This document shows positions 1 to 50,922 of a stretch of DNA of 50,922 nucleotides, in pieces. Positions within the stretch are counted from its first letter, which is position 1, and every line of letters starts with the position of its first letter. The notes under the pieces were generated by a model. That model searched no databases, was not told where the DNA came from, and saw nothing but the letters and a program-made list of their open reading frames with translations. A program made the translations under genes and the position numbers. Where the stretch lies: the sequence record OR352937.1; one strand, given 5' to 3'. Source of the stretch: Escherichia phage AV106.

Positions 1-10
1 ACAAAAAGTG

Positions 11-427
11 CTATTTCGTTAAATCGTATATTGCCAGCTTGAATTGCTCAAATCCGTATGCGACGGCAGAGAATCCTCCGCGATCCCGAACCTTTTTGAG
101 AAACTCCCTTTGCTTATCGCTGACTGGTGATGCCTTTCCTTTGCCGGACTTATTAACCCGCTTTAGTTCGATAGCTGCAAACGGGTAGCGTGAGTTTATA
201 CCAATCAGAATAACAAAGTCTGACACGCCTTTGAGTAATCCAGCCTGTTCATCCCTTAGCGCCGACGTTATTGTTTTTTCACCTTCATTAACTGTGTGCC
301 AAAATAGAAGCTGAGGAAAATTGTATTTCAACCAGGATACGCAATCTACTTGATGAGCGTCCTCCTTTCTCGTGTCGCTAGGATCTCGCTCGTAAAACTC
401 TAAGTAATCGCCTTTGTCTGTAATCAT
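11..427 (-). CDS. VRR-NUC-type nuclease (PD-(D/E)xK fold)
   Basis: 138 aa; GVSDFVILIG...AAIELKRVN resembles the VRR-NUC D...ExK core; 4-nt overlap with the helicase ORF; stop codon lies inside a dyad motif copy. Confidence 0.55.
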   Translation of the reverse strand: MITDKGDYLEFYERDPSDTRKEDAHQVDCVSWLKYNFPQLLFWHTVNEGEKTITSALRDEQAGLLKGVSDFVILIGINSRYPFAAIELKRVNKSGKGKASPVSDKQREFLKKVRDRGGFSAVAYGFEQFKLAIYDLTK

Positions 428-2442
428 TCCGGGATATCCTCCATACCGAAGTCTTTGCGTGAAATAATATCTTCTTTCTTCTGGTTGCGTCTATGAGTAA
501 CACGTACCGGATGCGCTATATGATGAGAGTATTGCACGATCTTGATAGCGTTCTTCATTCCGATAAAGTAGCGACGCATTTTAGGATCTGACACGTGAGG
601 TAATACTCCTTTCGTTTTCCATAGCGTACCGCAGATCTTAGAGTCTGACTCAGGGAAGAACTTTTCATACGCCTTAAACTCATCACCCTCATCGTTAATA
701 AGCGTGTATTTGTATATCACACCTTTTTGGTTTTTGGTTAACGTAACCTCAAAATTCTTGACCTCGTACCAGTCATTCTTAGTGTACGCCTTACCGGATA
801 ACTTAAGGTTAGGATCGACAAGAGAAACATCGCAACAGCGACAGACTCGGGCCACAACATCATTCTCGGCACCGCACCCTTTAACAAGAATTTTCCCGGT
901 ACGTTCATCAACTTGGTCCTCGCAAATCTGAGAAGTCCAGAAATGATCGCAGCGTTCACCGTCGATAACGTTAACGCAACGGCGAGCATAGAAGCTATTT
1001 ACGCAACCACATTTAGGACACGTTTTCGGGTCTTTTCCGTTCTCGAATCGCTTCTGAAACTGAGCCTGCTCAAGTATAGGGTCAAAATAAAGCTGCCCCA
1101 ACTCGTCCATCGTACCAGCAAAATCCCATACCAGATGATCTTGCTTAACCATTCCTTCAGCAACCTGCCAGGATTTAAGAAGTCGCATACCCCTACCCAA
1201 AAGCTGAATCAGCAAGGTAAGAGATCCTATCTTGCGAAGTATTACACTAAAATCCCAATTTGGAACGTTAACGCCAGTAGTTAGCGCCATGACCTGAAAG
1301 GTATATTTAATTTTCCCAGCCCTCACATCATCAAGAATCTTCTTGCGCGTTTTAGTGTCTGTGTCGCCAGTAATAATTGCATATGTGCTTCCTGGTGGTA
1401 GTGCCGCAGCCGCCTCTTTGCAGTGACGCACCCCGGCGCATGTAATCAGAACTGCGTTACGCTCTTCAGCCTTTTTGGCAACCATTTGCATGATTCGCTG
1501 GGTAAGAGATTTATCATGAAGGATCTCATCTTCCATTGCCTTCATATCTTTCTCTGTGAAGTCCTGCACCCCATCCTCGCTTGATGCCTTAAATTTATCA
1601 AGATCGTAGTGAACTCCGTCCGTCGAGCCGAATATAGTCGGAACGACTGAGCCAAACTCAATAAGGTAGTTGGTGTCTATATCAGTAACGCGCTCACGCC
1701 AGAAGCCTAACGCCTTTGGATTCTCAACAAGAATAGGAACTACACCCCTAAATTCAGATCCAGTCATACCAAATATTCTAAGATCGTGACCGTGAACCTC
1801 TTTACAGCGTCGCATCATTTCCATGATTACGATCGTGTACTGACTGCGCTTAGTTCCAAGAAGAGGCTTTCCATCATTACCAATCAGAGGAGTATCACCG
1901 TCCATGATAATTTTCCCTTTCTCTCCCCGCATCTGTTCCATTGTTTCCTTTCCGTCTATGGCTTGCGCAAGGTCTTCCCAATCCACCTGGTGACATTCAT
2001 CTATCCCGATTACGTGAGGGACAAAATCAGCCAACTCATTATTTAAACCATTTGCAACAGTGCCCTCAGAGCCTACCACGATCGGGAAGTAGCAAGACTT
2101 GATTCCAAGTGACGCTGAGAATATAGAGTTAGTCACTCCGAAATTGTCGATCTCTTCACTATCCTGATCGACAATTTCACCCTGGCGTGCCAGCACAAGC
2201 ATTTTCAAGCCCATTTTTTGACACTGCTTTGCAACCATAGCAAAAATGATGGTCTTACCCGCCGATACTGACGCTTTAACAAAGAATGGATGCTCATAAT
2301 TTGATAGGCGTTTTGCGATCTCAGCATAAGCAACAACCTGGTACGGATACGGAACTACCTCACCAACAGTGAATCGTTCTTGAGTGCGTTTTATATAGTC
2401 CTCGCCAAGTAATGCGATTTGCTTTTTGATGTTAATTGTCAC
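424..2442 (-). CDS. SF2 DNA helicase (DECH box) with C-terminal Cys-rich zinc-ribbon-like region
   Basis: 672 aa; Walker A-like SAGKT, GIDECHQ (DExH box); C-terminal CPKCGC...CxxxxxxxxC cluster; GTG start. Confidence 0.7.
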   Translation of the reverse strand: MTINIKKQIALLGEDYIKRTQERFTVGEVVPYPYQVVAYAEIAKRLSNYEHPFFVKASVSAGKTIIFAMVAKQCQKMGLKMLVLARQGEIVDQDSEEIDNFGVTNSIFSASLGIKSCYFPIVVGSEGTVANGLNNELADFVPHVIGIDECHQVDWEDLAQAIDGKETMEQMRGEKGKIIMDGDTPLIGNDGKPLLGTKRSQYTIVIMEMMRRCKEVHGHDLRIFGMTGSEFRGVVPILVENPKALGFWRERVTDIDTNYLIEFGSVVPTIFGSTDGVHYDLDKFKASSEDGVQDFTEKDMKAMEDEILHDKSLTQRIMQMVAKKAEERNAVLITCAGVRHCKEAAAALPPGSTYAIITGDTDTKTRKKILDDVRAGKIKYTFQVMALTTGVNVPNWDFSVILRKIGSLTLLIQLLGRGMRLLKSWQVAEGMVKQDHLVWDFAGTMDELGQLYFDPILEQAQFQKRFENGKDPKTCPKCGCVNSFYARRCVNVIDGERCDHFWTSQICEDQVDERTGKILVKGCGAENDVVARVCRCCDVSLVDPNLKLSGKAYTKNDWYEVKNFEVTLTKNQKGVIYKYTLINDEGDEFKAYEKFFPESDSKICGTLWKTKGVLPHVSDPKMRRYFIGMKNAIKIVQYSHHIAHPVRVTHRRNQKKEDIISRKDFGMEDIPE

Positions 2443-2480
2443 GGCTATTTAATCCTTTAAATCGTTGTATCGTTTACGAT

Positions 2481-2525
2481 ATAATACACGGCATACAGTA
2501 AACGTTTTTAGCAAAAAGTGCTACA
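2481..2525 (-). promoter_or_regulatory. Dyad-motif promoter upstream of the helicase gene
   Basis: Minus strand: TAGCA-N5-TGCTA, then 22 bp, then TATTAT in the loop of hairpin CGTTTAC...GTAAACG. Confidence 0.5.
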
Positions 2526-2536
2526 GGAGAATTAAT

Positions 2537-2989
2537 ATGAATATGAAACGTATCGCAGAGTCTACTGGTGAAATCGATAAACGTCACATCAATGGTAACA
2601 ACGGAACACGACGCGGTAAAGATAAAAAGCCTCGCCAGCGCTGCGGATTTTATATCCATAAAGAAGAAACGCGCGCAGGACTGAGAGCGCGATTGGATGC
2701 TCTTATTGAATATTATGGTGGTCCGGCGGCTTGCGCAAAGGCTCTGAAAGTTAGCAACCAGACGGTTCAAGGGTGGAAGGATCGAAATATGATTTCCTGG
2801 CAAGGCGCTGAAGCGGCGCATCGCGCTTATCGCCGACAGGGTTGCAAAGGATTTCGGGCCGCATGGCTGCGATTCGATCTGAAGTTTGATGGGAACGGCA
2901 AGTGCCTTGAGAAGCGCTGCAAAAACAAGAAGTTTATGCGGGTCGTGAAGAAGGAAGATATTGGAACGACAAATAGCATTTTTAGTTAA
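2537..2989 (+). CDS. HTH DNA-binding protein (Cro/YdaS-like), candidate regulator
   Basis: Start moved to ATG after RBS AGGAGA; GGPAACAKALKVSNQTVQGWKDRNMIS looks like a helix-turn-helix; basic C-terminus; followed by a strong terminator. Confidence 0.4.
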   Translation: MNMKRIAESTGEIDKRHINGNNGTRRGKDKKPRQRCGFYIHKEETRAGLRARLDALIEYYGGPAACAKALKVSNQTVQGWKDRNMISWQGAEAAHRAYRRQGCKGFRAAWLRFDLKFDGNGKCLEKRCKNKKFMRVVKKEDIGTTNSIFS

Positions 2990-3016
2990 AACAAACGACG
3001 CGTAGCGGGTTAACAT
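2971..3016 (+). promoter_or_regulatory. Dyad-motif promoter for the primase gene, embedded in a terminator hairpin
   Basis: AATAGCATTTTTAGTTAAAAC, then 22 bp, then TAACAT in the loop of the 2997..3040 hairpin. Confidence 0.45.
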
Positions 3017-3040
3017 CCTTCTACGCGTTTTTTATTTTGG
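2997..3040 (+). terminator. Intrinsic terminator after the HTH gene
   Basis: Stem ACGCGTAG...CTACGCGT followed by TTTTTTATTTT. Confidence 0.6.
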
Positions 3041-3050
3041 AGATCTGGAA

Positions 3051-3986
3051 GTGAACGAAGAATTTATGATGTTTCAGAAAGAGGACGTTTTACCGTACAT
3101 GAAGGGGTTATGGCGCGAGGCTTTCCAATCAATCTGCGGATTGCCGAATGATGTTTTTAATAAGAAGCACCAACCCTGCCCAAACTGCGGCGGTAAAGAC
3201 CGCTTTCGCTGGACTGATAACCTGAACACCCCGGGCGACGGCGGCGCGATCTGCAACTCATGCGGTAACGACTCTGGTATTGGCTGGCTGATGAAATTAA
3301 CTGGCATGCCGTACAGCGAATGTATAAACATCCTGGGGAGATTTCTCGGCAAGGTTCCGCAGGAATACATTGTCAAGGCAAACAAGAAAGCGCGCCGAAC
3401 TCCGGTATCAGGTGTCAATGTCATGATGGCAGATCATAAGGCGGTAATGAAAGTTATGGAGCGTACAGAGAAGCGAGTAAACACACCTCTAAGTATTTTT
3501 GAGTCACTACCCACTGAATCATTCGACGTTGGCGTAAAGCGTCGAGAAGATGGCGGGGAGAGCGTATTTCACACTATCCCGTGTCAACTTGTGCATGAGG
3601 ATGGGCTTGATGGCGAGTTTTGCAATATTTTGATTATTGACGAGGAAGGAAGGGAGTCATTTTACGCTAAGAAATACACAAGTTGCTCGGTTGCCGTGAC
3701 TGGTAAAACTGAAAAGGCGATCTACTTATGCCTGAACTGGATTGATGCTCAGCATATTGCATTTCACACAAAGCAAGAGGTATGGGCCTGCTTCACTCCT
3801 GAAAACCTAGAAATGGTTGCGTACAGGTATAAAGGTGATCGAGAAGTAAGGGTGGCATGCGAACCTTCGGACAAGGAGACTTTATACATGGCAGACGACC
3901 GACAATTAAAAATAATCATCCCAAATCCGGGAGGATACCGCTCAGGAATGCAATCCAAATTATTCTCAGCAAGCGATCTACTCTAA
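3051..3986 (+). CDS. DNA primase-like protein (zinc-binding N-terminus)
   Basis: 311 aa; CPNCGGKDRFRW...CNSCG zinc-finger-like motif typical of phage/plasmid primases; GTG at 3051 or ATG at 3066. Confidence 0.55.
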   Translation: MNEEFMMFQKEDVLPYMKGLWREAFQSICGLPNDVFNKKHQPCPNCGGKDRFRWTDNLNTPGDGGAICNSCGNDSGIGWLMKLTGMPYSECINILGRFLGKVPQEYIVKANKKARRTPVSGVNVMMADHKAVMKVMERTEKRVNTPLSIFESLPTESFDVGVKRREDGGESVFHTIPCQLVHEDGLDGEFCNILIIDEEGRESFYAKKYTSCSVAVTGKTEKAIYLCLNWIDAQHIAFHTKQEVWACFTPENLEMVAYRYKGDREVRVACEPSDKETLYMADDRQLKIIIPNPGGYRSGMQSKLFSASDLL

Positions 3987-4008
3987 CCGCCTTCGGGCGG
4001 TTTTTTGT
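3984..4008 (+). terminator. Intrinsic terminator after the primase gene
   Basis: CCGCC-ttcg-GGCGG followed by TTTTTT. Confidence 0.65.
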
Positions 4009-4014
4009 TGCCAG

Positions 4015-4043
4015 TTGCAAGACTCATAACACAATGATAAAAT
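4015..4043 (+). promoter_or_regulatory. Sigma70-like promoter for the tail fibre gene
   Basis: TTGCAA, 17-bp spacer, TAAAAT; a dyad-motif copy (4051..4065) lies in the 5' UTR. Confidence 0.5.
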
Positions 4044-4086
4044 CATTGCTTAGCAATTTATGCTATTTACTTAAGGAGTTTATACT

Positions 4087-6189
4087 ATGGCTTTATATAG
4101 ACGCGGTACAGCATCAATGGATGCAGACGGCACGGTTCGCGGAACCGATACGAAATGGAAAGATCAGCTTGCTTTGATTCGAGTCGGTGCAACTATCGTA
4201 TTCCTAGAGCAACCAATTAAGCTGGCGGTAATCAGCGATATTGTGAGCGACACAGAGTTAAAGGCTATCTCTACGGATGGTCAGACTGCCGCTGACGGTA
4301 AGTATGTAATCTTGCTTAACGATTCATTGACCGTTAACGGGCTTGCTCAAAACGTTGCTGAGACTCTTAGATACTATCAAAGCAAAGAGACTGAGATCGC
4401 TGGGGCAATGGATATCATTGCGAGCCTGGATATGGATAACCTTAACCGTATCGTTGAGGAAATTAAGGCGAACAAATCAGCCGCAGAAGCTGCGCAGAAT
4501 CAAGCGGAGCTTGCTCGCGACGCATCTGCTGCAAACCGTGATGCCGCAAGCCAATTTGCAACATCGGCAGAGCAAAGCAAGGATGCAGCAAAGACCAGTG
4601 AAACGAACGCCAACAGCGCTAAGACCGCCGCCGAAACAGCTAAATCTCAGGCCGTAACCGCTAAAGACCAGGCCAAAGGCTTTCGGGACGAGGCTGAAGG
4701 CTTTGCGAACAGCGCGGACGCCTCGAAAAAAGTGCCGTATGCGGGCGTCACTGTCAGCGCGCCGACTGGCATGGCGGATATGCTTAAGCGGTTACGCGAT
4801 TCTGTTAAAGGCGGTTTTTGGCGCGTTGAGGATATTTCGCAGTTCCCATCTGGCGAAACGACCCCCTTCAAATACGGCTCGGGAGTGTGTGGGGGCGCTG
4901 GGGATACATTCTTTGCCGTCAACGTTGATTGGCGGACTTCTCGCGTTAAAGTTTTCTCAGGAAACAATAACGCGATTAACGGCACGTCAGGCAACGTGAG
5001 CGCTATTGAACTGGCGAAGCTGGGTGCTAACGGTGATGTCGCGATCGGAGACGGCGGGACAGGTGCATCGACAGACTATGGAGCGCGCGCAAACCTTCAG
5101 GTCATGCTAGAAAAACAAGCATCATTGACTACGGAAGATCTTAACAGCCTGAAAGGTGATAAGTCTGGATTTTATTATACTGCCGCGAGCGTCAACGCAA
5201 CGCCGGAGCGTAATTATCCCGTTCAGGACGCAGGTTGTCTACTTGTTCAGCGCACTGGCACTAACGATCCTAGAAGCTGCATACAAACGTACACCTCACA
5301 CAGTACCGGTCGAAAATGGATTCGCTGGCTTAGCAATGGAGCAACCGAAGCATGGTCCAAATGGTACGAGATTTATAACTCGGGGTCGTCGCCGACTTTT
5401 TCCGGAGTGGTCACTGGCTCTGCGGTAACAGCTAAGGGCGACAATGCCGAAGCTAGTGTCCGTGTTATTGCCGATACAGGCGGTAAATATAGTGCTCGTA
5501 TTTCTGTAACGAATAACGCTACAAAGAGAAGTGCTAATTTAGACCTCTCTGATGACGGTACGCTAAGCACCCCCCATATAAATTCCGTCGGGGGTATAGA
5601 CAGCCAGGGCGGGATGCTTTTGCACAAAGTGCCGTACCCGGCAATAGGCTTTCGCCCAAACCGGTATACCTCACCAGACACACAACTTGGTGCATTTACT
5701 AAGTTTGAGGTTTCGGGGCAAGATGGGGAGGTGGCGTATGTATCTCTGTCGCGGCATTACGGTACAGGTGCGGCAGAAGGGGCAATGTATGTTATGTTCC
5801 CCAACACAGGCGGCACGTTGGCTTTGCAGGGGACTTCAGGTATTAATTACAAGAAAAACATTGTTGACGCCAAAGTCAACGAGGCTCTCGATAGAATAAC
5901 GGGACAGCGATTGGTAAACTTTGTATATAAAGACGATGAACAGGAGCGCGTTCGCTTCGGTATTATCGCCGAAGAAGCGGAATTAATAGCGCCGCAGTAC
6001 ATCAAGCACCATCAGACACCTTACGAGGATATTATTGACGAAGATGGAAACAAAATCGGAGAGAAAACACGGGATAGACCATCCGTCGATGTAAACCCAA
6101 TCGTCATGGATTTGATGGGGTGCGTTCAATATCTAAATAAGCAGGTGGAGGAATTGAAAGCTGCCTTAGCGGCACTGAATAAAGCATAA
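4087..6189 (+). CDS. Tail fibre protein with C-terminal intramolecular chaperone (peptidase S74-like) domain
   Basis: 700 aa; RBS AAGGAG; Ala/Gln-rich coiled-coil shaft; C-terminal RVRFGIIAEEAELIAPQYI...LNKQVEELKAALAALNKA resembles the self-cleaving chaperone domain of tail spikes; strong terminator follows. Confidence 0.65.
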   Translation: MALYRRGTASMDADGTVRGTDTKWKDQLALIRVGATIVFLEQPIKLAVISDIVSDTELKAISTDGQTAADGKYVILLNDSLTVNGLAQNVAETLRYYQSKETEIAGAMDIIASLDMDNLNRIVEEIKANKSAAEAAQNQAELARDASAANRDAASQFATSAEQSKDAAKTSETNANSAKTAAETAKSQAVTAKDQAKGFRDEAEGFANSADASKKVPYAGVTVSAPTGMADMLKRLRDSVKGGFWRVEDISQFPSGETTPFKYGSGVCGGAGDTFFAVNVDWRTSRVKVFSGNNNAINGTSGNVSAIELAKLGANGDVAIGDGGTGASTDYGARANLQVMLEKQASLTTEDLNSLKGDKSGFYYTAASVNATPERNYPVQDAGCLLVQRTGTNDPRSCIQTYTSHSTGRKWIRWLSNGATEAWSKWYEIYNSGSSPTFSGVVTGSAVTAKGDNAEASVRVIADTGGKYSARISVTNNATKRSANLDLSDDGTLSTPHINSVGGIDSQGGMLLHKVPYPAIGFRPNRYTSPDTQLGAFTKFEVSGQDGEVAYVSLSRHYGTGAAEGAMYVMFPNTGGTLALQGTSGINYKKNIVDAKVNEALDRITGQRLVNFVYKDDEQERVRFGIIAEEAELIAPQYIKHHQTPYEDIIDEDGNKIGEKTRDRPSVDVNPIVMDLMGCVQYLNKQVEELKAALAALNKA

Positions 6190-6193
6190 CGAG

Positions 6194-6222
6194 AAGGGGC
6201 CGTGCGGCCCCCTTTTTTTTAG
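6194..6222 (+). terminator. Intrinsic terminator after the tail fibre gene
   Basis: GGGGCCG-tgc-GGCCCC followed by TTTTTTTT. Confidence 0.7.
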
Positions 6223-6494
6223 TTTGAGTTTTCCCAGTCCATTTTGCGCCGCGCTAGCGGGCTTTCGTATGACAACAAGCTGTTATCTCATATGAGGATT
6301 ACGCTGAGCTTCAAGGTCCGACACCTGACGGTAAGGAACTTATTGGTAAGCAACGATTCTTCCAGGTTGACTACGCGGCTGTGGCAGCTTACGCAGTGCA
6401 GGTGTGTAAAGAGCAGGAGGAAGAGATTATTTCCTCAAGGAATGACGTTGATGAATTGAAATTGATTGTAAAATCGTTGCTTGATAGCAAGTAA

Positions 6495-6526
6495 AATAAA
6501 TCCCCGCAATGCGGGGATTTTTGTTA
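6495..6526. terminator. Bidirectional terminator (SSB end and convergent fibre unit)
   Basis: AAATCCCCGC-aat-GCGGGGATTT with T-runs on both strands. Confidence 0.6.
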
Positions 6527-6937
6527 GAACGGGATATCATCATCAAAAGTTGATTGAGGATTTGGATGTGGCTGTGATTGCGTTCGTTGTTGTTGCTGAG
6601 GTGTTCGTTGTTGATTGCTTTGTCCTCGTTGGCTGAACACCAATTTCGGGAAATCAGCTGGCTGCAATGAGTTGTAAACCGTTCCGTTGTGCTCACGGGA
6701 TGAGATCTTCAACGTTTCGCAAGATACTGAAATTACTCGACCAACCTGAAACGCCTCACGATACCAGTCATCAAGACCAGGCTTTCCACCATCGCTAAAA
6801 AAGAATGTGTAGTTAGTGTATTCACGATCGCCATCACGCGGTTTGTAGCTTTCTGCCAGCTCAATGATGTAAGTATTGCCTCCGTTACGCTCAAGAATCT
6901 TCGGTTCTTTACGGATCTCGCCAGTGATAATATGCAT
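6524..6937 (-). CDS. ssb: Single-stranded DNA-binding protein
   Basis: 137 aa; C-terminus ends in the acidic tip DDDIPF preceded by a Gln/Pro-rich linker, as in bacterial SSB tails; RBS AGGAGAGAAA. Confidence 0.7.
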   Translation of the reverse strand: MHIITGEIRKEPKILERNGGNTYIIELAESYKPRDGDREYTNYTFFFSDGGKPGLDDWYREAFQVGRVISVSCETLKISSREHNGTVYNSLQPADFPKLVFSQRGQSNQQRTPQQQQRTQSQPHPNPQSTFDDDIPF

Positions 6938-6983
6938 AATTTTCTCTCCTAAAATTTATGGGCGACCTAAGCCGCCCTGATGA

Positions 6984-7631
6984 TTATTCGAAGTTTGTGA
7001 TTGATTGAGATTGTACAGGCTTCGCGCTTGTTGCTTCAACCTGTTTTTTCTGTTCTGGTTGTGCAGGTCGAATGCCGCGAGCTTTACCGATCTCAAACTT
7101 AGCCTTTAATGCGTTGTAGTGATCCTGAATGATTGACTTGCTCGCCGTGTCCGTCTGGCGGTAAGCGTTAGCCCATACCTCTTTCAGTGATTCGATATCT
7201 TCACACGCATCAAGTTCTTTTTTCCAGTCCTTGACAGATTTCACTGCAAGCTGAGCATCGTCATCACTCTGGCTAATCCCCAGCGCTGCGGCTAATGAGT
7301 AACGTCGAGCATACGTCATTGCGGAACCTACGCCTTGCGGATCGCGTTTTGCAATCGGCATCATCATGAAGAATTTGGCCCACTGCCCAGATTTATGAAT
7401 CAACATCGTCTCAAGATGGAAGGTCGTTTCCGTGCTTGTATCAAGCATTGATTGCAGGATCATAATATCGTTGTCGGTTAGCGCCGGACTAACTGCTGCC
7501 ATCATCGCATCAAGAGTTGCGTATGAATTCTTCAGGTGATTGTTTTTTGCGTCCTTCTTTGCTTTAGCAAATTTGTTGCGAGCATTGAACAGTGCGGGAA
7601 GGATTTCGTTTGTTTCTGGTGATAATTGCAT
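6984..7631 (-). CDS. erf: ERF-family single-strand annealing protein
   Basis: Start moved to the ATG behind CCAATCAGGAGA; MTYARRYSLAAALGISQSDDDAQ matches the conserved ERF core (P22 Erf SSYARKYCLNGLFGIDDAKD). Confidence 0.75.
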   Translation of the reverse strand: MQLSPETNEILPALFNARNKFAKAKKDAKNNHLKNSYATLDAMMAAVSPALTDNDIMILQSMLDTSTETTFHLETMLIHKSGQWAKFFMMMPIAKRDPQGVGSAMTYARRYSLAAALGISQSDDDAQLAVKSVKDWKKELDACEDIESLKEVWANAYRQTDTASKSIIQDHYNALKAKFEIGKARGIRPAQPEQKKQVEATSAKPVQSQSITNFE

Positions 7632-7705
7632 CTTAACTTCTCCTGATTGGTGTATGAGGTGCATTATAACACCTCATTAATTATTTGTTTAGCTATTTGT
7701 GCCGT

Positions 7706-8770
7706 TTACTTATTTTGATAGCGCACCCATGACGGAGTTTCAAGTTCAATCTCGCTTGCGTCGCCAGCGTATCCAGGCCAAACATCCATTTCAGAGCAAG
7801 CCTTGTAAGTGTGGACTACGCTAATGTACTGGTTACGACCGATCCTGATTTGCTCCATTGTCATACGGTAAGCCAGTGCGATATAAGGCTCTTTTTTCTC
7901 CTGCGCAAGCAATCGAACTACGATCGGAATATCTTCCGGGAAGTTTCCTTCAAAAGCGCCAGCCTGGATTGCGCGACGTAGCAGGTCATGCTGCAATGCC
8001 ATCTTCAGGTAATAGCCGTGATTGTATGCCAGTCTCGGGAACTCTAACGGGTTGGCGCTCATCGTAGTTTTGAAGTCTGTGATAATTAGTGCTTCCGGTA
8101 AAATTACGTCTTCGAATACCGGATCACCATTTTCATCATAACCAGTCAGCACACGACCTGGCACGTTCTCTTTGTAGTCAAGGTGATCGAGTCGAACCTT
8201 AACCTTGACTCCGGATATTTCACCGAAGATTGAGATTTCACGCTGAGCTGTTTCGCTGTTAATGCACGCTTCATGATCGGGATTCTGCTCAAGGATGGCT
8301 CTCATCTTCATGCAAGCATCGTATTTGTCAGCGTCAACCAATTTCTTTCCTTCAGCGCGCGCCTCTGCTTCTGCGATCAGTTCGATCAGATACTGAACGT
8401 TGAGTTCTTCACCGCAATCAATCATCATTTTGATGAGGTCCGGGTATTGCTTTCCGGATGTACCTTTCAGACCAAACGATTTTAATTTTGCAGCCAGTGC
8501 AGTTTGTGACGTAATCAGATCCTTGAACTCTTCCGGAGCCGGACAACGAGCATACGTTGCAGTAAACAGATCACGACTCTCAAAGTTAGTATGCGACTGA
8601 GTGCCAAACTCAAGCGCTTTCGTTGTCTCGTTCTTCTTGAATCGCCAGTTAGCCGGACAAGTCTGATAGATTTCTGCAAGACTCGATCCGCTTACATACT
8701 CTGCCGCCCAACCTTCGTTGCTGTGATACTCGTCATTGGAAAGCTGGCTTGACGTGAATACTTGGAACAT
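7706..8770 (-). CDS. Recombination-associated exonuclease (PD-(D/E)xK family candidate)
   Basis: 354 aa; first gene of the exo-erf-ssb operon; RLDHLDYKEN...ITDFKTT looks like a D...D/ExK motif; RBS AAGGAGA; driven by a sigma70-like promoter. Confidence 0.5.
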   Translation of the reverse strand: MFQVFTSSQLSNDEYHSNEGWAAEYVSGSSLAEIYQTCPANWRFKKNETTKALEFGTQSHTNFESRDLFTATYARCPAPEEFKDLITSQTALAAKLKSFGLKGTSGKQYPDLIKMMIDCGEELNVQYLIELIAEAEARAEGKKLVDADKYDACMKMRAILEQNPDHEACINSETAQREISIFGEISGVKVKVRLDHLDYKENVPGRVLTGYDENGDPVFEDVILPEALIITDFKTTMSANPLEFPRLAYNHGYYLKMALQHDLLRRAIQAGAFEGNFPEDIPIVVRLLAQEKKEPYIALAYRMTMEQIRIGRNQYISVVHTYKACSEMDVWPGYAGDASEIELETPSWVRYQNK

Positions 8771-8801
8771 TGCGTTTATCTCCTTCGTTTACGATGAATC
8801 C

Positions 8802-8829
8802 ATTATAGCCATTAACAGCGTTTAGTCAA
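8802..8829 (-). promoter_or_regulatory. Sigma70-like promoter for the exo-erf-ssb operon
   Basis: Minus strand TTGACT, 16-bp spacer, TATAAT, about 25 nt upstream of the RBS AAGGAGA. Confidence 0.55.
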
Positions 8830-9106
8830 TCGGATACATGTAATTTGTGTGTAATTGCGTGTCTATATCGCTCAAGTTACAACCAGCATTAATAGAATCA
8901 ATTGCTTAAGTCTATTTTTATGCGCTGTCTATCGCGTAACACTTGTAACAGCTTTTTCTTAGAAATACAGAGATACCTACAAATAGAATCAAGATTGATT
9001 AAATTTTGAACATATGTGATAGAAATTTGACGAATCAATCAAATCACCTGTTACACGGTAGACAACTGTTACACAACAATAATTATATATATAAAGCTAA
9101 AATTAA

Positions 9107-9185
9107 ATATTATCTATCTATATATATTATATAGAGTTTTTATCATATCTCTCTGCGGTCGGATGGGGTGGATTTTGTAACACCC
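9107..9185. repeat. AT-rich control module, copy A
   Basis: ATATTATCTATCT, then 52 bp of TA-rich sequence, then ATTTTGTAACACCC; a second copy with identical spacing lies at 40349..40427. Confidence 0.6.
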
Positions 9186-9238
9186 GTTCCGGTTACAAAA
9201 ATAGACACCTGTTACACGAAAAAATTGTAATCGTGCTA

Positions 9239-9267
9239 TTGCAATAAAAGTAAATGCGACATACAAT
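9239..9267 (+). promoter_or_regulatory. Sigma70-like promoter for the Cor-like lipoprotein gene
   Basis: TTGCAA, 17-bp spacer, TACAAT, then RBS GAGGA and ATG at 9297. Confidence 0.55.
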
Positions 9268-9296
9268 GCAATCACACTAACGACGAGGACATACAA

Positions 9297-9527
9297 ATGA
9301 AAAAGTTAATCACCATTATTGCCGCCGCATTCATCCTGACTGGTTGTGCTCAGAATCTTAAGAATGGAGACTGCGTTGCTTACGCTTACGGATCTTGCAT
9401 GATGCGATTCGTTGATGGCAATAAGATTCCGTCTGGCGAGATTGACATGCGATTCAAAGGTCTTTCATCAGACGACAACCAGGGCAACTTTAGCGGTAAG
9501 GTGTCAGTTAAAACTAAGGAGTGGTAA
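9297..9527 (+). CDS. Small outer-membrane lipoprotein, Cor/Llp-like superinfection exclusion candidate
   Basis: 76 aa; lipobox LTGC after a hydrophobic signal peptide; own consensus-like sigma70 promoter; sits beside the tail-tip genes as cor does in FhuA-dependent phages. Confidence 0.5.
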   Translation: MKKLITIIAAAFILTGCAQNLKNGDCVAYAYGSCMMRFVDGNKIPSGEIDMRFKGLSSDDNQGNFSGKVSVKTKEW

Positions 9528-9529
9528 TT

Positions 9530-10486
9530 ATGGGGCAAGGAATATACATAAATCTAAATGACGGTCGTCCAGCAATGGAGATAACCTCGGGACTTCGCGC
9601 CCCGTCATGGTGCGGACCAATACAAGCTGACGGGGTTGATTCATCTGGATCTGTTTTTGATTTTGGTCTGCAAATGAGTCCAGGATCTACCGCTTTTTGC
9701 CTTCCATCTCAGGCTATCTACATAGACGACATGGATTATATCCCGGAGGTGTATTATTTAACCAGCTTTCAGAAGGTTAATGATTCAACAGGGAGAATAA
9801 CGGTAGGTAATTTTAACGGGCACGGTGGAAGGAGGATGAGATTTTATGGCAACTGTTACGAGATCCTCCCCGCTCAGGCTGGTAATCAGGGCATACTCGT
9901 TAACGATTCAACTAACTTCGCGGCGATACCGAATAACGCAAGGTTAATGAGCGCTGCATTTGTTGGAGGTATTCAGGTTAACGGTCAAGCTCAGTTGCCA
10001 GTTCAGGGTGTTCCTTTCGGTATGTGGGATAACCCAAACGTAACACTGGAATCTGACGGGAATACAATATGGTGCAGAGACGCAAACTATAACGGTATTG
10101 ATGACGTTGGCGCGAGCGTATACGTTCAACTCGTAATATTTAATAACACCCCACCACCTCCCGGCCCGGGAATCACTATGAGCAATCCTGCTGGTCAGAT
10201 TGTTTTCTCAAGCGTTCGACGTCCTTTTGTTCTCGGCGGGACTATGGCGATAAATGACGGGTGGCAGTGGTGCGGTGGATTTTTCCCAATACTAAGAACA
10301 GGTACGATATGCAGAGTTACAGGTGGATATAATAACATTCGATACAAGGGAGTGTGTATGAGCGGCGGTAACGTGAGAAGCGCCCCCGGAACAAGAGTAG
10401 GTAATTATTCCACCCAAAGCGGAGCGCGATTCCCATTCAATATAAACATTTCAATGCCAATTCCTTTCACTCCGAACATGTATTAA
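9530..10486 (+). CDS. Hypothetical protein (possible fibre or receptor-associated)
   Basis: Start moved to ATG after RBS AAGGAG; Gly/Asn-rich with PPPPGPG linker and several Cys; bidirectional terminator follows. Confidence 0.4.
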   Translation: MGQGIYINLNDGRPAMEITSGLRAPSWCGPIQADGVDSSGSVFDFGLQMSPGSTAFCLPSQAIYIDDMDYIPEVYYLTSFQKVNDSTGRITVGNFNGHGGRRMRFYGNCYEILPAQAGNQGILVNDSTNFAAIPNNARLMSAAFVGGIQVNGQAQLPVQGVPFGMWDNPNVTLESDGNTIWCRDANYNGIDDVGASVYVQLVIFNNTPPPPGPGITMSNPAGQIVFSSVRRPFVLGGTMAINDGWQWCGGFFPILRTGTICRVTGGYNNIRYKGVCMSGGNVRSAPGTRVGNYSTQSGARFPFNINISMPIPFTPNMY

Positions 10487-10513
10487 AAAAAAGGGGCCAA
10501 TCGGCCCCTTTCT
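10487..10513. terminator. Bidirectional terminator between convergent genes
   Basis: AAAAAAAA-GGGGCC-aatc-GGCCCC-TTT. Confidence 0.65.
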
Positions 10514-10514
10514 G

Positions 10515-13500
10515 TTACCAGACACCAACAACCACTCGGCCCCCGTTAGGTAGGTTAACCGTGATCCCGTTATTGTTTATCTGAACCGTGTTATTGGTTC
10601 CGTTAAATGCGAAGTTGCCGTTATTTGCGTATAGACTACCCCTTACAATTGTGTTATGAAACTCTGAAGTACCTGACTTATTAACACCCCACCCCTGAGA
10701 TCCAGGTACGAAGTTATTTGACTGAATCCATTCCCCAATCATGGCGTTAGTAATAAATCCATCCTTGATGATCGCGCTACTTAGAATAACCTGGCCATTT
10801 TCAACAACGAAGGGGTACTGAGTCTGACCATTCATTCCATTCATGATGGCAAATCGTGATGCCTCAAACAAAATCTGCGCCTTAACCGCAGCTCCGGAAC
10901 CAATCAGAGACATAGCCATTCCTGCACTGTATTCTTGGCCGTTATACTTCAGACCGAGCTTGACGCCGTACATTGCACCAGTCGAATCCGCATTGCTCCA
11001 CGAATCAAGTTTTTGAGAAAGTGCCGCCTCATTATTCCCAAGTCTCGCGCTTAACGACAAGTCAGCTTGAGTTCTCGCCTCAGTCTCGTTTGCTATAGCC
11101 TCTCTAATATCAGTCAAACTTGCCTGGATATCATCACCAATCTCTGCCTTGAGTTGGTCAATTTCACGCGATAGCGCTCCAGTCTCAGTCGCTATAACTT
11201 CACGCAATTCGCTATTGCTTGCGCTAATCTGATCGTCAAAACTTGCCTTCAACTGCTCGATCGACGTCACTCGCGCCTGCGTCTCATCAGCAATAAGTTT
11301 CAGTGATTTCGTGTACTCAGCTTTTCGTTTTCCGTTCTCCTTCTTCATGTAGATCGCGTCTTTATCATTGGCGAGCGCGTTTTCTATTGCTGCCTCTGCG
11401 TTAGCTGCGTTCTGCGCCGCGTTGTCTGTTGCGTTATCAACAAGCCACTCGTAACCAGGCGAGTTTTCGATATCGACAGAAATCTCTCCGATGATATCGT
11501 CAACGTTTGTTGATGCCATACCTCTGACAAAATCAGTCCACTGAGACACGTTACCGATCCTGTCAACCGTCCTTACCCGATACCACACAATATTCCCTCC
11601 AGGCATCGGTGAGTGATAATACTCATGCTGCGGGTACGGAATCAAAGAAAGCAAACTTGCGTTATCCACTGTTCCATCCGGTGACTGTTGCAACTCTGTA
11701 TAGGCCGTATCTCCAGAACCATCAGAGAACCCCCATTTTGTACGGATGCCAAAAACAACATCATCCGTAGCTGTAAGGTTAATAGGTCGTCCCGGCTCAC
11801 CTTGTTTACCCGTCAGCGTCGCAGCTACGATATTTGACCATCCTGAAGTCGTACCTGAGCCAGCTACAGATCGAACGCGAACCTGATAGTTTCCAGCGTA
11901 AATCCCTTCAACGTAAACCTCTTTGTTTGCCGTCTGCGGAACGTTCTGCCAGTTGCCGTTATCCTTTCGCCACTGGACGTCATAGAAAACTGCGTACGGC
12001 ACTTTATCCCAGCTAACAATCATCGTTTCTACGCTCATACCCTGGACGATTCTCGACTCTGAGGACACCTGCACGTTTTCCGGTTTAGGGATCTGATCTG
12101 GCTCAACGATGCTCGTCGGTCGGTCGTCGATGTTAACTCCGTAATCAATCTCATCGTACTTGTTAGGATCGTACTCAACCGCCGTAATCTTGTAGGTAAA
12201 CTCTTCATCATCATCACCCTTGTCGATTTTGGTCACGACGTACTGCTGCAACGCAATGTCGGTACGGTCGATTGCGAATACCGTGTTAGGCTTCACAGGA
12301 AAGCCAAAGCCGATGTTAACCTCTATAGTCTTACCATCCGCACTAACACTTGAGATTGTGCGCTTCACGGGCTTACCATCGGGCTTATTTACGATAATAA
12401 AGTCACCTGCGCGAGCATCAACGCGGAACGGCAGGAAAATCTGACTACCGGATACTTCGAGCAAACGCCCTGACAGGTTCATCGTCAAGTTACTTGACCA
12501 GAAGTTATCAGCTATTGCTACAACATCTCCGATTGTCGGGATCATGCCCTCAAGTCCGGTAGCGAAGTTTACCGTAGTGCTGCGGAGGTTAGTTTTCAGA
12601 ATCCACCTCCCGCGTCGGTTGGCCTCGCTTCGACGTGTGCAACCGATCGCTGTAATACTCGTTACGTTGTTCCCAAAACGTAGAGTAGCCTCACGATCGA
12701 ATACTGGCTCAACGTCCTGCTGATACATGTTTTGTTCATCATCAAACATCACATTACACGTCGTGTACATGCTCTTTTCGCTTGCGAACGTGTAGGAGAA
12801 GTCACCATTAACCACGTTGTCGTTAGTGAAGATGTACGCAGGCTCACGCGGCCTGTCGATGATTACCGAAATGCTTTCGCCATTCCAAAAGCTCATACCT
12901 CGAAAGATTGAGCAAATATCTCGAATAACCTTGTAAGCGTCAGTCTGAGACTGGATTATCACATCGCAAAGGTAGCGAGGTTCCGTCCCGCCCTTCCCAT
13001 CAGGAACCATCTGATCGCAATATTGCGCAGCCTCGTAGAGCGCCCATTTATCGACAGCGATACCAAGCTCTTTCTGATCCAGGCCGTAACGCTGATTAAT
13101 CATCAGGTCATAAAGAACCCACGCCGGATTATTCGTCCATGCTTTTTTGAAAGTGCCATCCCAATTGCCGTTGTATGTTCGAGATTCTGGATCGTAGTTC
13201 GACGGAACGTTTACAATCTTCCAGCGCTTACGAATTGAAATCGTAGGTAACTGGTTGGGGAACATCTTCGAATCGAACTCTACGAAAAGAAGACCAGTCA
13301 GAGGATAACGGAATTTGGCATCAATCACCTCGGCATAGCTTTTCACCTGAATTGCATCAACGACATTCGAATCACTGGAGTCGGGAGTCTTTCGAACAAC
13401 TCTTAATATTACCTGATTGTTGAAGTTAGGAAGGTTTACGCGACGGCTTCGATCATAACCTGACATTGTTTTGCCTTCGATTACGTCAGTAAGAACAGTC

Positions 13501-13967
13501 TCAAACGAACCGCCATCAACCGCTTGCTGCACCTCGTACTCAACTCGAACGCCGTTTTTATCGCCGTTACTTTCAATTCGTACGCCGCGAGGCATGAACA
13601 TTTTGATGCGTATTGCCGATAGTGTTTTATTGGTTACTGAGATCGTGTATGGGTTATCGGTAGTAACCTCACGATTTACAGTTACCTCACTGGAGCTATC
13701 TTCCATGCCCTTGATGTATTCCTGCGTCTGAGTTCCCGGCCTGAACTCAGCCTTTACCCCTTCGAAGTTGAACGATCCATCCTCGTTTTGCACCGGAACT
13801 GAGTTAAACATCAACTGCTTTAGGCTGAATGTTTCGTCAATTTCACCATCAGATACAGCTAACAGGATTTTGATTTTGTTGATTGAGATTAGATTGTCTT
13901 CCATCTCAACTGGGTTATGAGGCTTCTGTGACCCACCCTTAGATCCACTTATCACTTTTTGAATCAT
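10515..13967 (-). CDS. Tail tip / host-specificity protein (lambda J-like)
   Basis: 1150 aa; last gene of the tail module after I/K/L/M-like genes; fibronectin-III-like central region; size and position match lambda gpJ. Confidence 0.8.
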   Translation of the reverse strand: MIQKVISGSKGGSQKPHNPVEMEDNLISINKIKILLAVSDGEIDETFSLKQLMFNSVPVQNEDGSFNFEGVKAEFRPGTQTQEYIKGMEDSSSEVTVNREVTTDNPYTISVTNKTLSAIRIKMFMPRGVRIESNGDKNGVRVEYEVQQAVDGGSFETVLTDVIEGKTMSGYDRSRRVNLPNFNNQVILRVVRKTPDSSDSNVVDAIQVKSYAEVIDAKFRYPLTGLLFVEFDSKMFPNQLPTISIRKRWKIVNVPSNYDPESRTYNGNWDGTFKKAWTNNPAWVLYDLMINQRYGLDQKELGIAVDKWALYEAAQYCDQMVPDGKGGTEPRYLCDVIIQSQTDAYKVIRDICSIFRGMSFWNGESISVIIDRPREPAYIFTNDNVVNGDFSYTFASEKSMYTTCNVMFDDEQNMYQQDVEPVFDREATLRFGNNVTSITAIGCTRRSEANRRGRWILKTNLRSTTVNFATGLEGMIPTIGDVVAIADNFWSSNLTMNLSGRLLEVSGSQIFLPFRVDARAGDFIIVNKPDGKPVKRTISSVSADGKTIEVNIGFGFPVKPNTVFAIDRTDIALQQYVVTKIDKGDDDEEFTYKITAVEYDPNKYDEIDYGVNIDDRPTSIVEPDQIPKPENVQVSSESRIVQGMSVETMIVSWDKVPYAVFYDVQWRKDNGNWQNVPQTANKEVYVEGIYAGNYQVRVRSVAGSGTTSGWSNIVAATLTGKQGEPGRPINLTATDDVVFGIRTKWGFSDGSGDTAYTELQQSPDGTVDNASLLSLIPYPQHEYYHSPMPGGNIVWYRVRTVDRIGNVSQWTDFVRGMASTNVDDIIGEISVDIENSPGYEWLVDNATDNAAQNAANAEAAIENALANDKDAIYMKKENGKRKAEYTKSLKLIADETQARVTSIEQLKASFDDQISASNSELREVIATETGALSREIDQLKAEIGDDIQASLTDIREAIANETEARTQADLSLSARLGNNEAALSQKLDSWSNADSTGAMYGVKLGLKYNGQEYSAGMAMSLIGSGAAVKAQILFEASRFAIMNGMNGQTQYPFVVENGQVILSSAIIKDGFITNAMIGEWIQSNNFVPGSQGWGVNKSGTSEFHNTIVRGSLYANNGNFAFNGTNNTVQINNNGITVNLPNGGRVVVGVW

Positions 13968-14014
13968 GATGTTTACCTTTTTGTGCTATTTATCGGTGGA
14001 CTCATTATACAGGC

Positions 14015-14047
14015 GAAAAAAAACCCGCGCAAGGCGGGTTAATTTTA
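14015..14047 (-). terminator. Intrinsic terminator between the I-like and J-like genes
   Basis: Minus strand ACCCGCC-ttgc-GCGGGT followed by TTTTTTTT; same stem as the 16164 terminator. Confidence 0.6.
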
Positions 14048-14614
14048 ACTCATATCCTCGGCATAAGAACCTGCTGAGAAAGTTGCTCCACCTCCGGCGC
14101 GATATCCATACGGGATCGGGAGAGGGTATCCCGCCGCCGTCGTATTGACAGCACCGCCGAACGCGTACGAAGGTTTATTCTTGCTTGATTGAACTTCAAA
14201 GTTTGCGCCACCAGGCTGAGGTGAAATCATCTGCATCACACCGCCCAGCACCATAGCGCCGCCCATTAAAGCTAGAGACGCGCCGCCAGTATAGAATGCT
14301 GCAACCATTATTGCCGCGCCCAATACAACCTGGAATAGACCTCCTGTCTTAGAGCCAGTAGGGATCGGTACGATTCTTATCTCTTTCGCGCACTTGAATT
14401 TTTCCTCTTCATGGTGGCCCACGTTAACGCCATCCACAAATATTGCAAACTTGCTACGAGATCCTACCTCGCTTTGCATGTACTCCTTAAATCCATCTAC
14501 CTGACTGGATAGCGCCCGGATGGCTTCCGGGTAAGAATCAACAGCGTAACGGTGAAAGACGCCGAAGCGTCTCCCAAGTGAACCTGATAATTTGATTACT
14601 TTTACATCATTCAT
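14045..14614 (-). CDS. Tail assembly protein (lambda I-like)
   Basis: 189 aa; directly downstream of the K-like gene with ATGA overlap; Gly-rich hydrophobic C-terminus. Confidence 0.5.
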   Translation of the reverse strand: MNDVKVIKLSGSLGRRFGVFHRYAVDSYPEAIRALSSQVDGFKEYMQSEVGSRSKFAIFVDGVNVGHHEEEKFKCAKEIRIVPIPTGSKTGGLFQVVLGAAIMVAAFYTGGASLALMGGAMVLGGVMQMISPQPGGANFEVQSSKNKPSYAFGGAVNTTAAGYPLPIPYGYRAGGGATFSAGSYAEDMS

Positions 14615-15345
14615 AATTTAAGATCCTTATGGCGAACGATTAAAACGGTATGATCCTGATACCATCCAGAATAAATATCCCTGCGAGATAGCTTGCCGAA
14701 GGCATGATGCAAGATCTGATTATCTCCCAGGTAAATCCCTGCGTGGTTCCATACCGGAACGTTTTGCCCTATCTGCATGATTACCATATCACCGAATGAA
14801 GGATTATTCTGATCTGGAATCTCAACGAAGCCGTCCTGCTTGTAATAATCCTGATAGAGATTAATTCCGTACTCAGGTTTCCACCATTCAAAATTCAATC
14901 GGCGATCGCGCAATTCTACTCCGTGCTCTTTGTGCCACGCCATAACAAGACCGTAACAGTCGAATGATCCTAATGACCACGGACGACCAATCAGAGGTAA
15001 TTTCTCTGGCTTCACAAATCGCATATCCCCTTCCGGCACGCTAACAATAATCCAGGTAACTTCCATCTCGTTGCACATGCACGTATCGTGAGCGCTTGGT
15101 AGAGTTGTAGCCCCCTCTCCTGTGTGGCTGTGAACAATTGCTATTGTTGTTGATTCCGCATGGTCCTCAATGCAAGCGTATTGTACGGAATCCATCATGA
15201 AATGATTCTCGGGATCACGATGCACATTATCAATGCGATGGTATTTTTGCACGCGGCCCTTTTGGGTTACTACCCCGCAGCATTCGCGGGGGTATTCTTC
15301 CTGAGCGTGAGTCATAATTTCAAGTTTAATTTTTGCACTAATCAT
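14611..15345 (-). CDS. Tail assembly protein (lambda K-like, MPN/JAMM plus NlpC/P60)
   Basis: Start moved to ATG behind RBS AGAGGA; JAMM-like HSHTGEGATTLPSAHD motif; C-terminal Cys/His peptidase-like region. Confidence 0.7.
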   Translation of the reverse strand: MISAKIKLEIMTHAQEEYPRECCGVVTQKGRVQKYHRIDNVHRDPENHFMMDSVQYACIEDHAESTTIAIVHSHTGEGATTLPSAHDTCMCNEMEVTWIIVSVPEGDMRFVKPEKLPLIGRPWSLGSFDCYGLVMAWHKEHGVELRDRRLNFEWWKPEYGINLYQDYYKQDGFVEIPDQNNPSFGDMVIMQIGQNVPVWNHAGIYLGDNQILHHAFGKLSRRDIYSGWYQDHTVLIVRHKDLKL

Positions 15346-16124
15346 TGATTTTTCCTCTGTAGTGAAGCGACAGCGCAACCGCCAAAATCCAATTCATTGT
15401 TTGCGCCGAATCTCAGGCGGCAGGCCGTTACAGTTCCCGGGCAAAAATCCAGCGACGGATCGTCTACAGGATTATTGTCTTTATCGAAGTAACCATTTTG
15501 CCCGTTGTATCCGCAGCCTTTCCCTGTTTTATACCACCCCCTTTGCGCCCAATAGCATACGCTTTGCGTGAGTCGAGATGGGATCATGATTCCATCCATA
15601 TCATACGGAGACGTAAGATCGAACCGGGCAACACTCTTATCGACATAGCTCGGGCGTTCGATATAGTATACCAGTTTGCGGTAAGCTCCGTCAGCGATTG
15701 AGCCGTTAGGTTGAATCAAGTCCTTTTGAGTGATCCAGATAGTCACCTTAGCTTGCATTAGTCCGTTATATGCACGAATCATCGCAGATACGCGACTATC
15801 GATGTTTGCCACCGTTAATTGTGGCTTTGTGGCCTTGCCGGAACTATCAAATGAGATCCCGGATATGCCGAACGGGCGCGCTCCATATTGCTCCCCACGG
15901 AATGTAATTTCTTTCGGCGGCAGCGTTCCAGTTTGCTGGGCCTGCATGATTTCCTCTGGAGTGTACTGGATGTTCTCTCCGTGGAATCGATACACCTGAG
16001 CGCCGAACTTGCTACCATCAACTTCAATAAGGGTGATTATCTCTCCAGGGTATAGTGATTGAAGGCAGTTGTGAAACAGGCTCTTCCCGCTTTCTTCATC
16101 ATAAAGTTTTTTGTTTTCGCTCAT
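15342..16124 (-). CDS. Minor tail protein (lambda L-like)
   Basis: Start moved to ATG behind RBS AAGAGGAAAAG; C-terminal Cys cluster; position between M-like and K-like genes. Confidence 0.55.
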   Translation of the reverse strand: MSENKKLYDEESGKSLFHNCLQSLYPGEIITLIEVDGSKFGAQVYRFHGENIQYTPEEIMQAQQTGTLPPKEITFRGEQYGARPFGISGISFDSSGKATKPQLTVANIDSRVSAMIRAYNGLMQAKVTIWITQKDLIQPNGSIADGAYRKLVYYIERPSYVDKSVARFDLTSPYDMDGIMIPSRLTQSVCYWAQRGWYKTGKGCGYNGQNGYFDKDNNPVDDPSLDFCPGTVTACRLRFGANNELDFGGCAVASLQRKNQ

Positions 16125-16163
16125 TGTCTTTTCCTCTTGTTTAGTTGCAACCATTCTACAGCT

Positions 16164-16195
16164 ACAAAAAAACCCGCGCAAGGCGGGCTTTTGTC
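16164..16195 (-). terminator. Intrinsic terminator between the M-like and L-like genes
   Basis: Minus strand CCCGCC-ttgc-GCGGG followed by TTTTTTT. Confidence 0.6.
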
Positions 16196-16203
16196 ATGAA
16201 GTG

Positions 16204-16557
16204 CTATTCCATAGATGTAAACTGCTCCATAAACGTTACATTAATTTCCATCACGTCGCGTGATACTGGTTTCGCTCCCAAACTATTTGGCTTAACTACC
16301 CATATCCCGACCTTCCCGTCTGGAGGCGTCCATGCGAACGGCTTGATGCGGTGAGAATCGCAGAAGTCGTAAACAGCCATGAAATCTTCCCCAGCATAGA
16401 CAACTGAATACTCGCGCCGAGTGGTGTTAAATCCAGAAGATGCAAGCTGCATGTATCCGTTACCAAACTGTATGGATCTGTCATTGTTGGTAGTGGTAAG
16501 GGAGCCGCCGCCCCCTTGAACCTGCGTACACCAACTGAAAGTATCAAGTGCCGCCAT
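16204..16557 (-). CDS. Minor tail protein (lambda M-like)
   Basis: 117 aa; immediately downstream of the tape measure gene. Confidence 0.5.
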   Translation of the reverse strand: MAALDTFSWCTQVQGGGGSLTTTNNDRSIQFGNGYMQLASSGFNTTRREYSVVYAGEDFMAVYDFCDSHRIKPFAWTPPDGKVGIWVVKPNSLGAKPVSRDVMEINVTFMEQFTSME

Positions 16558-16559
16558 TA

Positions 16560-19433
16560 TTATCCTCCTGTTTTTTCCTGAATGTAATTGTAAACCTCAC
16601 CGCCCTGTGAACAAGACTCTCGAATCATTTTTTTGAACATCATTTCTACGCCCTGAGAAATCCCTCTCGGATCTGAACCGTTGTCAACTTTAACCTCCAT
16701 ACCCCTAACATCAACGACCGTCCCGCCTGCTGACTGGTTCACTGCCTTCGGTGCGGATTTAGATGCGTTGAATCCAGAGGTTGCAACACTACCCGCAGCG
16801 GCAGCAAGCGAGGTAACAGCAACGCCTGAAGATAAAGACCTAAAACCAGAGACGGCAGGCGTAGGAGTTGCCTGTGATGCCGCAGAGTCGCTAGAGGTCA
16901 ATCCACTTGCAAAACTCCATGTCTTACCTCCCGTCATGCCTGAGATCGTATTGAAGATTACCATCTGAGCAATCATCTTGATAATCATGCTAATGATGTT
17001 TTTCGCAAAGTCCTCAAAATTTGCCTTACCTGTAGTCAGGAATTGGGTTATCATATCACTCATTCCGTTAAGTGAACTTGACGCGATATCATATACGTTA
17101 CCATACATATCCATTGCAGAATCGCCGTAATCTGCAAATGCGCTTTCAGCACCTGCCAACCAGTCAGCACGCTTGGCATCTTCCGCAGTATAGTAATCAT
17201 TTTGTGCCTTGATCATGTTCTGGAGTTTTTCATCTCCTTCGCTGCCACCTGCATTAATATAGTCAGTGGTGATCTTAGCCAGCTCCGCTTGTCGCTCCAT
17301 TTCTCTGGTGCTCATCCCGCGAGATGCGTTTAGCTGCTCTGTAGCTGCCGTCAAATCATTGACAAATTTCAGTGATTTATCGGTAAGGGCGTTCAACTGC
17401 TGCTGCTTAACAATCTGATCGCCAATCTCAGCCTTTTGTTTCGCAAGCTCTAAAACCTTCTCTTGGTTTGCAAGTAGTGCTTTTTCTTCCGCAGATAACT
17501 GACGCTTAGAACTAGCTTCTCGAAGAACAGCAATTGTAGCCTCAGTCGTAAACAGCGCCTTTCTCTGTGCTGATAGTTTTTGCCCGATCTCCTTGTGCTC
17601 CTGCAAAACCTTAAGCTGCGCTTTGAGTGAAATTAACTCCTTATCGAATTGCTCTGTAGGTGAGCGTAAAATTTTCGACTGCTTATTTCGTTCGCGGTTT
17701 CGCTTTTCGATCTCTTTAGCTTCTTCCTTGATAGCGTCCTTAGTTTCCTGGCTATACTGCTTTTCAAGAGTACGGCGCTGCTTCATTGCTTCAATGTATC
17801 CCATCTCACCTTTTTCAACACGGGCGTTGATGGCATCAAGCTCTGAAGCTAACTGATCGTAGTTGTCACGAGAACTTTTTACAATATTCTCCTGTTCCTT
17901 TAGTACATCAGCGCCGAAATCACTCATTCCAGGCAGAGACTGCGTAGCCTTAATTGCAGAGGCTATAAAGTTTGAGATGTACTCATCACCCTTCGCCAGA
18001 ATCATTTTTACCTGAATTACCGTACCCTGAACTACGTCAATAATCAGGTTTAATGCTCCTAGAGTATGATCCCCAACCCACCCCCACGCATCAGAGGCCC
18101 ACTGCTTAATATCGTTCCACATTTTTTCAAGAGGCGTGGCATTATCTGCGATCGACTTCATTCGCTTCTCCATAACTTCGGCGAATAATTTCGTTGCTTC
18201 AGACACTGCCTCAGTTTCACCCTTAGTACGGCTTAGCGTATCGATATATGTCAGTTGCCCTTTTTCTAAAAAGTTGTATTGCTCGTTAAGTTTAGCCAGA
18301 CCCTTTACAGGATCGCTTGCGATTTTATCGAACTCAGCGATGATTTTACTTGCTGATTTTCCGGTTGCTGTCGACCACTCAGCGGTAGCCTTTGTGATGT
18401 TCTGGATCTGCTCGCGGGTGTACTTACCAGAACTCGCCAACTCCGTTACAATCTCGCGAATACTCCCAATGGTTGAGTTGCTTGTCTGCGCGATCTTTTT
18501 AGACACTGAATCAAGATCTTCAGCCGTAACACCTGCATAACCGCCAGTCTCAATAAGTGCATTCTGCATATCAGTTATTGACTTGTAAGAGTCATAACCG
18601 GCTTTCGCAAGAAGACCTAAAGAGCCGACAAGAACACCAACACCAACTGTGACCGGATTAATATAGCTGAGCAATACCTTAAATGTATTCCCGATCCCGC
18701 CGAACGAGTCCTTGATTTGACCGCCTTGCTGGATGGCAACCATCCAAACTGGCATACCGGACGCAAGAGATGTAACGACGTCGGTAATCTGCGCGGGAAG
18801 CATTCGCATTGCCTGCCTATATTGCCCCGCGCTAATACCTGCGGCATTCATGGCTCGACCCTGCTCTTTCAGTTTTGCGATCAGTGGCGCTGCTTCATTT
18901 GATAGTCCAAGCTGAGCCGCTTTCAGTTCCATTAACTCTGCGTGAGTTTTGCCAATAGCGTTAACCTGACTGTTCAGGGAATCCATGAACGCTTTGTTTT
19001 TCGCTGCTGCCTGCTCTTTTGCTTTCGCTTCCTGCAATGCTGCCTGCCCCTCTTCAGTAAGCATGGCTCGGCTGCGAGCAAGTTTTGCATTTTGCATGTC
19101 CAGCATTTCACCCAAACGGAAAAATGTTTCATCTGGAACAACGCCCTTTTGCCAGAGTTTATCAAGCTGCTGAGATGCAATCTTCAGCCTTTCCATTTTT
19201 GATACTGTAGGATCGATTGCCTTTTCTACAGCCTCGTACTCTTTGCGCTGGCGCTTAAGTTGCTCTGCGTGTTCTTTAGCCTTCTGCTTTGCAACCTCGG
19301 CCTCATTGATTAAAGACCCCATAGAGTCAGCGGCTTGGTCGTTAGCTTTTGAAAACTCTTTCAATGACTTGACGGCGCGCTGCACTGTCGACACATCAAC
19401 GTCAAGCGATAGACCTGCTACCTTATCAACCAT
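16560..19433 (-). CDS. Tail tape measure protein
   Basis: 957 aa; long Ala/Gln/Lys-rich coiled-coil regions; Gly-rich hydrophobic segment; located after the G/GT chaperone pair. Confidence 0.85.
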
Positions 19434-19448
19434 ATAACCCCCTTATAT

Positions 19449-19473
19449 ACAAAAAAACCGCCAGACGGCGGCT
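19449..19473 (-). terminator. Terminator/attenuator directly upstream of the tape measure RBS
   Basis: Minus strand CCGCC-gtct-GGCGG followed by TTTTTT, then AAGGGGG RBS and ATG. Confidence 0.55.
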
Positions 19474-20107
19474 TAGTTATTCTGCTTAGCAATCATTTCA
19501 AGCGCTTTCGCTTCCATGATCCTAACGTCCTGCAATGCCAGTTCTTCATCTTCTATTTTATAGATTTTAAACAACATAGGCAAAACATTATAGTCAAGAC
19601 CATAAGCGCCAGCGCCTGAACTTCTCCACTGAGTGAGCATTGATGTAAAAACATTCCAAGCCTTCACCATTTCAGCGTCGCCAATTATCGTTTCAGGTTC
19701 CTCGTCTTCATAGTCTGAAAGACTTAAACCAACCGATCGCAATTGTTCCTCTGTTGGCGGCTTCTGATATAACAGATAGACCGCCCTTTTTAGTTTTTTG
19801 CGCGGTGTCCGGCGAGAGCCTTGATGTAAGTTGCTGTCAGGTTGTACGCTGCTGAAGGATAATACTGAACCAGTTTTCGCGCATTTTCTTCGTTAAATTC
19901 TTCTTCAAGGTTCCATCCTGACGCGATCTTGGTAATGAACTCGCTGTCGTTCATTTCTCCCTGGTTGGCATACATATCCTGAACTTCTTTACTGGAAAGG
20001 TGGCGTACAGTGAAAATGATCGTTGCATCTTCACCGTTAGGCATGGTGAAGGTGACTGGAAGTTTGAAGTCTGGAAGTTGACCAAGAACGAAATTAAATT
20101 TAGCCAT
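19473..20107 (-). CDS. Tail assembly chaperone G-T fusion made by programmed -1 frameshift
   Basis: Slippery A_AAA_AAC on the minus strand at about 19799..19793, ending just before the G stop codon; the -1 frame then reads K-L-K-R-A-V-Y-L-L-Y-Q-K-P-P-T-E-E-Q-L-R-S-V-G-L-S-L-S-D-Y and continues through ORF 19473..19742. Confidence 0.6.
19790..20107 (-). CDS. Tail assembly chaperone (lambda G-like)
   Basis: 105 aa; RBS CCAATCAGGAGA; ends in a slippery heptamer directly before its stop codon. Confidence 0.6.
   Translation of the reverse strand: MAKFNFVLGQLPDFKLPVTFTMPNGEDATIIFTVRHLSSKEVQDMYANQGEMNDSEFITKIASGWNLEEEFNEENARKLVQYYPSAAYNLTATYIKALAGHRAKN
19793..19799 (-). other. Programmed -1 ribosomal frameshift slippery site (A_AAA_AAC)
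   Basis: Canonical X_XXY_YYZ heptamer at the 3' end of the G-like ORF, in the position where tailed-phage G/GT frameshifts occur. Confidence 0.6.
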
Positions 20108-20189
20108 GATATTTCTCCTGATTGGTTAATGGCACTTTTTGTTAAAAGAGAATAGTGCAAACTTGATACGATGATTTTACAGAAATGAA

Positions 20190-20212
20190 TAAGGGGGCGC
20201 AAGCCCCCTTGT
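20190..20212 (-). terminator. Terminator-like hairpin after the major tail gene
   Basis: GGGGGC-gcaa-GCCCCC, with a U-rich tract on the minus strand. Confidence 0.5.
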
Positions 20213-20221
20213 GGATATGAT

Positions 20222-20890
20222 TTAGGCACCAGGTGATGCCAGAGCGGATGAAACGAAAGTGAAATCACCCTTCAGGGATACGGCGAGTTGTACCGTTTCC
20301 ATTTCGTTCACTTGCGTAGATGGAATGTCGTTAAAAGACAAGATGCCAGCCCACATGCGCATCTCGTTCGCTTTTGGAACATACATCCGAACCGCAGTTA
20401 CCTGACCAGAAGAATCCAGCTTACGCAGAATAGGGTAGATCGGGTTATCAAATTCGTGCGCGAATGTGTAAGTTAGCGAGATCGCAGATTTAAACGTTGG
20501 GATCTGCTGTTCTTTATCGTCGGACAAGCACTGATAAGTATAATACTGCTGCTCGCCGCCGTCCTGACCAATCTCCTGTACGCAAGGAATCTCAGTCCAG
20601 CCAGTAATTTTTGCAAAGCTCATCGTACCGCCAGCCGGGAAAACAAGAGTATCAGAAGTGTCAATCCCAGCGAGAGTGATGCTTGTTTCCTGAGCGTTAG
20701 TAACAATTAGCACTCGACTGACCATCTTTGCCCAGGTTGACTGAGTTACAATAACGTAATCGCCTTTTACTAAGTCGCCCTTAGATGCAACTGTAGCAAC
20801 AGGATTTTCTGCGTTAGTAATAGCGGTTGCCTCAATCTCTTCTCCGCGAGAGGTTTCCACGAAAATTTGCGCGCCATTTGGTAAGTGCAT
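20222..20890 (-). CDS. Major tail protein
   Basis: Start moved to internal ATG (MHLPNGAQ); position upstream of the chaperone pair; terminator downstream. Confidence 0.5.
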   Translation of the reverse strand: MHLPNGAQIFVETSRGEEIEATAITNAENPVATVASKGDLVKGDYVIVTQSTWAKMVSRVLIVTNAQETSITLAGIDTSDTLVFPAGGTMSFAKITGWTEIPCVQEIGQDGGEQQYYTYQCLSDDKEQQIPTFKSAISLTYTFAHEFDNPIYPILRKLDSSGQVTAVRMYVPKANEMRMWAGILSFNDIPSTQVNEMETVQLAVSLKGDFTFVSSALASPGA

Positions 20891-20892
20891 AA

Positions 20893-21291
20893 TTAAGTCT
20901 CCTTTGTGTCTACTCGTACTGTAAAGCGAACCGGAATCATCCACCCGCTTTCATGTTTAACAATTTGATGCACGATTGCACCCTCGAAAATATAACCAAC
21001 GTTAAGCATTTTACCATCTTTGAAAAAATCAGCAATCTCTTTTGCTTTCAATCTTGCTTCGTCAACTCCGGATCCTGGAGGGAACACTACTCCGATCTGA
21101 ACGATTGCGATGTAAGATTTACACTTTCTGTCAATGGATAGATAAAGCGTATCACCTTCAATGTAGTTGAACCTAAGCCACATCCCGCCATCCTTCGGCG
21201 GTATGAAATTTCTGTTTTCCATGTAGTGAGGAAAGTCTCTGTACTTTGATAGAAAAGCGGCTCGCGCCGCCGCTGATAACTCATAGTGCAT
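20893..21291 (-). CDS. Tail completion / tail terminator-like protein
   Basis: 132 aa; position between the head-tail joining genes and the major tail gene. Confidence 0.35.
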   Translation of the reverse strand: MHYELSAAARAAFLSKYRDFPHYMENRNFIPPKDGGMWLRFNYIEGDTLYLSIDRKCKSYIAIVQIGVVFPPGSGVDEARLKAKEIADFFKDGKMLNVGYIFEGAIVHQIVKHESGWMIPVRFTVRVDTKET

Positions 21292-21724
21292 TTTGCTGTC
21301 TCCTTGCCTGCTTGATTGCGTCAGCCATATATGATCTCAGCCTTAATGCCACAAGGCCGACAACGCCGCTCGGTGCTTGCTGTGAATGACCGTACTCAAG
21401 AGCGTTTGCATAAATCAACATGTTTGAAAAGTGAACGGATGTTATCGCGCCGCCACGGCTGAACATGCCATAAGTTTTTGCCTGTTCCTCACCCCTGACG
21501 ACACCGCCAGTTTTATCGTATCGGTTTAATGCGTGGTTAGGGATTTCGTTAAAAGTTATCTGCCAGTTACCCTTGAATCGACCTGTATCAACAGGGGATC
21601 GGCTAACAAGAGCGTCGTGAACATCCCTTACGAATATTTCAATGGCATGTTCTAACGTGCTTTCAGCGACCTTAATCCACGCATCAATCTCGCCTTGAAA
21701 TCTACGAATCTGATAATTAGCCAC
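21281..21724 (-). CDS. Head-tail joining / neck protein
   Basis: Start moved to a GTG that overlaps the upstream stop codon (GTGGCTAA), RBS GGAGGG; the longer track ORF would overlap the upstream gene by about 100 nt. Confidence 0.35.
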   Translation of the reverse strand: MANYQIRRFQGEIDAWIKVAESTLEHAIEIFVRDVHDALVSRSPVDTGRFKGNWQITFNEIPNHALNRYDKTGGVVRGEEQAKTYGMFSRGGAITSVHFSNMLIYANALEYGHSQQAPSGVVGLVALRLRSYMADAIKQARRQQNAL

Positions 21725-22097
21725 CGACTGATACCCTCCGTAATACTGGACGATAGGCGACTGGTTCCAGTGACGCCTGAACCGGGCGAGCATCAACGAC
21801 AACATGACGAATGCCATCAATCTCTATATAGTCACCTTCGTTTATTTCATGATCATTATTGAAGATCCCCAAAATATCTGAGGCGCGGATAGTTTCCCCG
21901 TCAATCTCACGCGCGTTCGGTCTTCTCGTCGCGCCGGATATTGGAATAACCTGTTCCATCTGTTGGATCTCGAATCCGTTTTCATCATATCCGTATTCAC
22001 CTTGCTTTATCAGGTTCATAGGTCTTGACGGATCTGTGAAGAAAGCCACGCCTTTGCGAGCCATTCTTTCAATCTGTGAGTAGTTCATTAGTGGCAT
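21717..22097 (-). CDS. Head closure / head-tail adaptor-like protein
   Basis: 126 aa; position in the connector module. Confidence 0.35.
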   Translation of the reverse strand: MPLMNYSQIERMARKGVAFFTDPSRPMNLIKQGEYGYDENGFEIQQMEQVIPISGATRRPNAREIDGETIRASDILGIFNNDHEINEGDYIEIDGIRHVVVDARPVQASLEPVAYRPVLRRVSVGG

Positions 22098-22498
22098 CCT
22101 CCACGGAGTCCTGTCATTAATGCGAATCTACCACGGCGTCGCGCTTTAAGCTGTTCGAACATCTTACCCCACGGCGTCGAAAGCATCATGTTTCCTGACT
22201 GGTTCTTCGTAACCTCTCCGAAAGTCTGGCTAAATTCACCGCTCAGTGAGAATGACGTAACTCGTCGTGAGTACGATTCCAGATCCTCATCTTCACCTTT
22301 TAGCGCCCCGTCAAGGAAAGCAAGGTGCAATGCATAAAGAGCGAGCGCTTTGACGTATGCGTCTTTAAAGGTCTTCTGGCATACAAAAAGCTCAGCCATT
22401 TCTACCCACGCATAAAGCGTTTCGTCTGGAACCTTACGAAGTGCCGGAACCAGCTTTCGCATTTGCTCAACAACTGCAATTAAAGTTTCTTGATTCAT
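22088..22498 (-). CDS. Head-tail connector-like protein
   Basis: 136 aa; preceded by a terminator-like hairpin and RBS. Confidence 0.35.
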   Translation of the reverse strand: MNQETLIAVVEQMRKLVPALRKVPDETLYAWVEMAELFVCQKTFKDAYVKALALYALHLAFLDGALKGEDEDLESYSRRVTSFSLSGEFSQTFGEVTKNQSGNMMLSTPWGKMFEQLKARRRGRFALMTGLRGGCH

Positions 22499-22510
22499 AA
22501 TTTACCACCA

Positions 22511-22540
22511 TAAAAAAAGGCGCTACATGAGCGCCTTGAT
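22511..22540 (-). terminator. Attenuator hairpin
   Basis: Minus strand AAGGCGCTC-atg-TAGCGCCTT followed by TTTTTTTATGG. Confidence 0.5.
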
Positions 22541-22542
22541 GA

Positions 22543-22830
22543 TTAATATTCGCCGCCGTCTTCAAGCTCTTTTACGCTCATTTTATCCCACGGATCTGGC
22601 TTCGTGATCTTTGCCATTTCAGCGCGGATTTTGCGGTTGGTTGCACTGTCGTCTTTAACTTCGATTTCTTCGCGAGCAATTAAGCAACGCAGGCCAGGTA
22701 AATCAAGAACGGAAGCCGGAAGCGTGACCTCTTCATCTGGAAGAACTTTAGCAAAGGAACCATCTTCAAGACGGAACATCTGAAGAGCTACACCAACGTT
22801 TACGATAACAACAGTTTTTTCTTTAGCCAT
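22543..22830 (-). CDS. Hypothetical small structural protein
   Basis: 95 aa; RBS GGAGAAATC; between the major capsid gene and the connector genes. Confidence 0.35.
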   Translation of the reverse strand: MAKEKTVVIVNVGVALQMFRLEDGSFAKVLPDEEVTLPASVLDLPGLRCLIAREEIEVKDDSATNRKIRAEMAKITKPDPWDKMSVKELEDGGEY

Positions 22831-22841
22831 TTTGATTTCTC

Positions 22842-22873
22842 CAATAAAAAAGGGACTAACTAAGTTAGCCCCT
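22842..22873 (-). terminator. Terminator after the major capsid gene
   Basis: Minus strand GGGGCTAACT-tag-TTAGTCCC followed by TTTTTTATT. Confidence 0.6.
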
Positions 22874-22879
22874 ATAATA

Positions 22880-23839
22880 TTACACGCCAGTGATTAAGAC
22901 AATAGTCATCGGGCGATAAATTGTAAGACCAGTACACTTAGAGGTGCAAGGCACTTTAAAGTGCAAGTCTTTCGGTTGTGCTGGCAGCATGTTAAATGCT
23001 TCCGGGATCTCGATGGACATGTTCATCGGATTCTTTTCGTACACCAGTACGCCTTTGGTGCCTGCGCCGTCAATATCCTCAAGCTCTGCGATAGAGTCGA
23101 TTTCGATACCTGAGTTCTGAGACTTGAAATAGTCCAGATAAGACATGGTAGTCTCAGGCATACGAATCGCCAGCACCTTACGCATGGACGGCGGGATCAG
23201 AATGTTGGTAGCTCGGTGCTGGCCTCGAGTAATCGTCTCGATGGTTTCGATCGCCTGAGTCAATTCCGCTTCAGCCGTTTCCGGTTTCTGAGTTGCGCCA
23301 TCCATCCACTTACCGGAGGTAATTTTGGTGATGTTCGGATGATTGAACACGGACACAATCTTGTGCGGCGCGGAACCTTTGAACACCAGGCGGTTAACAA
23401 GCTGATCATGAGCCAACTGGCACGCACTTGCCTTACGGGTTGACAGTGGGCGACCAGTTGCCTGACCTGCTTTGATTTCGTCGATTGAGATCAGATACGC
23501 GTTACCCAGACGGAACACCTTGCCAAACTCAGAAGTACCCAGGGCGTCAACCAGCGGAAGATCGTCGGTGTAGTCTGCGATAATCTGAGCCGTACCAACC
23601 TTGTCAAAGGTCATGTATTCAAACGTCTTATCAGTCGGAGAAAGATCGGTTGTAACCGGGAATACGCGTAGAGCGGAGCCGACCGGGTAGTCTTCTTCAT
23701 AGGACTGGCTTTTAATGCGGTGTAGTTCCTGAGCGGTCCAGATACCCATCGTTGCGGCTGCATCCTGTTTTACGCCAGCCTGGATCAGATACATTTCAAC
23801 ATTGCTCTTATCTGCTTCGTCAAATTTTTTAGTAGTCAT
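22880..23839 (-). CDS. Major capsid protein
   Basis: 319 aa; RBS AAGGAGAAG; position after scaffold and decoration genes; flanked by attenuator hairpins as expected for the most highly expressed structural gene. Confidence 0.75.
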   Translation of the reverse strand: MTTKKFDEADKSNVEMYLIQAGVKQDAAATMGIWTAQELHRIKSQSYEEDYPVGSALRVFPVTTDLSPTDKTFEYMTFDKVGTAQIIADYTDDLPLVDALGTSEFGKVFRLGNAYLISIDEIKAGQATGRPLSTRKASACQLAHDQLVNRLVFKGSAPHKIVSVFNHPNITKITSGKWMDGATQKPETAEAELTQAIETIETITRGQHRATNILIPPSMRKVLAIRMPETTMSYLDYFKSQNSGIEIDSIAELEDIDGAGTKGVLVYEKNPMNMSIEIPEAFNMLPAQPKDLHFKVPCTSKCTGLTIYRPMTIVLITGV

Positions 23840-23930
23840 GATTACTTCTCCTTAGTTAATAAAAAAGCCGTGATTATGTTCACAGCTTCAATAATAGCAC
23901 TTTTTGTTAAAGCGTCAAAGTGTTTTTGTG

Positions 23931-24947
23931 TTATGGGGCAGGTTCAGCAGCGATGGTTAACTCAGCCTGACCACTAACACCAGAGCCATCCGCAGCAGTC
24001 CAGATAACATTAACTGTACCAGCAGCAATCGTGGTTACGAGTCCGGTAGCAGCGTCTACAGTCGCCAAAGCGGTATCAGACACAGACCAGGAGCCAGATT
24101 TGTTTGTAGCATTCTCTGGAGTCACAGCCACACTAGCTTGTACGGTTTCGCCAGCAGTTGCAGAATCTGCAGCAAGGCTTACAGCAGCGCCAGTAACATT
24201 AACGACAGCTTTTTCGAATCGATATGCGATTGTCTCACTAGTCTCACTTGCATCATTTGCAGTCCACGTCACATTAACGTTTCCAAACACATCACCACCG
24301 ACAGGGGTTAGCTTTCCAGTCTGATCAATAGTTGCAATGTTCGTAGCATCAACAGACCATGCGCCAGTTTTATCAGTTGCGTCATCTGGTTTTACGGTAA
24401 CGCTGCATTGTACGGGTGCATTGTTTGGCTGTGGGCTTGTCTTGTTAGTAGTGATTGTTGCAGAATCAACAAGAACAACCGGAGGCGGTGGGGGTGGAGT
24501 AATGAAAGCATTTTGTTTCACCTGAACCTCAATAATGTGCCCGTCTTCGTGCTTAACAAAGCCACCCGCGAAGGTCCAGCCTACAGATCCAGCGCCACCA
24601 GTGACAACCCCACCAGCTCCAAACTCTAACTTTGAGAACAAATCAGGAGCTTCATCAAGAGAAGTAAGCGCCCAGGCGCGACCGTGAGAAACGACGTTAC
24701 ACACTTCACCATCAAGGATTTTACCGCTCAGGTGTTCGTATTGGGAACGAAAAGCGATACCGTAAGGTGTTCCACCATCAGCAAGCGCCGTTACAACTTT
24801 CATTCCGTCAACGATCCCGATAACTTGGACTGCCGCGCCGAACTCAATATCACCTTGAGCCACACAAGCGCCATCAATGTTATAGGTTGAAGTATCAGAA
24901 AGATTACCCGGACACGCGGGGCGCAAGAACAAATTTTCGTAAGCCAT
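23931..24947 (-). CDS. Capsid decoration-like protein with two C-terminal Ig-like (BIG2-type) domains
   Basis: 338 aa; N-terminal 150 aa paralogous to ORF 25009..25488; PPPPPP linker; two tandem repeats of about 60 aa (SVTVKPDDATDKTGAWSV... and SVAVTPENATNKSGSWSV...) that look like bacterial Ig-like domains. Confidence 0.55.
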   Translation of the reverse strand: MAYENLFLRPACPGNLSDTSTYNIDGACVAQGDIEFGAAVQVIGIVDGMKVVTALADGGTPYGIAFRSQYEHLSGKILDGEVCNVVSHGRAWALTSLDEAPDLFSKLEFGAGGVVTGGAGSVGWTFAGGFVKHEDGHIIEVQVKQNAFITPPPPPPVVLVDSATITTNKTSPQPNNAPVQCSVTVKPDDATDKTGAWSVDATNIATIDQTGKLTPVGGDVFGNVNVTWTANDASETSETIAYRFEKAVVNVTGAAVSLAADSATAGETVQASVAVTPENATNKSGSWSVSDTALATVDAATGLVTTIAAGTVNVIWTAADGSGVSGQAELTIAAEPAP

Positions 24948-24957
24948 AATAATTTCT

Positions 24958-24996
24958 CCATAAAAAAAAGGGACTATCCAAAAGGATAGCCCCTAT
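24958..24996 (-). terminator. Terminator after decoration gene 25009..25488
   Basis: Minus strand GGGGCTATCC-tttt-GGATAGTCCC followed by TTTTTTTT. Confidence 0.6.
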
Positions 24997-25008
24997 ATTA
25001 AATGCTAA

Positions 25009-25488
25009 TTACAGTTGATGCAACTGAACTTCTACAAGCTGAATATCTTTATATTTGGCAAAGCCGCCAGCGTAAGTCCAGTTAGTAGTGATTGTGCCAT
25101 CAGATTTTTCCTGACCATCAACATCAAGTTTAACGGCAGTGCCGAAAATTGGTGTGTCGGTGGATTTTGAAAGCATCCAAACTCGACCGGAGGTCATTAC
25201 GTTGATTGCGCCGCCTTCTTCATAAACCATCTGGCCTTGAGAATTAACAGTCTGCCAGTGAGAGCGAATCGCTACACCGTAGGGGTATTTTTCTGCTTCC
25301 ATACCCTTAATGAGTTTATGACCATCAGCCGCTTGCGCTGCGACAACCTGCACGGCAGATCCAACAAAAACAGAACCCCCCTCACTAACAACGCAAGCGC
25401 CGTCAACGTTGTATTTAGAGGTATCCGAAATCATGCCCGGGAGGGCGATCGCCATGTCGCGCTGATAAGATGCGTTAATCTGTGCCAT
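25009..25488 (-). CDS. Capsid decoration-like protein (short paralog)
   Basis: 159 aa; shares SDTSxYNxDGACV and downstream blocks with the N-terminus of ORF 23931..24947. Confidence 0.5.
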   Translation of the reverse strand: MAQINASYQRDMAIALPGMISDTSKYNVDGACVVSEGGSVFVGSAVQVVAAQAADGHKLIKGMEAEKYPYGVAIRSHWQTVNSQGQMVYEEGGAINVMTSGRVWMLSKSTDTPIFGTAVKLDVDGQEKSDGTITTNWTYAGGFAKYKDIQLVEVQLHQL

Positions 25489-25499
25489 GATATTTCTCC

Positions 25500-26612
25500 T
25501 TACATTACTTTGCTTAAACGTGAATTTGGCGTAACAGGAGCGGCGTCGTTTTTCTCTTCCGGCTTACCGCCTTCGATAGAGTCGCCTTTTACTGCTTTAC
25601 GCTGAATAGCCATGATATCAGAATCTTTAGCAACATCAAACATAGCGTCGATATATGCGTCTGATTTTTCACTAACATCTTTATCAAGCATGGCTTTAAC
25701 TACGGCAATCTTGACGTCTTTGATATCAAGACCATCATGTTTGACGCCTGCGGTTTCTGCTACTGCGGTAACTTCTGCGCGTGCGGCGGCATCGGCTTTT
25801 TGCTTCTCTACCTCTGCCTTCACAAGTTCCGGCAGAGAGTCAACCTTAACCTTCAGCGCATCGCGCTCAGCTTCGAAGCCATCAGCTTTCCCCTGAATGG
25901 TGGCAATCTGCGCGGTTAATTTTTCGATATGGTTCGCAACGTCTTCGGTTACTTCCACATCAACTGAGTCGATCTTAATTTTTTTCATTTGCTTGTCCTC
26001 GTTAGTTAATTGAACGTTATTATCATACGGGAACTCCTGTTCGGCATCAAGATTTAATTTAGCAATTCCCGCACGACCTTTAAAAACTAGGGCAATATGG
26101 TTGACCTTGATATTAGTTTGTACCGCGTCGAATTTCACCCAACCTTCAGGTGGCGCTTCGTCCTGTTTCATATCCTCTTCGAAGATATATTCTCCAGTCT
26201 CATTTGAACCCCAGCCGGGCTTATCAATATCTACCGACGTATACCCTACAGATAATTCCCCGGCCTCCTTCGCTTTAGCTTTGCTGATCGCGTAGTCGCT
26301 GTAAATACTCAAAGGAACTTCAACGCCAACCCCTGAAGCAATACCAGCGCCAGCACACGATCCGACAACAACGTCCTTAGCATTTTGGGGTGTCACCGTT
26401 ACGTGACCGACTGTTATCGGCTTGCCTGCAAAACTTTGCAAGGAATCTTGCTTGAAAACTTCGGACGCCGGACGGAACTCAACTCGATCGCCGTGAGGCG
26501 TTTTGTAAACCTGAGCGCCGATTCGCGCCACGATTGGGCGGTCAACTAAAAAACCGTTATCATCAAAGTGAGCCTTGATTTTTACTGAATCGAATCTTTG
26601 CTTTGCCTTCAT
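25500..26612 (-). CDS. Prohead scaffolding protein (possible scaffold/protease fusion)
   Basis: Start moved to ATG behind RBS AGGAGA; C-terminal half is Lys/Glu/Ala-rich coiled coil; position between the head morphogenesis and capsid genes. Confidence 0.45.
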   Translation of the reverse strand: MKAKQRFDSVKIKAHFDDNGFLVDRPIVARIGAQVYKTPHGDRVEFRPASEVFKQDSLQSFAGKPITVGHVTVTPQNAKDVVVGSCAGAGIASGVGVEVPLSIYSDYAISKAKAKEAGELSVGYTSVDIDKPGWGSNETGEYIFEEDMKQDEAPPEGWVKFDAVQTNIKVNHIALVFKGRAGIAKLNLDAEQEFPYDNNVQLTNEDKQMKKIKIDSVDVEVTEDVANHIEKLTAQIATIQGKADGFEAERDALKVKVDSLPELVKAEVEKQKADAAARAEVTAVAETAGVKHDGLDIKDVKIAVVKAMLDKDVSEKSDAYIDAMFDVAKDSDIMAIQRKAVKGDSIEGGKPEEKNDAAPVTPNSRLSKVM

Positions 26613-26614
26613 TT

Positions 26615-27376
26615 TTAATCTCCTGTAGAAAAGTCTGGAACAGCCCAACAGCGGCAGTTGTATTCTTCACCCGGGAATACGTGATCGGAATCTACCGCTA
26701 TGCGCTTACCTTCCCATCTTACATGTTTTTCACGTTCGCGTAAATCCATCACCCCGCGCCAGAAATAGTAAGATACACCAGCGTCTTTTATGCGCTGCCG
26801 CATCAGTCTACTGTTCCAGGTTCCGACAATTCCCGACGCTCTATTTTTGGCCCAGCTACGGTAAATACCAAATCGCTCCTTAGCAAGTTCAACAACAAAA
26901 TCCTTGCTTTTACCCTGACCGGATGCCGCACGAAGTTTATCAGTGAAATCAGTAACCATGTTGGCGGCAAATTTCCTGATAGAAGTAGTCACCTGCGATC
27001 GCCACAGATTATATTGTCCTGAGTACCAGCTTTCGGCAGCGGTAGGACCAATCAGGGCAAGTAGCATTACGGCTTGATTCTTCTTACCTCCAGCATTTCT
27101 AGCTATTCGCAACCACTGCTTAGAGTTGAATTTATAGATAGTTAGCGCGACGGATGATAGAGATCCGATAATCGGCGCGATTAGAGATTCGACGTAATCA
27201 AGCAATGACCTTTCTGTCTGATCTATCTCTTCGTCAGTAGCGTCAAATTTCATCGGCTTTAATTCGTCACGCATTTTTTCAGTTAGTTTGGCTGCAACAT
27301 CCTGTAGGGAGCGCGACATTGCGCGCTCGCTCATTTCAGGATAGCGCCACTGTGTTGCAACGCCATTAATTTTCAT
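26615..27376 (-). CDS. Head morphogenesis protein (SPP1 gp7 / Mu F-like)
   Basis: 253 aa; C-terminal PGEEYNCRCWAVPDFS matches the conserved motif of this family; directly follows the portal gene. Confidence 0.7.
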   Translation of the reverse strand: MKINGVATQWRYPEMSERAMSRSLQDVAAKLTEKMRDELKPMKFDATDEEIDQTERSLLDYVESLIAPIIGSLSSVALTIYKFNSKQWLRIARNAGGKKNQAVMLLALIGPTAAESWYSGQYNLWRSQVTTSIRKFAANMVTDFTDKLRAASGQGKSKDFVVELAKERFGIYRSWAKNRASGIVGTWNSRLMRQRIKDAGVSYYFWRGVMDLREREKHVRWEGKRIAVDSDHVFPGEEYNCRCWAVPDFSTGD

Positions 27377-28649
27377 CTTCTAACTTCTCCCCTAATCCCG
27401 GCTCCGGTTCGGTTGTTTCTTCCGGTTCGCGAATGTTGATGTTATTACCATCCTTGAGTTTGAACTCAGGGGCAATGGATCGCAACGTGTCGCGAGCTTC
27501 TTCCAGATCGATGATTTGCTCAGTGATAGCTTTCGTAACCGACTCAACGTTATTCTTCGTGATCTCTGATTCCTCTTTCTTACTCGGAACAGACAAAGGC
27601 TCAAACTCGATCGACCACTCTTCCTCATCAACAATGAACGGCAACAAGAACTCAAGAAGCGGCCTGTAATCTTCCTCTCGTTTGCGATCGACTAGCTTAT
27701 AGAAAGTCTCAAGCGCTGTGTTTTGGCTCGCTGATACGCCGCCTACGTTCTTATTCTTGATGATAATCTCATGAATCCCGGATAGGGAGACGATGCGGTC
27801 CATCTTGCTTGATAAGAACTCAGGAACTCCGCTGATATCAGAGTTGAGAACGTCATACTCCTCAGTCTCAGCATCGATACCGATCGCACGGCCCACGCCG
27901 GAGTTATCATCAACCTGAGCAAGTCGCAGGCGCGCGGCATACTGAGCGTCATCATCATCACACATTTCGGCAAGACCTTTGACCTTCCATACAGCCTGTT
28001 GCTTACGTCTCAAGATCTGAGTAGCCAGAGATTCACAGTAATCATAGTCACAGATTGCATCAATCAGTGACTTATTCAATACCGAAGCTCCCCATCCTTG
28101 ATTCTGCTTTCTTGCCTGTTGCGTTACTCGTTCACCATCAGCAATAAAGACTCTTGAGTGATGAATCAGGTACGGCTGCATATTGTCGCCAGGGGATACC
28201 TTGTAAATTTCAGGCTCACCATAGCGAGGAGATCTTGCATTGGTGACTCGCTTTTCAACAGTGATAGCAAATCGATCATAAACTCTGACGCCTTCAAGTT
28301 TAGCTCCAGACTTTGCCTGACTGGTTAACATCCGGTTGTCTTTGATGATTGCCACCATCGCCGCGCCACCGTAAAGACGTGCCCAACAAAGAAGATCCAC
28401 CAGACTTGAATCAAGTTTGTAGCTATCCCATAAAGACTTGAACTCTTTTTCATCCTTAACGCCTGACATTTTAAAACCAGCCGTCACCATCTCTTCCGGG
28501 ATAACATCCACAATTCGCTTCGCGGTTGCGTTGTCGTTGTAGAAAGAACCGACGTGATATGATGCATCAGACATAAAGAATGGCTTAGGCGATCCGTCCG
28601 CGCCGCCGTTAAAGATATCGTTATATCCATCATGCTTAACAATTTTCAT
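27366..28649 (-). CDS. Portal protein
   Basis: Start moved to ATG behind RBS GGAGGAAAC; about 427 aa; immediately downstream of the large terminase gene. Confidence 0.7.
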   Translation of the reverse strand: MKIVKHDGYNDIFNGGADGSPKPFFMSDASYHVGSFYNDNATAKRIVDVIPEEMVTAGFKMSGVKDEKEFKSLWDSYKLDSSLVDLLCWARLYGGAAMVAIIKDNRMLTSQAKSGAKLEGVRVYDRFAITVEKRVTNARSPRYGEPEIYKVSPGDNMQPYLIHHSRVFIADGERVTQQARKQNQGWGASVLNKSLIDAICDYDYCESLATQILRRKQQAVWKVKGLAEMCDDDDAQYAARLRLAQVDDNSGVGRAIGIDAETEEYDVLNSDISGVPEFLSSKMDRIVSLSGIHEIIIKNKNVGGVSASQNTALETFYKLVDRKREEDYRPLLEFLLPFIVDEEEWSIEFEPLSVPSKKEESEITKNNVESVTKAITEQIIDLEEARDTLRSIAPEFKLKDGNNINIREPEETTEPEPGLGEKLEDEN

Positions 28650-28661
28650 GTTTCCTCCAAT

Positions 28662-28687
28662 AAAAAGGGCCGTCAATTGACAGCCCT
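28662..28687 (-). terminator. Attenuator between the large terminase and portal genes
   Basis: Palindrome GGGCTGTCAATTGACGGCCC followed by TTTTTATT, then RBS. Confidence 0.5.
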
Positions 28688-28703
28688 GATTATATCTCAT
28701 TTA

Positions 28704-30272
28704 TTACCGCTTAACCATCCCGGCTAGTCGCTTCATTCGCTCGATAGGATCGTCAATTGTCAGTAGTTCAATGTTAGCCGCATCCATGAAGTTATCGACA
28801 ATATCATCATGCGGGTGAGTGTCATCGTAAGTGAAGGCGCTATGTTCTGCGATGATTTCCGCAAGCATAGGGTGCTCTTCTGGAAGAACCACGCGACCAG
28901 CCTTAATGACTGGCTGAGCATCCATCGCTCGGGTAACTTTATCCTTGTTACGCTGCAATGGAGTGATAGAGATCGGAGTCTTCTTCCTGAGATTCTGGAT
29001 TAAGCCCGTACCGCTTGCTTTGTCTTCCACGTAGATTTTACGAAGTACCCCCATTGATTTATTGTGCCTCCATGCCTGATTGACGAAAGCTGTAAATTGC
29101 CTCTCCATATCCGGCGCTTCCCACTTTCCGCGAATGCCGTCGATAAAGTAAACCTTATCATTCTTCTTGCCCCACAAACAAAATACCGTGTAGTCGTTTA
29201 GCTCACCTGTCTTCTGAGCGGTATCGGCAGTGATGAATCGGTAATCATATTTACCCGGATCTGGCTCGTCAGCGTCAAGACTGCTGCCGTAATAAGTCCA
29301 CCACTCTGAGTTAAACACGGAGCCACCCAGCGCGATCGGTTTCTGCTGATACTGAGAATCAAAGGTATACTGATCTGCTTCTCGTAACGCTAACAGGTCG
29401 TGAACGCTTTCCTTGCTGGGCCAAAAAGAGTAATGCTTAACGCCATCCAATTCTACATACTCAGACGATAAAACATCACGCTCAAAGTAAGGCTGCAACC
29501 AATCAGGAAGTGTCTTTCCGTATTCTTCCGTCACCAGCGCCGGTATTGAGATTTGGTCAAACTCAATACCCATCCCGCCATTCATCATGAACCATGTTGA
29601 ATCCTGAGCATGTAGTCGTTGCTGAATTGCAATAATAGGCGTCTCGTTATGCATGCGACGGGATCGAATGGTGTTTTTCAATAGCATGTGTGTACGCTCA
29701 CGCTTAACCTTTGAGAACATATCATCAGGCTTGTCGATATCGTCGAGCATTACCATACCTGAGAATCCCGGCGTCATGTAGCCACCACGCGAACCAGTAA
29801 TACGACCGCCAGCCGCTGCGGATATCAACTCAAACCAAACCTTTCCATCTTCGTTAAGAACCTGCATCTCCTCGTCTTTCGATGTGCCGAACTTGCAAGG
29901 CCATAGCTCTTGAAATTCGTTGCTACTGATAATCTCACGGACGCGCTTACTGTTACGCTTAACCAAGCTGTCAGCAAACGACACGTTAAGGTTTCGCACC
30001 TTCTTACACTTGAGCATTGCGTAAACAGGAAGGTGAATTGAGAACACTTCAGTTTTACCGGAACCTGGCGTGACGTTAAAGATTGTATTCCCTCGTCGGC
30101 CTGCAATAATTTCCTCCACTTCGTGACATAGGTAAAGGTGATGCCAGTTAGGCTGGAACTGCTGAGCCTGCATAAGCTGGAACCAGATCCGAATCATTTT
30201 TTCGAAATTGGCCTCGCTCATTTTCTTGATCGCTAACTTCTGCGTTGCGTTAAGGTCTTCCCATTGAATCAT
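28704..30272 (-). CDS. Terminase large subunit
   Basis: Start moved to second ATG behind RBS GGGAGA; Walker A-like TPGSGKT; conserved nuclease-domain acidic residues in the C-terminal half. Confidence 0.85.
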   Translation of the reverse strand: MIQWEDLNATQKLAIKKMSEANFEKMIRIWFQLMQAQQFQPNWHHLYLCHEVEEIIAGRRGNTIFNVTPGSGKTEVFSIHLPVYAMLKCKKVRNLNVSFADSLVKRNSKRVREIISSNEFQELWPCKFGTSKDEEMQVLNEDGKVWFELISAAAGGRITGSRGGYMTPGFSGMVMLDDIDKPDDMFSKVKRERTHMLLKNTIRSRRMHNETPIIAIQQRLHAQDSTWFMMNGGMGIEFDQISIPALVTEEYGKTLPDWLQPYFERDVLSSEYVELDGVKHYSFWPSKESVHDLLALREADQYTFDSQYQQKPIALGGSVFNSEWWTYYGSSLDADEPDPGKYDYRFITADTAQKTGELNDYTVFCLWGKKNDKVYFIDGIRGKWEAPDMERQFTAFVNQAWRHNKSMGVLRKIYVEDKASGTGLIQNLRKKTPISITPLQRNKDKVTRAMDAQPVIKAGRVVLPEEHPMLAEIIAEHSAFTYDDTHPHDDIVDNFMDAANIELLTIDDPIERMKRLAGMVKR

Positions 30273-30311
30273 GATTAAGTCTCCCATGCGGGCGCTCGCG
30301 CGCCCCTAACG

Positions 30312-30836
30312 TTAAAGCATATCAAGAATGCTGTTTACCGCCTCTTTCATCGCATCCTCAGTAGTGGCGACTACTGTCGATGCGGAAGCTGACGAGTTTT
30401 CGATATTGATTGAGGTTGGCTTATCGATTCCGAGATCCTTACCGATAAAGGAGGCATTAATAACACCGTTGGCGGCAAGCTGGAATTTTTGCTCATTGAT
30501 TACCGATTCCACAAACTCCATAACCTCGCTGTATTCTTCCTCTCGCTTCCACTTAATGATCGCGGCCTCGCTTGCACCGATGAATAGTCGGTATCCGGTC
30601 CAGGTGAAGACGCGCGGCTTATGAACTAGCGATTCATAAACGCCACCCTGAAAGCTGGCTGATTCTGACGCCTTGATTGCGTTGTCCTCAGCCCATTCGA
30701 AATACTTAACTGACAGATCGAATAGTTGCTCAGGCGTCATTGCCCGGTTTTTAGCAAGAACAGTGCCGAACTTTTTCTTGTATAGCTCTTTGAAATTGCC
30801 TCCCTGGACTACGGGGGCGTTCTTAGGTTCACTCAT
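30312..30836 (-). CDS. Terminase small subunit
   Basis: Start moved to ATG behind RBS AAAGAGGATGG; directly upstream of the large terminase gene; preceded by a dyad motif and a terminator. Confidence 0.5.
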   Translation of the reverse strand: MSEPKNAPVVQGGNFKELYKKKFGTVLAKNRAMTPEQLFDLSVKYFEWAEDNAIKASESASFQGGVYESLVHKPRVFTWTGYRLFIGASEAAIIKWKREEEYSEVMEFVESVINEQKFQLAANGVINASFIGKDLGIDKPTSINIENSSASASTVVATTEDAMKEAVNSILDML

Positions 30837-30888
30837 AAATCCATCCTCTTTGTTTAACATTTAGTGCTATTTTACCATATTGCAGGCA

Positions 30889-30915
30889 TAAAAAAACCCG
30901 CCGAAGCGGGTTAGT
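30889..30915 (-). terminator. Terminator at the end of the early minus-strand array
   Basis: Minus strand CCCGC-ttcg-GCGGG followed by TTTTTTT. Confidence 0.6.
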
Positions 30916-30920
30916 ATTTA

Positions 30921-31148
30921 TCACGATAATCGTCGTTTAATGCCTTTAGGGTGGGTCTGAGCTTTAGAGTAGCAGTGAGCAAGGTCGCCAGTCATTTCCC
31001 ATTGATCCTTCTTAGGCGAGTAGGTCAGCCATACACCAGTTTTATCCTTCGCGTCCATCGCAATTGCTGCCGCCACAAGTGCGAAGCCAGCAAACAAACC
31101 AGCACCAAAAATAATGACACCAGCGATAATCAATAAAAAAATTGTCAT
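30921..31148 (-). CDS. Small membrane protein
   Basis: 75 aa; N-terminal transmembrane helix MTIFLLIIAGVIIFGAGLFAGFALVAAAIA; RBS AGGAGA; last gene of the early minus-strand array. Confidence 0.45.
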   Translation of the reverse strand: MTIFLLIIAGVIIFGAGLFAGFALVAAAIAMDAKDKTGVWLTYSPKKDQWEMTGDLAHCYSKAQTHPKGIKRRLS

Positions 31149-31149
31149 G

Positions 31150-31335
31150 TTAAATCTCCTTTATTAATTCAATATTTATTTTGTGAGTGTCAAGGTTAGC
31201 GCCGGAAAGTTTTTTTGCTTTCGCGATGGCTTCTGCCTGACTGGTTGCTGATAATTCAGTTTCGAAAGATTGCTTGCACGACTGGCAAAACATTCCCATC
31301 TTTCGAATAATTAATTTAACTTTGAATCGCTTCAT
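31150..31335 (-). CDS. Hypothetical small protein
   Basis: 61 aa; CxxC pair; start overlaps the 3' end of the small ORF upstream. Confidence 0.35.
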   Translation of the reverse strand: MKRFKVKLIIRKMGMFCQSCKQSFETELSATSQAEAIAKAKKLSGANLDTHKINIELIKEI

Positions 31336-31477
31336 CTTCCTGCGCCTTAATCATAACGCCAGCAATGCGACCAATAACAGCCTCGCCAGGATTTAATCGT
31401 TTTTTATAACGAGTGGTTTCACCGTTGCGAGTTACTTTAATTTCGATTTTGACTGATTCGTTTTTGATATTTTGCAT
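31316..31477 (-). CDS. Hypothetical small protein (53 aa, absent from the ORF track)
   Basis: ATG behind RBS AAGAGGA; translates MQNIKNESVKIEIKVTRNGETTRYKKRLNPGEAVIGRIAGVMIKAQEDEAIQS; below the track length cutoff. Confidence 0.35.
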   Translation of the reverse strand: MQNIKNESVKIEIKVTRNGETTRYKKRLNPGEAVIGRIAGVMIKAQEDEAIQS

Positions 31478-31641
31478 TACGCAATCCTCTTGAATTGTTG
31501 CCGCTTACGGGTCTGCGGCGTTGCTTAACCACTATGCAACCGAGCTTGTTAGCTGGAAGTGTGAGAATCGTCTCACGCGTTGCGCTTATTTGCGCCTCGT
31601 CTGTCTACGGGATTAATACTATCACCGCTCAGAGATTCAGG

Positions 31642-31845
31642 TCAATCATTAATTTCAAATTGGCCCTTAGTAATATCCTGCGGGTAGTCAATCTCATGAA
31701 TATTTCCATCGTCTCCGTATACAAATACGAGTCTCTTTGCTTTACTTACTTTTTCAACGTCATACAAGCATCCAGCTGAGAAAGCATCACCATTGCGTGA
31801 TGTAACACATCGAACCTGATCGCCTTTCTTCGGTAAGTTAGCCAT
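31642..31845 (-). CDS. Hypothetical protein
   Basis: 67 aa; RBS GAGGGG; coupled to the upstream gene. Confidence 0.4.
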   Translation of the reverse strand: MANLPKKGDQVRCVTSRNGDAFSAGCLYDVEKVSKAKRLVFVYGDDGNIHEIDYPQDITKGQFEIND

Positions 31846-32075
31846 TATTCGTAATCCCCCTCTTTGTTACCTACGCGCCCTGCAATATATCCGGCAGTCC
31901 AGACAAATTTGTAGCGGTCGATGAGTAGCTCGACCTTTTTGTGGTGAGCCGAGATTACATCAATCATGATCTTGTCATTTTTACGATCTTCTTTCTTCAT
32001 GCCGCTGACGAATTTATTCAGTTCCTTCGCTGCGCGCTTTACTACGTTCCATTCTGCTTCACTTAAACCGAACAT
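31845..32075 (-). CDS. Hypothetical protein
   Basis: 76 aa; TAATG stop/start overlap with the upstream gene. Confidence 0.4.
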   Translation of the reverse strand: MFGLSEAEWNVVKRAAKELNKFVSGMKKEDRKNDKIMIDVISAHHKKVELLIDRYKFVWTAGYIAGRVGNKEGDYE

Positions 32076-32419
32076 TATTTATCACCTTTGAATGAAAAAC
32101 CTACACCTAAAACCTGATTGCAAACTGATTCCATGTATCGCAACTGGTATTGAGCAACATTTGAAGGACTTAATTCATCGGCAAATAAACTCTCAACATT
32201 GATTTCTTTTTTATGCTTGCGCTTCCATGCCTTGATGATATTTGGCAGGATGCGCTCGCTCTTCCAGGCTGCAAACTCAGCTTGATTCGTTGAAACAGGA
32301 GTAAGTTGCTTTTCGATCTGGTTGAGCAACTCGGCAGTTGCTCCTTTTACGTGCAATTGGTCGCCGATCGCATCAAGGATTTCACGAGCTTGCTTCTCTG
32401 ATAGGTTAATCGTAATCAT
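32075..32419 (-). CDS. Hypothetical protein
   Basis: 114 aa; RBS AAGAGGA. Confidence 0.4.
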   Translation of the reverse strand: MITINLSEKQAREILDAIGDQLHVKGATAELLNQIEKQLTPVSTNQAEFAAWKSERILPNIIKAWKRKHKKEINVESLFADELSPSNVAQYQLRYMESVCNQVLGVGFSFKGDK

Positions 32420-32424
32420 TCCTC

Positions 32425-32625
32425 TTATCCTTCATTTTCGATCGGTGTAAAAAACTGAGTGTTCACTGCCGGGTTATAATAAACTCCGTCGTCATAGTCG
32501 CTTTTTTTCACCTCGATAAAAACGTCGCAACCGTCATGCATGAAGTCACCATCATCAGTTTCAATAAGTTCGAATACTTCAGAAGTTTTATTGCATTTAA
32601 ACAACTTTCCAGCATATAACATCAT
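32425..32625 (-). CDS. Hypothetical acidic small protein
   Basis: 66 aa; preceded by the dyad motif, a hairpin and a -10 element. Confidence 0.4.
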   Translation of the reverse strand: MMLYAGKLFKCNKTSEVFELIETDDGDFMHDGCDVFIEVKKSDYDDGVYYNPAVNTQFFTPIENEG

Positions 32626-32657
32626 TTCGATTTTCTCTCTTTGTTGTCGATGAGGTA

Positions 32658-32703
32658 ACTATATCAAATCACCCCACCGACGTTTTAGCAATTCGCGCTA
32701 TTT
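32658..32703 (-). promoter_or_regulatory. Dyad-motif promoter
   Basis: AATAGCGCGAATTGCTAAAAC, 22 bp, TATAGT in a hairpin loop; upstream of ORF 32425..32625. Confidence 0.55.
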
Positions 32704-33270
32704 GTTGATGACCGTAGCGGCTATGTGCTGAGCGGTAATTTCTGGATGACCTTCGACAGAGAAGAAATCACACTCCTGATAACCATTAACCCCGATCATA
32801 TCTTCCAGGTAAATATAATCACGACTGTCGTTGTCAAAGTTGCAGCCTTTGCGGTGGATTCGGCATAGCTTGACCTGGATATCACCTTCAATCATCTGCA
32901 ATACCTCATCTTTGAATCCACCATCAGTAAATACTGACAGAGAATATGACTCTTTGACCTTGCTTTCCGCTCGCATACCGAAGAATCGATTTCCGAACTG
33001 TGGCTTGATGACTTCCTCGCTAATCCAGATCATAAACTGGCGAGGGCTTTTACCGTTCAGGATTGACGCTGGCTCTTCTTTGTAACGACGATCCTCATAC
33101 AAGAACATGAAATACTCGTAGTTAGTCTCACCCAGGATTGCCCGAGCAATCTCAAACATTGGTTCTTTGAAGCTGCGCAAAGCTACATGATCGTAAGTGT
33201 CAGCCAGGATGCATCCGATAGTGTCCTTGCCTGCTCCAGGGGCGCCGTTTAAAATGATAGCTGTTTTCAT
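32698..33270 (-). CDS. Deoxynucleoside monophosphate kinase (T4 gp1-like)
   Basis: 190 aa; P-loop NGAPGAGKDT; ILNGKSPRQFMIWISEE resembles T4 dNMP kinase YLNGKSPIKGVFVFDDE. Confidence 0.65.
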   Translation of the reverse strand: MKTAIILNGAPGAGKDTIGCILADTYDHVALRSFKEPMFEIARAILGETNYEYFMFLYEDRRYKEEPASILNGKSPRQFMIWISEEVIKPQFGNRFFGMRAESKVKESYSLSVFTDGGFKDEVLQMIEGDIQVKLCRIHRKGCNFDNDSRDYIYLEDMIGVNGYQECDFFSVEGHPEITAQHIAATVINK

Positions 33271-33271
33271 A

Positions 33272-33382
33272 TCAGTATCTCCCTAAAAATAATTTTGCCA
33301 TATTGATAATAGTGTGATTGATGATTAGCAGGATGATAACCGTCAATGCCGGATGTGCTGCAATAAATTCGTATAGGTTCAT
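33272..33382 (-). CDS. Hypothetical small hydrophobic peptide (36 aa, absent from the ORF track)
   Basis: ATGA overlap with the HAD gene stop; translates MNLYEFIAAHPALTVIILLIINHTIINMAKLFLGRY; its stop abuts the kinase start. Confidence 0.3.
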   Translation of the reverse strand: MNLYEFIAAHPALTVIILLIINHTIINMAKLFLGRY

Positions 33383-33912
33383 TTCTCTACCCCGTGCGAT
33401 TTTAAATGATCGTGAACGTTGTCGCCATAGTCAACTACAGCATATGTGGTTATTCCAAGCGACCGGAATAATGGAATAATTTGCGGTGAATCATCCCAAG
33501 CCGCGAGGATGTTTTCAATACCGATCGCTCGCACAGCTTCCTCTTTCATCACTGTGTCTTTCCGGTTGTCTGTGTGCGGTCGCATGACTAAGTAATCATA
33601 TCGCGCACCGTGATGCTTAAGCCACAACTCAGATGCGTAACGAACCTCATCACTTCGCCCGGTTAAAACTATTACGTGATACCCAGCGGCAAACATAGAG
33701 TTCATCACCTCAATCGTGCTCTGGATGGGGTTATCAAATATTGCGGCTCGATTAAACTCAGACCAGCTTTCAGTCAAGTGCAAATCCTTTGTTGGCAACA
33801 GGTGAAGGCGCTTTGATCCATCACTCAGTGTTCCGTCAAAGTCAAAGATTGCGACGCGGCGCGGACCGAGAAACAGGTTGATAGTTTGACCCCAAATTGT
33901 AATTTTATCCAT
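33379..33912 (-). CDS. HAD-superfamily phosphatase (nucleotidase-like)
   Basis: 177 aa; motif I FDFDGT near the N-terminus and downstream acidic motifs typical of HAD hydrolases. Confidence 0.6.
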   Translation of the reverse strand: MDKITIWGQTINLFLGPRRVAIFDFDGTLSDGSKRLHLLPTKDLHLTESWSEFNRAAIFDNPIQSTIEVMNSMFAAGYHVIVLTGRSDEVRYASELWLKHHGARYDYLVMRPHTDNRKDTVMKEEAVRAIGIENILAAWDDSPQIIPLFRSLGITTYAVVDYGDNVHDHLKSHGVEK

Positions 33913-33952
33913 TATTTATTCCTATGATTGGTTGCTTAACTCAACGAAGGGC

Positions 33953-33998
33953 ATTCTATCAAATGCCCTTGAGCAAGTTTTAGCAATTAGTGCTATTA
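33953..33998 (-). promoter_or_regulatory. Dyad-motif promoter
   Basis: AATAGCACTAATTGCTAAAAC, 22 bp, TAGAAT (preceded by TGa) in the loop of AAGGGCAT...ATGCCCTT; upstream of the HAD gene. Confidence 0.55.
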
Positions 33999-34442
33999 CC
34001 AGTAATCTACCTCGTAGTCAGCCCAGGCGTCAAAATCACTTTGGCAGAATGTGCCGCTATAATTTTCCATCATTTCATCGATCAGGAAGTAGCAGGACTC
34101 ACCGTTACGATAGAAGTATGAATCAGCAACGTTACGCGCCCAGCGCCCAGCATCCTTCTTGCTCATCTTCCAGTGCTTCATGGCGATTTTCTTAAATGCG
34201 CGAACAATACGCTTGCGGATCTTGACATTCTTGTACACAGCGTTGCATCCGTAAGCCATATATTCATTGTTGCCAAGATTCTGCATGATGTACGGATTAA
34301 CGTCTTTTGACGTAATCATCAGATCGCCATCGCCGCGACGCGCATCATAAATGCTTGCTGTCATGTAGTGGCCTTTGAACATTCCAATGCCGTGCAGAGT
34401 GTGTTCATCGTTAGGCGTTTCAATGCAGATTAAGTGTTTCAT
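33996..34442 (-). CDS. Hypothetical protein
   Basis: Start moved to ATG (MKHLICIE) behind RBS GAGGAAG; the track's N-terminal extension reads through the promoter hairpin. Confidence 0.45.
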   Translation of the reverse strand: MKHLICIETPNDEHTLHGIGMFKGHYMTASIYDARRGDGDLMITSKDVNPYIMQNLGNNEYMAYGCNAVYKNVKIRKRIVRAFKKIAMKHWKMSKKDAGRWARNVADSYFYRNGESCYFLIDEMMENYSGTFCQSDFDAWADYEVDYW

Positions 34443-34472
34443 GATCGCTTCCTCGTTTGTTGGTGTAGGGGA

Positions 34473-34518
34473 ATCATAGCGCATCCCCCTTGATAGGTTT
34501 TAGCAATTCGTGCTATTC
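34473..34518 (-). promoter_or_regulatory. Dyad-motif promoter
   Basis: AATAGCACGAATTGCTAAAAC, 22 bp, TATGAT in the loop of GGGGGA...TCCCC. Confidence 0.55.
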
Positions 34519-34718
34519 GTTTTAATAGTGATGCAAAAATAATTTTTTAAGCACGTTACCACGCGCGCTGAATCGACTTGTGGGAGCCTCAAAATTTCGT
34601 GGACCAATTGCACTGCCGACACCTCAGATTTGTAGTAGTGTGCGATTCTGGAGGTGTTTGGGCGCATTCCTTCCACCGCGTCACGCGCTGCATCTTCTGC
34701 TGTCATGATAGTAGCCAT
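34500..34718 (-). CDS. Hypothetical protein
   Basis: 72 aa. Confidence 0.35.
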   Translation of the reverse strand: MATIMTAEDAARDAVEGMRPNTSRIAHYYKSEVSAVQLVHEILRLPQVDSARVVTCLKNYFCITIKTNSTNC

Positions 34719-34821
34719 AAAACACCCTTAAGAGATAATGTCAGGACTAGGAGGCAGAATAGCAACTCCTGAAATGATGGCGGCTCGTTATTCCAGTTAT
34801 AAAAGTCTGGCATAGTGTTTT

Positions 34822-34860
34822 CTCCAAAAGAAAGGGGAACAGCTCAGAGTCGATTCCCCG
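34822..34860 (-). terminator. Terminator after ORF 34867..35505
   Basis: Minus strand GGGGAA...TTCCCC followed by TTTCTTTT. Confidence 0.45.
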
Positions 34861-34866
34861 TTAAAA

Positions 34867-35505
34867 TTACATGATGAACATCAGCGAAATCGAAGCTACC
34901 AGGAGAACAAGAGCAATAGCTAGGCCAGACAAGTCTGCTTTCTCTTCAAACTTCATTGCTGGCTTGCGGTCAACATTAATAGGCTTGACGTTGCTAATCT
35001 TGCTGGTGTTGATCTTGCCGTTGACGCGGAAAGTGCGATTGCGCTTCTTACCGAAAGTTGCGAACTTAGTGCCGCCACTGTTCCAACGAAGGCCTTCGCC
35101 ATTGTGAGTTACGGTTGCAATGCGGTGTCGGCCCGTGTCGTCGGTCAGCGCTACAGTGTGCTTTGCGTGCTCAGTAGGCACGTCGTAGATTTTGCCAACG
35201 GTAAATTTTTTGGTGTTATCACTGATACATTCGAATTTCATAAATCTTACCTCTTTATTATGCAGTTGGTTGATTGCTTCGATTACGTCGTTAAATTTAA
35301 CACCATCCACGATTCGATGGAAGATATATTTTGAGCTACCGCCATAAGGCAGGAAAATTTCCTGATATTCGTGACGCCGTACAACGTTCACGTTGCAACC
35401 GTTCTCATCAGTAATGATGAAGCTGTCATCATTTACGCGAACACCTTTGTAAGTTTTTCCCCACTTAAAACCAGATCCGCTACTTGATACGCACTCAAAT
35501 TTCAT
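34867..35505 (-). CDS. Membrane-anchored protein with internally duplicated domain
   Basis: 212 aa; two tandem domains starting MKFECVSSSGSGFKWGKTY and MKFECISDNTKKFTVGKIY; C-terminal transmembrane helix LSGLAIALVLLVASISLMFIM; terminator downstream. Confidence 0.45.
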   Translation of the reverse strand: MKFECVSSSGSGFKWGKTYKGVRVNDDSFIITDENGCNVNVVRRHEYQEIFLPYGGSSKYIFHRIVDGVKFNDVIEAINQLHNKEVRFMKFECISDNTKKFTVGKIYDVPTEHAKHTVALTDDTGRHRIATVTHNGEGLRWNSGGTKFATFGKKRNRTFRVNGKINTSKISNVKPINVDRKPAMKFEEKADLSGLAIALVLLVASISLMFIM

Positions 35506-35789
35506 GGTCTAACCTTCCTGTAAGGCTTGATTGATAACATCACGTATTGCGTGAAGTCGCATTCTTGCTCGTCATAACCGCGATTGATGTATGGCGTCAC
35601 GTCTGTAACATCGGACACCATGGCGTGAACTTCCCACCCGGTAAACTCGTCACGATCGAACTCGCGTAGCTCAAGGATATCACCAACCTGGAAGTTGCGG
35701 TCATTGACGCGGAACTCTGCCGTTTTGGTTCCGTTCATTACACCAATGAAATGTACCGGGGAGATTTTTAACTTATGAGTTTTGCTCAT
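35502..35789 (-). CDS. ASCH/DUF3850-like small protein
   Basis: 95 aa; N-terminal HKLKISPVHFIGVMNGTKTAEFRVNDRNFQVGDILELRE matches the ASCH-like pattern. Confidence 0.45.
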   Translation of the reverse strand: MSKTHKLKISPVHFIGVMNGTKTAEFRVNDRNFQVGDILELREFDRDEFTGWEVHAMVSDVTDVTPYINRGYDEQECDFTQYVMLSIKPYRKVRP

Positions 35790-36057
35790 CTTTCTTTACC
35801 TCGAATGTCACGTTCCAGAATTTATTGCCGCATGAGTGATAGATTACGTCCTGAGACGTGAGTTCGTGCAATGCGTGCCCGATAATCTCCATTCGGTCAT
35901 TCGGCGTCAGTCCGCGAAGCGATTCACGAAGGCGTGAGGCCTTGTCGTAAATCTGCCACTGCGTGAGTCGTGCAGCCATAGCTAATTCCTTATTTGCAAA
36001 ACGGGCAGGTTGATTTATTTCCGCTGCCGCCATGATTAGGGCAGCACACTTTCTCAA
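35773..36057 (-). CDS. Hypothetical protein (start uncertain)
   Basis: 94 aa in the track with a TTG start; first ATG is 8 codons in; overlaps a 25-aa Cys-rich ORF that carries the canonical leader. Confidence 0.3.
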   Translation of the reverse strand: MRKCAALIMAAAEINQPARFANKELAMAARLTQWQIYDKASRLRESLRGLTPNDRMEIIGHALHELTSQDVIYHSCGNKFWNVTFEVKKDEQNS

Positions 36058-36107
36058 TTGGTGTCATAACTGATTCCTCTGATTGGTTGCCATGCTTCAA
36101 TAAGGCC

Positions 36108-36153
36108 ACTATATCAAATGGCCTTGCGGAAGGTTTAGCAATTCGTGCTATCG
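36108..36153 (-). promoter_or_regulatory. Dyad-motif promoter
   Basis: GATAGCACGAATTGCTAAACC, 22 bp, TATAGT (preceded by TGa) in a hairpin, then leader AACCAATCAGAGGAATCAGTT-ATG. Confidence 0.55.
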
Positions 36154-36297
36154 TTTAACGCACATAGTTTTTACTTCATATCCGAACGGCTTGTTTTCTG
36201 CAATCACCTCCCGAGCTTTTTCGCATGATTGCTGACTTTCCATGTATACGTGATCCGGCCCGGTGCTCATCAAGATAATCAAGACCCATGCAGCCAT
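36148..36297 (-). CDS. Hypothetical small protein with hydrophobic N-terminus (49 aa, absent from the ORF track)
   Basis: TAATG overlap with the upstream gene; translates MAAWVLIILMSTGPDHVYMESQQSCEKAREVIAENKPFGYEVKTMCVKR; stop codon lies inside a dyad motif. Confidence 0.3.
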   Translation of the reverse strand: MAAWVLIILMSTGPDHVYMESQQSCEKAREVIAENKPFGYEVKTMCVKR

Positions 36298-36803
36298 TAT
36301 TTCACCTCATAGCGGACGAGCGTTCCGCGCTTAATGCTGATTTCACCTGACACAGTCTTGTTCTTGAAGCCGCCGTGATGCAATAGAATCGTGATGATAT
36401 CGTCGTGCACCTCAATAGTTTTTGGTGTCGCGGTAATCTCAATCCAAGAATCGCTGCTAATCTGGACACCTTTTATCGTTGCGCTAAGTGGCATGTTCTC
36501 GATCTGAGAGCACTGTAACGATGGTTTGATTTCTGGCGTTGCAGCCTTGAATATCGAGCCTCCAATCTTCCAGCTATCATACAAGCTGTAAGCATTATTA
36601 CCTTCACTCATAATGTAGTGGTAGTCCTTATTTGGTGAGTTTTCTTTATTCACTTCGTTATGTCTGGCAATAAACCACTCCAGCTTAAGTTGAGACACCT
36701 CATCAGTGGCCCACGTTCCCTTATCTTCACTGGTGAACGTAATTTCACCACATCCCATGCTGATAAATTTGATCGGGAATTTGACATCTTCTAATTTCAA
36801 CAT
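36297..36803 (-). CDS. Hypothetical protein
   Basis: 168 aa; RBS AAGAGGAAA; preceded by dyad motif and TGgTACAAT. Confidence 0.45.
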   Translation of the reverse strand: MLKLEDVKFPIKFISMGCGEITFTSEDKGTWATDEVSQLKLEWFIARHNEVNKENSPNKDYHYIMSEGNNAYSLYDSWKIGGSIFKAATPEIKPSLQCSQIENMPLSATIKGVQISSDSWIEITATPKTIEVHDDIITILLHHGGFKNKTVSGEISIKRGTLVRYEVK

Positions 36804-36831
36804 AATGATTTCCTCTTAGTGGTTGATATGG

Positions 36832-36879
36832 GGATTGTACCAGTCAGGACGAATCCCCTTTTAACAATTCGTGCTTAGT
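36832..36879 (-). promoter_or_regulatory. Dyad-motif promoter (24-bp spacing variant)
   Basis: CTAAGCACGAATTGTTAAAAG, 24 bp, TACAAT (preceded by TGg) in the loop of GGGGATT...AATCCCC. Confidence 0.5.
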
Positions 36880-37363
36880 AGACTAGCTCGCACTCAATAG
36901 AGAACGGTTCGGAGTCGCGATGGAAGAAGCAAAACGCTTCTTTATACATGCCACCAACAAATCCAACAGCCTTAAGTTGCTCATGGCTAACGTAGACAAG
37001 GTTGTTGGTAATTTCCTCAAAGTCAACAATAACCGGGAACGTGCGATTCTCATAACCAGGGCGCATAGGATACCCGCCATTGTTGAGAAGTCGAACCTTT
37101 CGCGGCTTGATGTTTGCCTGGACTTCCCATTCAAAAAAGAACATCGTTCCATCATTTTCGTTGAAGTCAGCCGGGCCAAATACTGGACTAACCGATAGGC
37201 CGTAATCCAGATCGTACACGCCAGCTTTTACAAGGTCGTCAACCTTGACGCGGTAGCCGCCAGTGCTATCATCGCACTTCACGGCGTCAACGATAATCGG
37301 GTCAGCTTCCAGGTCGCGAGTAAAGCCTTTGTAACCGCCAGTGCACAGTAATTTAATTTTCAT
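36875..37363 (-). CDS. Hypothetical protein
   Basis: 162 aa; RBS GAGGACGAG; preceded by dyad motif and TATAGT in a hairpin loop. Confidence 0.45.
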   Translation of the reverse strand: MKIKLLCTGGYKGFTRDLEADPIIVDAVKCDDSTGGYRVKVDDLVKAGVYDLDYGLSVSPVFGPADFNENDGTMFFFEWEVQANIKPRKVRLLNNGGYPMRPGYENRTFPVIVDFEEITNNLVYVSHEQLKAVGFVGGMYKEAFCFFHRDSEPFSIECELVY

Positions 37364-37394
37364 GTTCTCGTCCTCATTCGTTGTCGATGTGGTT

Positions 37395-37440
37395 ACTATA
37401 TCGCAACCACATGATCGCGTTTTAACAAAAAGTGCTATTC
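37395..37440 (-). promoter_or_regulatory. Dyad-motif promoter
   Basis: AATAGCACTTTTTGTTAAAAC, 22 bp, TATAGT in the loop of ATGTGGTT...AACCACAT. Confidence 0.55.
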
Positions 37441-37626
37441 TTTAATTTCGAAGCAATCCGTATCTTCATAGAATACCCAGGTATCGCCATTATCATCAAG
37501 CAATGAGATGTTACCGAAGCTGGTTAGCGAAGCGTTATAAGGCTTGTTGACAGTAAAGCACTCCTTTACTTCCTCATCTTCGCTACCTTTGAATAATGCA
37601 ATCATTTGGTGCATAAAATCAGCCAT
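37435..37626 (-). CDS. Hypothetical protein
   Basis: 63 aa. Confidence 0.4.
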   Translation of the reverse strand: MADFMHQMIALFKGSEDEEVKECFTVNKPYNASLTSFGNISLLDDNGDTWVFYEDTDCFEIKE

Positions 37627-37635
37627 TTTTAAATC

Positions 37636-37809
37636 CTATTTGCAAGTGATCTCATTTGATGTGATTGGTAGCAAAACGTTGCCAACCATCACAAACGTAG
37701 TAACCTGGTTCCCGGTCTTATGACAGCTATCTCTGACCTCTCCGCATCCTGACACTACCAGGATAGCCAGGGCGACCGCCGCCATCATGCAAATCAATAT
37801 TCGCATCAT
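37636..37809 (-). CDS. Small lipoprotein (57 aa)
   Basis: Start moved to ATG-ATG; signal peptide MMRILICMMAAVALAILVVSGC with lipobox LVVSGC; mature part has further Cys; ATGA overlap with the upstream peptide. Confidence 0.4.
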   Translation of the reverse strand: MMRILICMMAAVALAILVVSGCGEVRDSCHKTGNQVTTFVMVGNVLLPITSNEITCK

Positions 37810-37916
37810 TCGAACGCCCCAGCACACAGGAGAAGCATTACCACGATGCCGACCATAACGTGACCCATGCAGAAGAACCAGACGGCAGACCATAGAGCTA
37901 TTGTATTGAAGTTCAT
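37806..37916 (-). CDS. Small hydrophobic membrane peptide (36 aa, absent from the ORF track)
   Basis: ATGA overlap with stop of ORF 37913..38140, RBS GAGGTG; translates MNFNTIALWSAVWFFCMGHVMVGIVVMLLLCAGAFE; stop overlaps the lipoprotein start. Confidence 0.3.
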   Translation of the reverse strand: MNFNTIALWSAVWFFCMGHVMVGIVVMLLLCAGAFE

Positions 37917-38140
37917 TTTAGCACCTCGATCTTGTTGTCGCCGATTGAGTTTTCTACTACCGATTGCGGATCATCACCAGGAACGCGCATGTAAAAATTA
38001 CTCACCGCCGTGAAGTTCCATTGACCGCGCCACTTGAAATATAATCCGTTCTTTGCGCCTTTCGCGAAGTGAGTAGATTTAGCCGGGATCATGTGCCCGT
38101 TGACGCGGATTAGTTTGGTTAGGTTGCTGTAACGTGGCAT
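37913..38140 (-). CDS. Hypothetical protein
   Basis: 75 aa; RBS GAGGAA. Confidence 0.4.
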   Translation of the reverse strand: MPRYSNLTKLIRVNGHMIPAKSTHFAKGAKNGLYFKWRGQWNFTAVSNFYMRVPGDDPQSVVENSIGDNKIEVLK

Positions 38141-38146
38141 AATTAT

Positions 38147-38410
38147 TTATTCCTCAATTAAAGTGCTTATATCATCATAGCCCTGAAATTCACCATTCCA
38201 GATCAAGAAGCTAGTTACGCCCTCAATCTCAATCCACTTGCCATTCTCCTCTCGATACTCCTTGTAAATGTATGGGGAAAGCTCAATCACTGCATAGCGG
38301 CGATACTGCAAGCCACCATTGATGCTTGAGCAGTAGCGAGAAATGAAAATCGCGTGTTGCTTGTTGTGGCGAGTAGCTTCAATTGCGTTTCTATTCTTGA
38401 CGATTGACAT
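38147..38410 (-). CDS. Hypothetical protein
   Basis: 87 aa; leader CCAATCAGAGGA; preceded by dyad motif and TATAGT. Confidence 0.45.
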   Translation of the reverse strand: MSIVKNRNAIEATRHNKQHAIFISRYCSSINGGLQYRRYAVIELSPYIYKEYREENGKWIEIEGVTSFLIWNGEFQGYDDISTLIEE

Positions 38411-38449
38411 GGTGAATCCTCTGATTGGTATCTCGTTTTGATGGGGTAA

Positions 38450-38495
38450 CTATAGCAAGATACCCCGATCCGTTTTTAACAATTCGTGCTATTTG
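38450..38495 (-). promoter_or_regulatory. Dyad-motif promoter
   Basis: AATAGCACGAATTGTTAAAAAC, 22 bp, TATAGT (preceded by TGc) in the loop of GGGGTA...TACCCC. Confidence 0.55.
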
Positions 38496-38956
38496 GTAAG
38501 ATACTTCACGTTACTACCAGCAACCTCATTCCAGCCGTCATCAAAGAACACGCTGTAGCATGTTTCTGAGCGCTGTCGAATCTTCGATACGGTCCTCCAC
38601 ACTTTACGACCTGAGTAACCAGTCAGCACACGCATCCCTGGCAACAACTCACCAGACTTTCTCGCCTTAATGGTCACATCAGAATCAAGATCGAAAGACT
38701 CAAGATAGACCGGGTTAATCATATCGCACATGCGGCGCTCTTGCTCATCTTCACAATCGCAGCCATTGTTCGCCTTGATAGCTCCAATGAAGCAACCCAG
38801 CTTTTCAGTAAGTGAGCCTGCGCGGTATGAGTTGATATCAATAACCGTGTAGTGGCTGTACATGTGCCAGTGCGATCCGGTTTTGTGCTCAAACGCGAAG
38901 AATGACATTTCGCCATCAATCTCATCTTTAGCCAGGAATACGGTAATGGTTGTCAT
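38489..38956 (-). CDS. Hypothetical protein
   Basis: 155 aa; several Cys (CDCED...C). Confidence 0.4.
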   Translation of the reverse strand: MTTITVFLAKDEIDGEMSFFAFEHKTGSHWHMYSHYTVIDINSYRAGSLTEKLGCFIGAIKANNGCDCEDEQERRMCDMINPVYLESFDLDSDVTIKARKSGELLPGMRVLTGYSGRKVWRTVSKIRQRSETCYSVFFDDGWNEVAGSNVKYLTK

Positions 38957-38958
38957 GA

Positions 38959-39153
38959 TTATGCCTCAGCAAAGTAAGTGTTAAATCCTTTGAGTTTGTA
39001 GTCGCTACCTACGCGCACCACGTTCCAGGCAAGTCCCGAGTGATATGCAACCATATCCTCAAGGTCGATCGTGATTTCGGTTCCTTTCTTGAACAGACCC
39101 TTTTCATGAGTTGAGTCGCGCTGAACAACCACTACGTCAATTTGCGTTTCCAT
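38959..39153 (-). CDS. Hypothetical small protein
   Basis: Start moved to ATG (METQIDVV) behind RBS GAGGAAAAGAAG; the track's N-terminal extension covers the promoter. Confidence 0.4.
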   Translation of the reverse strand: METQIDVVVVQRDSTHEKGLFKKGTEITIDLEDMVAYHSGLAWNVVRVGSDYKLKGFNTYFAEA

Positions 39154-39185
39154 CTTCTTTTCCTCTGTATCGTGTCGATGAGAAG

Positions 39186-39231
39186 ATAATACCCGATCCG
39201 CTCGACCGGGCTTTAACAAAAAGTGCTATTC
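39186..39231 (-). promoter_or_regulatory. Dyad-motif promoter
   Basis: AATAGCACTTTTTGTTAAAGC, 22 bp, TATTAT; upstream of ORF 38959..39153. Confidence 0.55.
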
Positions 39232-39486
39232 CATCAAAGTGAAGCAGCGAATTTTATTTGGCTTGAATAGGAATAGCTGGATGCCTTGCACCTTACCAAG
39301 ACTGATCATCTCTACGCCAAACTGTTTACGCACATACCGGACCAGCTCATCGGCTGGCGAACTCATCTGTAGTCCGAGGTGATGGAAACCGACAAACCCG
39401 TATGTTTCGGGGTTAAGCTGGAATGCCTCACCTGGATTGAGTTGCATCAATACACCTTTCAGGGAGTCATGCTTAATTTTGCTCAT
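39226..39486 (-). CDS. Hypothetical protein
   Basis: 86 aa; RBS GAGGAGAAG. Confidence 0.4.
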   Translation of the reverse strand: MSKIKHDSLKGVLMQLNPGEAFQLNPETYGFVGFHHLGLQMSSPADELVRYVRKQFGVEMISLGKVQGIQLFLFKPNKIRCFTLME

Positions 39487-39488
39487 GA

Positions 39489-40064
39489 TTACTTCTCCTC
39501 ATCCAGTAAATGTGAGCGGAATTGCTCGACCAGCTTATTGAGATCGGACACCGAGATATTGCTACCTTCAAAATCCCTCAAATCGATTTTGAACGCCTCA
39601 ACCTTCGCATTGAACACGTCGGCTATGCTCTTTCGCTTCCTACCTCTCTTGCCCTGTTTAGCTTCGCCTATGGCCTTCTCTGCTTCCTCGCCTTCGAGTT
39701 CGGTTATGAATATCGTCACCCCGTCAACCTGATCGCGGTTGATTCGCACAGATACGGCCTTATTGTGCGCCTTGAGCATGTGGCGCTTGATGATATTGGA
39801 CACGTACGACGCGGTGAGTCTCTCGAGCAACCAGGCTGATCGAGATGTGTACTCGTTAACGACTGCCTCATCGATCTGGTCATCGTTAAGTTCCACGCCC
39901 TGAGTAGCCTTTACAATCTCGGCCTGCTCATTGACGTACACTTCAACCATTTGCTTTCCAGTGACTGAGAAGTCATTCCCTGATTGGTGGATTTCAATCG
40001 CCTTTCGAATATAGTCCGGCAGGTTGAGTTCAAATTCTGTCACTTCTTTAAGCTGAGTTTTCAC
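39489..40064 (-). CDS. Hypothetical protein, first gene of the minus-strand early array
   Basis: 191 aa; GTG start with RBS GAGGT; C-terminal basic patch KQGKRGRKRK; adjacent to the repeat-rich control region. Confidence 0.4.
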   Translation of the reverse strand: MKTQLKEVTEFELNLPDYIRKAIEIHQSGNDFSVTGKQMVEVYVNEQAEIVKATQGVELNDDQIDEAVVNEYTSRSAWLLERLTASYVSNIIKRHMLKAHNKAVSVRINRDQVDGVTIFITELEGEEAEKAIGEAKQGKRGRKRKSIADVFNAKVEAFKIDLRDFEGSNISVSDLNKLVEQFRSHLLDEEK

Positions 40065-40111
40065 TTGTCTATACCTCGTTGTCTATGGGTGTAACTTTCA
40101 ACTTCGAAAAA

Positions 40112-40141
40112 CATGTTACAGCTACAACGTCAGGCGCGTCA
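40112..40141 (-). promoter_or_regulatory. Candidate sigma70-like promoter for the first minus-strand early gene
   Basis: Minus strand TTGACG, 18-bp spacer, TAACAT, about 40 nt upstream of the GTG start at 40064. Confidence 0.35.
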
Positions 40142-40348
40142 ATGTCTATAGCTGCATTTTTTATTTTTGTAACCAGTGCAACCGATGCAACCGACTTTTT
40201 CTATAAAAGTAAGCACATCTATTTATGCGCGCGGAATAGTATGTTTTTTATACTATGCATCACGAAATATATGCCACCATCAAAAAATGCGGTTGCACCT
40301 ATTACGCCGATTACATACCAATATATAATATAATAAATAAATAAATAT

Positions 40349-40427
40349 ATATTATCTATCTTATTATTATATATAGATATTTTATTATATATAGGCCCAT
40401 CGACTCGCTGGCCATTTTGTAACACCC
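40349..40427. repeat. AT-rich control module, copy B
   Basis: Same two anchor sequences (13 bp and 14 bp identical) with the same 52-bp spacing as copy A. Confidence 0.6.
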
Positions 40428-40677
40428 CTGATGGTATACAACTATTACGACAATTACAACTACCGCATAGACGAATAGCACGTTTTGCTAAAAATGGAGA
40501 TGACTACAAGGCGAACCGGGTAACACTAGATCCTCCCTCTCACAATCATTGCATTCCAAGCAACAATCACATCAACAGTTGCACATCATGCAACAATCAC
40601 ATTTCATCATTCGGGATCAATCAGGATCGCAATTATTCCAGATATTCCATTGCTGGTGGAATAATGAGCAACTATTG

Positions 40678-40724
40678 GAATAGCATTTTTTGCTAACGAC
40701 TTGGTCAGGCTGGCAGTGTATGAT
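40678..40724 (+). promoter_or_regulatory. Dyad-motif promoter for the C5-methyltransferase gene
   Basis: AATAGCATTTTTTGCTAACG, 23 bp, TATGAT, then leader CATCAACCAATCAGTAGGAGA. Confidence 0.5.
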
Positions 40725-40757
40725 TCATCACATCAACCAATCAGTAGGAGATTTGCA

Positions 40758-41462
40758 ATGAAATTAATCTGGTCGCTATTCGACGGTTCCGGTCTTGCTG
40801 GTCATGAACTGGCTAAGCAAGGTCACAAGGTGATGTGCTTCAACTTTGACGGAGCCGATCACGGGGATTATGCAAAGTACAATGCCCGGGTGGAGCATCC
40901 GAACATTGAGTATGTGAACGTGTTCATTGACGCAGCGTTTGAGCGTGATGCTATCGCTGGCGTGTATGGCAAGCCGGATTTCATTATGGCCTTCCCGCCG
41001 TGCACTGACCTGGCTGTTAGTGGTGCCGCTCACTTCGCAAGAAAGCGTGAACGCGATCCGTTATTCCAGGAGAAGGCTGTTGCCACCGCCCGGATTACTG
41101 CAAATATTGGCGACGCCCTGGGCGTGACTTACATCATTGAGAATCCGGTTAGCGTCCTGTCATCTGCCTGGAGAAAACCAAATCACTCCTTCAATCCCTG
41201 GGAGTATGGCGGCTATCTTCCTGAGAATGACTCACACCCCTGGTTCCCTATGTATATTGCGCCGCGCGATGCTTACCCGAAGAAAACTTGTCTGTGGACC
41301 TCTGACGATTTTGTCATGCCTGAAAGAAAACCTGTAAGCCTACCTGACGGGTACTCTGCACAGCACAGTAAGCTAGGCGGCAAATCTGCCAAAACTAAGT
41401 TGATACGATCCCTGTCGCCGCGTGGATTTTTCAAAGCGATCGCAAATAGCACTTTTTGTTAA
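40758..41462 (+). CDS. DNA (cytosine-5) methyltransferase, short Dcm-like
   Basis: Start moved to ATG behind a dyad-motif promoter and leader; motif I LFDGSGLAG (FxGxG), motif IV FPPC (catalytic Pro-Cys), motif VI IENPV (ENV-like). Confidence 0.55.
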   Translation: MKLIWSLFDGSGLAGHELAKQGHKVMCFNFDGADHGDYAKYNARVEHPNIEYVNVFIDAAFERDAIAGVYGKPDFIMAFPPCTDLAVSGAAHFARKRERDPLFQEKAVATARITANIGDALGVTYIIENPVSVLSSAWRKPNHSFNPWEYGGYLPENDSHPWFPMYIAPRDAYPKKTCLWTSDDFVMPERKPVSLPDGYSAQHSKLGGKSAKTKLIRSLSPRGFFKAIANSTFC

Positions 41463-41489
41463 AACTCGATCGGTGTGATTTGGCATAAT
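41445..41489 (+). promoter_or_regulatory. Dyad-motif promoter
   Basis: AATAGCACTTTTTGTTAAAAC, 22 bp, CATAAT; overlaps the 3' end of the methyltransferase ORF. Confidence 0.55.
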
Positions 41490-41522
41490 TACCTCATCGA
41501 AACGAGATTGAGGAAAAACAAA

Positions 41523-41708
41523 ATGGCACGTCGCATCACTAAAGACCTTAAAGTTCTGAACAAAGAAAACGTAGTTAAAATTCTGGTTATTTGGGGGTAC
41601 AACGAAGAATCAGCAAAGCAGAAGGTAGAAGCGGGTTACGATCTGGCTGTCAAAGCGATGCCTAACGACGACGCAAAAGGCATTGCAAACTATGTATCAT
41701 TCTTTTAA
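41523..41708 (+). CDS. Hypothetical small protein
   Basis: Start moved to ATG (MARRITKDL) after dyad motif, CATAAT and RBS GAGGAAAAA. Confidence 0.4.
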   Translation: MARRITKDLKVLNKENVVKILVIWGYNEESAKQKVEAGYDLAVKAMPNDDAKGIANYVSFF

Positions 41709-41723
41709 TTAACGGGCTAACAA

Positions 41724-41909
41724 ATGAAAACGAAATTAGTGCATAAATCAGAAATCAAGATAGGCGACACTGTGATTCACAACGGAGAGCTTAGAACTGT
41801 TGGTAAGGAGTCAATAACCAAAGATGAATTTATGGGGTTATTGTTGTTCGGCGACTCTTATCGCTTGGGTTACAAAATGGTTGAGCTTGTTGAGGAAGTA
41901 AAATTCTAA
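41724..41909 (+). CDS. Hypothetical small protein
   Basis: 61 aa. Confidence 0.35.
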   Translation: MKTKLVHKSEIKIGDTVIHNGELRTVGKESITKDEFMGLLLFGDSYRLGYKMVELVEEVKF

Positions 41910-41953
41910 ATAGCACGAATTGCTAAACGCCCCGAGGGGAATCGGGGTATAGT
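41908..41953 (+). promoter_or_regulatory. Dyad-motif promoter
   Basis: AATAGCACGAATTGCTAAACG, 22 bp, TATAGT in the loop of CCCCGA...TCGGGG, then leader CATCAACCAATCAGGAGA. Confidence 0.55.
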
Positions 41954-41984
41954 GAACACATCAACCAATCAGGAGAATCGCCAG

Positions 41985-42215
41985 ATGGCAATCAAACATC
42001 CCGGATTAAAGAAAGCAATCCAGCGAGCAAATGACGAGGGATTTATTGTATATCGCACACATTACGGTCACATGGGTGGACTTAAAGAGCATCATACAAA
42101 GGTTGAGCTTGTGGACTTGTGGGAGGATTACGATACATTCCAGTACATCGCCACGTCTGACGTAGAGGCGCAAGTGAAATACATCAATGACACTATTGAT
42201 AGCTTCAGAGGGTAA
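41985..42215 (+). CDS. Hypothetical protein
   Basis: Start moved to ATG (MAIKHPGL) behind leader AACCAATCAGGAGAATCGCCAG; dyad motif and TATAGT upstream. Confidence 0.45.
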   Translation: MAIKHPGLKKAIQRANDEGFIVYRTHYGHMGGLKEHHTKVELVDLWEDYDTFQYIATSDVEAQVKYINDTIDSFRG

Positions 42216-42219
42216 TTAT

Positions 42220-42591
42220 ATGTTTAAGCATTTCACAGATCTGGACTTCTCAGCCAGCACAGCAATCCAGACTGACGAGAAAGAAAGCGTAGCGATCGAG
42301 AACATCGCGCGCAAGATTTACAATAAGCAAGAGAAGGCCGTGAGAGCAGCTCTAACCGCCTATTATGGTGTAAGTGATGCAATGGAGTGCGTGAACCGAG
42401 TAACGCGCGTGGTGGACCATTCTGGCGTTTCTCGCTTCGTCGATAAAGATACTGGCGAGACAATCATTCAGCTAAACAATCCATCAATGCGTACTGAGTT
42501 AGGAAATATTGCACTGTGGGGAGTTGCTAACTATTCAATCACCGTTAACTCATGTGTAGCGGATCGCGTTAAGGAGGCATTGTATGAGTGA
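42220..42591 (+). CDS. Hypothetical protein
   Basis: Start moved to ATG (MFKHFTDL) behind RBS AGAGGG. Confidence 0.4.
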   Translation: MFKHFTDLDFSASTAIQTDEKESVAIENIARKIYNKQEKAVRAALTAYYGVSDAMECVNRVTRVVDHSGVSRFVDKDTGETIIQLNNPSMRTELGNIALWGVANYSITVNSCVADRVKEALYE

Positions 42592-42798
42592 TAATATTTA
42601 CCGCGTAGTGGCGATCTCACGTAAGACTCAGAAAAAAGTAATTGCCTACATGGGGAATAGCGCCATTGAAGCTACAGACGCTTTCGAATTGCTAAAGAAT
42701 AACGAATGATTTATGAACACGTTCCGAGTTCGACTTGAGCGCCTTGAACCTGTTATTATTGACGAATCGAGAAAGCTATCCTGACTGGTTAGGGGGGG

Positions 42799-43122
42799 AT
42801 GATGAACCACACTTACAAAATCACAACGAAATCACCGAAGATTAACGGAAGTACGGTAGTCGCACTGAATAACGCGGCAGCAATCCACGAAAAAAACATC
42901 ATGGAGCGCGTTAAGGCGGCGGTGGGCCGATTCTACGGAATAAACGCTGATATTGCCGACAGCAAACGACTGTTCAAATACGTGCCAGGCCATCCGTACA
43001 GTCGGATGATCGACATTAAGCATGATAAAGAACTGGTTAGAATCGGATCGCTTAGCATTGACGAGTTCGACCATAACATTAACCTTGTAACGGCGTATCA
43101 AACTTGGGACGGTAAAAAATGA
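42799..43122 (+). CDS. Hypothetical protein
   Basis: 107 aa; RBS GGGGGGATG. Confidence 0.4.
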   Translation: MMNHTYKITTKSPKINGSTVVALNNAAAIHEKNIMERVKAAVGRFYGINADIADSKRLFKYVPGHPYSRMIDIKHDKELVRIGSLSIDEFDHNINLVTAYQTWDGKK

Positions 43123-43260
43123 TTTATATTCACACTTTCTATACTGGCAAATTTAACAGAGTAAAAAATGTTCGCGTTTACGATAGCCACCAAAAAGCAA
43201 TGATGCAGAAAGTAGTTCTAGGTGGAACAATCAAAGAGTGCAAAGTAATTTCTGAGTACT

Positions 43261-43306
43261 GATAGCACGAATAGCTAAAGACAATAAATAGGGAGTAAGG
43301 TATATT
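43261..43306 (+). promoter_or_regulatory. Dyad-motif promoter
   Basis: GATAGCACGAATAGCTAAAG, 23 bp, TATATT. Confidence 0.5.
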
Positions 43307-43338
43307 ACTCACACACCAAACAAACAAAGGAATTAAAA

Positions 43339-43563
43339 ATGAGCATTAAAGTTGAGAATATCATCAAGCACCTGAACGCGAAAGGCCGTGTAGTTATAAA
43401 AATGGATAAGTCTTCCGGCTTTATTTCAATGACGGTAACTAAGACTCGTAACGGTAATAACGTTATCGGCAGCACGCCAGGCTCGCGCTTAGTAAATGCA
43501 ACAGATGCCGATGTTCGTGCTACGCTTGAAGCAAACTCAATTTATATTAATTCGTGGAGTTAA
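43339..43563 (+). CDS. Hypothetical protein
   Basis: 74 aa; dyad motif and TATATT upstream. Confidence 0.4.
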   Translation: MSIKVENIIKHLNAKGRVVIKMDKSSGFISMTVTKTRNGNNVIGSTPGSRLVNATDADVRATLEANSIYINSWS

Positions 43564-43566
43564 TTA

Positions 43567-43776
43567 ATGGAGCAGGATAATTTTTGGACCCGTTATTTTG
43601 CAGCGCTTGATGCTGGACTTAGTGCCGAATGGTGCATCAAGGTTGCATATAAAGAAATAACACTTGATGAGGCTCTTGGCGATATGGATATGAATGCTGA
43701 AAGCGAATACGATCCTAACTTTGAATTACCTAGTGATGATATTAATGAAGACGACGACGATTATACTCCCTGGTAA
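43567..43776 (+). CDS. Hypothetical acidic protein
   Basis: 69 aa; very acidic C-terminus (EDDDDYTPW). Confidence 0.4.
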   Translation: MEQDNFWTRYFAALDAGLSAEWCIKVAYKEITLDEALGDMDMNAESEYDPNFELPSDDINEDDDDYTPW

Positions 43777-43820
43777 ATAGCACGATTTGTTAATATTGCC
43801 GTAAGGTCATTTGATAAAGT
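43776..43820 (+). promoter_or_regulatory. Dyad-motif promoter
   Basis: AATAGCACGATTTGTTAAT, 22 bp, TAAAGT (preceded by TGa) in the loop of AAGGTCA...TGACCTT, then leader AACCAATCAGGAATT. Confidence 0.55.
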
Positions 43821-43856
43821 GACCTTATTCAAGATAACCAATCAGGAATTAACGAA

Positions 43857-44273
43857 ATGAAATCCATCAAACTGAAATGTACTCACGCAGATAAAATCAC
43901 AGGATTTGAAGTAAACAACATATACAAAGGTCGTGAGCGCTATGATGGCACTCGCGAAGTAAAATTAAAATGCGGGAAGTATTTAAAACTTGAAAAGCAT
44001 GATGAATTACAGATTCACGGATCTGATGAAATTTTCTTCGCGAAGTTCACTGAGTTGAAAACAAAGACGCTCAAGTGCACCGGGCTTGACCATCGCAACC
44101 CAATGAAAAAATCATTCAAAGTTGGCAAGCGTTACCAGGTTGAAAGCGGTCGCGCTCTCGGTGGCGTAGCTGGTTACATCTTTGATGAAGATGGTTGTCG
44201 CTGGACCTTATTTCGCGAAGAGGTTGGTTTTAGTATCGCAGACGGCACAACCTTTGAGGCCAAATACTTATAA
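43857..44273 (+). CDS. Hypothetical protein
   Basis: 138 aa; leader AACCAATCAGGAATTAACGAA; dyad motif and TAAAGT upstream. Confidence 0.45.
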   Translation: MKSIKLKCTHADKITGFEVNNIYKGRERYDGTREVKLKCGKYLKLEKHDELQIHGSDEIFFAKFTELKTKTLKCTGLDHRNPMKKSFKVGKRYQVESGRALGGVAGYIFDEDGCRWTLFREEVGFSIADGTTFEAKYL

Positions 44274-44275
44274 CC

Positions 44276-44320
44276 AATAGCACTTTTTGCAAAACGCGTG
44301 TACCATTGGCGGTGTATCAT
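44276..44320 (+). promoter_or_regulatory. Dyad-motif promoter
   Basis: AATAGCACTTTTTGCAAAACG, 22 bp, TATCAT in the loop of CGGTGTA...TACACCG. Confidence 0.55.
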
Positions 44321-44349
44321 TTACACCGTCAACTAAGGAGTTTATTGTG

Positions 44350-45918
44350 ATGTTTAATATTAAGCCAAAACTGAATTACCAACAGATTATTGAGATCGCC
44401 AATAGCACTGGAGTTAATCCGGTGGCGATCGCAATTCGTGAAAACAGCTATGGTGACTCAGTTTCATTTTGGCAAGATCCGATCGATATCAATAGCGGCA
44501 ACGATAAGTTCCCTCTGATTTCGTTAGGTGGCGATAACCTGGTATTCGAATATGCAAAAGCAAAGGCCGAGTCTGTACAGTTCCCTGTTTCGTCTGCGTA
44601 CGCTCATTTCATTGGGTGCATATCAGCCGCGATGCTCGGGAAGTTTTGGGTGCAATATCACGGAGAAGAACAACCAACCGCTCTTTACATGGTAATCAGC
44701 CAGCCACCGTCAACAGGTAAATCTGCGATTAACTCCGCAGCGATTACGCCTATGCGCGCAGAGATTCAGCGACTGAATGAAGAGCGAAAAAAGGAACGTA
44801 TCCGTTTAACCAGTCAGCTACGTCAGGTCGAGAAGGAAATTAAAAACGACCCGAAGGGTAACACGACGGCAGCGCTATACGAGGACAAGGAAAAACTGGA
44901 AGAAAAGATCAAGAAGATGGCTGATATTGTTTTCGCTGTATCAGATCCTACACCTGAAGGTCTTGCGAAGGTGGCGGCTGTTCAAGGTCACTTCTCAGTA
45001 ATCTCTGATGAGGCGACAGCAATCAACACATTGCTCGGCCTGACTTATGGCGGCTCTGATAAGAAATCAAACAGCGAACTTATCCTTAAGGCGTGGGATA
45101 AAAACCATATGGAGGTCGCGCGTTCAAACCAAGACAACAACTTATCTCTTTGCCCGGTCGGTTCGATCTGCGTCATTGCGCAGGATGAAACAATCAAGGG
45201 TATCATGGACGCAGGCCAGCGAGGCATCGGCGTATCTGAGCGTTTCCTTTTAGTTCGTGAGGAGCCGCTTTTAGGTACTCGTATTCTTTGTGATGAAAAT
45301 GGTGATGCGCTGTATAAGGAAGTCGATCGAGGATTGGTGAGTAAATATTATCGACTCGTGCACAACATCATGAAAGAGGATAACGTTGTTCTCTCTGTAA
45401 GCCGTAATGCTATGCGTGAATTAAACCTTGCGCGTCAGGCTATGGAACCGGATTTCGCCGCAGGTGGGAAATACTCTCACTCAATGCTACGCGGTCATCT
45501 CGGCAAGTTCGATAAGCACGCCTTGCGTATTGCTTCAGTTCTCCACACGATCAAAAATTGGGATGGTGAATCACCGAACCGTTCCAACCGTGAGATTGAC
45601 CTTGAAACGATGCAGGAAGCAATCATGATCTTCAATGAGCTTTCCAGGACTTATCTGTCGTCTGCCAGCGCTGCCGGGTATGCAGGTGATGAGGCTGAAT
45701 CTCGTAAGCTGATTGATGTTATCACTGAGATCGCGAAGAAGAACAAAGGCCGCGCACCTATTCATAGCATCGTTGCAAAGTGCCGGAACGTTACTCCGTT
45801 CAACGGTCAACAGAAAGTATCTGAGAGAATAGATAGCCTGCTGATCACGCTCGAAGAGATGAACTACACTTGCCGCATTGATGATATTGTTTTCATCAAT
45901 CCTAGACTGATGGGTTAA
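44350..45918 (+). CDS. P-loop NTPase, candidate replication or helicase-loader ATPase
   Basis: Start moved to ATG behind RBS AAGGAG; Walker A-like QPPSTGKSA; long Lys/Glu-rich helical segment. Confidence 0.4.
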   Translation: MFNIKPKLNYQQIIEIANSTGVNPVAIAIRENSYGDSVSFWQDPIDINSGNDKFPLISLGGDNLVFEYAKAKAESVQFPVSSAYAHFIGCISAAMLGKFWVQYHGEEQPTALYMVISQPPSTGKSAINSAAITPMRAEIQRLNEERKKERIRLTSQLRQVEKEIKNDPKGNTTAALYEDKEKLEEKIKKMADIVFAVSDPTPEGLAKVAAVQGHFSVISDEATAINTLLGLTYGGSDKKSNSELILKAWDKNHMEVARSNQDNNLSLCPVGSICVIAQDETIKGIMDAGQRGIGVSERFLLVREEPLLGTRILCDENGDALYKEVDRGLVSKYYRLVHNIMKEDNVVLSVSRNAMRELNLARQAMEPDFAAGGKYSHSMLRGHLGKFDKHALRIASVLHTIKNWDGESPNRSNREIDLETMQEAIMIFNELSRTYLSSASAAGYAGDEAESRKLIDVITEIAKKNKGRAPIHSIVAKCRNVTPFNGQQKVSERIDSLLITLEEMNYTCRIDDIVFINPRLMG

Positions 45919-45922
45919 TAAT

Positions 45923-46330
45923 ATGCTTCTTCTTTTAGATCTGTTCAGGTTCTGCGAAGGTTACGACAAATACACTCGACAGCACATAGCGAAATTTATA
46001 TACGCCCACAAGGAAAGTGAGCGTTTTGCTAAGGCTGCTGGAATGACTCGCCGTGAATTTACAAGCGCGCTATCTAAGGAGTTTTGCGCTCGTTGCGTGA
46101 CTGAGGGTTACTTAGATCGCAATGATGGAGTTTACTGGTGCAAGGGAAAGATTAAGCGCCCGGTAATGATGAAGCTGATGTGTATTGATGGCTACAACAA
46201 TCGGTATACGTGGGAAATGATGCACATTGGAGAGATGAGTGATGAAGATTTGTTTGGCGAACGTAGAAACATTGATAGATCGGAACGTCGAATTGTGCGC
46301 AAGGCTCCAGCTTACGAAAGAAGAATTTGA
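45923..46330 (+). CDS. Hypothetical protein
   Basis: 135 aa; several Cys (CxxC-like). Confidence 0.35.
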   Translation: MLLLLDLFRFCEGYDKYTRQHIAKFIYAHKESERFAKAAGMTRREFTSALSKEFCARCVTEGYLDRNDGVYWCKGKIKRPVMMKLMCIDGYNNRYTWEMMHIGEMSDEDLFGERRNIDRSERRIVRKAPAYERRI

Positions 46331-46442
46331 GCAAGGGTTGTTGAGTCTGTTACTCACTTCAATGAGGGCCAGTAACGAAAGCGAGCATAATCTTTGCGAT
46401 AAGGAGGGGGAGTTACTCCTTCATGTGAAAAGGTACAAATAA

Positions 46443-46470
46443 GAAAGGAGGCTTAGCCTCCTTTTTTTCC
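46443..46470. terminator. Bidirectional terminator between the convergent plus early array and lysis cassette
   Basis: AGGAGGC-tta-GCCTCCT followed by TTTTTTT. Confidence 0.6.
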
Positions 46471-46857
46471 GTTCTTACGAAGTGAAAAATAAATCATCAA
46501 CAGGCCAATAAAAACGAGAGTCCACCCTACAATTGCATCGTACCAGTTCCCCGGTTTTGTTACCGTGATGCTTTCAGCGTTAACCGTGTTAGCCTGAATG
46601 GTTGACACTTCTACAGACTTCTTGACGGATGAGTCAATCTTGCCAATATTTGAATCACTCACCTTCACTTCTCGCTTATCGTCGGCCTTTGCAGTAACTC
46701 CCGCCAGTTGCTTCGTGTTCTCAGCGCCAACCTGCGCAGTAACATCCGGGGAGTCAGAAAGTAAACCGCTCAGAGCAGATGCCGTCGAGCAACCGGATAG
46801 AGAAATAACACCAACAGCCACTGCAATCGCAATGCACGTTTTCTTCAGTTTCATCAT
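46453..46857 (-). CDS. Unimolecular spanin (lipoprotein with C-terminal transmembrane anchor)
   Basis: 134 aa; N-terminal signal peptide with lipobox LSGC and C-terminal helix [19 protein letters not shown], the topology described for T1 gp11; directly downstream of the endolysin. Confidence 0.6.
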
Positions 46858-47342
46858 AATTCCTTAACGCAATACGCGTATTCTTCAGCGCGTCGGTTCT
46901 TTAGTCCTCTAGACACTTCGCGCTTTTTGGTTTTTGGGTTGTAGTAGTATACCCATCGCCATAACTGATTGCACGCTTCCTTGTGCTTACTCTGATTTAT
47001 TAGCTTAAGCATTGTAGAAGATCCGAACGCGCCAGTACCGACGTTGAAAGTGAAGCTGTACAGTGACGCGCGCATCGTTACCGGAATATCAACATTCACC
47101 TTTTTGTCAACGTATCGCTGAGCGACTCCGATATGTTTTATCAGCAATGCATCGCATTCTCGCTTAGTGTATTTCTTGCCAGGTATGACGTCCGGCCCGG
47201 TTATTCCGCTGCATACTGTAGGGACTCCGGCTATATCGTAATACACCTCGTATTCTATCCCTTCGATTCGTTCCAGTAGTGTAGGTGTCAACGTCAAAGC
47301 GGCCCCGATCGATGCGCCTATAACGTTATTTTTTAAGCTCAT
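46854..47342 (-). CDS. SAR endolysin (phage lysozyme with signal-anchor-release N-terminus)
   Basis: 162 aa; Gly/Ala-rich weakly hydrophobic N-terminus [17 protein letters not shown] followed by the conserved lysozyme core (EGxxY...VPTVCSG...YSFTFNVG); resembles P21-type R lysozymes; RBS GGAGATA. Confidence 0.75.
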
Positions 47343-47557
47343 TATCTCCCCCTGATCTTAAGCGCCTTATTTAGATCGCCATCGTTTAACGCTTCCTGAA
47401 TCGCCTTGCTATCACGATACTTCCAGTATGCTCCCCAAGCACCAAAAAGCAGAAAGCAAATGAATGTAGCGCCAGCAATGTAAAGTTGCCCGGTAGCGGC
47501 CCCGACTAATGAAGCGCCGCCCGTGCTGGACGTCGCAGCGGTTAAAAATTCTTTCAT
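47342..47557 (-). CDS. Holin, pinholin-like with two transmembrane segments
   Basis: Start moved to ATG (MKEFLTAA) behind RBS GGTGAG; TMD1 Gly/Ala-rich (SAR-like), TMD2 [14 protein letters not shown], charged C-terminus; directly upstream of the SAR endolysin. Confidence 0.55.
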
Positions 47558-47675
47558 AATCTCACCATATATTTTTTGAACAAGTGAGTCGATTTTAACC
47601 TTCAAATTTATTTTATACAACGCAAAAAGGCCAGCATGTAAATCATGCCAGCCCGTAAGGTTATGAATGATATTG

Positions 47676-47852
47676 TTAATCTAGCTCAATAAATTCCAGG
47701 TAATGACCATTCAGAGGAGCTTGGATTGTTGAACCTCTACCATCGTAAATCTCAAACAATCCACCTCCGAAATCATAACCAACACTATAGATCTGATTTA
47801 CGCGGAATGGAAGCGTTTTGGAATCATTTCGGATGCACTTAACTCGTTTCAT
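47676..47852 (-). CDS. Hypothetical small protein (58 aa, absent from the ORF track)
   Basis: ATG behind RBS AAAGAGGG, with a degenerate dyad motif and TATATT 22 bp apart upstream; translates MKRVKCIRNDSKTLPFRVNQIYSVGYDFGGGLFEIYDGRGSTIQAPLNGHYLEFIELD. Confidence 0.35.
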   Translation of the reverse strand: MKRVKCIRNDSKTLPFRVNQIYSVGYDFGGGLFEIYDGRGSTIQAPLNGHYLEFIELD

Positions 47853-47881
47853 GAAATACCCTCTTTGTTTTCTATGTGGTC

Positions 47882-47924
47882 AATATACCCGAATCCCTTC
47901 GGGAATTTTTGGCGATTAGTGCGA
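47882..47924 (-). promoter_or_regulatory. Degenerate dyad-motif promoter upstream of small ORF 47676..47852
   Basis: GATCGCACTAATCGCCAAAAA, 22 bp, TATATT; hairpin CCCGAA...TTCGGG. Confidence 0.4.
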
Positions 47925-49067
47925 TCCTGTCATTTCTGGACGATAGATGAATCGACCGATTTCACCAAACTGTTTATCGTAAACGATTACCGCCGCCTGG
48001 CGATATGAGCGCCACCCGCCTCGCGCTGCGTATGCATCTTTCGCGCCTAACTGCCCGTGAACCTCATCAATACCTAACGAGTGCTCAGTGATTGTCTGAT
48101 GATGCCAGTGTCCGCTATGCGTGTACACGTATTTGCTTTCACCAAAATCTGCGCGGAAATCTGCTGCCATAGCTGCGAGTCGAGTCTCTGCTTTTTTCAT
48201 CGTGTGACCGTGAGTATATCCCAGCAAAGTATTTCCCCAGCGAGTCTTATGTAGAACCATAGGGCTTACGTCAACGAATACTCTTGGCTCGTCTTCATAG
48301 TATGCAGCCATTGCGGCGCGCAACCAAATCATCCCGGCCTGGTCGTGGTTTCCTTCGACAACCTGAACTTCGACCTCTTTGTGTTTAGTCAGCATTTTGT
48401 CGATAGCTCGTCGCACCGATCGAATAGCCACATGCACCAATTTCGCATATCGTGAATCCTGATCCAGAACGTGACCACTTGCCGGGGTAACAGCATCAAG
48501 ACCGTCTGAGTGAAGGAAGTCGCCGCCGATTAACAGAACAGCCTTCTCTGCGTTCGGGGCAATATCGATCGCGTAGTTAAAGAAGTCATTCAGCACTTTT
48601 TCCGCTACGTCTGTAGAGTAGTTCTCTCCGCATTCATGCTTGTGAGCAAGCGCGCCAATGTGAAGATCGAACACCGGGTAGAGTGCTAGCTTGCCAATAG
48701 CGGTTGTAAGCCCTTGCGAGGTGAGTAGCTCAGTTGGTTTTGCTCGCGGCAAGTCTTCACAGAATGCAATACGCGCTGCTTCCATCATTGCAGCAATCTT
48801 CTCTCGGTCCTGATCGGTCTTAACCCATCGCACTACCTCGGTCCCATCGCCGCGAATCATCGTTGATGTGCCTTTTACCATGAATCCTTCCGGTACGTTC
48901 TTAGCAACATGCTCGTTACCGTGGAAGTGACCTTCTTTTGCAAGTTTGGCGTGACGCGCTTCAACTGTGCGGATGTGCATACCGTACTTTTCCGCGATCT
49001 CGCGAAGTGTAAGGCCGCTCATGCGCTCTTCGATAAGTTGCTCGGTAGTGATTTTAGCTTGTGACAT
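47916..49067 (-). CDS. Calcineurin-like metallophosphoesterase with N-terminal HTH domain
   Basis: 383 aa; N-terminal LTLREIAEKYGMHIRTVEARHAKL (HTH-like); phosphoesterase motifs GDFLHSD, GNHD, GHWHH. Confidence 0.6.
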   Translation of the reverse strand: MSQAKITTEQLIEERMSGLTLREIAEKYGMHIRTVEARHAKLAKEGHFHGNEHVAKNVPEGFMVKGTSTMIRGDGTEVVRWVKTDQDREKIAAMMEAARIAFCEDLPRAKPTELLTSQGLTTAIGKLALYPVFDLHIGALAHKHECGENYSTDVAEKVLNDFFNYAIDIAPNAEKAVLLIGGDFLHSDGLDAVTPASGHVLDQDSRYAKLVHVAIRSVRRAIDKMLTKHKEVEVQVVEGNHDQAGMIWLRAAMAAYYEDEPRVFVDVSPMVLHKTRWGNTLLGYTHGHTMKKAETRLAAMAADFRADFGESKYVYTHSGHWHHQTITEHSLGIDEVHGQLGAKDAYAARGGWRSYRQAAVIVYDKQFGEIGRFIYRPEMTGSH

Positions 49068-49145
49068 ATTTTAATCCTTACATGATAATGAAATACATTA
49101 CTGAAAATGAAATTAGCGGTGTTAATACTACAGCAAAATAAAGAT

Positions 49146-49547
49146 TCATGCCACAGCCTTTAACCAGAATCCTAGATCTGACGATTTAAACTCAACCAGC
49201 TTTCCGTCAACCTCAAGCATCATACTGTTTCTACCAGGTGAGTAATAACCTATATGCAACTCCTGATCGATCCCTATGGTACACAGCACGTTTGCGAAGT
49301 CAGGAGGCAACCAATCAGAGAAAGGTATTTTCTTAACCTGCTTCTTTCCGATCCATATGGTCTGGTAATCGTCTTCGTTAATGTTTAAGCCTGGAAGGCT
49401 TGTTGTTCTTTGCTGCTTTTCGTTCTCTCTCAATTCTCTTTCCCTCTTCACGATAAAACTCAAGTGACGGAGTTGCTGGCACTCTATGCATTTTTCTCGG
49501 CATATCTTCCATAAATGAAATCTTGCCATTTGAGATAATGCTAACAT
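49146..49547 (-). CDS. Hypothetical protein (start uncertain)
   Basis: 133 aa in the track; overlaps ORF 49378..49650 in another frame and a dyad-like sequence lies inside the overlap. Confidence 0.3.
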   Translation of the reverse strand: MLALSQMARFHLWKICREKCIECQQLRHLSFIVKRERELRENEKQQRTTSLPGLNINEDDYQTIWIGKKQVKKIPFSDWLPPDFANVLCTIGIDQELHIGYYSPGRNSMMLEVDGKLVEFKSSDLGFWLKAVA

Positions 49548-49627
49548 CCTTTATATAGAAATATTTCGCTATTAGTGCTATATCGTCTGAGATTCCGCAT
49601 TCCTTCGCGTGCTCCCAAACCTCTCGT

Positions 49628-49837
49628 TTACCTTGTTTTTTTATCAGCATTGGTTAGTTTCTCCACGCTTTCAATAAAACACTCAACATCTTTGACTGAG
49701 CAGAGGTAATAAGCCATTTTAAGGAAGTTCATAGCAATATCCCAATCAAAGTTACCGCCTTTCTTGTCAGTGATATGAACAGCCATTTTTGCGGACTGTT
49801 GAGCGATATTGAAAAAGTTTGCGTTAATGCGTGCCAT
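49628..49837 (-). CDS. Hypothetical protein
   Basis: 69 aa; RBS GAGGAATAAGAAG; dyad motif and TATAGT upstream. Confidence 0.4.
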   Translation of the reverse strand: MARINANFFNIAQQSAKMAVHITDKKGGNFDWDIAMNFLKMAYYLCSVKDVECFIESVEKLTNADKKTR

Positions 49838-49869
49838 CTTCTTATTCCTCGTTTCGTTTTGATGAAATA

Positions 49870-49915
49870 ACTATACCCGACTTTCGCCGGGTAGTTTTAG
49901 CAATTAGTGCTGTAA
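49870..49915 (-). promoter_or_regulatory. Dyad-motif promoter
   Basis: TACAGCACTAATTGCTAAAAC, 22 bp, TATAGT in the loop of ACCCGG...CGGGT. Confidence 0.55.
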
Positions 49916-50155
49916 GATCGTGTCGGATTTAAGTTCTTCTACGTCTTTCTGAATGATTGAAGGCCAATGCTCGATGTGTTTATTCTTTATCTCATCGAAC
50001 GACATATCAAGAGAACTTGTAAACTCCCATAAATCGCAACCAATAACATCTTTAGTTAATCCGTTTCGCTCCATAATTTCGCAGCACGTAGCGCGATAAA
50101 GAAGCCATAACCCTTGATCAGTTAATTTAACAGGAACCATTTTTTCGCTCATCAT
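49904..50155 (-). CDS. Hypothetical protein
   Basis: 83 aa; ATGA overlap with the methyltransferase gene. Confidence 0.4.
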   Translation of the reverse strand: MMSEKMVPVKLTDQGLWLLYRATCCEIMERNGLTKDVIGCDLWEFTSSLDMSFDEIKNKHIEHWPSIIQKDVEELKSDTILQH

Positions 50156-50865
50156 ACTTTTCTCACCTTTGCTCGTTTGTTTTTAACGGAAGGACAAATA
50201 CTTGTGATTGGGATGTAGTGAGTCTGTTGCGTCTCACCTTCTTTAAGTTCGCGCATAATAAAAATAACCGAACCTTTGTTGTTGCCGTCTACGGCTTTTC
50301 CAGTTTCACCGGATATGAAAGCTAGACGACCGGATCGTGCGTATTCATTGCCGTCAATATCCTCAGTCAAATCAGCTTCAATCCAGATGATTTCAGCCGC
50401 GTGCTGTCGAGCCTCAGTAAACCACGCCGTCGAGTTATCGGCAGGTAAAAGAATATCGATCTGGTTGTTGTGCTCCATTTCCTCAATCGCTTTCTTGACG
50501 AATATATCAGGTCGACTGTAAGGAGGATTTAACCATACGTGCTTATTTTTACCCCACCAACGTTTTAAGCAGTTTGTTTCCTGGGAATAAAACTTCTCGC
50601 AAACTTTATTTTCTTCGCTTGCCGCAGCGTCGAGGTCATATTTTCCGTAGCGACCCTCAAGGTATGCGATAACCTCGCGTGGGGTTGACCATAAATCACG
50701 AACTGCGTCAGGTGTATTGGTTCCCTTGTATCGACGTCCTGAAATCTCTTTGCAGGTTGGCGTTTTCAATGCTTGATAATAAACTCCTGATGCTATTGCT
50801 TCGCGAGTGAATGAGCACCCAGTTTCTGCAAAGTCGATTGTTTCGATATCATTAAAGTCTTTCAT
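50152..50865 (-). CDS. DNA N6-adenine methyltransferase (Dam-like, NPPY motif)
   Basis: 237 aa; catalytic WLNPPYSR and upstream DLDAAAS AdoMet-binding-like motif; RBS GAGAGGA. Confidence 0.7.
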   Translation of the reverse strand: MKDFNDIETIDFAETGCSFTREAIASGVYYQALKTPTCKEISGRRYKGTNTPDAVRDLWSTPREVIAYLEGRYGKYDLDAAASEENKVCEKFYSQETNCLKRWWGKNKHVWLNPPYSRPDIFVKKAIEEMEHNNQIDILLPADNSTAWFTEARQHAAEIIWIEADLTEDIDGNEYARSGRLAFISGETGKAVDGNNKGSVIFIMRELKEGETQQTHYIPITSICPSVKNKRAKVRKV

Positions 50866-50922
50866 TTTTAATCCTCTCGTTTCGGTGAGATAATAATGCC
50901 AGATTCCATTCCGGCAGTTTTA

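Follow-up and report, generated by a model that had tools for sequence, protein, structure and literature searches.

The T1-type lysis cassette of Escherichia phage AV106 and a neighbouring gp14-like SH3 gene that probably belongs to the preceding transcription unit

A minus-strand locus of Escherichia phage AV106 (OR352937.1) carries the lysis cassette of phage T1, and the orthologue of T1 gp14 that precedes this cassette very probably ends the upstream exonuclease/DNA-metabolism transcription unit and lies outside the lysis unit, a reading to which we give a probability of about 0.85. The window, by which we mean the whole stretch of 50,922 nucleotides analysed, was assigned to a T1-like Tunavirus by sequence comparison, and the 74 phage records that match it all come from T1-like phages of Escherichia or Shigella. 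A preliminary description, made from the sequence without database searches, had proposed a pinholin, a SAR endolysin and a unimolecular spanin (u-spanin) preceded by an extra 58-aa ORF. Its four minus-strand ORFs were recovered both in the ORF listing and in the sequence. The features of the locus are:

46444..46464, both strands: bidirectional intrinsic terminator AAAGGAGGC-TAA-GCCTCCTTT (terminator scan; fold -15.0 kcal/mol, z -2.6)
46453..46857, minus strand: unimolecular spanin of 134 aa, T1 gp11 orthologue (87% identity; phrog_1804, E 3.3e-45)
46854..47342, minus strand: lysozyme-type endolysin of 162 aa, predicted SAR, T1 gp12 orthologue (98% identity; PF00959, E 3.8e-33)
47342..47557, minus strand: holin of 71 aa, T1 gp13 orthologue (100% aa identity; phrog_2877, E 1.9e-38)
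47592..47620, minus strand: candidate lysis-cassette promoter, TTGTAT (47620-47615), 17-nt spacer, TAAAAT (47597-47592) (leader conservation)
47628..47654, minus strand: intrinsic terminator separating the 58-aa ORF from the holin gene, with an 11-bp stem, a 5-nt loop and TTTTT (scan; fold -19.9 kcal/mol)
47676..47852, minus strand: 58-aa predicted soluble SH3-like protein, T1 gp14 orthologue, DUF7244 (93% identity)
47888..47903, no strand assigned: short dyad, CCCGAA-GGGA-TTCGGG on the minus strand, past the exonuclease stop (scan; fold z -0.05)
47916..49067, minus strand: metallophosphoesterase-type 'DNA repair exonuclease', T1 gp16 orthologue (71% identity; phrog_704, E 7e-157), which is context and lies outside the lysis cassette

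The orthology of the three lysis genes with those of T1 gp13, gp12 and gp11 bears out the identification of the cassette, and in profile searches each of its proteins matched the corresponding PHROG family (holin, endolysin or spanin). T1 (NC_005833, ST14-ST11) has the genes in the same order, with the same lengths and overlaps, and shares 96% identity in the intergenic terminator and leader. The two holin genes differ by 16 synonymous nucleotides and encode the same protein; over the final 105 nt of the spanin gene, which cover the C-terminal transmembrane domain (TMD), identity drops to 77%. Between its exonuclease gene and gp14, T1 carries an HNH endonuclease gene (gp15) that is absent from AV106 and also from phage KanT1. 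In T1 and its relatives the four genes are annotated as holin, endolysin, u-spanin and hypothetical protein, and the T1-type cassette has already been termed a combination of pinholin, SAR endolysin and u-spanin (PMC6139136, PMC11447400, PMC13164509). Within the T1 cassette the experimental proof concerns gp11 only, the pinholin and SAR labels of gp13 and gp12 being predictions from the literature. The identification of the cassette is a rediscovery of what was already known and adds nothing new: this is the reference T1 lysis system, found in a close relative.

The junctions of the three lysis genes overlap (TAATG and ATGATGA), with the stop of the holin gene overlapping the start of the R21-like endolysin gene, and the 58-aa ORF is set 118 nt away from them. 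The holin ATG is preceded by the Shine-Dalgarno sequence GGTGAG. At the N-terminus of the protein, residues 4-22 form a weakly hydrophobic segment rich in G/A/S/T; one strong TMD (residues 25-45) and a charged C-terminal tail follow. The two segments are linked by only 2-3 residues, compared with about 10 in S21/EssD. EssD (S21) is also 71 aa long and likewise combines a polar, G/A/S/T-rich first segment with a strong second TMD; the dG sums of the two segments are 5.6 and 0.2 in AV106 and 6.5 and 1.0 in EssD. However, no sequence similarity between the two was detectable: BLASTP with EssD gave no alignment up to E 100, and the holins of relatives carry PF27028 (Phage_T1_holin), a Pfam family separate from that of S21, in which the AV106 protein thus finds no place. 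The antiholin form of S21 arises from a second start, whereas a search for such a codon at the N-terminus of the AV106 holin found a single Met only. The pinholin proposal draws on a hydropathy pattern resembling that of EssD and on the SAR-type partner, and finds no support in sequence similarity to the S21 family or in a dual start. Since this similarity is lacking, the holin can be called a pinholin only by analogy. Small-hole formation by T1 gp13 has been proposed or predicted (PMC11447400, PMC6139136). The T1 record describes gp13 as having a 'single transmembrane domain'. A 92-aa form initiated at a TTG was considered and discarded: its translation would begin within the promoter-like element, at a site that lacks a Shine-Dalgarno sequence, and T1 and the PHROG models fit the 71-aa form end to end. 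An NCBIfam search with the holin and the 58-aa ORF returned nothing useful.

The endolysin has the family-conserved catalytic triad E27-x8-D36-x5-T42, which aligns with the triad region of R21. It matches the R21 structure 3HDE with an E value of 7e-34 in an alignment beginning at residue 11, and RrrD, the R21 homologue of phage 21/DLP12, with 45% identity (E 1e-39), co-linear through the N-terminal hydrophobic segment. This segment, V7-L23, consists of 17 uncharged residues, 53% of them G/A/S/T, and includes a Pro and four Thr. It is shorter and less hydrophobic than its counterpart in RrrD (dG 2.7 against 0.15), and marginal. An uncharged N-terminal segment of 15-20 residues is nevertheless present in every member of the endolysin family despite sequence drift, and one or two basic residues precede it in eleven endolysin sequences. 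The proposed SAR character is thus supported as a prediction by the similarity to RrrD/R21, N-terminal segment included, and tempered by the shortness and weak hydrophobicity of the segment itself. The orthologue in the relative Sazh is annotated as 'putative soluble endolysin'.

The third protein shows both elements of the u-spanin topology that had been proposed for it. Its N-terminus carries a signal peptide and the lipobox LSGC with its Cys, as in T1 gp11, whose wild-type lipobox is named as LSGC (PMC6139136). At the C-terminus, hydropathy analysis located a 19-residue TMD at residues 108-126 (Hessa dG sum -1.4), directly followed by the basic tail RKNGKKGG; the periplasmic domain contains no Cys. 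The match to phrog_1804 agrees with this assignment, and the 87% identity to gp11 extends over the full length, beyond the u-spanin family threshold of PMC6139136, which asks for 40% identity or more across 40% or more of the length. Translation may start at a second ATG at 46854, as in the T1 annotation. T1 gp11 complements lambda RzRz1, and its family occurs in pinholin/SAR cassettes (PMC6139136); disruption of the outer membrane by the AV106 allele is predicted from what was experimentally proven for gp11 in that study. Phage 21/DLP12, in contrast, has an Rz/Rz1 spanin.

Two intrinsic terminators delimit the cassette. In the terminator at 46444..46464, the loop contains the stop codon of the spanin gene. 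This terminator ends both the lysis cassette and the plus-strand unit that converges on it; a bidirectional terminator follows the spanin gene in T1 as well, and the T1 record marks a terminator at the same site. The terminator at 47628..47654 is markedly stable for its composition (z -4.1; none of 200 shuffles was as stable). In each of the 21 distinct Drexlerviridae loci examined, a hairpin with a T-tract lies 67-87 nt upstream of the holin ATG, with several different stem sequences and irrespective of the presence of DUF7244, and this pre-holin terminator is independently annotated in phages Chapo and MM01. Just beyond it lies the promoter-like element 47592..47620. The T, A, A and T of its -10 hexamer (TAnnAT) are invariant in 12/12 diverged Drexlerviridae holin leaders, and its -35 part (TTGTAT) is weak and was missed by a consensus scan. 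On the strength of this conservation, we propose that the element drives the lysis cassette. Our literature search found no transcriptomic data on T1-like phages.

The 58-aa ORF is a real gene. It is preceded by the Shine-Dalgarno sequence AGAGGG, matches Pfam PF23896 (DUF7244) over its full length (99.9 bits for a cutoff of 27, E 8.5e-29), and evolves under purifying selection (dN/dS 0.07-0.25). The preliminary description had presented it as previously unlisted, whereas annotations exist for it in T1, as ST14, and in every relative, and it also belongs to phrog_4788. Nor did the 'degenerate dyad promoter' attributed to it withstand analysis. The element meant is probably the dyad at 47888..47903, a 6-bp hairpin within the 63-nt spacer that follows the exonuclease gene, with a fold no better than that of shuffled sequence; in T1, the corresponding site behind gp16 is annotated as a terminator, and the dyad is more likely a weak terminator or a stabilising hairpin than a promoter. 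The region contains 3 promoter-like matches, compared with 4.7 expected by chance. As a promoter of its own for the 58-aa ORF, the sole match, at 47933..47905 (9/12), lies inside the exonuclease gene and was rejected, the region having fewer matches than its shuffled versions.

An AlphaFold2 model of the 58-aa protein shows a five-strand SH3-like barrel (pLDDT 93). Its best Foldseek match in the PDB has an E value of 0.079, and the highest-ranking fold matches are to SH3 and KOW domains of eukaryotes rather than to SH3b; an SH3-bearing endolysin appears at rank 41 at the earliest. Hydropathy analysis revealed neither a membrane segment nor a hydrophobic, signal-like N-terminal segment. In a search for DUF7244 beyond Drexlerviridae, full HMMER returned only 24 representatives at 50% identity, and tblastn with two divergent DUF7244 members matched only phage records of 43-53 kb; in every case looked up, the taxonomy was Drexlerviridae, or the synteny was the same where no family was stated. 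These searches provide no independent genomic context for DUF7244, which is reported in only 188/522 Drexlerviridae (PMC13164509). The protein is distinct from Gp54 of phage Bas11, the trigger of the CapRelSJ46 defence system (PDB 9AXB, PMC11578894): the two show no sequence similarity, and a PDB profile search with the 58-aa protein was empty up to E 10. Gp54 is encoded elsewhere, among early small genes, and the DUF7244 gene of Bas11 is a different one, bas11_0041, which precedes the holin gene.

We take the 58-aa ORF to be the last one of the upstream unit because a terminator and a -10 element precede the holin gene and because, in the two lineages represented by Bas11 and Klebsiella phage K50, the DUF7244 start overlaps the exonuclease stop. 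Insertions of HNH, kinase or other genes always fall between the exonuclease gene and DUF7244, so that DUF7244 adjoins the holin gene, which fits a functional link to lysis. The family is however confined to one syntenic phage group, and adjacency to the holin is therefore inherited and not independent evidence. Phages without DUF7244 have holins and endolysins that look the same as those of phages with it. Read-through of a leaky intrinsic terminator could lead to co-expression of the 58-aa ORF with the lysis genes. Our best guess is that the protein serves as a dispensable accessory that binds other proteins, its tie to lysis being one of position.

The suggestion that the 58-aa protein is an antiholin or lysis regulator can be made more specific: as a cytoplasmic antiholin, or antiholin cofactor, it would time lysis by binding the holin at its charged, cytoplasmic C-terminal tail. 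Phage T4 offers a soluble precedent in RIII, whose target is the holin T, and an antiholin of this kind is possible by analogy. The protein would share a compartment with the holin tail, being soluble and without an export signal; it is under purifying selection, and its gene stays directly upstream of the holin gene even when insertions occur beside the exonuclease gene and is found exclusively near the lysis module (PMC13164509). Yet the conserved terminator and promoter-like element separate the two genes, the overlap with the exonuclease stop ties DUF7244 to the other side in two lineages, and about two thirds of Drexlerviridae have similar holins without any DUF7244 (PMC13164509). Antiholins are typically either holin forms extended at the N-terminus or separate holin-binding proteins of the membrane or periplasm. 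The single Met start of the holin and the absence of a TMD or signal in the 58-aa protein depart from these features, and the confinement of the family to one syntenic group weakens the positional argument, so that we regard this role as possible but unlikely. A 2026 paper proposed instead that the lysis module of Drexlerviridae includes DUF7244, which Pfam places in its SH3 clan, as a standalone SH3 accessory (PMC13164509), a peptidoglycan-binding, SH3b-type module aiding the endolysin in trans. Its SH3-like fold is confirmed by our model. In Gram-positive endolysins, SH3b domains commonly serve to bind the cell wall, but they carry extra strands, whereas the 58-aa protein, with its minimal barrel of five strands, resembles SH3 and KOW domains of eukaryotes. 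As a standalone protein without signal peptide or membrane segment, it would have no access to the periplasm and its peptidoglycan before the envelope fails, and the S21 pinholin/SAR system opens no protein-sized holes. We consider a cell-wall-binding role highly improbable.

The lysis genes themselves could also be read as a canonical large-hole holin with a single TMD and a soluble endolysin devoid of an N-terminal anchor. The wording of the T1 record for gp13 and that of the Sazh annotation would agree with this reading, as would a holin N-terminal segment too polar for stable insertion and only 2-3 residues away from the TMD, and an endolysin segment of just 17 residues with a Pro and four Thr. 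However, the polarity of the holin segment is like that of the first TMD of EssD/S21 (5.6 versus 6.5), and the alignment of the endolysin with the structurally characterised SAR endolysin R21/RrrD reaches the SAR region. An uncharged N-terminal segment would have no reason to persist throughout a family of cytoplasmic enzymes, and the pinholin/SAR pair is the literature consensus (PMC6139136). The large-hole reading is in our opinion very doubtful.

By homology and analogy with these systems, lysis by the AV106 cassette would proceed as follows. The promoter-like element, just downstream of the insulating terminator, would direct expression of three translationally coupled genes. The gp13-type holin would build up in the inner membrane and depolarise it at a set time, probably through small holes, because its partner enzyme needs no large hole. 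The gp12-type lysozyme would be exported by Sec and kept inactive while tethered by its weakly hydrophobic signal-anchor-release segment. R21 is released and refolds upon membrane depolarisation, and its AV106 homologue may be freed and refold in the same way. The gp11-type u-spanin, with its lipid anchor in the outer membrane and its C-terminal helix in the inner membrane, would act last and remove the outer membrane, as experimentally shown for T1 gp11. The gp14 orthologue would be a soluble cytoplasmic SH3-like barrel, made from the last gene of the preceding exonuclease/DNA-metabolism unit.

The standalone SH3 protein of KanT1 (PMC13164509) belongs to the same family as the AV106 58-aa protein and occupies the same position between exonuclease and holin genes. 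The terminator is not mentioned in that account, whereas here the conserved terminator and -10 element place the SH3 gene outside the lysis unit. A more speculative, and in our view quite unlikely, role for gp14-type barrels is that of a cytoplasmic pinholin regulator supplied by the upstream unit, which would hold the holin tail, or the switch from exonuclease to lysis, until the set time. To our knowledge, no trans-acting cytoplasmic antiholin has been described for a pinholin/SAR system; if this role were true, gp14 would be the first. For the Drexlerviridae as a family, membership of DUF7244 in the lysis module appears positional, because the terminator precedes the holin gene in all lineages examined, even those without the SH3 gene, and the proposed cell-wall-binding role of DUF7244 conflicts with the absence of an export signal.

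The four minus-strand ORFs of the preliminary description were present both in the ORF list and in the minus-strand sequence:

46453..46857, minus strand: spanin ORF, 134 aa
46854..47342, minus strand: endolysin ORF, 162 aa
47342..47557, minus strand: holin ORF, 71 aa from an ATG with a GGTGAG Shine-Dalgarno sequence
47676..47852, minus strand: 58-aa ORF (gp14, DUF7244)

Stop/start overlaps (TAATG and ATGATGA) join the three lysis genes, and a gap of 118 nt separates the 58-aa ORF from the downstream holin start. Megablast of window positions 46300-48000 returned 74 phage records, every one an Escherichia or Shigella T1-like siphophage, the best at 95-97% identity. The T1 reference record, whose order is common with the window, lists gp16 exonuclease, terminator, gp15 HNH endonuclease, gp14, gp13, gp12, gp11 and terminator, gp14 being a 58-aa protein labelled hypothetical and gp13, gp12 and gp11 the holin, endolysin and spanin. 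In T1 the HNH gene lies between the exonuclease terminator and gp14 (T1 locus L005, 5957-6583), whereas the window lacks it. The exonuclease-gp14 spacer of the window is only 63 nt long (47853-47915), and the last ~30 nt 5' of the gp14 ATG, conserved in both phages, form the boundary of the HNH insertion. Global alignment to T1 gave amino acid identities of 100% for the gp13 holin, 98.1% for the gp12 endolysin and 87.3% for the gp11 spanin, which identifies the cassette; values for gp14 and the gp16 exonuclease are 93.1% and 71%. The holin gene differs from that of T1 at 16/216 nt positions with no amino acid change and the endolysin gene at 36/488 with three; strong purifying selection acts on both.

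The proposed unimolecular-spanin topology was borne out: the protein carries an N-terminal LSGC lipobox, the same as that of its orthologue T1 gp11 (PMC6139136), and a C-terminal transmembrane helix (residues 108-126), it matches phrog_1804 (E 3.3e-45), and no periplasmic cysteine was found in it. T1 gp11 complements a lambda Rz/Rz1 defect, and only two members of its family lie outside pinholin/SAR-endolysin cassettes (PMC6139136). Identity to T1 falls to 77% over the final 105 nt of the spanin gene (46453-46557, encoding the C-terminal TMD and tail), versus 92% for the remainder, where a single residue differs apart from an extra N-terminal Met; either a recombination edge beside an indel site or a rapidly evolving membrane anchor could account for this divergence. 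Between the gp10-like gene and the spanin gene end (46331-46452), the close relatives Chapo, XJA18, LeonhardEuler and the Sfin phages have ~295 extra bases (compared at positions 1532-1948 of loci L001 and L002) with a plus-strand ORF of 216-342 nt, missing from the window, T1, EF3-1 and JMPW1.

The pinholin assignment held by analogy but not as to family. The holin, which matches phrog_2877 end to end and whose relatives carry their own Pfam family (PF27028, Phage_T1_holin), has a polar stretch rich in Gly/Ala/Ser/Thr (residues 4-22, dG 5.6) followed by a strong TMD (residues 25-45, dG 0.2), compared with 6.5 and 1.0 in the S21-family pinholin EssD of DLP12. It shows no sequence similarity at all to EssD, its two segments are linked by only 2-3 residues and its N-terminus has a single Met. 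By this analogy, 'pinholin' describes how a gp13-type holin probably works, and not membership of the S21 family; T1-type holins were 'proposed to be class II pinholins' (PMC11447400). The holin of Klebsiella phage K50 (L027 2729-3032) seems to have been annotated as two pieces, a 45-aa 'holin' and a 51-aa 'hypothetical'; by tblastn and translation it is one 79-aa protein, in which 8 residues form a duplication-like internal insert (KALQEDSRALRE).

The endolysin has a lysozyme core (PF00959, E 3.8e-33) with the triad E27-x8-D36-x5-T42, is 45% identical to RrrD, and aligns, from residue 11 and hence into the SAR region, with R21, a SAR endolysin of solved structure (3HDE, E 7e-34). Its uncharged N-terminal segment (V7-L23) is 53% Gly/Ala/Ser/Thr, and is shorter and less hydrophobic than that of RrrD (Hessa sum 2.7 vs 0.15 for a 17-mer). 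All 11 diverged family endolysins examined keep, despite sequence drift, an uncharged segment N-terminal to the catalytic Glu, preceded in each by one or two basic residues, as a signal anchor would need. Gp12 has been termed 'a predicted SAR endolysin' (PMC11447400); contrary to this reading, the endolysin of the relative Sazh is annotated 'putative soluble endolysin'. As described for T1, the holin would trigger, the SAR endolysin would be released and activated, and the unimolecular spanin would disrupt the outer membrane. Direct experimental support is confined to the spanin step and to the T1 allele.

The 58-aa ORF, presented as previously unlisted, is T1 gp14, annotated in every relative inspected, and matches Pfam DUF7244 (E 8.5e-29) and phrog_4788. 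Pairwise dN/dS is mostly 0.07-0.25, the AlphaFold2 model is a five-strand barrel (pLDDT 93), and the protein has no hydrophobic segment; this is a real gene, for a predicted soluble SH3-like protein. Foldseek of the model against the PDB gave nothing better than E 0.079. A computational-only 2026 paper identified DUF7244 as a standalone SH3 domain, found in 188/522 Drexlerviridae and without exception near lysis genes, and proposed an auxiliary lysis role by analogy to the SH3 domains with which Gram-positive endolysins bind the cell wall (PMC13164509). Among 1.84 billion proteins, only 24 representatives at 50% identity were found, which makes DUF7244 a very narrow family. All tblastn matches are phage records of 43-53 kb, and those whose taxonomy was looked up are Drexlerviridae or, where the record names no family, share the same synteny. 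Adjacency to the holin is thus inherited within one syntenic group and does not count independently towards a functional link. Recurrence of small SH3-like proteins in these phages is suggested by Bas11, which has two unrelated barrels: Gp54 (L008 14781-14981), the CapRelSJ46 trigger (PDB 9AXB) encoded among early genes, and Gp41 (L008 8760-8930), the DUF7244 protein encoded upstream of the holin.

Two further minus-strand features lie between the 58-aa ORF and the holin:

47654-47628, minus strand: intrinsic terminator, 11-bp hairpin then TTTTT
47597-47592, minus strand: candidate -10 TAAAAT, an instance of the invariant TAnnAT, with TTGTAT 17 nt upstream

The hairpin (-19.9 kcal/mol, z -4.1) was matched in stability by 0/200 shuffles. 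We surveyed 21 distinct loci, drawn from Tunavirinae, Tempevirinae, Braunvirinae, Rogunavirinae, Webervirus and Kyungwonvirus, over the 170 nt 5' of each holin start. A hairpin with T-tract ends 67-87 nt 5' of the holin ATG in all of them; the script called 18, and the other three, with the L007-type hairpin GGGGGC-TTTAT-GCCTCC and then T5, escaped its tail rule. Stem sequences vary between lineages. The terminator is also found in the four loci without DUF7244, directly 3' of the exonuclease or an inserted kinase gene, and two other groups annotated it independently in phages Chapo and MM01. Downstream of it, TAnnAT is invariant in 12 aligned diverged holin leaders, and in the window TAAAAT and TTGTAT are compatible with a -10 element and a weak -35. 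Most non-Tunavirus Drexlerviridae leaders (L008 9030-9045, L023, L027, L028, L030, L034, L035 and L036; alignment A3) share a conserved ATTGACA block downstream of TAnnAT, ~20-25 nt 5' of the holin ATG, present in the window and in T1 only in degenerate form (CTTGTTCA); as a holin -35 it was ruled out, being too near the start codon.

The 'degenerate dyad promoter' attributed to the 58-aa ORF did not hold up: it is a 6-bp hairpin (47888-47903) folding no better than chance, and the T1 record labels the equivalent element a terminator. In plus-strand orientation the dyad, with AATTTTTGG behind it, registers as a terminator; there is no end of a plus-strand gene in its vicinity, and it may halt antisense transcription.

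Exonuclease stop and DUF7244 start codons overlap in Bas11 and Klebsiella phage K50. On sequence grounds, this overlap, the conserved terminator and the invariant TAnnAT make the 58-aa ORF the putative last gene of the upstream DNA-metabolism unit, separate from lysis transcription, and show the lysis cassette as an apparently insulated unit by itself. However, inserted genes always fall between exonuclease and DUF7244 (HNH in T1 and MM01; kinase and others in ACG-M12 and L006), so DUF7244 remains beside the terminator and holin. Most likely, the 58-aa protein serves the upstream unit as a dispensable, protein-binding accessory in the cytoplasm, linked to lysis by position. A cytoplasmic regulator of lysis timing is possible but unsupported, and a peptidoglycan-binding helper is the least likely of the three, since the protein could not reach the periplasm until the envelope fails.

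The lysis genes and the 58-aa ORF described here are all already in databases and the literature. The small additions are the conserved terminator and leader 5' of the holin and the position of DUF7244 outside the lysis transcription unit; they bear on the 2026 DUF7244 proposal (PMC13164509) and leave the overall picture unchanged.

Follow-up and report, generated by a model that had tools for sequence, protein, structure and literature searches.

A helix-turn-helix metallophosphoesterase of T1-like phages, a putative DNA-bound phosphodiesterase

The gene studied here combines a helix-turn-helix (HTH) with a metallophosphoesterase (MPE) domain whose active site is intact; the protein has recognisable fold neighbours, its family is widely distributed, and no ATPase partner accompanies it. 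We propose that it is a two-metal phosphodiesterase that is catalytically competent and works alone, belongs to the nuclease-like branch of the MPEs, is held on DNA by its HTH and serves phage DNA metabolism; we give this proposal about an even chance. We favour it because the metal ligands are invariant, the HTH is found across the family, the gene has DNA-metabolic neighbourhoods in various phages, and it is a core gene in Drexlerviridae. The architecture and the active site are read directly, while the substrate, DNA, and the enzyme's biological role are what we infer.

Identity of the gene and its family

The window, that is, the whole stretch of 50,922 nucleotides that was analysed (Escherichia phage AV106, OR352937.1), covers the complete genome of a T1-like phage (Tunavirus). 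The open reading frame of the original prediction is real and lies on the minus strand.

47916..49067, minus strand: whole HTH-metallophosphoesterase gene, 383 amino acids plus stop, ATG start
49075-49079, minus strand: Shine-Dalgarno sequence AAGGA, 7 nt 5' of the ATG, read off the sequence

It is not a chance reading frame, since it matches the profile of PHROG 704, 'DNA repair exonuclease', over its full length (E = 7.3e-157, residues 4-380 aligned to positions 2-389 of the 390 in the profile), and 5377 cluster representatives (50% identity clusters) are related to it at E <= 1e-3. A protein of Escherichia phage XJA18-XJ-2024 is 100% identical to the window protein, and hundreds of Drexlerviridae proteins are 65-100% identical to it. 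The gene is present in 2018 of 50,697 phage records (~4%), and it is reported in 508 of 522 Drexlerviridae, which makes it a core gene of that family (PMC13164509).

T1 gene 16 (ST16), which occupies the equivalent genomic position, is the ortholog of the window gene, as probably is TLS gp66, judging from its position. The window gene differs in nothing of substance from these members of PHROG 704, nor from ADB-2 B508_00370, and it shares their placement upstream of (HNH)-(SH3)-holin-endolysin-spanin (PMC13164509). Among the core genes of T1-like phages it is nothing out of the ordinary, having been catalogued before as 'DNA repair exonuclease'.

The name of PHROG 704 is a homology-derived label, and TLS gp66 has been named 'proof-reading exonuclease' (PMC11447400). 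We searched the literature and found no biochemical, genetic or functional study of any member of the family. Since the family is large and no experimental characterisation of it was found, thousands of genes would gain an annotation from one simple biochemical study. The practical value of recognising the gene as it stands is a better label than either of these two names.

The metallophosphoesterase domain

47919..48704, minus strand: MPE catalytic domain, residues 122-383, with five motifs, D134xH136, GD183, GN240H241D, H286 and GH320xH322
48450..48509, minus strand: family-specific insert of 20 residues after motif II, residues 187-206, SDGLDAVTPASGHVLDQDSRY

The domain has the beta-alpha-beta-alpha-beta sandwich fold of the calcineurin-like metallophosphoesterase superfamily. 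The three motifs that had been recognised before were found again when checked on the DNA: GDFLHSD (residues 182-188, 48504-48524), GNHD (residues 239-242, 48342-48353) and GHWHH (residues 319-323, 48099-48113). Two more are present that were absent from that list, motif I as FDLHIG (D134/H136) and motif IV as THGH (H286/H288). In an alignment of 88 diverse relatives (31-67% identity), D134, H136, D183, N240, H241, H286 and H322 are invariant, and position 320 is a histidine in 85 of the 88. All the metal ligands, whose absence had been set beforehand as the refutation of the enzyme assignment, are present. The score of the window protein against Pfam PF00149 is 16.2 bits (gathering cut-off, 21.5); 22 of the 88 relatives match this model at E <= 0.01, at least one of them (P0146, 25.1 bits) above the cut-off.

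The family reaches its highest conservation in the insert after motif II, with 59% identity among the 88 sequences and 92% within Drexlerviridae, the corresponding values for the whole MPE domain being 39% and 75%. T194 and D202 are each kept in 87 of the 88 sequences, R206 in 83 and D204 in 81. This insert is a candidate substrate-binding element.

The N-terminal modules

48936..49046, minus strand: N-terminal three-helix HTH, residues 8-44, helix 2 LREIAEKYG, recognition helix IRTVEARHAKLAK
48759..48884, minus strand: conserved module of a beta-hairpin and a helix, residues 62-103 (VKGTSTMI...VVRWVKT), strands and helix from AlphaFold2

The structural model used here was obtained with AlphaFold2 from the 88 diverse sequences (pLDDT 92); a model made from 13 close homologs (pLDDT 66), with which a Foldseek search of the PDB returned only noise, was discarded. 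The helices of the HTH span residues 8-16, 21-27 and 32-44, and the block-mean pLDDT is 92-95 over residues 11-40. The window protein's own scores against the Pfam HTH models are sub-threshold (E ~0.02). In members of the family, the best matches are to Sigma70_r4_2 (E = 1.5e-9), GerE (2.4e-8) and HTH_8 (1.8e-6), and the family profile finds its best PDB sequence match in GerE; a single-sequence phmmer search of the PDB with the window protein gave no match. The predicted helices, together with the Pfam matches in relatives, confirm the N-terminal HTH of the original prediction. Of the 150 best representatives, 81 have an alignment that starts inside the HTH.

No other part of the family varies as much as the HTH (19% identity, compared to 39% for the enzyme domain). 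Within Drexlerviridae its identity is 66%, compared to 75% for the rest of the protein, and three residues of the recognition helix, R33, E36 and R38, do not vary there.

The second module consists of two strands (residues 62-71 and 77-86) followed by a helix (residues 88-103), and its near-invariant residues are G75 (82/88) and W81 (85/88). Among the 25 most frequent of the 35 Pfam families matched, no model covers it. It is possibly a second nucleic-acid-binding element.

Comparison with known metallophosphoesterases

Among the functions suggested earlier, a DNA nuclease like Mre11/SbcD is the best supported, in view of the HTH and of the DNA-metabolic neighbours, but the protein is not itself a member of Mre11/SbcD. 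The two have in common the MPE fold with its five motifs and a motif III of the GNHD type, and motif II of Mre11 has a histidine three residues after the metal-binding aspartate, as in the GDFLH of the window protein. However, neither NCBIfam nor Pfam gives the window protein a match to an SbcD or Mre11 model, and the family profile aligns with the Mre11 chains of the PDB with E of 0.19-0.7, over ~80 residues only.

Mre11/SbcD works with a Rad50/SbcC partner, whereas the window genome has none: all window reading frames of at least 500 amino acids code for helicases, tail proteins, the tape measure or TerL, and there is no Rad50/SbcC annotation in the ADB-2 region or in the two T1 regions examined. 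Mre11/SbcD also has a C-terminal capping domain, for which the window protein has no room, since its MPE core spans residues 122-383 and ends with the protein (as judged by length and secondary structure, not from coordinates). The HTH, the beta-hairpin module and the 20-residue insert after motif II are the window protein's own.

PdeM, the ligase-associated MPE of Pseudomonas putida (PDB 6nvo), is a DNA nuclease and, like the window protein, a stand-alone MPE that has no ATPase partner, and the homolog in a Campylobacter phage adjoins a DNA ligase, a PdeM-like trait. However, the window protein scores only 13.1 bits (E = 0.046) against TIGR04123 (PdeM, NCBIfam), whose cut-off is 150 bits. PdeM has ~200 residues and neither HTH nor hairpin module, and its ligase and Lhr partners are not encoded by T1-like phages. 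In sequence, the likeness to Mre11/SbcD or PdeM is at the superfamily level only (E 0.05-0.7).

Some metagenomic phage relatives are automatically annotated as 'DNA polymerase II small subunit', which recalls DP1 of archaeal PolD, a 3'-5' proofreading exonuclease. DP1 is only 13% identical to the window protein and pairs with the catalytic subunit DP2, of which the window genome shows no counterpart. In DP1 an OB fold precedes the MPE domain, where the window protein has only a two-stranded hairpin. Thirty window reading frames, including every one of at least 300 amino acids, were compared with PHROGs, and none matches a DNA polymerase family; T1 and TLS are reported to have no DNA polymerase gene (PMC11447400).

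Genomic context

47888..47903, no strand: terminator-like hairpin CCCGAA-GGGA-TTCGGG, 13 nt past the stop codon
49898..49912, minus strand: closest copy of the Drexlerviridae repeat upstream of the gene (CAGCACTAATTGCTA), with a hairpin and TATAGT after it

The area of this repeat copy is the probable promoter region of a unit (49837..47916) in which the window gene comes last. T1 is annotated with a rho-independent terminator at the site equivalent to the hairpin, after gene 16, and at the place equivalent to the start of the unit it has a terminator followed by genes 18-17-16.

In unrelated phages, sampled among contigs that encode homologs and among annotated phage records, the gene is found among genes of DNA metabolism. 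The order in the Campylobacter Fletchervirus is Holliday-junction resolvase, DNA ligase, MPE. In lambdoid prophages the MPE homolog lies in the nin region, with NinB, a RecA-dependent nuclease, YbcO and DUF1064. A beta-clamp gene is nearby in one further context and a primase gene upstream in another, and in Webervirus the MPE gene is followed by those for a HAD-type 3'-phosphatase and a dNMP kinase.

Proposed function and alternatives

In the mechanism that we propose, the HTH and, probably, the hairpin module would dock the enzyme onto duplex DNA. The metal centre would be built from D134, H136, D183, N240, H286, H320 and H322, H241 and H186 of motif II would help to position the scissile phosphate, and the phosphodiester would be hydrolysed at DNA ends or in structured DNA (nicks, hairpins, blocked ends). 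A Rad50/SbcC ATPase would not be required. In T1-like phages, the gene would be the last to be expressed from an early/middle transcription unit, immediately ahead of the lysis genes.

Most likely its product serves phage DNA metabolism, where it may process replication or recombination intermediates. Since a RecE-like exonuclease, an Erf annealing protein and a VRR-NUC nuclease (the last according to the annotation of the ADB-2 ortholog) are encoded by the phage as well, the MPE is not obviously needed for recombination. Another option is that it has a share in the breakdown of host DNA to nucleotides. The classical host-DNA-degradation gene of T1 is gene 2.5. Generalised transduction is improved in T1 mutants with a defect in host DNA breakdown (Roberts and Drexler 1981, as cited in PMC11447400). 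T1 and TLS break down the host DNA and reuse its nucleotides, and no gene product has been assigned to this process (PMC11447400). It is decidedly unlikely, in our estimate, that the window enzyme is the long-sought agent of host-chromosome degradation in T1 and TLS; if it were, it would fill a gap that was still stated to be open in 2024 (PMC11447400).

Not all neighbourhoods point to DNA metabolism. In four temperate contigs, the gene sits in an accessory slot beside the integrase gene, after lysis or tail genes, and in one of them it adjoins a BrnT/BrnA toxin-antitoxin pair; in Jerseyvirus, it lies within an island of superinfection-immunity and antirepressor genes. Such positions suit a role in conflict, or an accessory one, better than a part in core DNA metabolism, and they speak against indiscriminate degradation of host DNA. 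It may be that the enzyme serves anti-defence or inter-phage competition and not the housekeeping of DNA metabolism, for example by degrading a nucleotide immune signal or competing or incoming DNA, but we consider this unlikely. Indeed, the gene is near-universal in the virulent Drexlerviridae (PMC13164509), which would be unusual for host-specific counter-defence, and it is not obvious why a small-molecule phosphodiesterase should need an HTH together with another putative DNA-binding module. Moreover, our literature search found nothing that links the family to a defence system, and the defence models of PADLOC-DB v2 gave 0 families at E <= 1.

Regarding phosphatases that mend broken ends, the MPE domain of bacterial Pnkp and, in vitro, lambda phosphatase offer a parallel, so that the window enzyme could be a 3'-phosphatase or a 2',3'-cyclic phosphodiesterase acting on broken tRNA or DNA ends. 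The HAD-type PNKP phosphatase domain and the P-loop kinase encoded next to the gene in Webervirus, the DNA ligase gene that precedes it in the Campylobacter phage, and the T4-like polynucleotide kinase that T1 encodes elsewhere in its genome are consistent with this function. We hold it to be very unlikely, since a second 3'-phosphatase would be redundant beside a dedicated HAD 3'-phosphatase, no RNA ligase was seen among the window reading frames scanned, and there is no similarity to lambda phosphatase. The more specific idea of RNA end healing with a neighbouring 'polynucleotide kinase' was downgraded because this 'PNK' of Webervirus is a HAD_PNKP phosphatase domain, which makes the MPE redundant for that purpose.

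The HTH had also been put forward as a candidate for binding a dyad motif of this genome. The dyad is the published Drexlerviridae repeat ATAGCAC-N3-TTGnTA, described for TLS and T1 and for which no binding protein is known (PMC11447400); it stands before a promoter-like element made up of a hairpin, whose stem varies, and TATAGT. With 12 exact copies, compared to 0.02 expected, it is strongly over-represented. A regulatory function of the trigger-enzyme type can be imagined, in which the HTH binds a specific operator, possibly this ~20-copy repeat, while the MPE modulates transcription or acts locally. It would agree with the resemblance of the HTH to sigma-70 region 4 and to LuxR-type HTHs, with the -35-like TTGnTA inside the repeat, and with the invariance of the three recognition-helix residues in Drexlerviridae.

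However, among the loci examined, the repeat is seen only in Drexlerviridae, and it is absent from ~160 kb of phage and prophage loci of other groups that carry the gene. Nothing therefore links the repeat and the gene, and the function of the family cannot depend on the repeat. The HTH is the most variable part of the family, and within Drexlerviridae its conservation does not exceed that of the remaining protein, so that binding of the dyad finds no support. A dedicated Cro-like regulator (PHROG 2856, 2537..2989), present in the three repeat-bearing Drexlerviridae loci that were checked, begins 14 nt away from a perfect dyad copy, and the fully conserved active site points to a true catalytic role. 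A trigger enzyme is therefore highly doubtful. It is even more improbable that the HTH recognises the ~20 promoter-associated repeats as the organisers of T1-like transcription, with the phosphodiesterase acting at them or regulated from them; if it did, T1-like phages would gain a new transcription or DNA-processing regulator.

Last, a Ser/Thr/Tyr protein phosphatase acting on host proteins, as a functional analogue of lambda NinI, has next to no likelihood. PPP phosphatases have the signatures GDxHG, GDxVDRG and GNHE. The window protein has GDFLHSD and GNHD as motifs II and III instead, it shows neither these signatures nor profile similarity to PPP enzymes of the NinI type, and the family profile gives an hhalign probability of 0.6% against NinI, so that this option of the original prediction is poorly supported. 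What recalls lambda is the gene order. The NinH (HTH) and NinI (MPE) genes close the early region, ahead of Q and the lysis genes (NinH-NinI-Q-S-R-Rz), to be compared with HTH-MPE-HNH-Q in the other lambdoid prophages and HTH-MPE-(SH3)-holin in T1-like phages, and the family HTH aligns weakly with that of NinH (hhalign probability 48%). A fusion of NinH and NinI was rejected as homology, the family having no profile match to NinI and only a generic match to the NinH HTH; the resemblance is positional only. As such it was kept: homologs of the window gene take the nin-region slot of NinH/NinI in other lambdoid prophages.

The gene and its orthologs

The window covers the whole genome, circularly permuted, of a T1-like phage. 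Across nucleotides 47600-49400, identity is 99.5% with Escherichia phage XJA18-XJ-2024 and 91-97% with Tunavirus phages, among them ADB-2 and the Sfin series. The open reading frame for HTH-MPE, in which an N-terminal helix-turn-helix (HTH) is fused to a metallophosphoesterase (MPE), lies exactly where the original prediction had put it.

47916..49067, minus strand: HTH-MPE gene, ATG start, 383 aa
7 nt upstream of the gene, minus strand: ribosome-binding site AAGGA, read from the sequence
47888-47903, 13 nt downstream of the gene: hairpin

In T1, a rho-independent terminator is annotated after gene 16, at the place equivalent to this hairpin. The orthologs are T1 ST16 (RefSeq label "DNA repair exonuclease"), ADB-2 B508_00370 and, by position, TLS gp66, which is directly upstream of the holin gp67 and is named "proof-reading exonuclease" by its authors (PMC11447400). 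The gene belongs to a widespread, already catalogued phage family: the protein matches PHROG 704 over its full length (E = 7e-157), and a 100% identical GenBank entry exists. Its scores with the Pfam HTH and Metallophos models are both below the gathering thresholds, which explains why many GenBank records read "hypothetical".

A 58-aa ORF (47676-47852, minus strand), located between the genes for MPE and holin, codes for a stand-alone SH3-like DUF7244 protein (Pfam E = 8.5e-29; PHROG 4788). A recent paper reports this protein as an accessory component of the lysis module in Drexlerviridae (PMC13164509). Between this ORF and the holin gene there is a strong terminator-like hairpin (47654-47628, minus strand). 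At 49146-49650 (minus strand), two overlapping ORFs of 133 and 90 aa are listed. The former probably starts at an internal codon, since its PHROG matches are limited to residues 50-132; ADB-2 has a 95-aa protein annotated at this place.

Active site and domain organization

The phosphoesterase motifs that had been recognized, GDFLHSD (aa 182-188), GNHD (aa 239-242) and GHWHH (aa 319-323), are confirmed codon by codon, and motifs I (FDLHIG, D134/H136) and IV (H286) are also present. In an alignment of 88 diverse relatives (31-67% identity), selected after searching 1.84 billion cluster representatives, D134, H136, D183, N240, H241, H286 and H322 are invariant, and position 320 is a histidine in 85 sequences. 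The metal ligands, whose loss had been proposed as grounds for rejecting the enzyme, are thus all present, which suggests that the predicted enzyme should be active.

Several observations support the N-terminal HTH: AlphaFold2 predicts helices at residues 8-16, 21-27 and 32-44 (block-mean pLDDT 92-95 over residues 11-40), family members have Pfam HTH matches (Sigma70_r4_2, GerE, HTH_8, HTH_1) with E down to 1.5e-9, GerE is the best match of the family profile among PDB sequences, and longer relatives have one or two recognizable N-terminal HTHs. Three further segments can be distinguished.

aa 62-103 (VKGTSTMI...VVRWVKT): beta-hairpin and helix module between the HTH and the enzyme
aa 105-121: poorly conserved linker after this module
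aa 187-206 (SDGLDAVTPASGHVLDQDSRY): 20-residue insert that directly follows motif II; no other stretch of the family is as conserved

Conservation is higher in the hairpin/helix module than in the HTH (G75 in 82 and W81 in 85 of the 88 sequences). Mean identity to the window protein across the family is 19% for the HTH, 39% for the catalytic domain and 59% for the insert, where T194, D202, D204 and R206 are near-invariant. We regard the insert as a candidate substrate-binding element specific to the family.

Placement among metallophosphoesterases

An initial structure model, for which the alignment was shallow, had poor quality, and the fold search from it returned noise. The model that was retained is based on 88 sequences (pLDDT 92.2, pTM 0.79).

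Comparison values for the HTH-MPE model
PolD DP1 3'-5' exonuclease: 16.0
Mre11 (3qg5): 14.6
SbcD (7dog): 14.5
MJ0936: 13.9
LpxH: 13.5
Rv0805: 12.3
P. putida nuclease MPE: 9.1 (23% identity, the highest listed)
PP5: 8.9

By these values, HTH-MPE is closest to the nuclease clade and distant from the PPP protein phosphatases. That it could be a protein phosphatase, as had been considered, is unlikely, given the PP5 value, the comparison of lambda NinI with the family profile, which gives nothing (hhalign, probability 0.6%), and motif II, which is GDFLHSD, unlike the GDxVDRG signature of PPP phosphatases. Of the Mre11/SbcD-like nuclease that was also proposed, the nuclease likeness is retained, but not the family membership. 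In sequence, the relationship with Mre11/SbcD and PdeM goes no deeper than the superfamily (E 0.05-0.7); the genome encodes no Rad50/SbcC-like ATPase, all ORFs of at least 500 aa being helicase, tail protein, tape measure or TerL; and nothing follows the MPE core in the protein, which leaves no room for an Mre11/SbcD-type capping domain. HTH-MPE resembles Mre11 and DP1 but is a member of neither; it is a member of PHROG 704.

Distribution and gene neighbourhoods

Homologs are found in 2018 of 50,697 phage records, including Drexlerviridae, Jerseyvirus, Dhillonvirus, Jedunavirus and phages of Vibrio, Campylobacter, Rhodobacter and Ruegeria, and the family has 5377 cluster representatives (50% identity, E <= 1e-3). 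Lambdoid prophages have the gene in their nin region, arranged as NinB ... HTH-MPE, HNH, Q. In four temperate contigs it comes last after lysis or tail genes and adjoins the integrase, in one case with BrnT/BrnA beside it. It is located within an island of superinfection-immunity, HNH and antirepressor genes in Jerseyvirus, between endolysin and TerS in Dhillonvirus, and downstream of a primase in Jedunavirus; a beta-clamp adjoins it in one contig. Campylobacter Fletchervirus has a Holliday-junction resolvase, a DNA ligase, then an MPE that lacks the HTH. Downstream of the Webervirus MPE come a gene labelled "polynucleotide kinase", which in fact encodes a HAD_PNKP phosphatase domain, and then a dNMP kinase gene. 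The label is misleading: in Klebsiella phage MagicalPorter, the gene so annotated (L009, 6160-6648), directly downstream of the MPE, matches only PF25109, the phosphatase domain of HAD-type PNKP (E = 2.3e-18), with no match to a kinase family, and the P-loop kinase gene comes after it.

An HNH endonuclease gene often directly follows the MPE gene (T1 ST15, SeF1, prophage loci L002 and L005), and often overlaps it by 4 nt.

L002, 11137-11709: HNH gene immediately downstream of HTH-MPE
L005, 9137-9709: likewise
L007, 21128-21598: likewise
L019, 4029-4511: likewise

The carriers of this arrangement are unrelated (Pseudomonas-type lambdoid prophages, Jerseyvirus, T1), and it may reflect homing-endonuclease traffic next to a conserved MPE gene, or a functional pairing.

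Proposed function

The best-supported reading is that of a DNA-tethered nuclease: HTH-MPE would be a stand-alone two-metal phosphodiesterase, tethered to DNA, and would need no SMC ATPase to process the ends or structures of DNA. T1 and TLS break down the host chromosome and reuse its nucleotides, and no protein was assigned to this breakdown as of 2024 (PMC11447400). Being core and nuclease-like, the HTH-MPE gene is a reasonable candidate for this degradation; we note alongside that the Webervirus MPE is flanked by a 3'-phosphatase and the dNMP kinase. A conflict or accessory function is less likely, but would fit the occurrence of the family in temperate phages and in integrase-proximal accessory slots, both of which argue against indiscriminate DNA degradation. 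A literature search found no experiment on any family member.

The Drexlerviridae repeat

The dyad motif that the HTH had been proposed to bind is real and strongly over-represented in the window: TAGCA-N5-TGCTA, with at most one mismatch, has 22 copies vs 1.5 expected, and the oriented form TAGCAC-N3-TTGnTA has 12 vs 0.02 expected. It is the 21-nt repeat aaATAGCACnnnTTGnTAAAA published for TLS, T1, Rtp and Rogue1, with no function assigned (PMC11447400).

Window, 15-nt repeat sites: 2509, 23895, 30855, 32686, 33981, 34501, 36136, 37423, 38477, 39214, 40476, 40681, 41447, 41911, 43263, 43778, 44278, 49898

Nothing supports the link between HTH and dyad. Regarding co-occurrence of repeat and gene, the repeat is found in Tunavirus, Webervirus and Rogunavirinae loci, and no copy occurs across some 160 kb of homolog-encoding loci from Jerseyvirus, Dhillonvirus and prophages. 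Among Drexlerviridae proteins, conservation of the HTH is not higher than that of the remainder of the protein. A more natural candidate for binding the repeat is a Cro-like protein.

2537-2989, plus strand: 150-aa "transcriptional regulator", PHROG 2856, weak P22_Cro/YdaS HTH

Its start codon is separated by 14 nt from a perfect dyad copy at 2509-2523, TAGCAAAAAGTGCTA, which faces the divergent helicase gene, and the PHROG 2856 regulator is also beside the primase gene in Webervirus and Rogunavirinae loci.

Many copies of the repeat (aaTAGCAC-N3-TTGnTAaaa) are followed by a hairpin that begins about 3-12 nt downstream, a pattern of which the accessible part of the TLS paper makes no mention (PMC11447400). 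The stem varies from copy to copy (AAGGCCA-tttgatatag-TGGCCTT at 36136rc), while TATAGT or TGaTATAGT (extended -10-like) is constant in the loop or 3' edge, which looks like structural covariation. The spacing from TTGnTA to TATAGT, 22 nt in the three copies counted, is too long for a standard sigma-70 promoter.

Other repeated elements were observed in the window. AACCARTCAG has 18 sites vs 0.17 expected, e.g. 20118(-), 36079(-), 40735(+), 41963(+) and 43836(+). Copies of AACCAGTCAG are mostly within genes, on both strands. Five of the eight copies of AACCAATCAG directly precede a Shine-Dalgarno sequence with its start codon (AACCAATCAGgagaa...ATG), and resemble a conserved leader or translational-enhancer element.
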